Below, piece by piece: positions 1 to 64,000 of a stretch of DNA of 64,000 nucleotides. Source of the DNA: Octopus vulgaris (Eukaryota); contig OX597831.1 in assembly GCA_951406725.2 (NCBI GenBank), forward strand, positions 19,592,001 through 19,656,000, in the 5' to 3' direction. The position numbers were made by a program, and so were the translations under genes. Every line of letters starts with the position of its first letter. Within the stretch, counting starts at the first letter, position 1. A model generated the notes under the pieces. It was given only the letters and a program-made list of their open reading frames with translations, was not told where the DNA came from and searched no databases.

Positions 1-57
1 TCTCTAAGATATTACTAATTGATTTGAGAACTTTACATTATTGGAAAACCTATATGA

Positions 58-147
58 AATTAGCTGAAGATTACTTGACATATTATATTTGCTGTAATAT
101 TTGCAGCTTTAATAACTTGTTATAGTATGAAACAATTGTACTAAATT
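58..147 (+). ncRNA. Degenerate hammerhead of the same pLTR family (element spans ~1-180)
   Basis: aattag-CTGAAGA...gtat-GAAAC-AATT-GTA-ctaaatt; downstream atccattcttgttgctt is shared with 8740 and 24595. Confidence 0.6.
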
Positions 148-732
148 ACCGGATCCATTCTTGTTGCTTATTTTTGGTTATATATATATATATATATATA
201 TACATATATATAGAACCATCCGATCACAGATGTATTTATACTGTAAGTCCATGCATTGACACGATATTTTATCACGTTTCTCTTCCTCATTGCAACGAAT
301 GCAACTTGTACTTCGAAACGGAATAATTATTCAAACCACTTTAGCAATTTCCTAAAAGAGCCGGTTGCATAGATAGCGTGTAAAAAGCGAACACTATTGA
401 TTTCATTTAATTACTAGACACATGTCTCGTATTCGAGCCGAGCTGCAGTAAATTCATTTCAAGAGCAACATAAAAACTAAATAAACCTGTTTAATTCTTT
501 CTTGAATGTGGGGAGACATTTCTGAAATTGGCTTAACGAAACCAGTGACTGTAAAATAAAACATGACGACTGCAGTAATTGAAATATGTTAATTAACTGT
601 ACAAAGAGAAGCCCCAGCACGAAAGGTATACATACATACGTAAATGTGTGTGTGTGTGCGTCTGTGTGTCTATGCGTATGAGAGAGAGAATATGCATAAA
701 TGTTCGTATGTATATGTATATATATATATATA

Positions 733-1068
733 GGTATGCATGGCTCAGTGGTTAGAGCGTCGAGCTTACGATCGTGAGGTTGTGAGTTCGAATCCCGGAC
801 CGGGCTGCGTGTTGTGTTCTTGAGCAAAGCACTTTATTTCACGTTGCTCCGGTTGACTCAGCTGTAGAAATGAATTGCGACGTCACTGGTGCCAAGCTGT
901 ATCGACCTTTGTCTTTCCCTTGGATAACACTGGTGGCGTGGAGAGGGGAGGCCGGTATGCATGGGCGACTGCTGGTCTTCCATAAAAACAACCTTGCCCA
1001 GACTTGTGCCTCAGAGGGTAACTCTCTAGGTGCAAACCCATGGTCACACATGACCGAAGGGGGTCTTT
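733..1068 (+). mobile_element. tRNA-derived SINE, family A (CORE-like domain)
   Basis: A box TGGCTCAGTGG, B box GTTCGAATCC, CORE-like ttgtgttcttgagcaaagcacttta; homologue at 52205-52525. Confidence 0.88.
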
Positions 1069-1101
<33 letters not shown>

Positions 1102-1151
1102 ATGTGTGTGTGTGCGTGTGTGTGTGTGTGTGTATTTATATATATATATAT

Positions 1152-1184
<33 letters not shown>

Positions 1185-1386
1185 CTGTTACTTGTTTCAG
1201 CCGTTGCACTGAGGCCATGCTGGGCAGCGATTAAAAGGGTTTTAGTCGAACAATTTGACCACGGGATATAGTTTTTAAGTCTTCTTTTCTGATACTTATT
1301 CTATCGACCCGTTTTGCTGAACCACTATGTTACGGCTGTCACGCGGTGGGTGGGGAGGACAAACGCTGATACAAAGACACACATAG

Positions 1387-1418
<32 letters not shown>

Positions 1419-1583
1419 GGACACAAACACACGCATATTTATGTGTATATACATATATATATAATTTCATATCATATATACATATATGTATATATAGTGA
1501 TAGAAAAGAAAAGAGAGAAGCGAATATCTAGATAGCGTAAGATATAGGTAGACATACATATAGGCAGGTAGCTAGCTAGCTAA

Positions 1584-1748
<165 letters not shown>

Positions 1749-2414
1749 CGGACAGTCAGACATTTTCTTTCTAATGACATAGTTAACTACTATCGTTTCA
1801 AAACTAATAATAGTATTTACTACAGAAGACAAACATGGACCATTGATTAAACGGACGTGCACACACACACACACACGCTCACACACACACACACACATAC
1901 ACACTTACACAAATACACCATCAAATGTACACAAATTTTAAATCGCCAGCGAAATGTATGTTAATACGAAATCATTTCAAGTGGAAACAACATACGACGC
2001 TTTGGAGCGCAGATAATTACTTCTTTACCGGAACTCGATAAATGCAGCAAAAATAATAACAACTTGTAAATTACAAACAGGTGAGATAAGAATTTGGTAT
2101 TTTTCAGGAACATGTTAAAGGTTGGGGTTTTTTGTTAAATTGGTTAAATAAATTGAATTGATCCAAATCAACTGAAATTTTAATATTTTCGTTTTCAAAC
2201 AGCAGTTTTTGTCATTGTATTATTGTTTGCTTTTTGTTCTCTTTTCTAATTTCTAGAATCAGACACGGTACTTTCTTACAGTTTCTTCTATAAAACGAGG
2301 ACTTAGATTAACGCATCTGTACATATATATATGAATAGCGATTGCGAAACCGGTCGATACATTAAAAATTATATTATAACCATGTAAGTGTGCGTATTTT
2401 CCGTTTTTTATTTT

Positions 2415-2469
<55 letters not shown>

Positions 2470-2548
2470 GTATATAAAAGAAGTTTTTGCGTAATGAGAT
2501 AAAAAAAAACCAAGGTTGTGTAGATATTAGAATATATATAGATAGAAG

Positions 2549-2600
2549 GTCTTACAGCTGTTTCCAGGACATCTATTAATTATATCCCTTCATCAGAGAC
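2549..2600 (-). ncRNA. Minimal type I hammerhead ribozyme in a Penelope-like pLTR remnant (~2515-2890)
   Basis: - strand reads GTCT-CTGATGA-aGGGATAT...ATGTCCTg-GAAAC-AGCT-GTA-AGAC; palindromic stem III ACAGCTGT. Confidence 0.8.
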
Positions 2601-2896
2601 GGTGTGAGAGGATGGTTAAGTAATAGTTAGTTTAGATAGGATACAAAATAGCGAGTTAGGTGGAGAAAGGAAATGGATGTAAGATATGTAGGGAAGAAGT
2701 TGTAGATATATTTTTTTAGGCAGAATGGTATATATGTAAGATTCCAATATCTTATGAGTAAAATCCAACAGAATTTAAAATGGGTCCTTCCAAATATAGA
2801 GTTTATACACAATGTAAGATTCCAATACCTTATGAGTGAGATCCAGCAGTATTTAAACTGGGTCATTCCAAGTTGTAGAGTCAAAGGCTTTTATTT

Positions 2897-2943
<47 letters not shown>

Positions 2944-3891
2944 CACACACACACATACACGCACATACACACACACATATATATATTGTCCGTTCAGCCT
3001 GCAATGATTCGTTTTCGTTTTTTTTTTCATTTTTAACAAGCTTCACTCGACCTGGTTGAAGCTATGAACAAAATCTGTAAAACTCAGAGTTCTATTGATC
3101 CCACTTACTGGTTCGTGGCAGGAACACTCATCTATATGTGTGCACTCGTTCCTCTTCACCAAAAGCATCCAATCTGAATCCCTCCATAACCATAAGATAA
3201 ATTGGAATAGATTTGAGGAAATTCCAACCACGTTTCGTGGTTCGCTACCTCAACAGCTCCTTTACAGGACCCAGTGGCTAAAGACATCATCAGGAGGAAC
3301 CATGTCCGTTTTCTGCCCCTACTCCTCTACCGTTTTCGACGTGGTGGGAACCTCCTTTCGGAGGTGTCTTCAGCTCTTGGTTTCTTCGATGCAGCGTCAA
3401 CGAATGTCAGCGGCCGAATGACAATCGTGTCAAATTACCCTTTAAATACTCGCCGGTAGGCTCCAGCAGCCAGCACCAGCTAAATGTCACGTGGCACTGT
3501 CTAAGCTTCAACTGACCAATGGAGGGGAAGGGCGAGTAGTTTTGGGCACGTCCTCACTAAACCTGCATTCCAACAGTGTTGTGTTTTTTTTCAGTCAATC
3601 AGTCTAACATCAGCAGATGACGCTTTGGTGCTTTTTAACAAGCATGCAGCCGGGATAGATCTGAAGTCCAATGCCTGGAGGTTGTGCTTTCTAATGTATC
3701 GATCGAAGAGACGGTGTTATTCCATGGGCCTCCTGCTCTACCAATACTGGGAACTTTGCAAATGTTTGGCATTGAATGCTGCCTATCTTCATCTCACTAA
3801 ATCGTAAAACATAAAAGTGTATGCATACAAGCCACTACGAATAAATCAATCGATAATTACAACCATAAATAAATACAACTAATTAAATATA

Positions 3892-4303
3892 TAGACGCAG
3901 GAGTGGCTGTGTGGTAAGTAGCTTGCTTACCAACCACATGGCTCCAGGTTCAGTCCCACTGCGTGCCATCCTGGGCAAGTGTCTTCTACTATAGCCTCGA
4001 GCCGACAAAAGACTTGTGAGTAGATTTGGTAGACGGAATCTGAAAGAAGCCCGTCGTATATATATATACATATATATGTGTGTGTGTGTGTGTGTTTGTG
4101 TGTTTATGTGCCTGTGTTTGTCCCCCTGGCATTGCTTGACAACCGATGCTGGTGTGTTTATGTCCCCGTCACTTAGCAGTTTGTCAAAAGAGACCGATAG
4201 AATAAGTACTAGGCTTATAAGTACGGGGTCGATTTGCTCGACTAAAGGTGGTGCTCCAGCATGGCCGCAGTCAAATGACTGAAACAAGTAAAAAAGTAAA
4301 AGA
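3892..4303 (+). mobile_element. SINE family B, full-length, with internal microsatellite and LINE-like 3' tail. Other copies: 1185-1400(-), 8110-8192 + 8990-9170(+), 25230-25410(+), 30670-31100(-), 32560-32720(+), 47955-48150(-), 50160-50315(-), 59900-60060(-)
   Basis: Head gagtggctgtgtggtaag...ggttcagtccc; ctgggcaagtgtctt; tail ggtgctccagcatggccgcagtcaaatgactgaaac; many dispersed copies. Confidence 0.88.
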
Positions 4304-4901
4304 GTCAGACATATACAATTTAATTGTGATATTTCAGTGGAAAAAAAATCTACAAACGCGCGGCAAAACAAATGTGAGTGAAGAAAGAGTCAAAGGATAT
4401 AGAGTTGATAGGAATAATAATTCACACTGCGTAACATATAGCCAAAAATGATAGATGTGGCAGGGAATTCTCCAAACAGAATTCTCCAAATGTAAGGGAA
4501 ATTCCCCAAAAGCAACGTGTACGACAGGTGAAGACGTTTATCATTCGGAGTACAGTAATATATTTTAGTCGCTAAAGTTGCTAGTTGCAATGATAACGGT
4601 TATGAGAAAAGAGTGGTTTTTCGTATTAAACGAGCCTGACATTTAGATTTACTGCAAATAACATAGATCGATAATGGTGTCTGTCTCTCTTGCAAAAAGA
4701 CAAAGACACAGACACACAAAAGTAGATGAATCATATACATACATACATACAAACTTCATATATAAATATATATAAGTATATAATCATACGTATATATAGA
4801 AAGAGAAAGAGGGAGAGAGAAGGAGAGGGGGAGCGAAAGAGATAGATAATTGATACGTTTGCGCGTATATATATATGTATATATATATAAATACATATAC
4901 A

Positions 4902-4939
<38 letters not shown>

Positions 4940-4964
4940 TAATATATATTATATATATATACAT

Positions 4965-5180
4965 ATACATTGTGACCTCGTGTGTACCGTTGGCGATTTT
5001 TTTCCCTCTGTCTTCCCTTCTCTGGATCTTTCCTTCTCCTATGTTTCTGACGAAGAGCTCCGCTCGAAACATTACACCCTCCTTCTTTCTTTTTTTCCTG
5101 AGCGTCCAATAATACTATATTTGTTCCACGTCCTCGCGTTGGTGTGTTTTTTGTGCTTTCTTGTTTGGATTAACTATATA
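4965..5180 (+). mobile_element. Short pLTR-like repeat with a minimal hammerhead (5043-5078), flanked by (TA)n
   Basis: GTTT-CTGACGA-aGAGC-tcc-GCTC-GAAAC; second copy at 60725-60935. Confidence 0.7.
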
Positions 5181-5205
5181 TATATATATAGGTATACAAA
5201 TATAG

Positions 5206-5270
<65 letters not shown>

Positions 5271-5328
5271 TGCATGTACGTATGTATGTATGTATGTATG
5301 TATGTATGTATGTATGTATGTATGTATG

Positions 5329-5371
<43 letters not shown>

Positions 5372-5599
5372 GTGCTTTGAGTTCTATTTTTCCTGTTTGT
5401 CCCCTGACCAAATAATCACTCACCTCAATTCATTCGCCTTTTGAAAAGTCTCGTTGTCCGTATCAGAGTTGGTCCAAAACAATTTTGCCCACCAAGCAGA
5501 CCTATTGGTGTTGCCCGTTTATTCGTTGACAGTCAGATCATACAGCAGGATGTAATGGATTTCATACTAGGATAGCAGCCACGCGTGACATTATACACT

Positions 5600-5632
<33 letters not shown>

Positions 5633-5714
5633 TTACTTACGCGCAGATATACATACATGTACTTACACGCATATAGAGACACACGCATATTGTACACATC
5701 CATTCATAAAACTT

Positions 5715-5998
5715 AACTTAGATAAAACTTAGATATGTTTCGACCAGAGATTGGTCCAGGCCATGTCTAACTTAATAGCACCACCTGATAGGATTATTCG
5801 AATCCTGTTTAAGTCAAGTTTTGTTCAAGTAGTGAGTTCTTGTTGGATGAGTTGTACCAGTTTTGTTCAAGTAGTGAGTTCTTGTTGGGTGAGTTGTATC
5901 CAATTATGGGTGGCTTGTCTGGTATTCTTTGAAGGAATCTATCCAGACTTTGTTTAAAGTTGATGGGATCCTTTTCCTCTTTGATCTCCCTCGGGACA
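5715..5998 (-). mobile_element. 3' fragment of a CR1-group LINE with a ~39-bp internal tandem duplication
   Basis: FKQSLDRFLQRIPDKP...NSLL aligns with the C-terminus FKMKLDLFLSGIPDEP...NSL of the 61 kb LINE. Confidence 0.7.
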
Positions 5999-6055
5999 AT
6001 GTTATATATATTTATATATTTATATATGCGTATGTGTGCCTGCATGTGTGTGTGT

Positions 6056-6087
<32 letters not shown>

Positions 6088-6088
6088 T

Positions 6089-6127
<39 letters not shown>

Positions 6128-7349
6128 CTGCATGTGTATGTGAAACTTTGTAATATAATCCTTGATATCGACGTTTAATTAATACTACAGCTATGAAATA
6201 CACATTACCGTCTTCGAGAATAAATATCGAAAATGTTTTCTGAACAATAAATATCTTTTTTCCTTTGCCATCTATCTCTTCTCAACATTAACATCCAGAA
6301 AAAGCCATCATCACTTTCCATTGGCATCATAACATTCCTCTTTTGTCTTCGACCGTTTTCTTCTGCCAATTTAATCTCATTTACTCACATAAAGCAATCT
6401 AATAATGCCGGTGCTCTTTGTGTTTCGAACGTAAATCAATCTTACCAGAAAAGAGCAAACAAAATACATTACATTTCTGTCTCGAATTGAAAAACCCACA
6501 AAACATCACGAAAGAAAATAAAAACACCGAAAAAAAATTAAGCGGTAAAAACTTGCCGAAAATAACCCAGAAAAAATAAAATAAACAGACTGCCTAGAAA
6601 ATTTATAAAGATTTTGTATAACTCGTTGTTTACAATGTACCAAGATATTTGTCTTCAGAATTTCTGTTTTAATTTAGTTTTCAAATCATTCTTAATATTT
6701 CAACACAACAACGAAAGACAAGACTATAACATTCACCTTTTCTTAAAATTCAATTTGTTGTAGTGAAAGTTCATATCGATAACTTTGGTATTGATAATGC
6801 GTTAATGAAATCAAAACGGCAAATTAAACACAGTGAAACTAATTTTATTATTTATTTAATCAGTTTTATTTTTATTTAATTGTTCATTCGTTTTTTGGTT
6901 TTTTGTTTACTTTTGTTTAGTAGGTTTCGAAGAAAGAGATCGTACACGTGGCCTTTACTTGCCAAATGAGATCTATGTCTTTATCAATATTTTCTACAGA
7001 CACTAGACTACAGCCATTCTGGGACGTCCTCTCGAAGTGCTTAGTGGAACAAACCGACTAATCTTTTAAAACTGGTATTTCGTCTCTTGATCGTTTACGG
7101 AACAGTTATGTCACAGAATGTGAACAAATTCCAGTGTCACCATGCGGTGTGGGGAAAAAAGACAAATACCTGTATACATACATGCATACGTACATACATA
7201 CACACACACATACATACATACATACATACATACTTGCATACATGCATGAAAGCGTGCATACTTACATACACACATACATACATTCATGCATGCAAGTGTA
7301 CATACATACATGCCTGCCTGTATGTATGTATCATCAGCAAACAACAACT

Positions 7350-7995
7350 AACTCATTTGCCATTTCTCTCCATTTTCTCCCACCATTTGAGCTGCCCTAC
7401 CAAAACTTCTAGCATTCACCACTCTCACCATACCATCCATATATAGATTAAACAGCCACGGGGACATCACACAAGCGAATCTTAACCCCACCTTCACATC
7501 AAACCACTCACATACTTCACCACCCACCCTAACGCACGCCCTACTTTCTCTATAGAAACTCTGTACAGCTCTCAACAACCTACCATCTACACCATACAAC
7601 CGCAACACCTACCACATTGCATCCCTATCATATGCCTATGATAGGGATGCAATCATCCGGTCATATGCCTTCTCTATGTCCATAAAGGCCCAATACACAT
7701 CCGTCCCTTTTGCCAAACACTTCTAACACGTCTGCCTTATTACAAATATCTGATCTACACACCCACTTCCACTCTTAAAACCGCACTGCGTCTCCTCTAG
7801 GACTCTCTCTGTCTGGTTCTTCACCCCTACAATCAGAATTCTCTCATACAGTTCACCAACCACACACAACAGACTTATAACCCTAAAATTTCCACGCTCA
7901 CATTATCCCCTTTCCCCTTGTACAGTGGCACTATACAGGCCCTGCACCAGTTTTTGGTACATTTTCAGCCATATAACGAACATTCATAAGCCTCA
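7350..7995 (-). mobile_element. RTE-type LINE reverse transcriptase fragment (decayed)
   Basis: QCGF..G.GCVDQIF, AFMDIEKAYD and WFDVKVGLR..CVMSPWLFNLYMD motifs, with stops and frameshifts. Confidence 0.85.
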
Positions 7996-8196
7996 CTAAT
8001 CATTTAATCATTGTCACTCCTTCTTGATTTATGCATTCCACTATACACCCATCTAGGGTTGGCACCTTCCTGTTTGCCATTTTCTGCAAGAATTACCTCA
8101 CCTCCTCTCTTCCAAGTGTTTTCTACTATAGCCTCGGGCCGACCAAAGCCTTGTAATTGGATTTGGTGGACGGAAACTGAAAGAAACCCGATGTAA

Positions 8197-8245
<49 letters not shown>

Positions 8246-8274
8246 CGAGAATGAAGCAACAAGAATGGATAAGT

Positions 8275-8365
8275 TTTTAGTACAATCGTTTCATACAAGG
8301 ACAGGTTTTATTAAAAGTTGCAAAAATTACAGCATATAAACGTGTCCCGTACTCATCAGCTAAAA
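8275..8365 (-). ncRNA. Type I hammerhead ribozyme (inverted copy of 8644-8734)
   Basis: Reverse complement of 8644-8734. Confidence 0.8.
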
Positions 8366-8643
8366 TACATGTGAGTTCTCTAGACATCCTAGTGGTTGAG
8401 GCTATACTCATGAAGTAATGTAGATAATTAAGTAACATAAACAGATTTCAAAAGAGGTGACTATGGATTAGGTCACCTCCTCTGTGATGCTATTAAGACT
8501 TTTTTTAAAATTCTGTGATAAGACTGTACATCATCTTTAAAGAACTTTAATGAACTTTTGAAATCTGTTTATGTTACTTAATTATCTACATTACTTCATG
8601 AGTATAGCCTCAACCACTAGGATGTCTAGAGAACTCACATGTA

Positions 8644-8734
8644 TTTTAGCTGATGAGTACGGGACACGTTTATATGCTGTAATTTTTGCAACTTTTAATA
8701 AAACCTGTCCTTGTATGAAACGATTGTACTAAAA
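8644..8734 (+). ncRNA. Type I hammerhead ribozyme with a long stem II
   Basis: TTTTAG-CTGATGA-GTACGGGACA...TGTCCTTGTAT-GAAAC-GATT-GTA-CTAAAA. Confidence 0.8.
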
Positions 8735-8876
8735 ACCTATCCATTCTTGTTGCTTCATTCTCGCTTATAATCACCCCACATTACTGTATTGTTAAATCAG
8801 TATAGTTTTTTTTGGTGCATCTAAGTTAGGTACCATATTCAAGTAAATTCATTTAAATTAACTTGAATCTTTATTG

Positions 8877-8941
<65 letters not shown>

Positions 8942-9690
8942 GCATGTATGTATGTATGTATGCGTATGGATATATTTGTGCGTCTGTGATTGACAACCGA
9001 TGGTGGTGTGTTTACGTCCCCGTAACTTAGCGGTTCGGTAAAAGTGCTTGATAGAATAAGTATTAGACTTCCAAAGAATAAGTCCTGGGGTCGATTTGTT
9101 CGACTAAAGACGGTGCTCCAGCATAGCCGCAGTCAAAAGACTGAAACAGGAAAATCAGTAAAAGAGTAAAAGAGTATATCGATAGACAGATAGTTAGAAA
9201 GATATACTTCATTATTGGCCACACAGGGCTGAACACAGAGGGGACAAAATACAAAGTACAGCTTGTTTGGGGAAGAAGAGAAAAAAAAGTGGGTCGAATT
9301 TCGATCAAAAGAGATCGTGAAAAACGAAGCCGATCAAAAGGGATCCCGTATCACAGAAATGTCAATGTGAATAGGGAAAACAAATTAGGTTTATCCGTGG
9401 AAAGAAAAGCCTACGGAAAAGACCACGATAACCTTGGGCAATAATGTCATGCAAAAAGAAAACACATTACAGTAAGTGACTCTCTTTTTTCCTTTCCTTT
9501 TTTCTTTTTGGTTCATAGGATTATGCTCAAGCTGGCTCCGTCATTCACACGTGCCATCCTTGTTACATTCACCCATCTTTTTTTTAAACATTTACTCGAC
9601 AAAACTTGCTTCTCTACTCTTAACTTCCTCTTCAAGTGATACTTGAAGAAGTTGATGAGAGATTGACCAGAGAGGAAAGTGTTTGTCTCT

Positions 9691-9721
<31 letters not shown>

Positions 9722-9882
9722 TAGGTAGATAGAGAGAGATAGGTAGATAGAGAGAGAGAGAGATAAACAGACACATAGATAAAGAGATAGATAGATAGAT
9801 GCATACATACATACATACATACATACAAACATACATACATACAAACATACATACATACATACATAAAAACATACATACATAC

Positions 9883-9962
<80 letters not shown>

Positions 9963-10211
9963 GATAGAATTTACGGATGCAATAAATCCAAGCAAATACC
10001 GCTTACGCACTGTGAGTAAATAGAACCTGACAAACTAAATTGCTGATTTGATACAATGGCAACCCGTATCGGTTCTTATGTATATCTTGTGACAGGTAGA
10101 ATTTGTAAATCCTAAGGATTTCACCAATTAGTTACATTGTTTCAATCTCAAGGTATATTAGAAAAGACACAGAATGAAGATGTTTTATGAACCATACGTT
10201 TTCTATACCTA

Positions 10212-10409
<198 letters not shown>

Positions 10410-10787
10410 TGCATACATGCATATATACATATGTATGTATGTTCGTATGTATGCATATGTACTGCTATTTGAAGCTTGCAAAAGCAAGCCTTAGCCTCCA
10501 CATACCAGCTTTCTATTTGCTGTTTGACTCTTGGCATATTGCGTCATTTTGAGAAAATAGTGTTACCACAATGCGGTAAGCACACGCGTTCACCTTAATC
10601 AAACAAGACTATTCCAGTTGCCAGTTGAGATAAATATTACTAAACAGCGTTTAAAGAAATAAAGCAAATGTGACACGACACATTTTAAACGATAAAATAT
10701 TTCACACAAAAAAACATGATAAAACCTTATAAAATTTAATAATTGAACCAGATCATAATTAATTAAATCTTACTTAATTCAATTTAG

Positions 10788-10966
10788 GAATTGGCACTGC
10801 TCTGAGGAGGAGAAGAGTAGCCTGATTTTCGGCAGACATCGATAGTTTGGAATCTTTGGCTGAAATAGAAAGAGGTGCTAATTATGCAATGCAAATTCTT
10901 CACAATCGATCAGGCGTTCAACGTACTATTGATTCGGCCATTCAACAGCTTTCATCAATAGCTTAA
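10788..10966 (+). CDS. Candidate terminal coding exon of an unidentified host gene, with two same-phase acceptors
   Basis: Non-repetitive, higher-GC island. Acceptor tttag|G at 10787 gives GIGTALRRRRVA*; acceptor ttttcggcag| at 10835 gives DIDSLESLAEIERGANYAMQILHNRSGVQRTIDSAIQQLSSIA* in the same frame. No homology recognised. Confidence 0.3.
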
Positions 10967-11561
10967 AATTGAGTTTAACGTATTTCCATATAGATGAGAT
11001 TAACTGCAATATCCTGCCTAAGCTGGATAGGCAAGAATATGCAAATAACATACTTAAAAATCCTCTTATGTAACATTGCAAAGATGCAAGATTCTAACTC
11101 ACCTTTTGTTGTTAAATCTAGTATATTGATATAGTTATATATATATTTCTTTTTTCCGAATTGTTACGTAGAATTCGTCAAATTAGGAAGCTAATTCATA
11201 GTTCTTTACATTTCAATGGCTGAGGTTAAAGTCATTATTTAGTCATTCCTCATTGAATATTGATTGACTTCACTGTTAAGTAATCGTGGTGTTGTGCAAG
11301 ATTTCTTCTATTCTCGGTGGAATTTGGAACGTGGGGGGAAGTGCAAATACTACAGACGCCATTGTGAACAGAAATCACGTTGAGAATTTGGTGTGTCGGG
11401 AAATGACATTCAAGTACGTCTGAGATGGGATGCAGGCATGGCTCTCTGGTAACGCTGCTCATCTATACTCCGAGTATCGGGTTACATCCTACCCCTCAGC
11501 AGTTTTAGGAAACCTGGACCTGCTTGTTTCACACACACACACAAGTACATGCACACACGCA

Positions 11562-11623
<62 letters not shown>

Positions 11624-11725
11624 TATATACATATATACATATATATATATATATGTACATATATATATATATATGTATATGCATATATATATATATATAG
11701 ATAGATATATATAGATATAGATATG

Positions 11726-11756
<31 letters not shown>

Positions 11757-11798
11757 GTATCTATATAGGTATTTATATATATTTATAGATATATAAGT

Positions 11799-11857
<59 letters not shown>

Positions 11858-11961
11858 CATATATATATATATGCACGTATATATGCATAATATAAGCTGA
11901 TGTATGCATATATATATAATACATACATGCATATATATGTGTGTGTATGTATGTGTATGCA

Positions 11962-12004
<43 letters not shown>

Positions 12005-12637
12005 ATGTATAAACATACATACATAAATATATATATATATACATATACACATGTATATATGTATCTGTCAATTTGTGTCTGTATCCTTTTGCGTTTATAT
12101 TATATAGATGGTTCTCTGTGTGTTTGTGTGTGTGAGTGTAAATATATATGTACGTTCGTGCGACGTTATATGCATGTATTTAGGTGAAGAATTATTGTAC
12201 GTAAAATGCGAGGATTTTAGACTCCATGCCGATGAGGCTATGATACTTAAATGTGAAAGGTTATCGAGAATTGAAGGGTAATATTATCCACGAAAGTATA
12301 TTTATCTAGAATAACAGCGAAGAAGTATTTGATATATTGATGTAGAAGAAAACCCACTACGATAGCATTATCACTGAATACGGGGGCACATCTGGTGTAA
12401 TAGATGTGTGTGTGTGCGTGCGTATGCGTGTGTGTATATGTCTATGTGTGTGTGGATTATATACAGTTTCAAGCTTAGTACATCTCACATCTACCACATT
12501 TCTTTCAATATTTCTACACTACAAAACAATATATATATATATATATATATATATGCATATACATACATACATGCACAAACATACATACATACATACATAC
12601 ATACATACATACATACATACATACATACATACATACA

Positions 12638-12670
<33 letters not shown>

Positions 12671-13037
12671 CTCATCTTTTCATTCCCAACATAAACATGA
12701 AAAGCTTGTACGTATTTAGACATTGTGTTTCTCTTTTTTTATTAGAAAAAACTTTTCCATGACGCATAGCGAATCAATCCATCCGAGCCCATCATGTTCT
12801 GATGTTTCTTTAACTGGTTTCCATAGCATAAGAGTAGTGGTTGCTACTTCACACTTCACCTACATGCAGCTACATGTTCATACACACTCACACAGATATA
12901 CACTTACCTATGAGCATGCAGTCACTCACTCTCTCTTATGCTCTCTCTCTTTCTCTTTCTCCTCCTCTCTCTCTCTTTCCCATCCTCTTTAAGTAACTAT
13001 TAGCAACAGTAGCTGTATTTCTCAGTCAAGTAGCCAC

Positions 13038-13091
<54 letters not shown>

Positions 13092-13101
13092 ATATAGAAG
13101 G

Positions 13102-13152
13102 AGCTTCTACAGGACTAGTACTGTTTCATTCAAGAGAAATCTTCAGGAAGCT
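13102..13152 (-). ncRNA. Type I hammerhead ribozyme (inverted copy of 19005-19055)
   Basis: Reverse complement of 19005-19055. Confidence 0.88.
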
Positions 13153-13465
13153 ATTTAACAAGAATTGTATTAGCATTTATACATTTAGGCAGGTTTAAAG
13201 GAGTGGTGGTGGGGGACTTTTTGGGGGTAGGCATAGCGCAAAATATCATACTTGGGGGAGTGGTCAAGGAGTCAGTGGTAAGTTAGATGAAAGAATAGAT
13301 AAATAAAAAAATAAAAAAATAAAAAATATATATAAAAAATATATATATAAAAATATATATATAAAAAAAGGGGGGAAAGAGTTATAGGTAAATAAGGAGA
13401 TTCTCACTTATACCTATACACACATGTATACGTATCTACACACACATACATACACATATATATAT

Positions 13466-13518
<53 letters not shown>

Positions 13519-14320
13519 CACACATACATACATATCTACATACACACATACATACACCCGCCCACATATACAAATTTATACACATGCACATGCCTATACC
13601 TGTCTACACATACACACACGTATATATGCATACACTCACTCCCATGCATGCACGCATACACACATGTATATATATATATATACCCACGACCACACATACA
13701 TATATACACAGAAAAATATATATTCATACGCACATACACTCATGCACACACAACACTCCTAGTTCCCTATATACACATATTTACACCTATATATACATAC
13801 ACCCACATACACCTATGTACATATATGTATATATATATATATATATACATATACACGCATACATATATATACATGTGTGCACATACATACATACACACAT
13901 ATACATACACATACACATACACATGTGTACCTATACATACCTACACATACACACATACATACATACAAATATATATATATATATATATATATACAATCCA
14001 ATACAGGCCCATTCCTAATTTTAATTTTATTATCTTCATTTATTACTTTTGTTATCTTTGATCGCTAGATCTAAGAATCCTGGCTATGGCTGCATGTCCA
14101 TTTGTCTGTCTACTAGAAGGCAAGTACTCATTCGCACGCACACTCATTAGCACGTACATTCACCCATTCATACACTCATACACATACACGTACGCACACG
14201 TTATATTCATACATACAAACATCTACATACGTTCACGTATATACACATACGTACTCGTACCTACAGATTCGTGTCTACACTTTAGGAGGCTAGTCTATAC
14301 ATATACACCAATAAATATAC

Positions 14321-14357
<37 letters not shown>

Positions 14358-14594
14358 TATATACTCCTACATACAGATACATACCTATATATATATATAT
14401 ATATATATACATATATATACATACATACACATACACACATACATATACACACACATACATACACATATATATACATACACAAACATATATACACACATAT
14501 ATATACATACACACATACACACATACATACGTATACATACATACATACATCCATACATCCATATTACATGCATTTATACGCATACACACACCCA

Positions 14595-14631
<37 letters not shown>

Positions 14632-14902
14632 TCACACATACATATACAAATCTACGCACACACATACATACATACACGTATACACATACACGCACATACA
14701 CATATACATGCGTACCCATACACGTGCACACACGCACGCGCATCCATATATATACACACACACACATATATATACGTGTGCAAGCATACATACATACTCA
14801 TACGCGCACACATACTTACATATACATATATGCACACACTTACACACATATATATACACATATACATGCATACATACATATATGCATACATACACACACG
14901 CA

Positions 14903-14966
<64 letters not shown>

Positions 14967-15214
14967 TACATACATACACACACATATATATACACATATA
15001 TATATATATATATACACCATACACATACATATATACACATATACATACATATACATACACACACACATACATATATACATATACACTGATACACATACCC
15101 ATACATATATATATATATACACACACACACATATATACACATGCATATACTTATATCACTACATACTCACATATATAAACATATATACATATACACACAT
15201 ACATATATACATAT

Positions 15215-15265
<51 letters not shown>

Positions 15266-15449
15266 TATACACATATACATGTATACATACGCAATAATGA
15301 TACACATATATACACATACACACACACAGACAGATGCATTTACATACATATATATATATAAATTACATATCTATATAAATACATACATAATACACATATA
15401 CACACACATATATATACATTCATGCATATACATATACAAGTATACATAC

Positions 15450-15494
<45 letters not shown>

Positions 15495-15892
15495 AATACA
15501 TACATACACACATACACACACACATATATATACATACACACATATACATATATATATATATCAACAAGGGAGGGTAAAGTTAATTAGTTATTAATCAATT
15601 TCATCAAGTGTTCAGTATGTAAAGGGACCATTATTATTTTGAGTAAACAATGTTAGAGGGAAAAATTCTCTAAGTAGTGGAAGAGGCTAAAAACTTTATT
15701 GGCTGCTATTTCTAGAAAGTTTAGTATGTGGCAAAGTAATTTATTTTATTTTACTAAGCCCTAATTATATAATATTTTATACATACATACACATACATAA
15801 ACACATACATTTACACATACATATGCATATACATATATACACATATACATACAAACACATGTACACATATACACACACACACACATACAAGC

Positions 15893-15934
<42 letters not shown>

Positions 15935-16131
15935 TATACATATATATTTTTACATGCATATATACACACACACACACACATACATGTGTATATTCCTACT
16001 GTACCCATGCATTTCTATACATATATACATATATATATGTATAGAAATGCATGGGTACAGTAGGAATATACGCATGTATTATGTGTGTGTGTGTGTATGT
16101 ATGCATGTAAAAATATATATGTATATATATT

Positions 16132-16174
<43 letters not shown>

Positions 16175-16818
16175 GCTTGTATGTGTGTGTGTGTGTATAT
16201 GTGTACATGTGTTTGTATGTATATGTGTATATATGTATATGCATATGTATGTGTAAATGTATGTGTTTATGTATGTGTATGTATGTATAAAATATTATAT
16301 AATTAGGGCTTAGTAAAATAAAATAAATTACTTTGCCACATACTAAACTTTCTAGAAATAGCAGCCAATAAAGTTTTTAGCCTCTTCCACTACTTAGAGA
16401 ATTTTTTCCCTCTAACATTGTTTACTCAAAATAATAATGGTCCCTTTACATACTGAACACTTGATGAAATTGATTAATAACTAATTAACTTTACCCTCCC
16501 TTGTTGATATATATATATATATGTATATGTGTACATGTATGTATATATATGTGTGTGTGTATGTGTGTATGTATGTATTTGTATATGTGTGTGTGTATAT
16601 GTATGTGTGCGCGTGTGTGTGTATGTATGTGTATGTATACTTGTATATGTATATGCATGAATGTATATATATGTGTGTGTATATGTGTATTATGTATGTA
16701 TTTATATAGATATATAATTTATATATATATATGTATGTAAATGCATCTGTCTGTGTGTGTGTATGTGTATATATGTGTATCATTATTGCGTATGTATACA
16801 TGTATATGTGTATATGTA

Positions 16819-16858
<40 letters not shown>

Positions 16859-16986
16859 GGTATATATATATGTATATATATATATGCATACGTATGTGTA
16901 TGTACATGTATATATGTATGTGTGTATATGTATATATGTTTATATATGTGAGTATGTAGTGATATAAGTATATGCATGTGTATATA

Positions 16987-17017
<31 letters not shown>

Positions 17018-17178
17018 GTATGGGTATGTGTATCAGTGTATATGTATATATGTATGTGTGTGTGTGTGTATATGTATGTATATGTGTATATATGTATGTG
17101 TATGGGTGTATATATATATATATATATATGTGTATATATGTGTATGTATGTGTATGTGTATGTATGTGTATTTCTGTG

Positions 17179-17217
<39 letters not shown>

Positions 17218-17497
17218 GAGTGCGTGTGTGTATGTATGCATATATGTATGTATGCATGTATATGTGTATGTATATATATGTGTGTAAGTGTGTGCATATA
17301 TGTATATGTAAGTATGTGTGCGCGTATGAGTATGTATGTATGCTTGCACACGTGTATATATATGTGTGTGTGTGTATATATATGGATGCGCGTGCGTGTG
17401 TGCACGTGTATGGGTACGCATGTATATGTGTATGTGCGTGTATGTGTATACGTGTATGTATGTATGTGTGTGCGTAGATTTGTATATGTATGTGTGA

Positions 17498-17534
<37 letters not shown>

Positions 17535-17702
17535 TGGGTGTGTGTATGCGTATAAATGCATGTAAGTATGGATGTATGGATGTATGTATGTATGTATACG
17601 TATGTATGTGTGTATGTGTGTATGTATATATATGTGTGTATATATGTTTGTGTATGTATATATATGTGTATGTATGTGTGTGTATATGTATGTGTGTATG
17701 TG

Positions 17703-17767
<65 letters not shown>

Positions 17768-18154
17768 CTGTATGTAGGAGTATATATATGTGTGTGTGTA
17801 TGTATATGTGTGTATATATATATATATATGTATATTTATTGGTGTATATGTATAGACTAGCCTCCTAAAGTGTAGACACGAATCTGTAGGTACGAGTACG
17901 TATGTGTATATACGTGAACGTATGTAGATGTTTGTATGTATGAATATAACGCGTGCGTACGTGTATGTGTATGAGTGTACGAATGGGTGAATGTACGTGC
18001 TAATGAGTGTGCGTGCGGGAATGAGTACTTGCCTTCTAGTAGACAGACAAATGGACATGCAGCCATAGCCAGGATTCTTAGATCTAGCGATCAAAGATAA
18101 CAAAAGTATAAATGAAGATAATAAAATTAAAATTAGGGAATGGGCCTGTATTGG

Positions 18155-18189
<35 letters not shown>

Positions 18190-18635
18190 ATGTATGTATG
18201 TGTGTATGTGTAGGTATGTATAGGTACACATGTGTATGTGTATGTGTATGTATATGTGTGTATGTATGTATGTGCACACATGTATATATATGTATGCGTG
18301 TATATGTATATATATATATATATATACATATATGTACATAGGTGTATGTGGGTGTATGTATATATAGGTGTAAATATGTGTATATAGGGAACTAGGTGTG
18401 TTGTGTGTGCATGAGTGTATGTGCGTATGAATATATATTTTTCTGTGTATATATGTATGTGTGGTCGTGGGTATATATATATATATACATGTGTGTATGC
18501 GTGCATGCATGGGAGTGAGTGTATGCATATATACGTGTGTGTATGTGTAGACAGGTATAGGCATGTGCATGTGTATAAATTTGTATATGTGGGCGGGTGT
18601 ATGTATGTGTGTATGTAGATAGGTATGTATGTGTG

Positions 18636-18687
<52 letters not shown>

Positions 18688-19004
18688 GTGTATATATATA
18701 TGTGTATGTATGTGTGTGTAGATACGTATACATGTGTGTATAGGTATAAGTGAGAATCTCCTTATTTACCTATAACTCTATCCCCCCTTTTTTTATATAT
18801 ATATTTTTATATATATATTTTTTATATATATTTTTTATTTTTTTATTTTTTTATTTATCTATTCTTTCATCTAACTTACCACTGACTCCTTGACCACTCC
18901 CCCAAGTATGATATTTTGCGCTATGCCTACCCCCAAAAAGTCCCCCACCACCACTCCTTTAAACCTGCCTAAATGTATAAATGCTAATACAATTCTTGTT
19001 AAAT

Positions 19005-19055
19005 AGCTTCCTGAAGATTTCTCTTGAATGAAACAGTACTAGTCCTGTAGAAGCT
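19005..19055 (+). ncRNA. Type I hammerhead ribozyme, canonical core
   Basis: AGCTTC-CTGAAGA-tTTC-tctt-GAAt-GAA-ACAG-tactagtc-CTGT-A-GAAGCT; 6-bp stem I, 4-bp stem III, GTA triplet with predicted cut after 19049. Confidence 0.88.
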
Positions 19056-19138
19056 CCTTCTATATAATAAATTAATTTTACTCTGCTATGTATTGAGTAC
19101 CTTACTTACTGTGGTTAACCCCGAATCAACCCGGGACC

Positions 19139-19173
<35 letters not shown>

Positions 19174-19589
19174 TTGTGTGTGTGAGTGTGTGTGTGTGTG
19201 TGTGTCTATGTGTTTTATATATGTGTGTATATATGAATGCATGCATATATATTTATTTCTTTATTGCCCGCAGGGGGCTAAACATTCAGGGAACAAACAA
19301 GAACAGAGAAAGGGATTAAGTCGATTACATCGACCCCAGTGCGTAACTGGTAATTATTTAACCGACCCCGAAAGAATGAAAGGCAAAGTCAATCTCAGCG
19401 AAATTTGAAATCGGAACGTAAAGACAGACGAAATACCGCTACGCATCTCGCCCGGCGTGCTAACGTCTCTACCAGCTCGCCGCTTTATGTATGCATATAT
19501 TCCAACCGATCACCGAGAAATATGCTTCACAAATTCTTGATTTGCGAGAAACAGAAGTAAAAGATAAAAATTCAGCTCAGCAGATACAG

Positions 19590-20270
19590 CTTATCTAAAA
19601 CCTGACGATAAATACCCCCTCCTCTGCTGTTCTGATCTCGTCTACAGAGTTCATGTTTTTTCCGACCAAATGATTTTGAAGTCTGCGGAATAAATGATAA
19701 TCAAATGGGGTAATATTCGTCGAATATGATGGGTGGGGCATCATTTTCCATTCAAACTGCTCCAGCCTTTGGAATGTCATCTTTGCTGTATGTGCTCGAG
19801 GATTATTGAAACTAAAGATGGTCGTTTTTCATCTAGCGTTACGATGGTATTTTGTTCCACCAGGGTCTACAGGACATCCTCATCGAGCTCTACAGATCTT
19901 CTGGGACGAAGTTTATATGCTAGGCTGTAGTTTCCAGCTGAGAATTTCTGGAACCACCTTTGACACTGGTTTATGCTTATTGCCTGATCCCCATATACTG
20001 CATTGATATTCCTTGCACGTTCCATTCTGTTGTTGCCTTTATTGAACTCATAAAACAGAATAAGCCGAATATGCTCCATTGTTACTTTCATTATAGCTTT
20101 GAAAAAAATGACTGTTAAAATCGAACTTCAAAACTTGCACTAACAATAAAGGACATGTTAGAATTACTACCTATTTTCATAAGAAGTTGATGCAGGTAGT
20201 TTATCATGTCCTCCTCCGACTTTTAGTTCATGTAATTAAAAAAACCGCATTACTTATGGGGTGGCTCAAT
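19590..20270 (-). mobile_element. Mariner transposon relic (internally deleted)
   Basis: HTH region HIRLILFYEF.KG...ARNINAVYG...QRWFQKF..G; degenerate YSPDLAP-like HPSYSTNITPFDYHLFRRLQNHL; TIR-like end at ~20235-20270. Confidence 0.9.
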
Positions 20271-20290
20271 ATAGATAGATAGATAGATAT

Positions 20291-20345
<55 letters not shown>

Positions 20346-20346
20346 T

Positions 20347-20424
<78 letters not shown>

Positions 20425-20764
20425 GATAAGCACCTTCCTTTATTATAGTACAGATGTCACTAATTCGAAAAATCATTACTGTCATTATTCACACATCGTC
20501 GCTCTCGTAATGCAACACTTTGTAATACTGGTTCAAATTTAAAGTGTGAAACCATTTTCACTTTCTAATGAAATTTGCTCGTTGTAGAGTAAGTGTCTTT
20601 CAAATAACTAAAGCTGGTTGTCCAGATTACGTAGAAAATATGTAAATGATTATAACATTTATCACCCATAGTGTAGGACTTAATATGCGTATGTTCTGAA
20701 CGAAGCGATACTTGAGTACAGAGTAGTAATAAAAAGGTATAAAGATTATCTTCTTATCTTTATT

Positions 20765-20940
20765 AGCTCCACGGCTGTTTCTGCTATGAGATGCATTGGA
20801 CTCTTATTTGAATGCTTGATTAACACCGAATATCTTCTTCAGAGCATCGAAGATGAAGTGCAGTCGCTGATGAAGCTGTAAGAGGCTTCTCAAGCACTAA
20901 AATATGAGTCCACAGCATCTCATAGCAGAAACGGCTCCAA
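20765..20940. mobile_element. Old, short inverted repeat with degenerate outward-facing hammerhead-like motifs
   Basis: Arms ctgtttctgctatgagatgc...gcttga and tcaagc...gcatctcatagcagaaacgg; + strand CTGATGA(20867)...GAAAC; - strand CTGAAGA(20842)...GAAACagccGT. Confidence 0.5.
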
Positions 20941-21047
20941 TCTAATGAAGCTCATAAGAAAAGCATTTATTCATTTGCCATATTATTTTTCGGATATGTA
21001 TGTGTGTGTGTATATATATATATATAGAGAGAGAGAGAGGGGGGAGA

Positions 21048-21340
21048 GGACTCCGTCGGTTGCGACGACGAGGGTCCCAGCTGATATGATCAACGGAACA
21101 GCTTTGCTAGTGAAATTAAGGTGCAAGTGGCTGAGCACTCCACAGCCACGTGTACCCATAACGTAGTTCTCGGGGAGATTCAGCGTGACACAGAGTGTGT
21201 CAATGCTGACCCTTTGAAATACAGGTACTACTAAAATTTGCCACCTGAGTGGACTGCAGCTCAAGGACACAACGCGCCGCCGGGAATTGAACTCACAACC
21301 TTACGATCCTTAGCCGAATGTCCTTAAACACTAAGCCACA
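21048..21340 (-). mobile_element. tRNA-derived SINE, same subfamily as 42765-43040
   Basis: Reverse-complement homology of head and tail. Confidence 0.78.
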
Positions 21341-22252
21341 ATAATAATAATAATAATAATAATGGTAATCGTAATAAATAATAATAAACATACATACGTA
21401 AACATATACATTCATATATGTGTGTGTGTGAGAGAGAGAGAGTTTGTGTGTATGCATGTATATATATATGAACGTATGTATGTATGTATGTTAAGAGAGA
21501 AAGACGAGAGGAGAAAGATAAGGAAAGAGAAAGGGAGAAATCTTCACCGTAGTATTCCGAACCGACAGTAAGACGATTATCACCGAAGTCCCTCTTCAAT
21601 GAAAGGAATTGTGCGAAGATAGCAAATATATGCCAAAAGAAATTATCGATTTTATTATGTTGCCATACAAATGGCGTCATTGGTCGGGTGATTTGAGTGT
21701 GAAATTTGCACCACGATGTAATAAAGTTGCCGAAACGAACTCTAAAACACTCTTGACGTCATATTGATGTTTGTATATAATGCCATGTGTGTGTGTGTGC
21801 ATGTGTACGTGTGCGTGCGTGTAATCAGGTGTATGTATACATATATATATATATGTATACACTCATATATGTATATATATACAAACAAATATATGTACAT
21901 GAATACATGCTGATATATATGCTTGTACATGTACATATGTGTGTGTGTGTGTATGTGCATGTGTGTACATACATTACCTGTGTATAATGAATATGTGTAT
22001 TCCATCCCATGGCTGCATGAATAGGCGGATGTATCTATCTATCTACCTATCTATAATAGTTAATGAAGACGATGAAGACGACGACGATGTCGATATCAAC
22101 GACGATGATGATGATGATGAAGAGGGAATACGAATGGATGCTGGAGTCGTTTATGCGTCGTATGTATCGCTTTACGTTACTTGTTCCGTTTCCTATCGGC
22201 AAGCTCAATAAATTAACTGTCAATTAATACTGCCACTGACTACACTGCTTAC

Positions 22253-22315
<63 letters not shown>

Positions 22316-22341
22316 CCCTTTCTCCCTCCTTCTCTTTCTCT

Positions 22342-22401
<60 letters not shown>

Positions 22402-22404
<3 letters not shown>

Positions 22405-23397
22405 AGAATTTCTTATTCAACCCTCCCAAAAATGTCCACTTTAATAGCTAAGATTAATAATAATAACATTAAACTAGCCAGAAAAAATAATACCAATAGG
22501 AATACTAATGACAATTGTAGTAACATTACCGAAAGTAATAATAGCCACAATAATAATAACTATCATAACATAGGTATAACCAATAGCTATGGAATAGCTA
22601 GTAATAATAATAATACAAATAGGAACAATTATGTTAATAATAGGAGTAATACCAATAGGGAAAATACCGGGAATGAAGACAACAATGATATCTATAGTAA
22701 CAGTATACATTTGGAAACTAATACTGGCAATAATAGTAGCAATACCAATAATGTTAGTAATTATGGTAGGACTATAGAATTAAATGATAGTGTAGAAAGA
22801 CCGATAAATGATAATACTGCTTTAGATAACAACATTAACTATAATAACGATAACACTATTTTAGATAGCAGCATTAACTATAATAGCGAAAAATATACTA
22901 ATAATGATTTGAATAGCAGGAATATGAGACATCTATCCTTGAGTAATCCCACATTAGAAAATGATCCCCCTAGGTGTAACTGTAGAATTAGATCAAAATG
23001 CCCGGCACCTGGTCTATGCGGGTTAAATAACGTAATCTATAAATGTACTATAACTACAGAGAATAACAAATTTATTTATTTAGGGTGTACTATAAATTTT
23101 AAAAAACGTCTTAGCAACCATCTCTCTTCTTTCAAATTACGTCATAAAGCTGATAGCACCACACTTTCAAGTAAGATCTGGGAACTCAAAAACAATAATA
23201 TTAAATATAACCTTCTTTGGGAATTAGTTAGAAGAGCGATGCCTTATAAAAATAACGGAGTTGGTTGCCAACTTTGCTCCATGGAAACATTTGAAATACT
23301 AATGCATAGAAGAAATGGTGACTTATTGAATAATCGTATAGAATTGGGTCCATTTTGTATTCACGCTAGAATTAAGACTCTAAAATATTTTAAATGA
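22402..23397 (+). mobile_element. 5'-truncated Penelope-like element ORF: Asn-rich linker followed by a GIY-YIG endonuclease
   Basis: Starts directly after (TA)n with VRISYSTLPKM (RT-EN linker-like). Contains CNCR..CP..G.C, NVIYKC...IYLGCT..FKKR..NH..SF, LS.KIWELK, CQLC..E and LLN.R.E...C.H motifs. No RT domain present. Confidence 0.85.
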
Positions 23398-24499
23398 TAA
23401 CAGTATATAAAAACCATTTTGTGGTTTGTCTATCTTGCTTATTATAATAATAAAGCAATACTCTTATATATTATATATTTTAAATAGATAGCTGCGATCT
23501 CATAAGCTATGGTTATTTTCTCTCTAACTGTACCAGATTTGGAACATAAAGAAATAAATTAGTTGCTAAAAACTTTCATTCTAATAGACTATATAGATAA
23601 TTTAAATTAATTTAATCTAATTTTTTCTAATTTAGGTAAACCAACTTAAAGCAAATAAGTTAATAAAACTTCGTAATTCTTTTATATACTATAAGTAACT
23701 TAAAGCTAATCCCATAGAAATAATATAACGATTTTTCATTATGAAAAACAATACTCTCAATTCTTTCTTTTGACCCCTAAATGTAGTCCCAAAGTCTGCC
23801 AATGTATAAGTAGTAACATTAATAAATAAAGAAATAAATTAAATGACCTCCTTTCTAGTGTTGCACTGAAATCTGTTAATGCTTTTTCCTATTGTGACAA
23901 CCTTTGACCCTTCTTTACCTTCCCATGTCCTCTTTATATAGCAAGTAACAACGGTATTTGGTCAAGAATAGCATTCCTTTTTAAAACTCTTAGATTCTTG
24001 CAAATTCTGATCCAGTCAGTTTGTCTCCACTGAAATAAACTATTCTGCGTAGTTGGATATTTACAACCCCTTCTCCTCTCAGTTACCCCATTATACCCTA
24101 TGTGAGTGATTGTCTCTACGCTCCACTAAATTTCCTTCAACTAATTCTAACATAGCAGTTTTGAGAAATGATCTGAAATGCAACCAGCATACCATCATAC
24201 ATCAGGAAACCCACTTTATTATGGACTAATTATGGATAAATACATCGTCTGTGAGTATGAAATCTCTCCTCATATCTCCAGAATTCAAACCTACTTCATT
24301 AGGGATGGATTTACATTTTCATTTTCTGTGAAACTAAGAGGTTTTTTAAAATACTTCTTTAAGACCTGTTATATGACTTTGCAACATTGAAGAACTTTGG
24401 AAATCCGTTTATTATCTAAATCTGATTTTTATAGAACTATCCCTGATGTTTCAGGAGTGTAGCCTCACCCCCTTAGATGTTTGGAGAATTCAGATGTTT

Positions 24500-24589
24500 T
24501 TTCGTCTGATGAGTACGGGTCACTTGTATTTGCTGCAATACTTGCAGCTTTAATAAAGGTGGTCTTCGTACGAAACAATTGTACCGAAA
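24500..24589 (+). ncRNA. Type I hammerhead ribozyme in a pLTR (24400-24737) downstream of the GIY-YIG ORF
   Basis: tttcgt-CTGATGA-GTACG...CGTAC-GAAAC-AATT-GTA-ccgaaa; palindromic stem III ACAATTGT. Confidence 0.8.
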
Positions 24590-24764
24590 TATTGATCCAT
24601 TTTTGTTGCTTTTTTTCTTGTTTATAATCACCCTGCATTATCTTATGGTTAATACCATATAGATTTCTAGTGCATCTAAGTTAAGTACCGCATTTATGTG
24701 AATTCAACAGAACTCACTTGAATCTTAATTGCTTTTACTATATATATATATATATATTTCATTT

Positions 24765-25130
24765 CTTTCATTTATTTGTTTGTCATTTGACTATGGCCAT
24801 GCTGGAGCACCGCCTTTAGCCGAACAAATCGACCCCAGGACTTATTCTTTATAAGCCTAGTACTTATTCTATCGGTCTCTCTTGCCGAACCTCTAACAAC
24901 CCAGCATTGGTTGGCGAGCGATGTTCGGAGAACAAACACAGACACACAAATATATACATATATATACGACGGGCTTCTTTCAGTTTCCGTCTACGAAATC
25001 TACTCACAAGGCTTTGGTCGGCCCGAAGCTACAGTAGAAGACAGTTGCCCAAGGTGCCACGCAGTAGGATTGAACTCGGAACCATGTGGTTGGTAAGCAA
25101 GCCACTTCCTACACAGCCACTCTTGCGCCT
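24765..25130 (-). mobile_element. SINE family B, full-length
   Basis: Reverse-complement homology to 3892-4303. Confidence 0.85.
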
Positions 25131-25494
25131 ATGCGTACGTTGTATGTATGTATGTATGTATGTATGTATGTATGTATGTATGTATGTATGTATGTATGTA
25201 TGTATGTATGTATGCATATTACCACCGCATCACAACCGTTGTTGGTTGTGTTCTGACCTTGTAACTTAGCAGTTCGGTGTAAGATCCAGTAGAGTAAGTA
25301 CGAAACTTTAACAAAAATAGAGCCGGTATCGATTCGTTTCAATAAAACCCTTCCAGACGGTGCCCCAGCATGGCCGCAGTTCAATGGCTAAAAGAAGTGA
25401 AAGATGAAAGATGACGGAGTGACTCGATTGATAAGGGCTAAATTGAGGTTAAACAACAACCATTTTAAGCGAAAAACATAGAACTAAAGTAAGA

Positions 25495-25868
25495 CATAAC
25501 AAGAGCACTCAGAGAGTGAAAACCTCCGCCAAGGCAACACCAACGTCCTCTCAACGATTAGCCAGTGATGACTTTTAAAATGGGAATATCTGAGATAAAC
25601 TCGATTGCTCTCACAAACGAGACTACAAAAATGAACCTGGCCGCTCTCAAAAATTAAGTTTAAAAAAAGAGGGAACATAATCCATAATCCTTATCTGATA
25701 CTAGATTGATCCCAAAAGTTCGTGCCAGTCACAAGGCCAAACATCCCTGAAAGTTTCATTTGAATCCATCCAGCGGTTCTTGAGATATCTTGTCCACGGT
25801 CAAACAAGCAAACAAACAAACAAACACGACTGCAGACAATACCTCCGCCATTGTGAAGGCGGAGGTAA
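25495..25868. mobile_element. Non-autonomous Helentron/HINE-like element (second copy at 28695-29068)
   Basis: Subterminal acctccgcc repeat and terminal hairpin acctccgcc-attgtgaa-ggcggaggt; the two copies are colinear. Confidence 0.6.
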
Positions 25869-26257
25869 GAAACGTCAAGCATGTAAATTTGACACAGTTT
25901 TGGAAGATGTTAAGTTGTTTTACTTGTCTGTTGCTGAGGTTCGGGTGATTAACGAAAATTTTCATGGCGAAAGGTCATTCTCACCTGTTCTGAATGCTAC
26001 AAAGAGTTCTTCGTTGAACGAAGGACAGAAGGATATAGTTGGTAGAGCAAACAATAAGGACTATCATACTAGAACAGACAATCCAACGGAGGGAAATTTC
26101 AAAGAATTACTCTTAACGAAGATACAGACGGGAAGTTTGGATTGTCCAAAAACTAGGGCGGAAAAACATGTTCAATGTAACGTTCTTAAGGATCGAACAG
26201 TAAATACATATGTAGGCTCACACATCTGTCAGCTTATACACACACTCACACATTCAG

Positions 26258-26298
<41 letters not shown>

Positions 26299-26583
26299 TG
26301 TATGTATTTATCTATGTATTTAATACCAGTATAAGTGTCATATATAAATATAAGCAACTGAAACAATTATTTTGAAGCCCACTTGTGGATTTGGAACATC
26401 AATGAAGTGCAGAGAGAAAAAAACAGAGAGATACAGGGACAAATAGAGACAGGCAGACAAACAGACAGAGGAAGACAGCGAGAGAGAGAGAGACAGACAG
26501 AGAGATAGAGACAAAGAGAGAGAGAGAGAGAAGTGGATTTTACAGCCATACTAAGTAACTGCTCTTATTATTAATCCAAAAAG

Positions 26584-27170
26584 AGGCGGCGAGCTGGCAG
26601 AATCGTTAGGGAACTGGACGAAATGCTTAGCGGTATTTCGCCCGTCACTACATTTTGAGTTCAAGTTCCACCGACATCGACTTTGCCTTTCATCCTTTCA
26701 AGGTCGATTAAATAAGTACCAGTTACGCACTGGGGTCGATATAATCGACTTAATCCGTTTGTTTGTCCTTGTTTGTCCCCTCAGTGTTTAGCCCCTTGTG
26801 GGTAGTAAAGAAATAGGTATTTCGCCCGTCGCTACATTCTGAGTTCACGTTCCACCGATTTTGGGGTCGATAAATTAAGAACCATTTGTGTATTAAGGTC
26901 GATGTAATTGACTAGTTCCCTACCCCAAAATTTCAGGCCTTAATAGAAAGGATTATTAATCCAAAGAAGGGCGGTGAACTCGCAGAATCGTTAACACGTC
27001 GAACTACATGCTAAGCGGTGTTTCAATTCCACCTAGGTCGACTTGGCCTTTCATCCTTTCGGGGTAGACAAATTAAGTACCAGTGAAACACTGAGGTCCA
27101 TGTGATCGATACATCCCCTTCCCCAAAATGGCTGCCCTTGTGGCAAAATTTGAAACGATTATCAATCCAA
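26584..27170 (+). mobile_element. Clustered or nested SINE family C copies. Other copies: 19255-19485(-), 31230-31440(-)
   Basis: ggcggcgagctggcagaa head, gagttcaa B box and gcctttcatcctttc.gggtcgat-aaa-taagtaccag core are repeated. Confidence 0.8.
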
Positions 27171-27664
27171 AAATCATGGAAGACCAAGTGACCTCGACGC
27201 AATTTGAAACCAGAACGCAGTGAACATTAACAATTCGGTCGAATCAAAGCCACAAATGTATAGAACATGTACAGAAACATTTCTATTTATAAATGTACGT
27301 ATTCATTCACGTCTATGTACGGATAATGGTTGATATTTTGTATACACAGAAATATCAATGGACAGGGCTATGTGAGGTGTGTATCAATGTCTTTCTGCAA
27401 ATAACAAAATTAGCATAGAAAATGTATTTTAACACAAGAGTATGTTTGCTCGTATTTGAATGTATACTTCTGTATATTCTCTTTATGTGCGCGATTACAT
27501 ACATGCATATATGATATACGTATTTGTATATATACGTATATATACATGGGGAGAGTGCATACAACATATACATGAATACATGTTACGTGCCTCAGTGTAC
27601 ATGTGTTTGTCGGTGACTGTGTTTGTCTGTGCGTGTGTGTGTAACACAGATTGTACACACACAT

Positions 27665-27710
<46 letters not shown>

Positions 27711-27745
27711 ACATCTGCTTCTGTATACACACATACGTACAGGTG

Positions 27746-27781
<36 letters not shown>

Positions 27782-27973
27782 AGTGTTTTTTGTGTGTGTA
27801 TTTGATTGAATATCTTCATATATGATATTATTGCCTGGTGTCTGGGATCACACATATGTCGCCATTAATGTGGTTAACTTCGTTTATTATATCGATAAAT
27901 TGATCAATAAAAAGAATCAATCGCCTTTCGTCCACGTCCCAAGTGAAATATTTTGTTTACCTACTTTTTTTGA

Positions 27974-28097
<124 letters not shown>

Positions 28098-28694
28098 ATG
28101 TATATGTATATATATATATGTATGTATATGTACATGTATGTGTATATATATGTTCAATTTTTTATATTCTTTTTGTTGTTGTTCGCCCTTTTCGTCACCT
28201 ACTCCTCATCTTCTTTCATCCTGATGTGTATCTATCAGGCAGTTATCTGATTATTCTTTGAAAGAAGCCAGACCACTTTTTTGTACTGTTTGGATATTTC
28301 AACAAACTTACTTACGACATTCTGTTTGCCATATTTTCATTGTGAGAAAAAAAAGGTGTGTGTGCGTGCCTCTGTATGCGCGCGCGCGTGTGTGTGTGTG
28401 TGTGTTTGTTTTGTGTGTGTGTTAGGTATGTTTAATTGCGTTTGCGCGCGTGTTCCTTTCCAGAACTTTCTTGGTTTTCCTTTCAGCGCAAAATAACGAG
28501 CACGTGATCGATAAGCATCTTGCAGATATTCGCTCGTGATTTAGACAATGTACCGAGTATTTTGTGACCGAGTGTTTTTTTCCGTGTAGTAAGTATTTTA
28601 TGGGTAATCTTAGTTACAATCATTCCATACGTAATAATACAGGCTATGAGAGGTCATTTCCTTTTGTACTGTAATAATAATAATGATAATAATA

Positions 28695-29068
28695 ACAACA
28701 AGAGCCCTCACAGAGCACAAACCACCGCCAAGCCAACACCAACGTTCTCTCAACAATTAGCCAGAGATACCTTTTTAAATGAGAATATCTGAGATATACT
28801 CGATGGCTCTCACAAAAGAGAATATTAAAAATGAACCCGACCGCTCTCAAAAATTAAGCAAGAAAAACAAGAAAAATAATCCAGAATCCTTGTCCGGAAC
28901 CGGATCGATCCCAAAATCTAATCAGTTCGTGCCAGTTACCAGGACAAATATCCCTGAAAGTTTCATCTGAATCCATCCAGCAGTCCTTGAGATATCTTGT
29001 CCACAGACAAACAGACAAACAAACACGACTGAAAACAATACCTCCGCTTTCGCTTAGGCGGGGGTAAT
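28695..29068. mobile_element. Non-autonomous Helentron/HINE-like element
   Basis: Colinear with 25495-25868; terminal hairpin acctccgct..ggcgggggt. Confidence 0.6.
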
Positions 29069-29484
29069 AATAATAAATACCCTGTTGCAGCACCGGGCAC
29101 TGGCTCTCATGGCTTCCAATCTTAACTGATTGGAAGTGATATCATGTACATTGTTTTCTCTTAGTATAAAAGATGGGCTACAGCAAATATTCTGCTCAAT
29201 ACCACAGATTTGCTTGTCAGTTGTTTGACCTCAATCAGCCTCCCTTCTTAGCTCTCACCTATATCAGGGCATTCCTTTCTAGTTTTTAAACTTTTGCCCG
29301 TTTTTCTCCTTCTTATTGAAAAGTCCTCTTTCTCATTCGGTCTATGTTTTCATTTCTTCTGATGAAAAACTAACATCCGAAACATCAAGTCGCTTTCTAT
29401 TCCCATTAAAACTATAGCTAATAGTGTACTTACTGTTCTTTGCTTGTTCTGGGTTTTTTATATTTTTTATTGTTAATTGTATTT

Positions 29485-29525
<41 letters not shown>

Positions 29526-31655
29526 GTCAGTGGAACAAGAACACACACGAAGACGAAAAGTGTCGCTGAAGAGGTCACAGATGTGCGACGAAAGATTACT
29601 GGACAATGGGCCTGAGTTAAAATAATGAAATAAGAACAGTAATAAACGAGTGAAGAAAAAAATGTATAGTGCGTGAGTTCATTTGGCAAAAAATAGACAA
29701 TGACCGTTCCGACCAGGAATGTAGCAAAACGAATTGATAAAAATAGATACATACATATTCATATATATATGTATATATGTCTACAGTTACACACACACAC
29801 ACACACACACACATGTATATATATATGTATATATATAATATATATATATAATGTGTGTGTGTATAGAGTGTTAGGTATGGTTAGAAAAGGTCGACAGAAT
29901 TTTGGAAAAAAATATTTTTATTTCTTCATAATTATTAAGGCTTTCGTTCGCCCCATAGGACACACAGCGACGGCTTCTACTCCGCATGATTGACCCCAAT
30001 TCTTACGGTCATCAGCCCTCTTTTACCAGTCGTCTTATTATCCTCTCTTTCCTTTTGTCCCTCCGTCTCCCCACCTTCTCTCCCCACTTTCTTGCATCCC
30101 TCTCTAATTTTCTCAATGTCCCTTCGTCTCTTCTCTCTCCCTACCCCCTCTCTTTCTGCCCCATATCTCTCTCTCTCTCTCCCTTTCACACACACACACA
30201 CACACACACACATTCTCCTCTAATTAGGTTAGATTCTGAATGAACACACAAATCTTATGACTGCTGTTACGGATGCACATCTAACTTCCTTTCTGTGGTG
30301 ACCGTGGCTAATTTCCAAGTTCAGGCTTTGATCGAGTTGCCAAGTGTCTGGCCCCGATTTTACAAACTCTGGATATCGGAGTTACTGTCTTTAAAATATG
30401 ATTTTCATTCTCACGGATGTTACTGTTGCCAAACATTCTAGTATATGATACAGCCATCCCATTTAATATTCAGAACCGATTGCGACTTCGCTTGGCAAAA
30501 TCTCTCAAGTCGACGTATTCGATATTGGTAGGTTTTCCAACTCCCAGAGTTTTGATTAATGTAAAGTAATTGACGTAACTATAATTCTGTCTATAATTAT
30601 AAAAGTCAATAAAGACACGTATATTTGATTTAAGCGATCCCCACGTTTTTGCTAGTCTTACATCTTACATCTGTTACTTGTTTCAATCATTGGACTGCAG
30701 CCATGCTGGAGCATGACCTTGAAAGGTTTTAACCGATCAAATCAAATCCAGCACTATTTTAAATATCTGATACACATTGTATTGGTCTCCTTTGTTGAAC
30801 TACTAATTTGCGGGAACATAAACAAACCAACATCGATAGTCAAGTGGTTGGGTACACAAACACAGATAGAAAGCGACATAAGCATACACATATACACATA
30901 CACACATATTTCATACATGTACATATGTATATATACATACAATATTATTTTTATATAGGGCTTCCACACAGTTTCCCTCTACCAAACTAGCTCACAAGAC
31001 ATTGGTCAGTCCGGTGCTATAATACAAAGCACTTGCCTAATTTGCTTCGTGGTGGGACCGAAACCGAAATGACGGTCGCAAAAAGAGTTTCTTAATCGAC
31101 ACCCATTCATATTTTGTCGACACCGTAATTGATTGGATGAGAGGATGATTCGAACTCAGAACATAAAATGACGTCGTCAAATGTCATCAGTCATCCGCTG
31201 CTCAACCGATCCTATCTACAATGTGGAAATAGTATTTTCGAACATAGGCACAAAGGCGTGAAACTTGGGAAGGAAACTGCCGATTATATCGACCCCAGAA
31301 TTTAACCGATACTTTAATTTAATCGAGTCCAGAAGTATAAAAAGCGAAGTTAGATAAGGTATAATTTGAGCTTAGAACGTAAAGGGCAAAAAATATACGG
31401 TAAGGTCTTTTCCTTTTTCATTCTAACGATTCTCGTGGATGAAATATGAAGATATTCCTTTCGCATGAATTTTTCACACTTCATTTATATCTTCCAGTCT
31501 CACTTATTCTCTCCTTTTTTTTTCTTAAACGCACCTTGTCTTTTTATCACTTTTCTCTCCCTAAATAACTATCCCCTCTCTCCTTCCTCTACTTCACTCC
31601 TTCACTTTTTCTTAAACGCACCCTGTCTTTCTATTACCTTTGTCTCCCTAACTAA

Positions 31656-31705
<50 letters not shown>

Positions 31706-32452
31706 GCTTTGCCCTCGCTCGTTATTCTTCAATTCTCTATCAGATGTAAATCTAACATTACCTGTTCTAATAAAACCAAACAAAATAACATGTTTTTATG
31801 GCGCTAGTGTATGTGTTGAAGTCGAACGCTAATACACATTCTTGCATCGATATATCAATTCTTTTTGTAATACAGGATATATCTGATGAAGATTGTCCTA
31901 TGGGTCATCGCAAATCTCTGTGGAATATTTTCAATTACACTTAATACGTGTGGATAAATTGAATAACATATTGGAGCAGTAAAAAATTGGACGTTAAAGT
32001 TGTATCTTCGATGTGTAATATCGAATAGATAAAAAGTAGGATGATCCCTTTTTCCAAAAGTTAGTTAACGTTCAAGGAGCAGTAGCCATGAGTGAGATTC
32101 TCGAAAAGAAGAGGGAATCCCCGACAGACATTACAGAATAATTGTAACAAAATGAACGTCGTAGAAGAAACTGATCGTTTATGTATTGGTGTTAAATCAA
32201 AGTGAGTGTTAGGGCTGACAACATTAGTTTCTCTGTCTACAACACTCACAAAATATTTCCTAATGCACACTAACCTCGGTTGGAGAGTATAGAGCAGAGT
32301 GCGAAGTATTGACAGATAGATAATAAGGATTATTGTTGTTAATAAAAGCATGAATACGTGAAATGGGACGTTTCAGACTTTAAAATCTCCCTGAAATTAT
32401 ATTTTAACCATGTTCCAGGTCATCCCTAGGAGCATATATATGTATATATATG

Positions 32453-32532
<80 letters not shown>

Positions 32533-32730
32533 AGAGAGAGAGAGAGAGAGAGATAGATAGGCACAGGAGTGGCTGTGTGGTAAGTAGTTTGCTTACCAAT
32601 CACATGATTCCGGGTTCGGTCCTGCTGCGTGGCACCTTCGATAAGTGTCTTCTACTATAGCCTCGGGCCAACTAAAGTCTTGTGAGTGGATTCCATAGGC
32701 GGAAACGGAAAGAAGCCTGTTATATTTATA

Positions 32731-32771
<41 letters not shown>

Positions 32772-33186
32772 GAGCAAAACGCCTCCTCCCCCACCGTCCG
32801 TCCAATGGACGGTGCTGAGTTGTCAAACATTTAAACCAAAGTTTCTCAAAACAACTTGTCCGACCATTCCATAGGCCTCCCTTTTGAGGAACACTGATGT
32901 AACCTAAATTTGAGACACCAGCAAAAGAAGAAATAAAGATAGACTTTTTTTCTATTCCCCCAAAAAAAAACAATTTCTTACGGCTTTCTCGATGGCATTC
33001 TCACCTGGAGTCGATTTTTGTAATTTTTTCAAGACTTATACACGCCCTGATATCGTCGGATGGATATCGGATGGAGGATGCCCGAGATCCTAGAAGCCAC
33101 ACAGACAGACAGAACGGATTTATATAAGAGATATGGATACATATATATATGCATACATATATACACGCATACATACTTACATATAT

Positions 33187-33229
<43 letters not shown>

Positions 33230-33343
33230 TGTTTGTGTTTGGTTCCCACCCCGACTTTACAACCTATCTTGGTTTGCACACATGAACCTGTGTCCGTACC
33301 TAAACTTTCGAAGAGATGAGGTCAATTCTCGTTCTCCCTTGCT

Positions 33344-33573
33344 GGGACTAAAGCCATCTGAATATGGCTCAGGGGACAGGGCGGCTCACCTTTACCCCAG
33401 AGCGATATGAAAGGCTCGTACACAGTTGGTGTGTAAATTGTAAACAAGGTAGTAGGGCTTATAACAAGAGGCATTCGTCCCGATGAAGCAAATGCCTACC
33501 ACGGACCATGGTTTCAAGGTGTAATCTATCATTCAGTTAGCCTCCGCTTCCTCGACGGATTCTCACTATGCAG
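33344..33573 (-). mobile_element. Diverged single copy of the 359-bp unit family, with a degenerate hammerhead
   Basis: Shares blocks gggactaaagccatctgaatatggct, gaaaggctcg, cccgatgaagc, cacggaccatggtttcaaggtgta and cctccgcttcctcgacggattctcactatgcag with the array. The - strand core reads CTGAATGA...GAAAC-CATG-GTC. Confidence 0.85.
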
Positions 33574-33650
33574 TACTTTTAGCAGAGTCTTAACTGACCG
33601 AAACTTCAAAGTTACTATTAACAGTATTCTTGCTTAAGAACATATATATA

Positions 33651-33682
<32 letters not shown>

Positions 33683-33929
33683 CATATATATGCACGCAGG
33701 CCAGGTCCCAGTTTTAGAATACCCCCTCCCTTCTCTAAAGGGCTACAAACACTGCTTTCACCTGACTAAAAAGAAACGCTTGGCGATGTTCTAGTCTTGA
33801 ACATTTTTATGTGTGTGTATATGTGTGTTGTGAGTGTATGTGTGCATGTGTATGTGTCGGTATGTATAAAGATAGATGGACAGATAGAGAGATAGATAGA
33901 TAGATAGATAGATAGATACACACACACAA

Positions 33930-33991
<62 letters not shown>

Positions 33992-34145
33992 CATAGGGAC
34001 TAAAGCCATCTGAATATGGCTAGGGACAGGGCAGGGTGGTGGGGGTGTTACTGTTGCATTTAGCCCCAGGCGAACATCGACGTCACCAGAAAGGCTCGAC
34101 ACCGTCACGGTGCCCTAAACCTGCAAAGGGAGGTAATTCCCCGAT

Positions 34146-34219
34146 GAAGCGGAAACCACACACGGACCATGGTTTCAAGGTGTATTGCCTATCATCGGCG
34201 TGTGGTAGGCCTCCGCTTC
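34146..34219 (-). ncRNA. Same type I hammerhead ribozyme (first of 7 copies in the left block)
   Basis: Reverse complement of 36627-36700. Confidence 0.85.
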
Positions 34220-36626
34220 CTCGACGGATTCTCACTATGCAGGATTTCTTATATAGATTTTCAAGCAAAATACATTTGCTGATTTCGAAAATCTGTTCGA
34301 AAGCAATAATAATTCTCTAAAAGGGATATAGACAGTAACTGCTCGATAACATAAGGGACTAAAGCCATCTGAATATGGCTAGGGACAGGGCAGGGTGGTG
34401 GGGGTGTTACTGTTGCATTTAGCCCCAGGCGAACATCGACGTCACCAGAAAGGCTCGACACCGTCACGGTGCCCTAAACCTGCAAAGGGAGGTAATTCCC
34501 CGATGAAGCGGAAACCACACACGGACCATGGTTTCAAGGTGTATTGCCTATCATCGGCGTGTGGTAGGCCTCCGCTTCCTCGACGGATTCTCACTATGCA
34601 GGATTTCTTATATAGATTTTCAAGCAAAATACATTTGCTGATTTCGAAAATCTGTTCGAAAGCAATAATAATTCTCTAAAAGGGATATAGACAGTAACTG
34701 CTCGATAACATAAGGGACTAAAGCCATCTGAATATGGCTAGGGACAGGGCAGGGTGGTGGGGGTGTTACTGTTGCATTTAGCCCCAGGCGAACATCGACG
34801 TCACCAGAAAGGCTCGACACCGTCACGGTGCCCTAAACCTGCAAAGGGAGGTAATTCCCCGATGAAGCGGAAACCACACACGGACCATGGTTTCAAGGTG
34901 TATTGCCTATCATCGGCGTGTGGTAGGCCTCCGCTTCCTCGACGGATTCTCACTATGCAGGATTTCTTATATAGATTTTCAAGCAAAATACATTTGCTGA
35001 TTTCGAAAATCTGTTCGAAAGCAATAATAATTCTCTAAAAGGGATATAGACAGTAACTGCTCGATAACATAAGGGACTAAAGCCATCTGAATATGGCTAG
35101 GGACAGGGCAGGGTGGTGGGGGTGTTACTGTTGCATTTAGCCCCAGGCGAACATCGACGTCACCAGAAAGGCTCGACACCGTCACGGTGCCCTAAACCTG
35201 CAAAGGGAGGTAATTCCCCGATGAAGCGGAAACCACACACGGACCATGGTTTCAAGGTGTATTGCCTATCATCGGCGTGTGGTAGGCCTCCGCTTCCTCG
35301 ACGGATTCTCACTATGCAGGATTTCTTATATAGATTTTCAAGCAAAATACATTTGCTGATTTCGAAAATCTGTTCGAAAGCAATAATAATTCTCTAAAAG
35401 GGATATAGACAGTAACTGCTCGATAACATAAGGGACTAAAGCCATCTGAATATGGCTAGGGACAGGGCAGGGTGGTGGGGGTGTTACTGTTGCATTTAGC
35501 CCCAGGCGAACATCGACGTCACCAGAAAGGCTCGACACCGTCACGGTGCCCTAAACCTGCAAAGGGAGGTAATTCCCCGATGAAGCGGAAACCACACACG
35601 GACCATGGTTTCAAGGTGTATTGCCTATCATCGGCGTGTGGTAGGCCTCCGCTTCCTCGACGGATTCTCACTATGCAGGATTTCTTATATAGATTTTCAA
35701 GCAAAATACATTTGCTGATTTCGAAAATCTGTTCGAAAGCAATAATAATTCTCTAAAAGGGATATAGACAGTAACTGCTCGATAACATAAGGGACTAAAG
35801 CCATCTGAATATGGCTAGGGACAGGGCAGGGTGGTGGGGGTGTTACTGTTGCATTTAGCCCCAGGCGAACATCGACGTCACCAGAAAGGCTCGACACCGT
35901 CACGGTGCCCTAAACCTGCAAAGGGAGGTAATTCCCCGATGAAGCGGAAACCACACACGGACCATGGTTTCAAGGTGTATTGCCTATCATCGGCGTGTGG
36001 TAGGCCTCCGCTTCCTCGACGGATTCTCACTATGCAGGATTTCTTATATAGATTTTCAAGCAAAATACATTTGCTGATTTCGAAAATCTGTTCGAAAGCA
36101 ATAATAATTCTCTAAAAGGGATATAGACAGTAACTGCTCGATAACATAAGGGACTAAAGCCATCTGAATATGGCTAGGGACAGGCAGGGTGGTGGGGGTG
36201 TTACTGTTGCATTTAGCCCCAGGCGAACATCGACGTCACCAGAAAGGCTCGACACCGTCACGGTGCCCTAAACCTGCAAAGGGAGGTAATTCCCCGATGA
36301 AGCGGAAACCACACACGGACCATGGTTTCAAGGTGTATTGCCTATCATCGGCGTGTGGTAGGCCTCCGCTTCCTCGACGGATTCTCACTATGCAGGATTT
36401 CTTATATAGATTTTCAAGCAAAATACATTTGCTGATTTCGAAAATCTGTTCGAAAGCAATAATAATTCTCTAAAAGGGATATAGACAGTAACTGCTCGAT
36501 AACATAAGGGACTAAAGCCATCTGAATATGGCTAGGGACAGGGCAGGGTGGTGGGGGTCGAAATCAGCAAATGTATTTTGCTTGAAAATCTATATAAGAA
36601 ATCCTGCATAGTGAGAATCCGTCGAG

Positions 36627-36700
36627 GAAGCGGAGGCCTACCACACGCCGATGATAGGCAATACACCTTGAAACCATGGTCCGTGTGTGGTTTCCGCTTC
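36627..36700 (+). ncRNA. Type I hammerhead ribozyme, U4C core variant (first of 15 copies in the right block, repeating every ~359 nt)
   Basis: Stem I CACACG(36642-47)/CGTGTG(36682-87); core CCGATGA(36648-54); stem II t-AGG-caataca-CCT-t; GAAA(36670-73); stem III AC-CATG-GT (palindrome ACCATGGT); GTC triplet with predicted cut after 36681; distal stem I GAAGCGGA(36627-34)/TCCGCTTC(36693-700). Confidence 0.85.
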
Positions 36701-39700
36701 ATCGGGGAATTACCTCCCTTTGCAGGTTTAGGGCACCGTGACGGTGTCGAGCCTTTCTGGTGACGTCGATGTTCGCCTGGGGCTAAATGCAACAGTAACA
36801 CCCCCACCACCCTGCCCTGTCCCTAGCCATATTCAGATGGCTTTAGTCCCTTATGTTATCGAGCAGTTACTGTCTATATCCCTTTTAGAGAATTATTATT
36901 GCTTTCGAACAGATTTTCGAAATCAGCAAATGTATTTTGCTTGAAAATCTATATAAGAAATCCTGCATAGTGAGAATCCGTCGAGGAAGCGGAGGCCTAC
37001 CACACGCCGATGATAGGCAATACACCTTGAAACCATGGTCCGTGTGTGGTTTCCGCTTCATCGGGGAATTACCACCCTTTGCAGGTTTAGGGCACCGTGA
37101 CGGTGTCGAGCCTTTCTGGTGACGTCGATGTTCGCCTGGGGCTAAATGCAACAGTAACACCCCCACCACCCTGCCCTGTCCCTAGCCATATTCAGATGGC
37201 TTTAGTCCCTTATGTTATCGAGCAGTTACTGTCTATATCCCTTTTAGAGAATTATTATTGCTTTCGAACAGATTTTCGAAATCAGCAAATGTATTTTGCT
37301 TGAAAATCTATATAAGAAATCCTGCATAGTGAGAATCCGTCGAGGAAGCGGAGGCCTACCACACGCCGATGATAGGCAATACACCTTGAAACCATGGTCC
37401 GTGTGTGGTTTCCGCTTCATCGGGGAATTACCTCCCTTTGCAGGTTTAGGGCACCGTGACGGTGTCGAGCCTTTCTGGTGACGTCGATGTTCGCCTGGGG
37501 CTAAATGCAACAGTAACACCCCCACCACCCTGCCCTGTCCCTAGCCATATTCAGATGGCTTTAGTCCCTTATGTTATCGAGCAGTTACTGTCTATATCCC
37601 TTTTAGAGAATTATTATTGCTTTCGAACAGATTTTCGAAATCAGCAAATGTATTTTGCTTGAAAATCTATATAAGAAATCCTGCATAGTGAGAATCCGTC
37701 GAGGAAGCGGAGGCCTACCACACGCCGATGATAGGCAATACACCTTGAAACCATGGTCCGTGTGTGGTTTCCGCTTCATCGGGGAATTACCTCCCTTTGC
37801 AGGTTTAGGGCACCGTGACGGTGTCGAGCCTTTCTGGTGACGTCGATGTTCGCCTGGGGCTAAATGCAACAGTAACACCCCCACCACCCTGCCCTGTCCC
37901 TAGCCATATTCAGATGGCTTTAGTCCCTTATGTTATCGAGCAGTTACTGTCTATATCCCTTTTAGAGAATTATTATTGCTTTCGAACAGATTTTCGAAAT
38001 CAGCAAATGTATTTTGCTTGAAAATCTATATAAGAAATCCTGCATAGTGAGAATCCGTCGAGGAAGCGGAGGCCTACCACACGCCGATGATAGGCAATAC
38101 ACCTTGAAACCATGGTCCGTGTGTGGTTTCCGCTTCATCGGGGAATTACCTCCCTTTGCAGGTTTAGGGCACCGTGACGGTGTCGAGCCTTTCTGGTGAC
38201 GTCGATGTTCGCCTGGGGCTAAATGCAACAGTAACACCCCCACCACCCTGCCCTGTCCCTAGCCATATTCAGATGGCTTTAGTCCCTTATGTTATCGAGC
38301 AGTTACTGTCTATATCCCTTTTAGAGAATTATTATTGCTTTCGAACAGATTTTCGAAAATCAGCAAATGTATTTTGCTTGAAAATCTATATAAGAAATCC
38401 TGCATAGTGAGAATCCGTCGAGGAAGCGGAGGCCTACCACACGCCGATGATAGGCAATACACCTTGAAACCATGGTCCGTGTGTGGTTTCCGCTTCATCG
38501 GGGAATTACCTCCCTTTGCAGGTTTAGGGCACCGTGACGGTGTCGAGCCTTTCTGGTGACGTCGATGTTCGCCTGGGGCTAAATGCAACAGTAACACCCC
38601 CACCACCCTGCCCTGTCCCTAGCCATATTCAGATGGCTTTAGTCCCTTATGTTATCGAGCAGTTACTGTCTATATCCCTTTTAGAGAATTATTATTGCTT
38701 TCGAACAGATTTTCGAAATCAGCAAATGTATTTTGCTTGAAAATCTATATAAGAAATCCTGCATAGTGAGAATTCCGTCGAGGAAGCGGAGGCCTACCAC
38801 ACGCCGATGATAGGCAATACACCTTGAAACCATGGTCCGTGTGTGGTTTCCGCTTCATCGGGGAATTACCTCCCTTTGCAGGTTTAGGGCACCGTGACGG
38901 TGTCGAGCCTTTCTGGTGACGTCGATGTTCGCCTGGGGCTAAATGCAACAGTAACACCCCCACCACCCTGCCCTGTCCCTAGCCATATTCAGATGGCTTT
39001 AGTCCCTTATGTTATCGAGCAGTTACTGTCTATATCCCTTTTAGAGAATTATTATTGCTTTCGAACAGATTTTCGAAATCAGCAAATGTATTTTGCTTGA
39101 AAATCTATATAAGAAATCCTGCATAGTGAGAATCCGTCGAGGAAGCGGAGGCCTACCACACGCCGATGATAGGCAATACACCTTGAAACCATGGTCCGTG
39201 TGTGGTTTCCGCTTCATCGGGGAATTACCTCCCTTTGCAGGTTTAGGGCACCGTGACGGTGTCGAGCCTTTCTGGTGACGTCGATGTTCGCCTGGGGCTA
39301 AATGCAACAGTAACACCCCCACCACCCTGCCCTGTCCCTAGCCATATTCAGATGGCTTTAGTCCCTTATGTTATCGAGCAGTTACTGTCTATATCCCTTT
39401 TAGAGAATTATTATTGCTTTCGAACAGATTTTCGAAATCAGCAAATGTATTTTGCTTGAAAATCTATATAAGAAATCCTGCATAGTGAGAATTCGTCGAG
39501 GAAGCGGAGGCCTACCACACGCCGATGATAGGCAATACACCTTGAAACCATGGTCCGTGTGTGGTTTCCGCTTCATCGGGGAATTACCTCCCTTTGCAGG
39601 TTTAGGGCACCGTGACGGTGTCGAGCCTTTCTGGTGACGTCGATGTTCGCCTGGGGCTAAATGCAACAGTAACACCCCCACCACCCTGCCCTGTCCCTAG

Positions 39701-42700
39701 CCATATTCAGATGGCTTTAGTCCCTTATGTTATCGAGCAGTTACTGTCTATATCCCTTTTAGAGAATTATTATTGCTTTCGAACAGATTTTCGAAATCAG
39801 CAAATGTATTTTGCTTGAAAATCTATATAAGAAATCCTGCATAGTGAGAATTCGTCGAGGAAGCGGAGGCCTACCACACGCCGATGATAGGCAATACACC
39901 TTGAAACCATGGTCCGTGTGTGGTTTCCGCTTCATCGGGGAATTACCTCCCTTTGCAGGTTTAGGGCACCGTGACGGTGTCGAGCCTTTCTGGTGACGTC
40001 GATGTTCGCCTGGGGCTAAATGCAACAGTAACACCCCCACCACCCTGCCCTGTCCCTAGCCATATTCAGATGGCTTTAGTCCCTTATGTTATCGAGCAGT
40101 TACTGTCTATATCCCTTTTAGAGAATTATTATTGCTTTCGAACAGATTTTCGAAATCAGCAAATGTATTTTGCTTGAAAATCTATATAAGAAATCCTGCA
40201 TAGTGAGAATCCGTCGAGGAAGCGGAGGCCTACCACACGCCGATGATAGGCAATACACCTTGAAACCATGGTCTGTGTGTGGTTTCCGCTTCATCGGGGA
40301 ATTACCTCCCTTTGCAGGTTTAGGGCACCGTGACGGTGTCGAGCCTTTCTGGTGACGTCGATGTTCGCCTGGGGCTAAATGCAACAGTAACACCCCCACC
40401 ACCCTGCCCTGTCCCTAGCCATATTCAGATGGCTTTAGTCCCTTATGTTATCGAGCAGTTACTGTCTATATCCCTTTTAGAGAATTATTATTGCTTTCGA
40501 ACAGATTTTCGAAATCAGCAAATGTATTTTGCTTGAAAATCTATATAAGAAATCCTGCATAGTGAGAATTCGTCGAGGAAGCGGAGGCCTACCACACGCC
40601 GATGATAGGCAATACACCTTGAAACCATGGTCCGTGTGTGGTTTCCGCTTCATCGGGGAATTACCTCCCTTTGCAGGTTTAGGGCACCGTGACGGTGTCG
40701 AGCCTTTCTGGTGACGTCGATGTTCGCCTGGGGCTAAATGCAACAGTAACACCCCCACCACCCTGCCCTGTCCCTAGCCATATTCAGATGGCTTTAGTCC
40801 CTTATGTTATCGAGCAGTTACTGTCTATATCCCTTTTAGAGAATTATTATTGCTTTCGAACAGATTTTCGAAATCAGCAAATGTATTTTGCTTGAAAATC
40901 TATATAAGAAATCCTGCATAGTGAGAATTCGTCGAGGAAGCGGAGGCCTACCACACGCCGATGATAGGCAATACACCTTGAAACCATGGTCCGTGTGTGG
41001 TTTCCGCTTCATCGGGGAATTACCTCCCTTTGCAGGTTTAGGGCACCGTGACGGTGTCGAGCCTTTCTGGTGACGTCGATGTTCGCCTGGGGCTAAATGC
41101 AACAGTAACACCCCCACCACCCTGCCCTGTCCCTAGCCATATTCAGATGGCTTTAGTCCCTTATGTTATCGAGCAGTTACTGTCTATATCCCTTTTAGAG
41201 AATTATTATTGCTTTCGAACAGATTTTCGAAATCAGCAAATGTATTTTGCTTGAAAATCTATATAAGAAATCCTGCATAGTGAGAATTCGTCGAGGAAGC
41301 GGAGGCCTACCACACGCCGATGATAGGCAATACACCTTGAAACCATGGTCCGTGTGTGGTTTCCGCTTCATCGGGGAATTACCTCCCTTTGCAGGTTTAG
41401 GGCACCGTGACGGTGTCGAGCCTTTCTGGTGACGTCGATGTTCGCCTGGGGCTAAATGCAACAGTAACACCCCCACCACCCTGCCCTGTCCCTAGCCATA
41501 TTCAGATGGCTTTAGTCCCTTATGTTATCGAGCAGTTACTGTCTATATCCCTTTTAGAGAATTATTATTGCTTTCGAACAGATTTTCAAAATCAGCAAAT
41601 GTATTTTGCTTGAAAATCTATATAAGAAATCCTGCATAGTGAGAATTCGTCGAGGAAGCGGAGGCCTACCACACGCCGATGATAGGCAATACACCTTGAA
41701 ACCATGGTCCGTGTGTGGTTTCCGCTTCATCGGGGAATTACCTCCCTTTGCAGGTTTAGGGCACCGTGACGGTGTCGAGCCTTTCTGGTGACGTCGATGT
41801 TCGCCTGGGGCTAAATGCAACAGTAACACCCCCACCACCCTGCCCTGTCCCTAGCCATATTCAGATGGCTTTAGTCCCTTATGTTATCGAGCAGTTACTG
41901 TCTATATCCCTTTTAGAGAATTATTATTGCTATATATATATATATATATATAATATATAATCTGCTACAACAAAAAGGATTCTTTAAGTTATCCTGCATT
42001 AGAACATATCAATCAAATAAATCGGATTCGATTATTATATAATTGTTGAGCATTAAACAATTTATTAACTATTCTTCAAGTACGGGCAGCATCATTCGAG
42101 AAGCGGGCCACATGAGACATGGTTCATCATCATGTACGTCATACTACTATAAAAAAACTGATGGCAATGTTTCTTTATACGGACTGTAGGTTGTCTATGA
42201 TTGTGTTGGATATTCTTTTAGTCATGGGTTGTGCGACATTGAGTCCTTGAAAAATAACCGTTTGTAATAGCGATGCCAGTTAACTAGCCGTAAAAAGATA
42301 ACCATTCGTCCACTTGCTTTTGCGTTTTCTAGGTGTGTAGTCAAATGACATCGAACACGTGAAAGTGTTATCCTGGGTTCAAATTGTTTATGTTGTTGCT
42401 GCTGTTATTTTTGTTGCTGTTTAGCTCTTACTCTAGCTCTTCCCTCCTTACACACACCTCCATCAAACACATCATGCTGTCTTTTTACCAAGCACTGTGA
42501 AATCGGGACTAAATTGTTCAACCATGCCCTACTTTTTTTAGGAGATATGAGGTTCTGTGCGAGAAACTTGGCTCCCATTTTAGCAGGTCGAGTGATATTC
42601 ATTGACTCTTAAGGAAATTATTATTTGTTGTTGAAGGCACTCTTACAATCAAATACATTCCAACATGATCGTCCTTTGCTCTTTTCTTTTTCTTTTGGTG

Positions 42701-42764
42701 GGGGTTAAGTTCTGTGAAACCGGAAAAATAATTATCAATGTCTTGTTTTTAAGGTAATGAGAAG

Positions 42765-43040
42765 GCGAGTGGCTCAGTGGTTAGGGCATTCGACTCACGA
42801 TTGTAAGGTCGTGAGTTGAATTTCCGGCGATGGGTTGTGTCCTTGAGCAACACACTTTATTTCACGTTGCTCCAGTTCACTCATTTGGCAAAAATGAGTA
42901 GTACCTGTATTTCAAAGGGACCAGTCTTGTCACACTGAATCTCCCTGAGAACTACGTTAGGCGTACACGTTAATTTCACGACCAAGCTGTTCCGTTGATC
43001 GTATCAGCTTGGACGCTCGTCGTTGTAACCGACGGAGTGC
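42765..43040 (+). mobile_element. tRNA-derived SINE, family A head with an alternative tail
   Basis: TGGCTCAGTGG A box; ttgtgtccttgagcaacacacttta; tail shared with 21048-21340. Confidence 0.8.
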
Positions 43041-43857
43041 TCCTTTTAAGGTAGTATAATCTTATATGAGAGAAAGCTCGCTGCTATTTCCTGTAGGTCA
43101 ATCGACTACGTAGAGGAACACCATCGTCTTCTATTGACCCCTAAATGTATAGAATAATGCTTAACTCTAAAGACAGAGTCTTGTCAAAAGCAGAACGTAA
43201 GAAACGAAAGTAAAATTTTAGTTATCTTTTATCCGGAATTGAAACCGCGTACGAACGATTCAAATTTCCACGTGCTATTAGATTTTGATCAAATGCACTC
43301 ATTGCAAAAATGTGTCAATATCGATTTCAAGTATTGAAATATTGATTTCTAACAATATTAGGCACGAATTTTATTTATTTATTTATTTATTTATATTTTT
43401 GATGTTGTTGGAAAGTATTTGTGCTTGTGTGTTTGTGTTGTGTGCACTGTATGTATGTGAAGGTGTGTGTGTGTGAGCATGTGTGTGTATTTGTGTGCAC
43501 GTGTGTGTGTATGTGTGTGTGTGCTTTAATGTGGAGCTGAAGTCTTTTGCTTCGATTGATTTCAGTATGTTGACTAAAAAGCTGACGCAAACATTTGCAC
43601 ATTTTTATCGATCTTGGTGTGACGAAAGAAAGAGCTAGAGAAAGAGAGAAAGAAAAATACAGAGAGAGAATGAGAAAGAAAAAGAGCGAGAAAGAGCGAG
43701 GAAGTAGATTTTTTTGCTATGTTGTTCCCGCTGGTTTTATTTTATAGCCCAAGGTCGGCTCTGGTTAGAAACACTGATGCTTTTAATTTTCCACTCATCA
43801 CTACATGTTACCCATTCGAAGACTCATGGACTTTTAAGGTTGCTGTTACCATTATTG

Positions 43858-43962
43858 CTTCTTCTTCTTCTTCTTCTTCTTCTTCTTCTTCTTCTTCTTC
43901 TTCTTCTTCTTCTTCTTCTTCTTCATCATCTTCTTCTTCTTCATCATCTTCTTCTTCTTCTT

Positions 43963-43992
<30 letters not shown>
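43858..43992. repeat. (CTT)n microsatellite
   Basis: Direct inspection. Confidence 0.97.
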
Positions 43993-43998
<6 letters not shown>

Positions 43999-44184
43999 GT
44001 CACACCAAGATCGATAACAATGTGCTCAACAAAAGAACAGGTGACGCTAGACAATCACGAAGTTTCGATGTGATACCTCTCTACCTGATTCAAATAATTG
44101 CATCATCTGTTCAGATCACACCCTCATTTATTACAAATGAAAGGGCAGATTGTATAACATTGCTACGGGTATATTGACAAGACA

Positions 44185-44385
44185 AGTCTCTTAACCCCTT
44201 GGGGGTCGTTGGGATGCTGCAGCAATGCAGCGTATCTCAGGCGAGAAAGGCTGGCAAAGTCCATCCTTCTCCAGGCTAAACTCATTTCTACTGCTGTGTG
44301 GACTGGAGAAACGTGAAATGAAGTGTTTTGCTCAAGAAAACAAAGGACAGCCCGGTCCAGGGATCGAAACCACAATCTTACGGAA
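44185..44385 (-). mobile_element. SINE family A-related copy
   Basis: B-box-like GTTTCGATCCC and ttcttgagcaaaacacttcatttcacgt on the - strand. Confidence 0.65.
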
Positions 44386-44632
44386 AGAAGTGAAGGACTC
44401 TTTATGTTGACGCCGAACCTCTAGAAATAGCAACCAAATCCCCACAAAAATTACACCATATAACTTTAGAAAAGGATAGATATATTTGATTCACTGGATA
44501 TGCTATTAAAAGACGAACTCACACTTTCACTTGACGCACCCGCGCCCGACACACAGACTTTCATATATTGAACATGGAAAAATAGATATTCTTATTTTAT
44601 CCACCTCTTGACAGGATTTGAACTCATAAGAT

Positions 44633-44633
<1 letters not shown>

Positions 44634-44700
<67 letters not shown>
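44634..44700. repeat. (TAG)n microsatellite
   Basis: Direct inspection. Confidence 0.97.
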
Positions 44701-44988
44701 AGGGGGCATGCACTAACACCACGTCGCTGCATCAACAATTAGTTGGCGACTCCCTACTCCTATGGTGGATGACATCTTTGTAGTACTCAAGCGACAAGGC
44801 TCCAACCTATGTATGTGTTGTGAGGATTTGGGGAGGTCAGAGCGCAAATCCTACTTCAACTTCTTTCAGTTGCCTTTTTATGTCACGCAAAGAAAACTCT
44901 GAGTATAATCATTGACATGCTGGTAAAAAGGCAGAAGAAAAACTCAACAAAGAAATTTGTCGTTTAAAATGATACTGCAATGCACCAC

Positions 44989-45044
<56 letters not shown>

Positions 45045-45402
45045 GGCGAAAAAGAAAATGGAAGGGACACAAAATTGACATACATCAGCCGGTAGAGTTT
45101 CTATTATGTCTATTGGGTACTATCCCTTAGCTGGTTGACTTTCCAGCCTCTAACACTCACGAAGATATAAATATATATATATATATATATATAATGTATG
45201 TATATATATCGCTGGGTCCTTAAATATAGGCTCCAGTCATCTACTGAAATACAATTCAATTGGGAAAAACAAGTTCCATTTCAACAAATATATTTAGAAT
45301 ATCAGAATTCTTCATTAATTGCAACGAATCAATATTTCCGTAGAATGTAAATTCAGTAATACATTTGGGATGGAGAATATACGTAAAAATCTATACACTC
45401 GA

Positions 45403-45435
<33 letters not shown>

Positions 45436-45786
45436 TGTATGTATGTATGTATGTATGTATGTATGTATGTATGTATGAAATAGCACATGCGTTTGTATAG
45501 AAACATAAACATACGAACATATGTAGATGCACACACATATGTATACACGCATGCACAAAACATAGAAACATGTATATATGCGTATGAATCTTTATGTTAT
45601 GCGTATGTATATATATATATATATATACAGACAGAAAAATATTAACAATAACACCGACAGGTTTAGGTTCGCAAATATACACACACGCGCAAGAACATAG
45701 AGACACACATTCACACACACACACTCACACACATATATGTATGCATGTCTGTATATACATATATATGATAGCTTGTATATGTGTGC

Positions 45787-45825
<39 letters not shown>

Positions 45826-45885
45826 GTATATATATATTTGTAATATATAAAGAGATCTCTTCCTTTTCTCTTTCTCTTTCTCTTC

Positions 45886-45984
<99 letters not shown>

Positions 45985-46514
45985 TGATAAAAATATATAT
46001 TCAATTCCTGTACACCACACCTAACAGTCTATAGAGAGAGAGAGAGCGAGAGAGAGAGATCCAGAAAATGATAAGAGGTCTCCTTATATATTTCGATCCA
46101 TTGGCCTACATTCTCGTATATTGTTTTGTATATTTGCTGTTCACTGTTTGCTTTCTTCTGATACATCGATCATACTTTTGAAAGTAGAGTGGATATTTAT
46201 CACATTTTAATGGACAAATCTGTCGATAAAATATCATCGAAAGATGCGGATTAGTTTTGCCTTCAAACCTATTCATATTTATAAAAACAGACAAAAAACA
46301 AAGACACGTTGAAGCCGAGCACTATACGGTCAGTATATCAACAATGTTTACGTGCCTCTCTTTGCTTTAAGTCTAGTATTAAACGCGCTAAATCTTTGAA
46401 AACCGGAACACAAATAGTGGAAAAAACGCCATGTTGTATTGTCCTCTAGCGATATGAGGTCGATGAACGCCTTTCCGACCAAGCGGGGGTGGGGTGATTT
46501 TGTATATACATACA

Positions 46515-46591
<77 letters not shown>

Positions 46592-47304
46592 GTGTGTGTG
46601 TGTAATGGGAAAATTATACATAATGTATAAAATAGATGAGTAAAGCACCGGCACAGTTTCGATTATATATATATGTATGTATGTATATATATGCATATAC
46701 CTATACATATACATACATACATATATATATTAATATATATACATTCATATATACGTATATATACATATATGTATATATGTAAATATATACATGTATATAT
46801 ATACATTTGTATATATATATACATTTGTATATATATATGTGTATATATATATATATGTGTGTGTTCATATATATGTATGCATGTATGTATATATTGTAGG
46901 GCGGTGTGTATGAAGATAAGTAGCAGTCAAGTATTGTTGTTGATCAAATGGATTAAAAGTCTTCCCTATTATATATTCTTCAATATTTGTGAGAAATGGT
47001 GAAATCCAATATCCGATATATATATCTCCACAAGAGCCTTCCTACAAAACCTTCACCATCGATTTAAAGTGTTGATCAAACCAAAGAAGCAGCCCTTACT
47101 TGATCAGTAAAACTGCTCAATATTTCAGTCAAATACATTCTATTGATAAATCCTATGTGTGTGTGTGTATGATTGTCTGTTTTAGCTCGTGTTTCATATG
47201 AAATGCATGTGTGCACTGGTGTATGTGTATGGAAACTGTTTCTACATTTCATATTTCACAAGCAGACACATAATATGACGGCATGTACGAATACACACAT
47301 ACAT

Positions 47305-47351
<47 letters not shown>

Positions 47352-47352
47352 A

Positions 47353-47388
<36 letters not shown>

Positions 47389-49265
47389 AAAGTGTACGTA
47401 CACCGCCATATGTATATAAAAAGGAATACAAAAAATGGGAGAAGAACGCAAAACATCCAGACAGTTCGATGGTACAAAAAAGGGACAAAAAATAAAAGGA
47501 CGAGTCATTCGGTGTTTTCTTTCCTCAGTTGAGTTCCAGATTATGTTTGCAGTTTCGGCTGGTTATACTCGAGATTGCTCCAATCTGGCCAGCCCCAAGG
47601 AAAAACTAAGCTCAGAGCACTAGATTCCTTGGAAGAAAGCAGCGAACAGGTGCGGCAGAAAGTTTGCCCCGATTTCAAAGTTTAATAAAAATAAAAATAA
47701 AAAAACATGGAGATGCATGAAATAACTTTGTATTTCTATGAAGTTCATTAAATGCCATTTTTATATTTTCTTTCAGATAGTATCCAGGATGGCCTCGAGT
47801 GGAGAACATCGTTTTTTTTTTTTTTTTGTTTTTCTTGTGTCTTCATGTGTTTGTTCTTTTATTAACCTTTGAACTCGGGGAAACCTCTCTGCAGCCCCCT
47901 CTATGTATATGGTCGTGTGCTATAAGTGTATATTCTCTGATACTTTTATTCTTTCTCTTTTTTCAGTCACTTGACTGCGGCCACGCTGGAACACACCCTT
48001 AAATGGTTGTAATCTAAGAAATCGACCCCATGACTTATTCGTTGTAAGCCTAGCAGTTATTCTATCGGTATCATTTGCCGAACCGCTATGTTACGGGGAA
48101 CTAAATTCACCAGCATCAGTGGTCAAGCGATTGTGGGGTGACACAGACACACTCACAAATACATACATACATATATATATACGTGTGTGTGTGTGTACAT
48201 ATATATTTATATATATATATACATATATTTGTGTGTGTGTATGTGTGTGAGTGTATGTGTACATATTTCACACTGACATGCACTGTTCTAGACAAGCTGT
48301 CCTGAACAGTCATTACGGAAAAGAACTCAGAGTAAACTCAATTTTTGATGTGGAAAACAAAACGAAACCCTCGACCCACCGGGCTAAGTTCTATATCAGA
48401 TAATGTTTGCCTTAGGTTAAATACGTTGATGTATTTCACAAGCCATGCATTACAGTATATAGTAATGAGTGTGCGTTTGTGCATGTGCAAAGGTGTGTGT
48501 AGAAGCATATGTACTATTACTTCCACTGGTTTTAGCCGTCCTGGGGTATTGCATTTAGAGCGATCGCTTATTATTTTACAATCGCTTCCCTGTTCCATTT
48601 CCGGGAACTGTTTCTGGTGAAATAGCGAGTTGAACTAGTTGCAATCCTTCGCGTTTCCCGTTGCGACGTCGACATGAAACTTGGCATCTCACACAAAAGG
48701 ATTTTACTTATATTGCACAATCCCAGCTGAATTTTCGGCAGGAATTGGCGAAATAAATTTCATATATGCGTGTGGTATTGTACCTGTGAAATAACTTGTC
48801 TTTATTTGACTGACTAACACTATAGTACAATACCAAACAACCACGTTCTTGTACTAAATTTTTTACTGTCTTCTGTTCATAAAATGTCGCCTAAACTATT
48901 TTCAACAAAAATTGTAAATAAAATCATTTTGACTCGATGTATTTTATTTACAAATGCTTTGAAATGTTTTGTGGATTTGCAATATCAGACATTTCTATTT
49001 CTACTTGTATAGTTGTTCTTCTATGTATTTTTCGTATGTTTTGTTTTCAATTTAATTCGACCTCTTGTGAATAAAAACGTCAAACTGAAAGAAACATCTG
49101 AAATAGAAACAAAAAAAGCCATATGCGAATTTACACACACACACACACCAAATACACACATAACCGATAGAGAGAGAGGGGGGCGAGAGACAGACAGATG
49201 TATATATGTCTCTAAAAATGTATGTCTATATGCATGTATTTACATATATATATATATATACATAC

Positions 49266-49312
<47 letters not shown>

Positions 49313-49494
49313 TATGATTCGGTACACATACACACACATATTTCTATTACTATGTAAGCATGAGTGTTTCTATGTGTGTATGTATATATACATATAAACA
49401 TATATATATGTCCTGTTCTTAATGTGTATTTTTATTTATTTATAATCGAACGCCCAGTAGCCTTGTTCACATCAAGTTCTTACATTTATTTATA

Positions 49495-49868
49495 ACTAGC
49501 AGTATCGCCCGGCGTTGCTCAGGTTTGTAAGGGAAATAACTATAAAGCATTTTTAGAGAGTTATAACCAAAAAATGGAAAAAAATGATGGTAAATTTTTT
49601 TTGAGAGTAAAAAAAGGTGGAGCTGCGTCCCCTAGACAGTTTGCGGTTTGTGTTTCTAATTCTCGACCCCATGTCGAATTTATCGATTTTTTCAGAACTG
49701 GGGGAACTTTTCAAAATTTTCGCTGCGTTAGTTTTGAATTATGACATTGGGCTATGTGTGTGTCAAGTTTCATCAGAATCGGTTGAAAGCCGTGGTCAGG
49801 GTGAGGGTACAAGCAAACAGACACACAGAAACACGCACAGACAAACTGCCGTTTATATAGAGAGAGAT
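49495..49868. mobile_element. Helentron/HINE-like element (similar termini at 53033-53600 and 32770-33132)
   Basis: ACTAGCAGTAT..CCCGGC start and ...TTTATATA(GA)n end recur at 53033-53600. Confidence 0.5.
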
Positions 49869-51274
49869 TTCTGCGACTCCATTGTCTGTTTTCTTTCATT
49901 CTCTTTATCCTTCTATAATTCTCTTTATTTTCCGTTTCTCCCCATCGTTCTTTTACTGTTCCTTGTCTTTCTTCCACTTCCTACCATCTTTCGTTCCTTC
50001 CTCACTCCCTCTGTTTCTTTCCCTCATCCTCTCTCTTGTCCCACTTGCCCTCTGCCAGTGTGCTCACACATGACTACAGGCAATTTTTCTCCCCTCTGTC
50101 ACTTTTTGGACGTGAGACCAACTTCGCTGGCCGTCATTTCTCTCGCCTCTCGACCTGCAAATATATACGACGGGCTTCTTTCAGTTTCTGTCTACCAAAT
50201 CCACTCACAAGTCTTTGGTCGGCCCGAGGTTATAGTAAAAGACACCTGCCCAAGGTGCCGCGCAGTGGGACTGAATGCGGAACCATGTGGCTGGTTAGCA
50301 AGCTACTTACCACACGTACACACACATACATATATACACACATCTACTCAATATGCATATACGTATATATTTGTGTGTATGAATTGATATAGTCATTTTT
50401 TTAATTATACAAAATTTATACATCCGCTGCTATTATGATGTGTATGTGTATGTGTGTATTCATGTATATATTTATATACATATTTATGATAAACACAAAT
50501 GTAAGCATATGATGATTGATTATGATAATGGAATACTTTCTTTCCTTATTCGACAGTACTAACCGATAACCTGCTGACAGCACAATAGTACAAAGAATTC
50601 CTGATTTAAACTTAGTCAAAATGAAATTTGTAAATTCACAAATTACAAACACTTAAAAAAGAGGTAAACAAGAAATGCAGTAGAATCTGAGATGAGATGT
50701 CGAAGAACCATATACAAGCCAATCATCCATGCAAAAAGGAACACCATTCAACAAAAACAAATATTGAACCATGTCCAAAGTAATACATATGAATGAGAAG
50801 ACAAACTGAATTGTAACAGCTTTCGTATGATAATCGGAGTGTCAGAAAACTTCAATTTGTGATGTAAATATTCACTGACAACAGTCCATATAACGCTACG
50901 GCTTATATTAAGTATTCCCTTCCTCATTCACTGAAAAATTATCAATAAATGTGTATGTGTGGGTGTGTTCCTGAGCACGAGTGCGTGTGTGTGTTCATGC
51001 GTTCGTATGTACCGTATTATAAAGTTAGATTTTTAAAAATCTCAAACAGGATGACAGGGTCATTATGCATTATGTACAATTTATGTGAAAAATAGTAAAG
51101 GTTAAATTTTACTCGTAATCAACTAGAAGAAAATTTTCATTGTATTTCTGGGGGGTTTTTTACGTGATGTTCCTTTGCTCATCAATAAAGAACACCTCTG
51201 AAACAGCTTTAGCGAACATCAGCTTATCTGTGTTATTGTTTACAGTAGAGATAGATAGATAGACAGACAGATAG

Positions 51275-51454
<180 letters not shown>

Positions 51455-51455
51455 T

Positions 51456-51541
<86 letters not shown>

Positions 51542-52204
51542 TTTCAGTTTTAATCGGTAGAAATTACACACCGATTCTTTACCTGACATTCTATCGATTT
51601 TGTAAGTTCCTGCTAAGCTTGATATAATAAACCTCACCAAGCCAGTATTCAGTTACATCACGTAGTTGTGGAAATATCATTTCCAAAAAAATGGTATAAT
51701 ATAAAACAAATAATATTTATAACAACATTACGTTTTATGTATATTTAGGTATCATTTGCTAGTTTATGCATGTGAGTCTTACTAATATTTTCCATGATTC
51801 CTGTTGCAGGTTGTTATTGATTAGATTATTTGACCTGTAAATAAAATTAAAAAAAGTTCTGTATTGCAATATCTACACAGATGAGAGCTTGATCACTATT
51901 ATAAAAATTACATTTATTGCATATCGTAGTTTTTGCCATTGATTATTTGTGTTAAATTGCAATTCTATAAAGAGTGGTCTTACCTGTTTGAATATTATTA
52001 CAATTTATATTCTCATATCTTGGTAGAATTTGTCTATTGATTCTGCCAATAAATGTTATTAAAGTTACATACGAATTGATATTATAACGAAAGTTAGTGT
52101 TGTATTAGAATAATATTGAGGTTTTGATTTAGTAAACTCTGTGCTATCATGACGACTCTCCGTCTTGCAGTATAGACAATATAACGCTCACCCACTGATA
52201 AAGG

Positions 52205-52525
52205 AATAGAAATCTCCGTCGGTGATGAATGACCATAGGTTTGCACTCAGAAAGCTCCCCTCTGAGGCAGAAGTCCAGGCAAAATTTTTTAAGGACTATC
52301 GGCAGTCGCCCATGCGTACCAAATTCTCCTATCCACGCCACCGATGTTATCCAAGGCAAAGGCCGATACATCTTGCCACCAGTGACATCGTATCTCATTT
52401 CTACAGCTGGGTGAATTGGAACAATGTGAAATAAAGGGTATTGTTCAAGAACACAACCTGGTCCGGGAATTGAACTCACTACCTCAAGATAGTGAGTCCG
52501 ATGCTCTAATCACTGAGCTATGCAC
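52205..52525 (-). mobile_element. tRNA-derived SINE, family A
   Basis: Reverse-complement homology to 733-1068. Confidence 0.85.
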
Positions 52526-52721
52526 CTATCATTGCATTAATGATAATTCATTTAATAATTCAGCGTTATCATAGTATTGTTCAGTCTTACAGCATTGAAA
52601 ATACAACGGTAACACAGTGGTATCATTTTTAATTCATGTTATAATTGTAATATTAGTAATATAAGTAAATCACTGTATTAATCTTCTAGAACATAACTCA
52701 CTTTGAAGTGAATATTTTATA

Positions 52722-52931
52722 GAGCAACCCCTCACCATATCGCGGTTCACCTTTCGCGCACTCGGTACGCCATGTATTATTCTGGCCAATATATGTAAAT
52801 TTATATTGCGGACGCCTCAGTATATCCGGGTTTCTGCGCCCGATAGGTATTATATGTTCTTTTTTTTAGATTTTAATTATTTCTATGGTAGGTTTTTGAA
52901 CTTAACACCAGCGACAGTCGAGGGATTACTG
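52722..52931. mobile_element. Pogo/Tigger-like MITE remnant
   Basis: Imperfect TIRs agcaacccctcaccatatcgc / gcgacagtcgagggattactg. Confidence 0.45.
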
Positions 52932-53951
52932 CATGGGTTTTGTAGAGGTGCTGAAACGTTCATTTATCATTATTCGAGTTAAAATAGCCTCAATCAGGAA
53001 TTATCGCCATGCATTATGAAGTTATATCAGTAACTAGCAGTATAACCCGGCTTTTCCCGTGATTAAGTTATGATTATTAAGCTAATCAATTTCTTTACTT
53101 CAAAACCAAACTAAGTGACATCAAGGTCAAATTTGGGCGAAATCCGTTGAAATTGGTTTATATATATATATGGGCAACACACACACACACACACGCACAT
53201 GCACACAAATACGTACGTACACCTATTACATACATGCTTTTTGTACGCATACGTGTTCGCGCGCGCGGGGGGGGGGTGTATGTTGCCCGTATATCAACAA
53301 AACATTTTTTCCTCGATGGAAAAAAAGCAAAAACTTACGCGTCGCTAGAAGGGGACTTAACTCCTGTTTGCAAACCATGGTTATTTCTCCGGCTTGAAAA
53401 TTGTTAAAAGTTTTGGTTGACAAGTTTTTTACTGCTATTCGCTGGTGCCTCTGGGAAAAATAAGTACACGAAAATAAGCTAGGATCATGACGAATGTCCT
53501 CCTAAAATTTGAACGACATGCATGCTAATTTGTGGACGTGCATAAATTACATTCACGCACACACACACACACACACATCGTGCCCTTTATGTATACAGAT
53601 GTTAAAATATGTTTTGCTATTACAAGAACACTGCATGTTGAGAGCGTGTGTTCATGTATTTAGTGTGTTCAGGTCACGATCTTAATATTGTAGGTTCAAT
53701 TCCCTGACCGAGCGTTGAGGTGGGCCTTTGAGAAAGATATGCATTTTCATGCTGTTGCAGTCTAATTAGTTGCAGTTGAGTACCAACCTAGTCCTGGCGC
53801 AGCTCTCTCTCCCTCCACTTGTTCCAGCACGAATGTGCCTCTACGGCAAACGATGGGTGAATCGAGAGACCCCGCTCGACTACATAGGCACTTAGCGAAA
53901 GTACAATGTTGCTATTATGGGTCTAATACCCTAATCACTAATCTGCGACCT

Positions 53952-53992
<41 letters not shown>

Positions 53993-54313
53993 CACACACA
54001 CACACACAGAAACACAGACGATACATTTAAATCTAACACCATCCTTTCCACTGGATCTGATATTATGCACTATATTTTTTACTTTGACTCCATCCTATTA
54101 TAATATGCTTACACTGTTTCTAACATCTCCGTCGTGTAAAAATGATATTTGCGAGACCACATCGCCATTACGCAGAACTTTGAACAGAGACAGCACTTGT
54201 ACAAATGCGGAAGCGTTCATATAGATAGACAGACAGCCAGACATATAATTATTTTGCCCATGTAGTTTGAAAGAGAGTTAAGCAGATGAGTTTGACAAGT
54301 GTACGTGTGGATG

Positions 54314-54387
<74 letters not shown>

Positions 54388-54392
54388 CAGAC

Positions 54393-54479
<87 letters not shown>

Positions 54480-55045
54480 GACTGAGATATACATGGACAG
54501 ATAGAAAGATAGAGATGGGGATGATAGACAGATAGATTAAGATGGGGTGTGAGATGGCTATACAGATAGATGGAGATGGATAGATATCAGACAGAAGGCC
54601 AGAACAATACCAAGATCTTAGGACAGGAATATGTTAATGAAACTTCAACAATAACCATCACGTACCTACTTAAGAACACTTGCGAAGCAAACGATATAAA
54701 AGAACCCATTTCATGCTGAATATTCGATATACGTGATAATCTCCTCGCCAGATGGTCAACTCCAAATATTATTAATGCATTTCTTGACGTATTCTTATGT
54801 ATTTGGCATATTTATTAATATTTATTGCTGTTAAGGCGTCATCTACACATATAGATGACATATTATATAATGTTATTTAAACAGACTTTGATGACTTTTT
54901 AGCAAAAAAAAAATGATTTATGCTTCAGTTTCATAATTACATTGATAAGAATTCCGTGACTCCCCATCAACGGATGTGTATAACATTGATATATAACTGA
55001 ACCGCACATATATATATATATACATGCATACATACCATACAAATT

Positions 55046-55091
<46 letters not shown>

Positions 55092-55168
55092 CATATATAT
55101 ATTTATATGTATATATATATATAATATATATATATACGTATATAATATATATATATATATATATATAC

Positions 55169-55216
<48 letters not shown>

Positions 55217-55267
55217 TAATATGTATATATAATATATATAATATGTATATATAATATATATATTAAG

Positions 55268-56385
55268 ATTTTCTTCCAGAGCTTTCTTGCGAATAGCAAA
55301 CTGCCAAGCAAGCTGAAGGAGGGAATAATATGCCCAATACATAAAGGGGGAAGTAGAGCAGATGCCAAAAACTATAGGTCTATCTCTCTGACTTCACACA
55401 TCAGTAAAGTCATGGAACGGATAGTCAGAAAGAAACTAATCGCATTCCTTGAGGAAAATAACTCGCTGAGTGATACCCGGCATTGTTTTCAACATCATGA
55501 CTGGGCGTTGAGGCAGTTACTCAACAAATCAAATGTGGACGTAATCTACCTTGATTTTGCAAAAGCTTTTGAGAAGGTGGATCATGGCATGATATGCCAC
55601 AAACTGCGTGACCTCGGCATAGCTGGAAAACTTGGAGTGTGGTTACATGACTTCCTGAAAGATAGGAGTCAGGCAGTAGTGGTTAATGGAGCCACCTCTA
55701 TGAACGCACAAATAGTGAGCGGTGGTCCACAGGGCGCTGTCTTGGGACCACTGCTTTTTATAGTGGCCCTCTCAGATATGCCCTCAAATGCCCGGATAGC
55801 CACTCTGGCAAGCTATGCAGACGATACGAAAGTCTCGCAGAAAATACAGAACCCCAGCGATGTTGCACACCTGCAGCAGGAGTTGGACTCAATCTACAGA
55901 TGGGCTGAGGATAATAATATGCAGTTTAATGCTGAAAAATTCCAGGTCCTACGCTACCAGCATCAAAAAATTGAATATTAAACTTACAGGATATACCGGT
56001 CCACAGGGAATTTCAATCCCAGAGCCTAAGTCTGTGAGGGACATAGTTATCGGCATGAGTGATGATACCTCTTTCCAAGTGCACATTACCAGGATGGCGA
56101 CAAAGTGCAGACGACTGGCTGGAAGAATCCTAAGAACATTCAGAACCAGAGATAAGGAAACCATGATGGTACTCTGGCGGACATTCGTCTGGATTACTGC
56201 TCACAGCTATGGTCACCCACCAGTGTAAAATTAACAGTGGACCTTGAAGCAATCCAGAGAAGATTCACAAAGAAGATCGTCTCTTTGGAACTGCTCAGCT
56301 ACTGGGAAAGGTTGAAATCGCTAAGACTCTTCTCCCTGGAGAGAAGACGGGAGAGGTATGCAGTAATATATGTCTGGAAGATGGC
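55268..56385 (+). mobile_element. Truncated, decayed copy of a related CR1-group LINE (RT domain)
   Basis: YLDFAKAFEKVDHG, SGGPQGAVLGP and YADD; closely similar to the 61.3-62.5 kb translation. Confidence 0.93.
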
Positions 56386-56466
56386 CGCAGTGGTTTTATC
56401 TCTAATTTAATTTTTTCATTATTGAATTGATAAAAGGTGGTTCTTTTTCAAATTTATATTTATATA

Positions 56467-56537
<71 letters not shown>

Positions 56538-56544
56538 GAGACAT

Positions 56545-57470
56545 ATGCAGAAAGACAAAGATAAAGGTGTACAAGGCATATGTGCCTCCTTCTCTTCTCT
56601 ATGCCTGCGAGACGTGGGTCACATATCGATACCACCGTAAACAACTGGAACGTTTCCATCGATGCGTCTCAGACGGATCTATGGCATTAAGTGGAAGGAC
56701 CACATCAGTGGTCTTGAAATATTGGAAGGCTCTCGGTGTGAAAGTATAGAAGCTCTTGTGTTAAAGCAAAGGCTTAGATGGAGTGGTCATCTGGTCAGGA
56801 TGAAGGATTCAAGGATGCCAAAACAACTCTTTTTTTGGAGAGTTAGCTAGAGCAGACCGACCGCCACATATACCAAAAAAGGGGTATAAGGACTTGCCGA
56901 AGGCTTTCTTAAGAGATGCATGCATCTCTCCTGACTCATGGGAAGGCATAGCTATTGCTCGTAGCAGGTGGAGAAGGATTGTGCACGAGGAGACATCCAC
57001 TTTTGAGAAATCTCGAGTTGCACATGAGAAAGTAAGGAAGGATGTCAGGAAGGGCATCGCTGTTACACTTTCAGATGGGAAGGGTCTTCCTATGATGCTG
57101 ACATGCAGTGTCTGTGCAATACCCTGCCTCAGTAAAGCTGGACTCAAGAGTCATCTTCGTAGTCATAAAGCGAACCAGATGAGTGACAACCTAGCCACTG
57201 GTGGTGATGAAACACACCATGCTAATCATATCTGTCGGGCATCTGGAAGAGAGTGTAATTCGGCAGGAGGACTTAAACGACATGCAAAGGTACATGAAGC
57301 CCAGTTACAACTACAACCGGCCATTACCGAAAACGTTTTTAGTTGCCAATTCTGTACATGTACAAGACATTGTAGATATTTAGCTGGGCTAAAAAGTCAT
57401 ATTCGATCACAACACCAGTAACAGTTAAGCTTTGTGCAATGGCCATACTTTATAACGAGGGGGCAGCCAA

Positions 57471-57475
<5 letters not shown>
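56545..57475 (+). mobile_element. 3' part of an RTE/BovB-like LINE with three C-terminal C2H2-like zinc fingers
   Basis: LLYACETW, QLERFH and QRLRWSGHLVRMKDSRMPKQL, followed by CSVC..AGLKSHLRSH, C...C..AGGLKRHAKVH and CQFC...[11 protein letters not shown]. (TA)n on both flanks. Confidence 0.85.
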
Positions 57476-57544
<69 letters not shown>

Positions 57545-57618
57545 TTATATATTATTATATAATATATAATATATACATACATATCTATTTATGTAATATA
57601 TATATATATATATGTATT

Positions 57619-57717
<99 letters not shown>

Positions 57718-57750
57718 CAGTCAAATAACTGAAACAACTAAAATAATAAA

Positions 57751-57896
<146 letters not shown>

Positions 57897-58535
57897 GCAT
57901 GGCGGCCATTTATTTGTGTGTTTGTGCGTATGTATCCCCTTCTCTTATTCTATGTAAATATTATGTCTATAGTTGAAGCCCTTTCTCGAACAAGCACTTA
58001 TTCACATTTTGCTCGTGTATTCAAAGAAGAAAAAAAACTGATCGCTTAATGGCATGTACATTCAGGGGTTCTAGGAAATTGATTACGTTTTCCCAAAGCG
58101 AACAAGTATTTCGAACAAGAATTAATTCGGCTGCCTAATTAAGATCACGTCCTACATCCTTTCTATAATGAACATCACGTCCTGGATAGTCGATGCTAGT
58201 GGGGAATTTTAGAGGTCTGAGTGCAAATCCTAGCTGAACCTCTTTTGGTGGCCCTTTACAACAAGCAGAGGAAGTGCTGCGTCTATTCCCTTGACATGCC
58301 GGTCCACATCTGACGTGTATGTAATAATTCTTTTCTTGGATATTGAAACAGACCTATAAAGCCTAGGGCACAAATTTTCAGTAAACGAGTTAAATATTTG
58401 CAGGCTAATATCTATAGCTTTAACTCCCTGAATTTTCATTATTCGGAAGAAAAAAAACGTACATACATATACACACGCATACACACGTACATATATAAAT
58501 ACCTATATGTGTGAGTATTTGTGTGTGTGTGTGTG

Positions 58536-58600
<65 letters not shown>

Positions 58601-58979
58601 ACATACATTTATACATACAGACAGACATACACACATACGTACATAGACAAATATATATGCGACATTAAAAGAGAAAAGCACTTTCTAGGATTCGCCAAAA
58701 TTAATTTTAGCGAAGTATTTTTCTATAGAATATCTACAATATATGTTTATAAAATTATAAACAATCTGGAATTACAAAACAAGTCTACAATAAGAATAGA
58801 AGGCAAGAACTAACGTCTGATGGGGGATATGAAGGAAATATGCCTGATCTTAGAGTGGAACATCTCTTCCGCTGCTTTATATGTGTGGTGTGTGTGAGTG
58901 TGTGTATGTATGTGTGTGTCTATCTATCTAACTATATATACAATATATATTTGCGTATGTTCGTGTGGGAGTTAGTGTT

Positions 58980-59016
<37 letters not shown>

Positions 59017-59574
59017 TTGTGTGTGTATGTGTGTATGTGTGTGTGCGTGTGTGTGTCTGTGTGTGTGTGTGTCTGTGTGTGTGTCTGTCTGTGTGTGTGT
59101 GTGTATGAATTCTAAGGTACTGCGTCAGAAAGTCTGTACATAGGTTTGCAAATAAATTCAAGCACTTGCGTTTAATAAATAAATATTTAACCACTGGGAT
59201 TATTGGCACAGTGAAAGCTGCATGTACCTGCATCAAATATAAGCATGTAAATATATTGACATACTTACATGCATATATGCGTGTGTGTATTTGTATGTGT
59301 GAATACATGTATGTATATATATATATATATATGTCTGTGAGAACGAACGAAGAGGAGAAATAATTGGGTATTTTCTGCTTGCGTGTTTTTTCGATGTTAC
59401 TTTGATTTATACGTGTCTTACATAGGGACTACGATGCAGAACGTGTGTAAGCATACAGATGTATACGCATGCATACGCATATACAATCGCAGATACACAT
59501 GCTCATAGATTCATTTCAACGTGCATTTATATATACGTGTATGTATCAGTGGCTTTTATGCTCATATATATATA

Positions 59575-59892
59575 AGGGTTTTGAGGCGCAGAAATATCCT
59601 GCCTACAGCCCAGATCTCGTCTCTTCCGATTACCATATCTTTGGACATCTCAAAGGTGTTTTACGAGGTCGTTGATTCCCTATGGATGAAGATGTGAAAG
59701 AAGCAGAGCATAAATGGTTGCACGACCAACCGAGAAGTTTCTTCTCGGAGGAAATACGCAAGTTTTTGAACCGCTAAACCAAGAGCATCGAAAAAGATGA
59801 CTGCATACAAAAATGACGTAAATTTTTATCCCCTGTTTTGTGTAAATACATTGAAAAAACAAGAGTACATATCATTTTTTACCCTCCTGGTA
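59575..59892 (+). mobile_element. Mariner transposase C-terminal fragment
   Basis: PAYSPDLVSSDYHIFGHLKGVLRGR motif; TIR-like end followed by TA. Confidence 0.8.
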
Positions 59893-60677
59893 TATAATAC
59901 AGTTCTATCAGTTTCCGTCTACTAAACCCACTCACAAGGACTTGGTCGGCCACAGGCTATAGCAAAAGACAAATACCTCAGGCGTCACGCAATGGGACTG
60001 AACCCAGAACCATGCAGTTTTGGAAGCAAGCTTCTTACCTTAGAGCCGCACCTCTGCCTATATTCTCTATTTAAATTAAATGTTTTTCGAGTGATACCAA
60101 ATCTTTTGCTTTTTCATTTCTTATTTGAATCCATATCCACCCGATCAAGGAGGTACCACTTCTAGTCTCAGCGCCACATTTTTCAGTTGCAGTTCAAGCC
60201 GGGGTATTAGCGGTAAACACAACTGAGTACACATAGTTCATACCAAGTACATTATGTCAATTGATTAGAATTCTTGGTATACATACATGTACTTCATACA
60301 CGCCAGCTCAATTTGAATCGTTCTCAGTCGAAAGACGCCTGTTGCTATTTCTTGTTGTTGTATTTGTAATTGTGTACCATGTTCACGCTTTTTTGTTTGT
60401 TCGTTTGATTTTCTTCGTTTTTATTGCCGTACACACTTGCTAGCTTTCTTACAAAGGGTCCTAATGCTCTTAGGTTAGACATTTTTTTAGACAACCAGAT
60501 CGAACCATCTCAAGTGTAATTGTCCGAAATGGTCGTGACTTCTGGATCTTCACTAATGAAAGAAAGCCAAAAATGACACGACTTTTTTTGCTTGTCTTTC
60601 TAATGGTTGTTTCTCTTGTCCGCCTTTGTGTCGTCTATCTGCTCGAATGTTTTAAAACCCTCTATTGCGTTTTTGGT

Positions 60678-60716
<39 letters not shown>

Positions 60717-60724
60717 ATACCAAG

Positions 60725-60935
60725 TACATGTGACCTCGTGAGCACCGCCAGCAATTTTTTTCCTCTGTCTTCCCTTCTCGGGATCTTTCCTTCTCCTTTG
60801 TTTCCGACGAAGAGCTCCGCTCGGAACGTTAAACCCTCCTTCCCTTCTTTCCTGAGCGTTCAATAATATTTTATTTGTTCCACGTCCTCCCGTAGCTGTG
60901 TTTTTTTGTGTTTTCTTGTTTGGATTAACTTTATA
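60725..60935 (+). mobile_element. Second copy of the same short pLTR-like repeat; hammerhead at 60800-60834 with CCGACGA core and GAAA mutated to GGAA
   Basis: GTTT-CCGACGA-aGAGC-tcc-GCTC-GGAAC-GTT-AAAC; aligns with 4965-5180. Confidence 0.7.
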
Positions 60936-60949
60936 TATATATGATTGAT

Positions 60950-63900
60950 TGATTGATTGATTCTAGTTTCAGCTCACGAGCTGTGGCCATGCTGGGGCAC
61001 CGCCATTTGGTGTTGCTACATGGTTTTACTTCACGAATGCTTTTTAGCAACTGCCATTTGGTGCATGAGAGAGTTCGATGCAGCTGCCCTCATCTGCACC
61101 TCCTGCCGTGAAGTTGGTTCATCTGGGATACCTGACAGGAAGAGATCCAGTTTCATTTTAAAGACATCTGCATCCACCCCATGCAGGTCTCTTAGGTTCT
61201 TCGGGAGGATATTGAAGAGCTGTGGGCCTCGGAAGCCCAGGCTATCACAGTATCTTGTCCTACATCTTCATGGCAAATTTGGAGTCCTAGGCACCACGCA
61301 GTGGCGCCCAGTTCTGGCATTTGTGTAACTCTCTATGCCAAAGTTTGGGACAAGTCCTTCCAGGATCTTCCAGATGTATATTATGGCATATCTTTCTCGC
61401 CTACGCTCCAAGGAATAGAGTTTTAATCTCTTGAGTCTTTCCCAGTAGCTTATATTCTGCACAGAGGCTATCTTCTTTCTGTAGCTACGTTGGATCGCCT
61501 CAAGTTCTGTGATTAGCTTGACACTGGATGGTGACCATAGCTGAGAGCAATAGTCAAAGTGGCTTAGGACAAGTATCTTCCAGAGGACCATCATGGTTTC
61601 TTGTTCTCTTGTTCTAAAGGTTCTAAGAATCCATCCGGCCAGTCGTCTACATTTCATTGCCAATTTAGCAACATGTACACGGAAGGTTGCATCATCACTC
61701 ATGTAAATACCCAGGTCATGCACTGATTGTGCCTCTGGGATTGCAATTCCTCCGGGTCCAGTGTATTCATTGGGTATTGCATTTAGTTTTGCATGCTGAT
61801 AGCATAAAGCTTGAAACTTTTCAGCATTGAACTGCATGCTATTCTTTTCAGCCCACCTGTATATTTTGTCCAGCTCACATTGCAGGCGTTTAGTGTCCTC
61901 AGGGTTCTGTATTGCCTGTGAAACTTTTGTATCATCTGCATAACTTGTGATCGTGGCTCTCTGCGTGGCTGAGGTCATGTCTGAGAGGGCCATTATGAAC
62001 AGTAGTGGTCCCAAAACAGTGCCCTGCGGAACACCGCTCATTATTTACGTGTTAATGGAAGTGGCCCCATTGGCTACTACCACCTGACTTCTATCTTTCA
62101 GAAAGTCATGAAGCCATTCTCCCAGTTTTCCAACTATGCTAAGATCACGCAGTTTGTGACATATCATTCCATGATCGACTTTATCAAAGGCCTTTGCAAA
62201 GTCGAGATATATCACTTCCACATTTGAGTGGTTGAGCAGTCGTTTCAGCACCCAGTCATAGTGTTGTAGGAGCTGAGTTAAGCAGCTTCTTCCTGGTCGG
62301 AAACCATGTTGGGTGTCAGGCAGCAAGTCATTTTCTTCAAGGAAGGTGATCAGTTTCCTTCTGACTATTCGTTCCATGACCTTGCTGATGTGTGAGGTCA
62401 GAGAGATAGGTCTGTAGTTCTTGGCCTCCGCTCTGCTACCTCCTTTATGAATAGGGCATATTTTACCTTCCTTCAGTTTTCTTGGAAGTTTGCCAGCTGC
62501 AAGGAAGCTCTGAAAGAGGAACTGCAGTGGTCTTGCTAGGACTCTCTTACATACTTTTAGGAGGATTGCCGGGAATCCATCGGGGCCAGTAGCTGAGTCC
62601 GTTTTCATTTCATCTATTGCCTTTATTACATCGTCTTCCTTTATATCGATGTAATCTATCGTCGCTGCCTCTGATTTTATATCTGCAGTGGTAAAGAAGT
62701 CAGTTGGATTGGGGATTTGGAAATGCCCTAGGGGTGGAGTGAAAACACTCTTGAATTTCTCATTCAGTATTTCACTTACCCTCACTGGTTTTCCTCTGAG
62801 TGTGCCATCCTTTTCAAGGAGTGGCCCTATCCTACAGTGCACCGTATCTGTTTCTTTGGCATACCTGTAGAAAGCTCTGGGGTTAGATTTTATGTTGTCT
62901 ATAGCCCAGGCTTCTTTGTCTGCTCTTTCCTTTTCATGGGAGAATTGCAGACATTTTTCAATTTCCAACAGTTTTATTTTCAGGCGGGACTTTTCACTGC
63001 TTTCAATTTGTTTGTTTAGGCGATTTGAAATTTTTGTACGCCGTCTCATTAAAATTTTCCTCTCTTTGGGGATTTTGTTCTTGTGTACAGTGGCCTTTCT
63101 CTCTGGGACACATTTGTAGCATATGGCTTGCATTACAGACATGAATTGTTGAAGTTTCACGTCGATATCTGGCGAGGAGAGACATTCAGGCCAGTTTTGT
63201 TTGAGGATCTCTTTCTCAATTTGTTTCCAGTTTGCCTTATAAAGTTCAAGCTGGAAAGATTCTGAGGGTTTCTTGTAGGCTGCATGTCCATGCTTTCCTT
63301 TGGCCCGTACATGGTCAGCTCTACCATGTTGTGATCCGAGAGTAGTGTCGGTGTCACTTTCACATTATGGATGAGATCCATATTATTTCTGAAGCAGAGA
63401 TCCAGTGTGTTACCTGCCCTGGTTGGTTGGAGTATTACTTGCTCCATGTACAGGGTGTTGATGAGGTTCAGGGGGGACCTCGCCTGTCCTCGTTCTCATC
63501 TTGTCATTCCTGGGAGAGAAAGGCCCTCGGACCATCTGACATTGGGTAGATTGAAGTCTCCCATAAGAAGTACACTTATGTGTTGTTCTAATGTGATTAG
63601 AACTTCTATTTTTATAAGGCAGTCTTCAAACTTGCCTACATGGCTTGGGGCATCTGGAGGGCGATATGTAGCACACACAACTACATCAAGTTGCCTTATA
63701 TGTGCAATTAGTGTGTCACACACCGAGTTTGAGTATGACAAAAGGACCTGGGGTGTGAGGTCCTCATGGATGTACATAGCAACTCCTCCATGACTCCTTT
63801 CTTTTCTGTCGGTCCGTAGTACAACATACTGTGGTATGTGTAATTCCACATCTGCTATGTCCGGTTTCAGGTGCGTTTCCGTTAGTGCTATGCATAAGGC

Positions 63901-63990
63901 TTGATTGCATGCAACAAAGTCTCTCAAGAACGGGATTTTTGTCCTGTTACTGAGTGTTTGCAGTCCTCTGATGTTCAGTAGGAGCATCAT
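60950..63990 (-). mobile_element. CR1/L2-group LINE, near-complete ORF2 (APE endonuclease + reverse transcriptase), frameshifted, with intact 3' tail
   Basis: APE motifs LTETHL, GGVAMY, YRPP, MGDFNLP, TRAGNTLDLCF and LSDH; RT motifs NYRPISLTS, QHGFRPGRSC, YLDFAKAFDKV, SGVPQGTVLGP and YADD. Frameshifts near 63490, 63160, 62043 and 61270. Ends in (AATC)n. Confidence 0.95.
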
Positions 63991-64000
63991 ATATAATCGC

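Follow-up and report, generated by a model that had tools for sequence, protein, structure and literature searches.

Non-LTR retrozymes described in metazoans, such as those of coral, the mussel Mytilus (350-400 nt) and the axolotl (Rtz_353), are, in the accessible part of the published account (PMC7229834), tandem, non-coding units of 150-450 bp that have a GC content below 50%, a type I hammerhead and duplications of more than 4 bp. The enzyme that mobilises animal retrozymes, and the use of a circle as its template, are still only hypotheses in the literature, and the formation of the inverted, one-tailed insertions of Penelope-like elements (PLEs) is likewise unsettled. For the Xenopus retrozymes derived from PLE pLTRs, the evidence for a link to PLEs comes, in the available part of that report, from vertebrates and consists of co-occurrence and pLTR homology (10.64898/2026.07.22.740005). 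It has also been reported that a PLE protein cleaves and extends both strands in vitro, with two internal starts that mark the limits of the tail; the RNA it used was uncut, and the two starts did not differ in strand preference (PMC11167929).

Here we analyzed a 64-kb window (the whole stretch of DNA under study) of the Octopus vulgaris genome. It contains a tandem, non-coding 359-bp unit with a GC content below 50% and a type I hammerhead in each copy, in agreement with the metazoan non-LTR retrozymes. The family is thus a non-LTR retrozyme, a kind already known, and the genomic evidence for its mobilisation by PLEs is unusually direct. No description of a cephalopod hammerhead or retrozyme, or of the paired-arm architecture reported below, was found in a literature search whose scope stopped short of most subscription journals and bioRxiv supplements.

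Structure of the locus and its hammerhead

TRF resolved two 359-bp arrays with 99% matches, of about 7.1-7.2 and 15.0 copies, which are inverted, tail-out, and meet with a 1-nt overlap between (TA)n tracts on either flank (Table 1). The left arm runs from an outer 3' end of class A (exact to unit position 170, and ~178 across a 1-nt deletion) to an inner end at unit position 119, and the right arm from an inner end at 236 to an outer 3' end at 222 (class B). An assembly artefact was rejected as the source of the inversion, which recurs with paired ends at 28 loci.

Table 1. Features of the locus, in positions of the 64-kb window
Feature	Position	Strand	Remark
Mosaic fragment adjoining the array	33344..33573	-	Exact unit patches, including the array's private variant, amid unrelated sequence
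Left (TA)n target tract	33956..33990		
Left arm, 7.1 units	33988..36558	-	Hammerhead sense on minus
Inversion junction	36558..36558		Microhomology of 1 nt
Right arm, 15.0 units	36558..41931	+	
TATA-like box, unit positions 269-275	36591..36597	+	In every unit; read from sequence
First plus-strand type I hammerhead	36642..36687	+	Predicted cut after C36681; motif repeated in all 22 units
Predicted monomer, 359 nt	36682..37040	+	Unit positions 1-359, from one cut site to the next
44-nt 'tail' between the two fixed ends	41888..41931	+	Unit positions 179-222
Right (TA)n target tract	41931..41959		

The preliminary description had counted about 22 near-identical, non-coding units, each with a hammerhead in the same sense within a block. 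This was confirmed: 22 motifs were found, 15 on the plus strand (C17 at 36681, 37040 ... 41709) and seven on the minus strand (C17 at 36318 ... 34165), only 7 of 361 alignment columns vary among 20 complete units, and the longest stop-free frame is 98 aa, so that the ORF with RT and GIY-YIG of an autonomous PLE is absent. The motif consists of a 6-bp stem I, the core CCGAUGA, GAAA, a palindromic stem III, and a stem II in which a U-U mismatch is followed by 3 bp and a 7-nt loop. The C3-U4-G5-A6-N7-G8-A9 core (as its U4C variant), GAAA, a UH cut site, three stems and the type I order are present in all 22 units. The claim of an intact motif in every unit nevertheless requires qualification, given that the unit at 40274 has G-U instead of the first G-C of stem I, that stem II has only 3 bp over the U-U mismatch, and that the core carries U4C. 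Both U4C and the U10.1-U11.1 mismatch are known natural variants, and activity in vitro is considerably lower with U4C (PMC3088659); judged from its letters, the hammerhead here is weakened by U4C and by the U-U at stem II.

The unit had no match in Rfam at the gathering threshold or at E<=10, so the Rfam check proposed in the preliminary description came out negative, and a sister-family copy reached a sub-threshold score on Hammerhead_HH9 (RF02275; 28.5 bits, E 0.0011) at one of four loci scanned. A loose hammerhead pattern, however, matched 2424 times, versus four times in a reversed control, which argues that the motif is not due to chance. Across 12 hand-picked, related family representatives, 98% of cells were paired and 7 of 14 pairs showed double changes, including C3-G8 to U3-A8 and changes of the stem III palindrome; none of 500 shuffles reached this covariation score. 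Sister families have compensatory changes in all three stems and in the 3-8 core pair. The circular fold of the unit has a z of -3.7 relative to 100 shuffles. For the monomer, the hammerhead fold is predicted to be 7.4 kcal/mol less stable than the minimum, with a stem II probability of 0.08 and a stem III probability of 0, and the predicted intermolecular stem III duplex has -11.2 kcal/mol.

The TATA-like box would be a candidate internal promoter; several sister copies, though not all, have a similar box that precedes the core by 49-59 nt. The 44-nt tail region has a sister-family counterpart that is 78% identical over 46 nt. The mosaic fragment was probably derived locally, or else is an artefact of the consensus; its reading as an old relative was rejected, because the fragment has no family of its own and its exact patches carry the array-private variant. 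No PLE protein match was found within the window. Fragments of LINE RT are present there.

The same hammerhead occurs in 788 exact copies in the genome, dispersed over many contigs, together with 505 exact junctions of an end plus TA (1248 when sister families are included; 0 in controls in both cases). The locus is one recent insertion among hundreds, which are nearly unmutated and have start points fixed at known positions. The family is mobile and dispersed rather than the local satellite previously described. The earlier reading is supported in that the non-LTR retrozyme family is young, bears a type I hammerhead and has a predicted 359-nt monomer.

Paired arm ends at (TA)n targets

To characterise the insertions we mapped the ends of 66 arms at 40 loci. 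The tail-out two-arm form was found at 28 of the 40, and at 26 of these one end was of class A (~178) and the other of class B (~222), with AA or BB at none; the limits of the two classes were chosen after the data were seen. Ends fell exactly at 178 in 26 of the 66 arms and exactly at 222 in 24, and (TA) of at least 8 nt adjoined 54. In a second sample anchored on class B ends, in which two loci overlap the first set, the partner arm ended at 176-178 in 13 of 14 cases. Two sites outside TA repeats, L043 and L044, showed duplications of about 8-12 bp and 12 bp, respectively, which exceed 4 bp as in retrozymes. Inner ends, on the other hand, were uniform along the unit (Rayleigh p about 0.43), and the two arms, each 0.1-15 units long, meet at points that are random and share 0-5 nt of microhomology. 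The cut site was crossed by 57 of the 66 arms, and two or more cut sites by 48.

Paired fixed ends combined with random inner ends match the PLE 'tail' and priming from two start sites on two strands, and a one-ended tail with an inverted, 5'-truncated arm in an AT-rich or microsatellite target is of the PLE type. Therefore, it is likely that the two back-to-back arms, ending at two fixed points as in Penelope retrotransposons, arose when a Penelope enzyme copied a small RNA circle repeatedly into both strands. The PLE involvement suggested earlier is supported by the paired ends, the (TA)n targets and the inverted one-tailed arms. The integration of a single rolling-circle multimer is not: the locus reads as two separately primed multimer arms, whose copying would start at 178 and 222 in the unit, well away from the predicted cut. 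Fold-back self-priming (PMC3846280) was rejected because the inner ends of both arms lie at unrelated positions, and run-off from cleaved linear 5' ends because inner ends showed no enrichment at the cut site (2 of 66 arms within 3 nt).

We also searched the genome for a helper. It contains PLEs that encode RT and GIY-YIG and show (TA)n ends, inverted arms and tails of 30-40 nt. Some are young and full-length, and the young family of the L103 type has a 781-aa RT/GIY-YIG ORF. At L143, a PLE RT fragment and a retrozyme of a sister family form a fusion flanked by TA tracts. Among 50 GIY-YIG loci and 16 loci of the L143 family, no significant pLTR or tail homology to an autonomous PLE was found; the search scored 150 of 6136 candidates, excluding Naiads. 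A tail match near a PLE (L116) was rejected as a helper since the tail belonged to a neighbouring sister retrozyme.

It could be argued that LINEs mobilised the units by L1-type twin priming, or that this is an inert satellite with an incidental resemblance to a hammerhead, as the LINE RT fragments in the window and the failure of Rfam to score the unit might suggest. However, poly(A) and a tandem 3' tail are absent, there are two fixed internal ends instead of one, each arm begins at its own outer end, and (TA)n targeting and the tail are shared with the PLEs of this genome. Given the copies on many contigs as well, arm-end mapping and covariation largely refute this explanation, which we regard as very improbable.

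Nature of the template

We consider it probable that a PLE RT/GIY-YIG protein inserted a non-coding hammerhead retrozyme here in a single event, nicking both (TA)n strands and making, from each nick, repeated copies of one small circular RNA. In this process, an array would be transcribed through two or more hammerheads, and the weak hammerheads would cut slowly, probably as dimers via the palindromic stem III, before a host ligase closed the 359-nt circle. Slow cutting and the circle step are suggested by covariation and by the retrozymes tested elsewhere; eight of nine Xenopus retrozyme dimers, however, failed to cleave in the available part of the report, which counts against the circle step (10.64898/2026.07.22.740005). 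A putative PLE protein, probably a dimer, would then bind around unit positions 178-222 and nick both strands about 10-12 nt apart, as the observed TA targets and duplications suggest. One nick would prime at 178 and the other at 222, in line with the paired fixed ends, and each primer would run round the template for 0.1-15 units. Finally, the two cDNA ends would be joined at random with short microhomology, giving the tail-out inverted form. Some templates may have been multimers, or may have been switched during copying. Somewhat less confidently, but still on the favourable side of even, we propose the stricter form of twin rolling-circle TPRT, with a dimeric Penelope protein on one ribozyme-made circle, strictly one start site per nicked strand and two multimers growing outward.

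The variants within the arms bear on the template. Both arms of the locus carry one haplotype, and subfamily markers were common to both arms at 12 of 14 further two-arm loci (of the other two, one had no markers and one was unreadable). All 13 genomic copies of the variant A303C belong to one insertion, where they are spread over both arms (11 + 2), as rolling-circle copying predicts; no source array for it was found in the assembly. C297 of the present array has 17 matches in the genome, 15 of them in this array and on both arms, where 15 units carry C at position 297, six carry T and one carries both. In total, nine substitutions were fixed in all units, nine were present in some units only (six loci) and 40 were singletons, three poorly aligned arms being left out of this tally. 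At L044 and L272, a mixed pattern is repeated in both arms and requires a multimer template; given that some arrays, including this one, are mixed, multimer templates also occur.

These mixed patterns, together with the mosaic inner unit of L265 and the mixed right arm here, could also indicate that the same two-strand PLE insertion used an uncut linear read-through transcript of an existing array, or jumped repeatedly from one RNA to another, and that spread needs neither the hammerhead nor circles. The weak hammerhead and the in vitro insertion of uncut RNA by a PLE protein (PMC11167929) agree with this, as do the longer assembled contigs reaching the cut site, which all run across it, although such contigs cannot show ends or circles. 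The stretch occurs in 20 of the 24 sequencing records listed, under six organism codes and with none listed as RNA; contigs from four of them showed neither joints nor pile-ups of ends. Nevertheless, linear copying only shortens arrays, whereas arms of 10-15 units recur; locus-private variants are fixed through 13 units with the source array absent from the assembly, and compensatory change keeps the hammerhead structure across families. We therefore judge a linear template unlikely.

The arrays might instead have been short PLE-made insertions that were later lengthened at the DNA level, by slippage, unequal exchange or conversion, in the manner of minisatellites. This has been put forward for retrozyme arrays in the available part of 10.64898/2026.07.22.740005, and block-like variant runs in L035, L041, L048 and the right arm here are consistent with it. 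However, the singleton substitution rate in arms of 10-15 units is only 5e-4, so that arms would need to have expanded often and without delay, and private variants are common to inverted arms. Later lengthening is accordingly improbable.

For copying of a circle by a PLE enzyme we thus count the paired ends, TA targets, duplications, variants shared between arms, covariation, L143 and the in vitro PLE starts; against it we count the disfavoured monomer fold, U4C, the non-uniform arrays, the absence of a shared tail in the sampled PLEs, and the use of uncut RNA without strand bias between starts in vitro. If twin rolling-circle TPRT is true, the mobiliser of animal retrozymes would be identified, PLE RTs would be shown to copy circles, and the inverted one-tailed structure of PLEs would be explained generally. 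With this family, the question of the mobiliser lends itself to a direct assay, in which purified PLE protein is offered a (TA)n target and either circular or linear RNA. A compact gene-writing tool is also conceivable, in the form of a small RT that writes 359-nt circles into TA tracts.

Comparison with known systems

Compared by description, without sequence comparison, the U4C core distinguishes this family from the metazoan retrozymes in the accessible part of PMC7229834. According to the same part, axolotl HHR_Amex2 likewise has U-U at the base of helix II; it also has a 2-bp helix III and cleaves more efficiently as a dimer. The available part of the metazoan retrozyme literature contains no description of paired fixed ends with two inverted arms in (TA)n. 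Like this family, the Xenopus retrozymes are non-autonomous tandem hammerhead repeats beside PLEs; the available main text of that work includes no mollusc sample or insertion-junction analysis (10.64898/2026.07.22.740005). Unlike in Xenopus, the PLE link here is the insertion signature, pLTR homology not having been found in the sampled loci. Non-autonomous Chlamys PLEs such as MRC1 differ from this family in that they mostly lack hammerheads and have 3' sequence in common with their helper (10.1101/2021.04.23.441226).

The EN+ PLEs compared were Poseidon PAc of Anolis (PMC11167929), Adineta Penelope (PMC3846280), and Neptune and Naiad (10.1101/2021.04.23.441226). This family differs from them in having no ORF, in consisting entirely of one 359-nt unit repeated up to 15 times in both arms, and in its 44-nt tail; none of the pLTRs sampled in this genome showed significant homology to it. 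Common to both are the inverted 5'-truncated arm, the tail on one end only (30-40 bp in EN+ PLEs), AT-rich or microsatellite targets, a hammerhead upstream of the ends and two internal RT starts, and the 8-10-bp duplications of EN+ PLEs are a further likeness.

Structure and dispersal of the array

Two blocks of 359-bp units were called in the array; their arms meet at 36558, face away from this junction and carry (TA)n at both outer ends. A type I hammerhead motif was found in each of 22 units (15 on the plus strand, 7 on the minus), which confirms the roughly 22 tandem units of the preliminary description. The unit is non-coding, as had been described, and, as a circle, more stably folded than its shuffles (z -3.7). 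The Rfam comparison that it suggested was run, and no hammerhead model gave a scoring match to the 359-bp unit. Unit position 1 is window position 36682, the first base past the predicted cut. A consensus artefact hinting at a heterozygous insertion may account for the mosaic, which lies 400 bp to the left of the array.

Features of the window
Feature	Position	Strand	Remark
359-bp array	33988-36558		7.2 copies, 99% matches
359-bp array	36558-41931		15.0 copies, 99% matches
Mosaic left of array	33344-33573	-	exact unit patches, private C297 (variant at unit position 297) included, mixed with unrelated sequence
TATA-like box	36591-36597		30 nt above start of one run X1 contig
LINE-type RT frames, 205-439 aa	55220-57400	+	no relation to array
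LINE-type RT frames, 205-439 aa	61300-63364	-	no relation to array
Long microsatellite-rich block	13390-15560	+	resembles block at 16500-18770; translations near-identical on opposite strands
Long microsatellite-rich block	16500-18770	-	inverted relative to block at 13390-15560

The run X1 contig (the kind of run was guessed) has its start at 36621, carries there a loose end of 26 nt, which we take to be a cDNA template-switch adapter, and continues across a cut site. A transcription start near 36621 is a lead only, as contigs reveal neither starts nor strand; if true, the 5' end of the transcript would carry a whole hammerhead.

We also searched the genome with the unit. The search gave 466 candidates, of which 40 were scored, and 279 matches; the listed matches were 98-100% identical, and the hammerhead has 788 exact copies. 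The family is young, as had been proposed, and is dispersed rather than a local satellite. Among the 40 loci analyzed (the array and 39 others, a set skewed toward loci that hold a full unit or more), 28 had two arms with tails outward, 10 had a single arm and two were irregular. At least four multi-site subfamilies of a 359-360-nt unit, each uniform inside one insertion, were seen at L260-L270 (14.8 + 8.4 units at L260). Several older sister retrozyme families (L120-L149, L190, L207, L221, L245:5828 and L031:1621-1670), one with 2644 candidates at about 90% identity, have the tail end in common with the array family and differ in their stem III palindromes. These families would be successive waves on one putative helper lineage.

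Arm ends and Penelope-like elements

The outer ends of 66 arms fell at exactly 178 in 26 arms and 222 in 24, and formed two classes, A (168-180, n=35) and B (208-224, n=29); the 44-nt tail lies between the two fixed ends. A was paired with B in 26 of the 28 two-arm loci, with no AA or BB pair; under independence this would have a probability of 2^-26 by our own arithmetic, with class limits fixed post hoc. In a B-anchored sample of 30 loci, 18 resembled the array family and 14 had an inverted partner, which ended at 176-178 in 13 of the 14; two of these loci are repeated from the 40-locus set. (TA)n adjoined the outer end in 54/66 arms, and target duplications of about 8-12 bp and 12 bp were seen at two non-TA sites. 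Genome-wide, exact A-end and TA junctions numbered 505, and B-end junctions 1248 with sister families counted in, while the controls gave 0 in either case. Inner ends were spread uniformly round the unit (near the cut site in 2/66), and nearly all inner junctions in the 40-locus set overlapped by 0-5 nt.

Penelope-like elements (PLEs) are described as having one arm inverted and truncated, with a 30-40-bp tail at one end only (10.1101/2021.04.23.441226; PMC3846280). Purified PLE protein is reported to cut and extend both strands of AT-rich DNA, using in vitro two internal start sites that bound the tail (PMC11167929). By this analogy, fixed, paired arm ends together with (TA)n are a PLE signature. 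A PLE-retrozyme link was argued earlier from co-occurrence and homology in the terminal repeats (pLTRs) (10.64898/2026.07.22.740005; PMC7761336; PMC11722881), and Naiad PLEs, which occur in octopuses, are said to favour (TA)n too (10.1101/2021.04.23.441226).

Young PLEs in this genome encode an RT, a Cys-rich linker and, at the C-terminus, a GIY-YIG domain; they have pLTRs of about 500 bp, (TA)n at their ends and two end points spaced about 40 nt from each other, and we provisionally call them Neptune-type, judging by the linker only. One young multi-copy PLE (L100-L115, for example L103:1244-6460), with pLTRs of about 500 bp, has two ORFs, the first of 479 aa with no Pfam match and the second, in a different frame, of 781 aa with RT/GIY-YIG. 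The two-ORF layout is unusual among EN+ PLEs. On our own reading, the pLTRs of these young PLEs contain minimal hammerhead-like motifs with a U3-A8 core, a variant described in PMC4209133, and this core recurs in sister retrozymes. Outside the ribozyme, no part was better conserved from one retrozyme family to another than the tail (78% over 46 nt), and the tail sequence was not found in any sampled PLE.

At L062, L066 and L068, a PLE copy has at its 3' end a (TA)n tract into which retrozymes are inserted; these targets are shared with PLEs and reused. At L143:885-1740, a PLE RT fragment from a family with copies about 90% identical is joined directly 5' of a sister retrozyme, with TA tracts on either side, a fusion best read as a template switch.

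Template and ribozyme

The cut site was crossed by 57/66 arms and at least two cut sites by 48/66. Because arms run through cut sites for up to 15 units, the template was a circle or an uncut multimer. Of 14 additional two-arm loci, selected from pattern lists, 12 had markers common to both arms. The assembly has 13 occurrences of the variant A303C, all of them within a single insertion and spread over both of its arms, and 15 of the 17 occurrences of C297 are in the array. A single variant circle would simply explain such arm-shared private variants. A linear template would require a long source array of them, which could sit on the other haplotype but is missing from the assembly. Even with a circle, a monomer may not be the whole account: substitutions across the arrays compared were fixed (9), partial (9) or single (40), mixed patterns recurred in both arms at L044 and L272, and unit position 297 was T in six units of the present array, with both letters in one. 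The partial substitutions, the mixed arms and the T297 units count against a monomer-only template; the mixed patterns may stem from templates that were multimers, from switching, from conversion or from errors in polishing.

The hammerhead core CCGAUGA is a U4C variant, with a stem II of 3 bp over a U-U mismatch and an 8-nt palindrome as stem III, and predicted folding places the active fold of the monomer 7.4 kcal/mol above the minimum. U4C is reported to lower activity in vitro yet support a viroid in vivo, and U-U to be the best tolerated mismatch at that position (PMC3088659). A loose pattern found 2424 motifs genome-wide, spread over several sister families, versus 4 in controls. Twelve representatives were hand-picked from 46 distinct motifs and the loci of this search; 98% of their cells were paired, with two-sided changes in 7/14 pairs, including C3-G8 to U3-A8 and the stem III palindrome, although the rows are akin to one another and the result is not a probability. 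We infer a ribozyme that would be slow, dimer-dependent and under selection.

Comparison with known retrozymes

In the literature searched, we found neither a cephalopod retrozyme family nor a report of paired ends in retrozymes; supplements, Repbase or Dfam could contain either. Within that literature, the suggestion of a possibly undescribed cephalopod family stands in the form of a putative new family of the known non-LTR retrozymes, in which the mobilizer and the circle-template question become directly testable. As for the ribozyme, axolotl HHR_Amex2, with an identical U-U mismatch, is reported to cleave 22% as a monomer and more as a dimer (PMC7229834), and eight of nine Xenopus retrozyme dimers gave no cleavage in a similar test (10.64898/2026.07.22.740005). 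Helper homology was not found among the sampled PLEs. The insertions themselves have the features of PLE-mobilized ones. Known here from its sequence, the array family shows those sequence features of non-LTR retrozymes that are testable.
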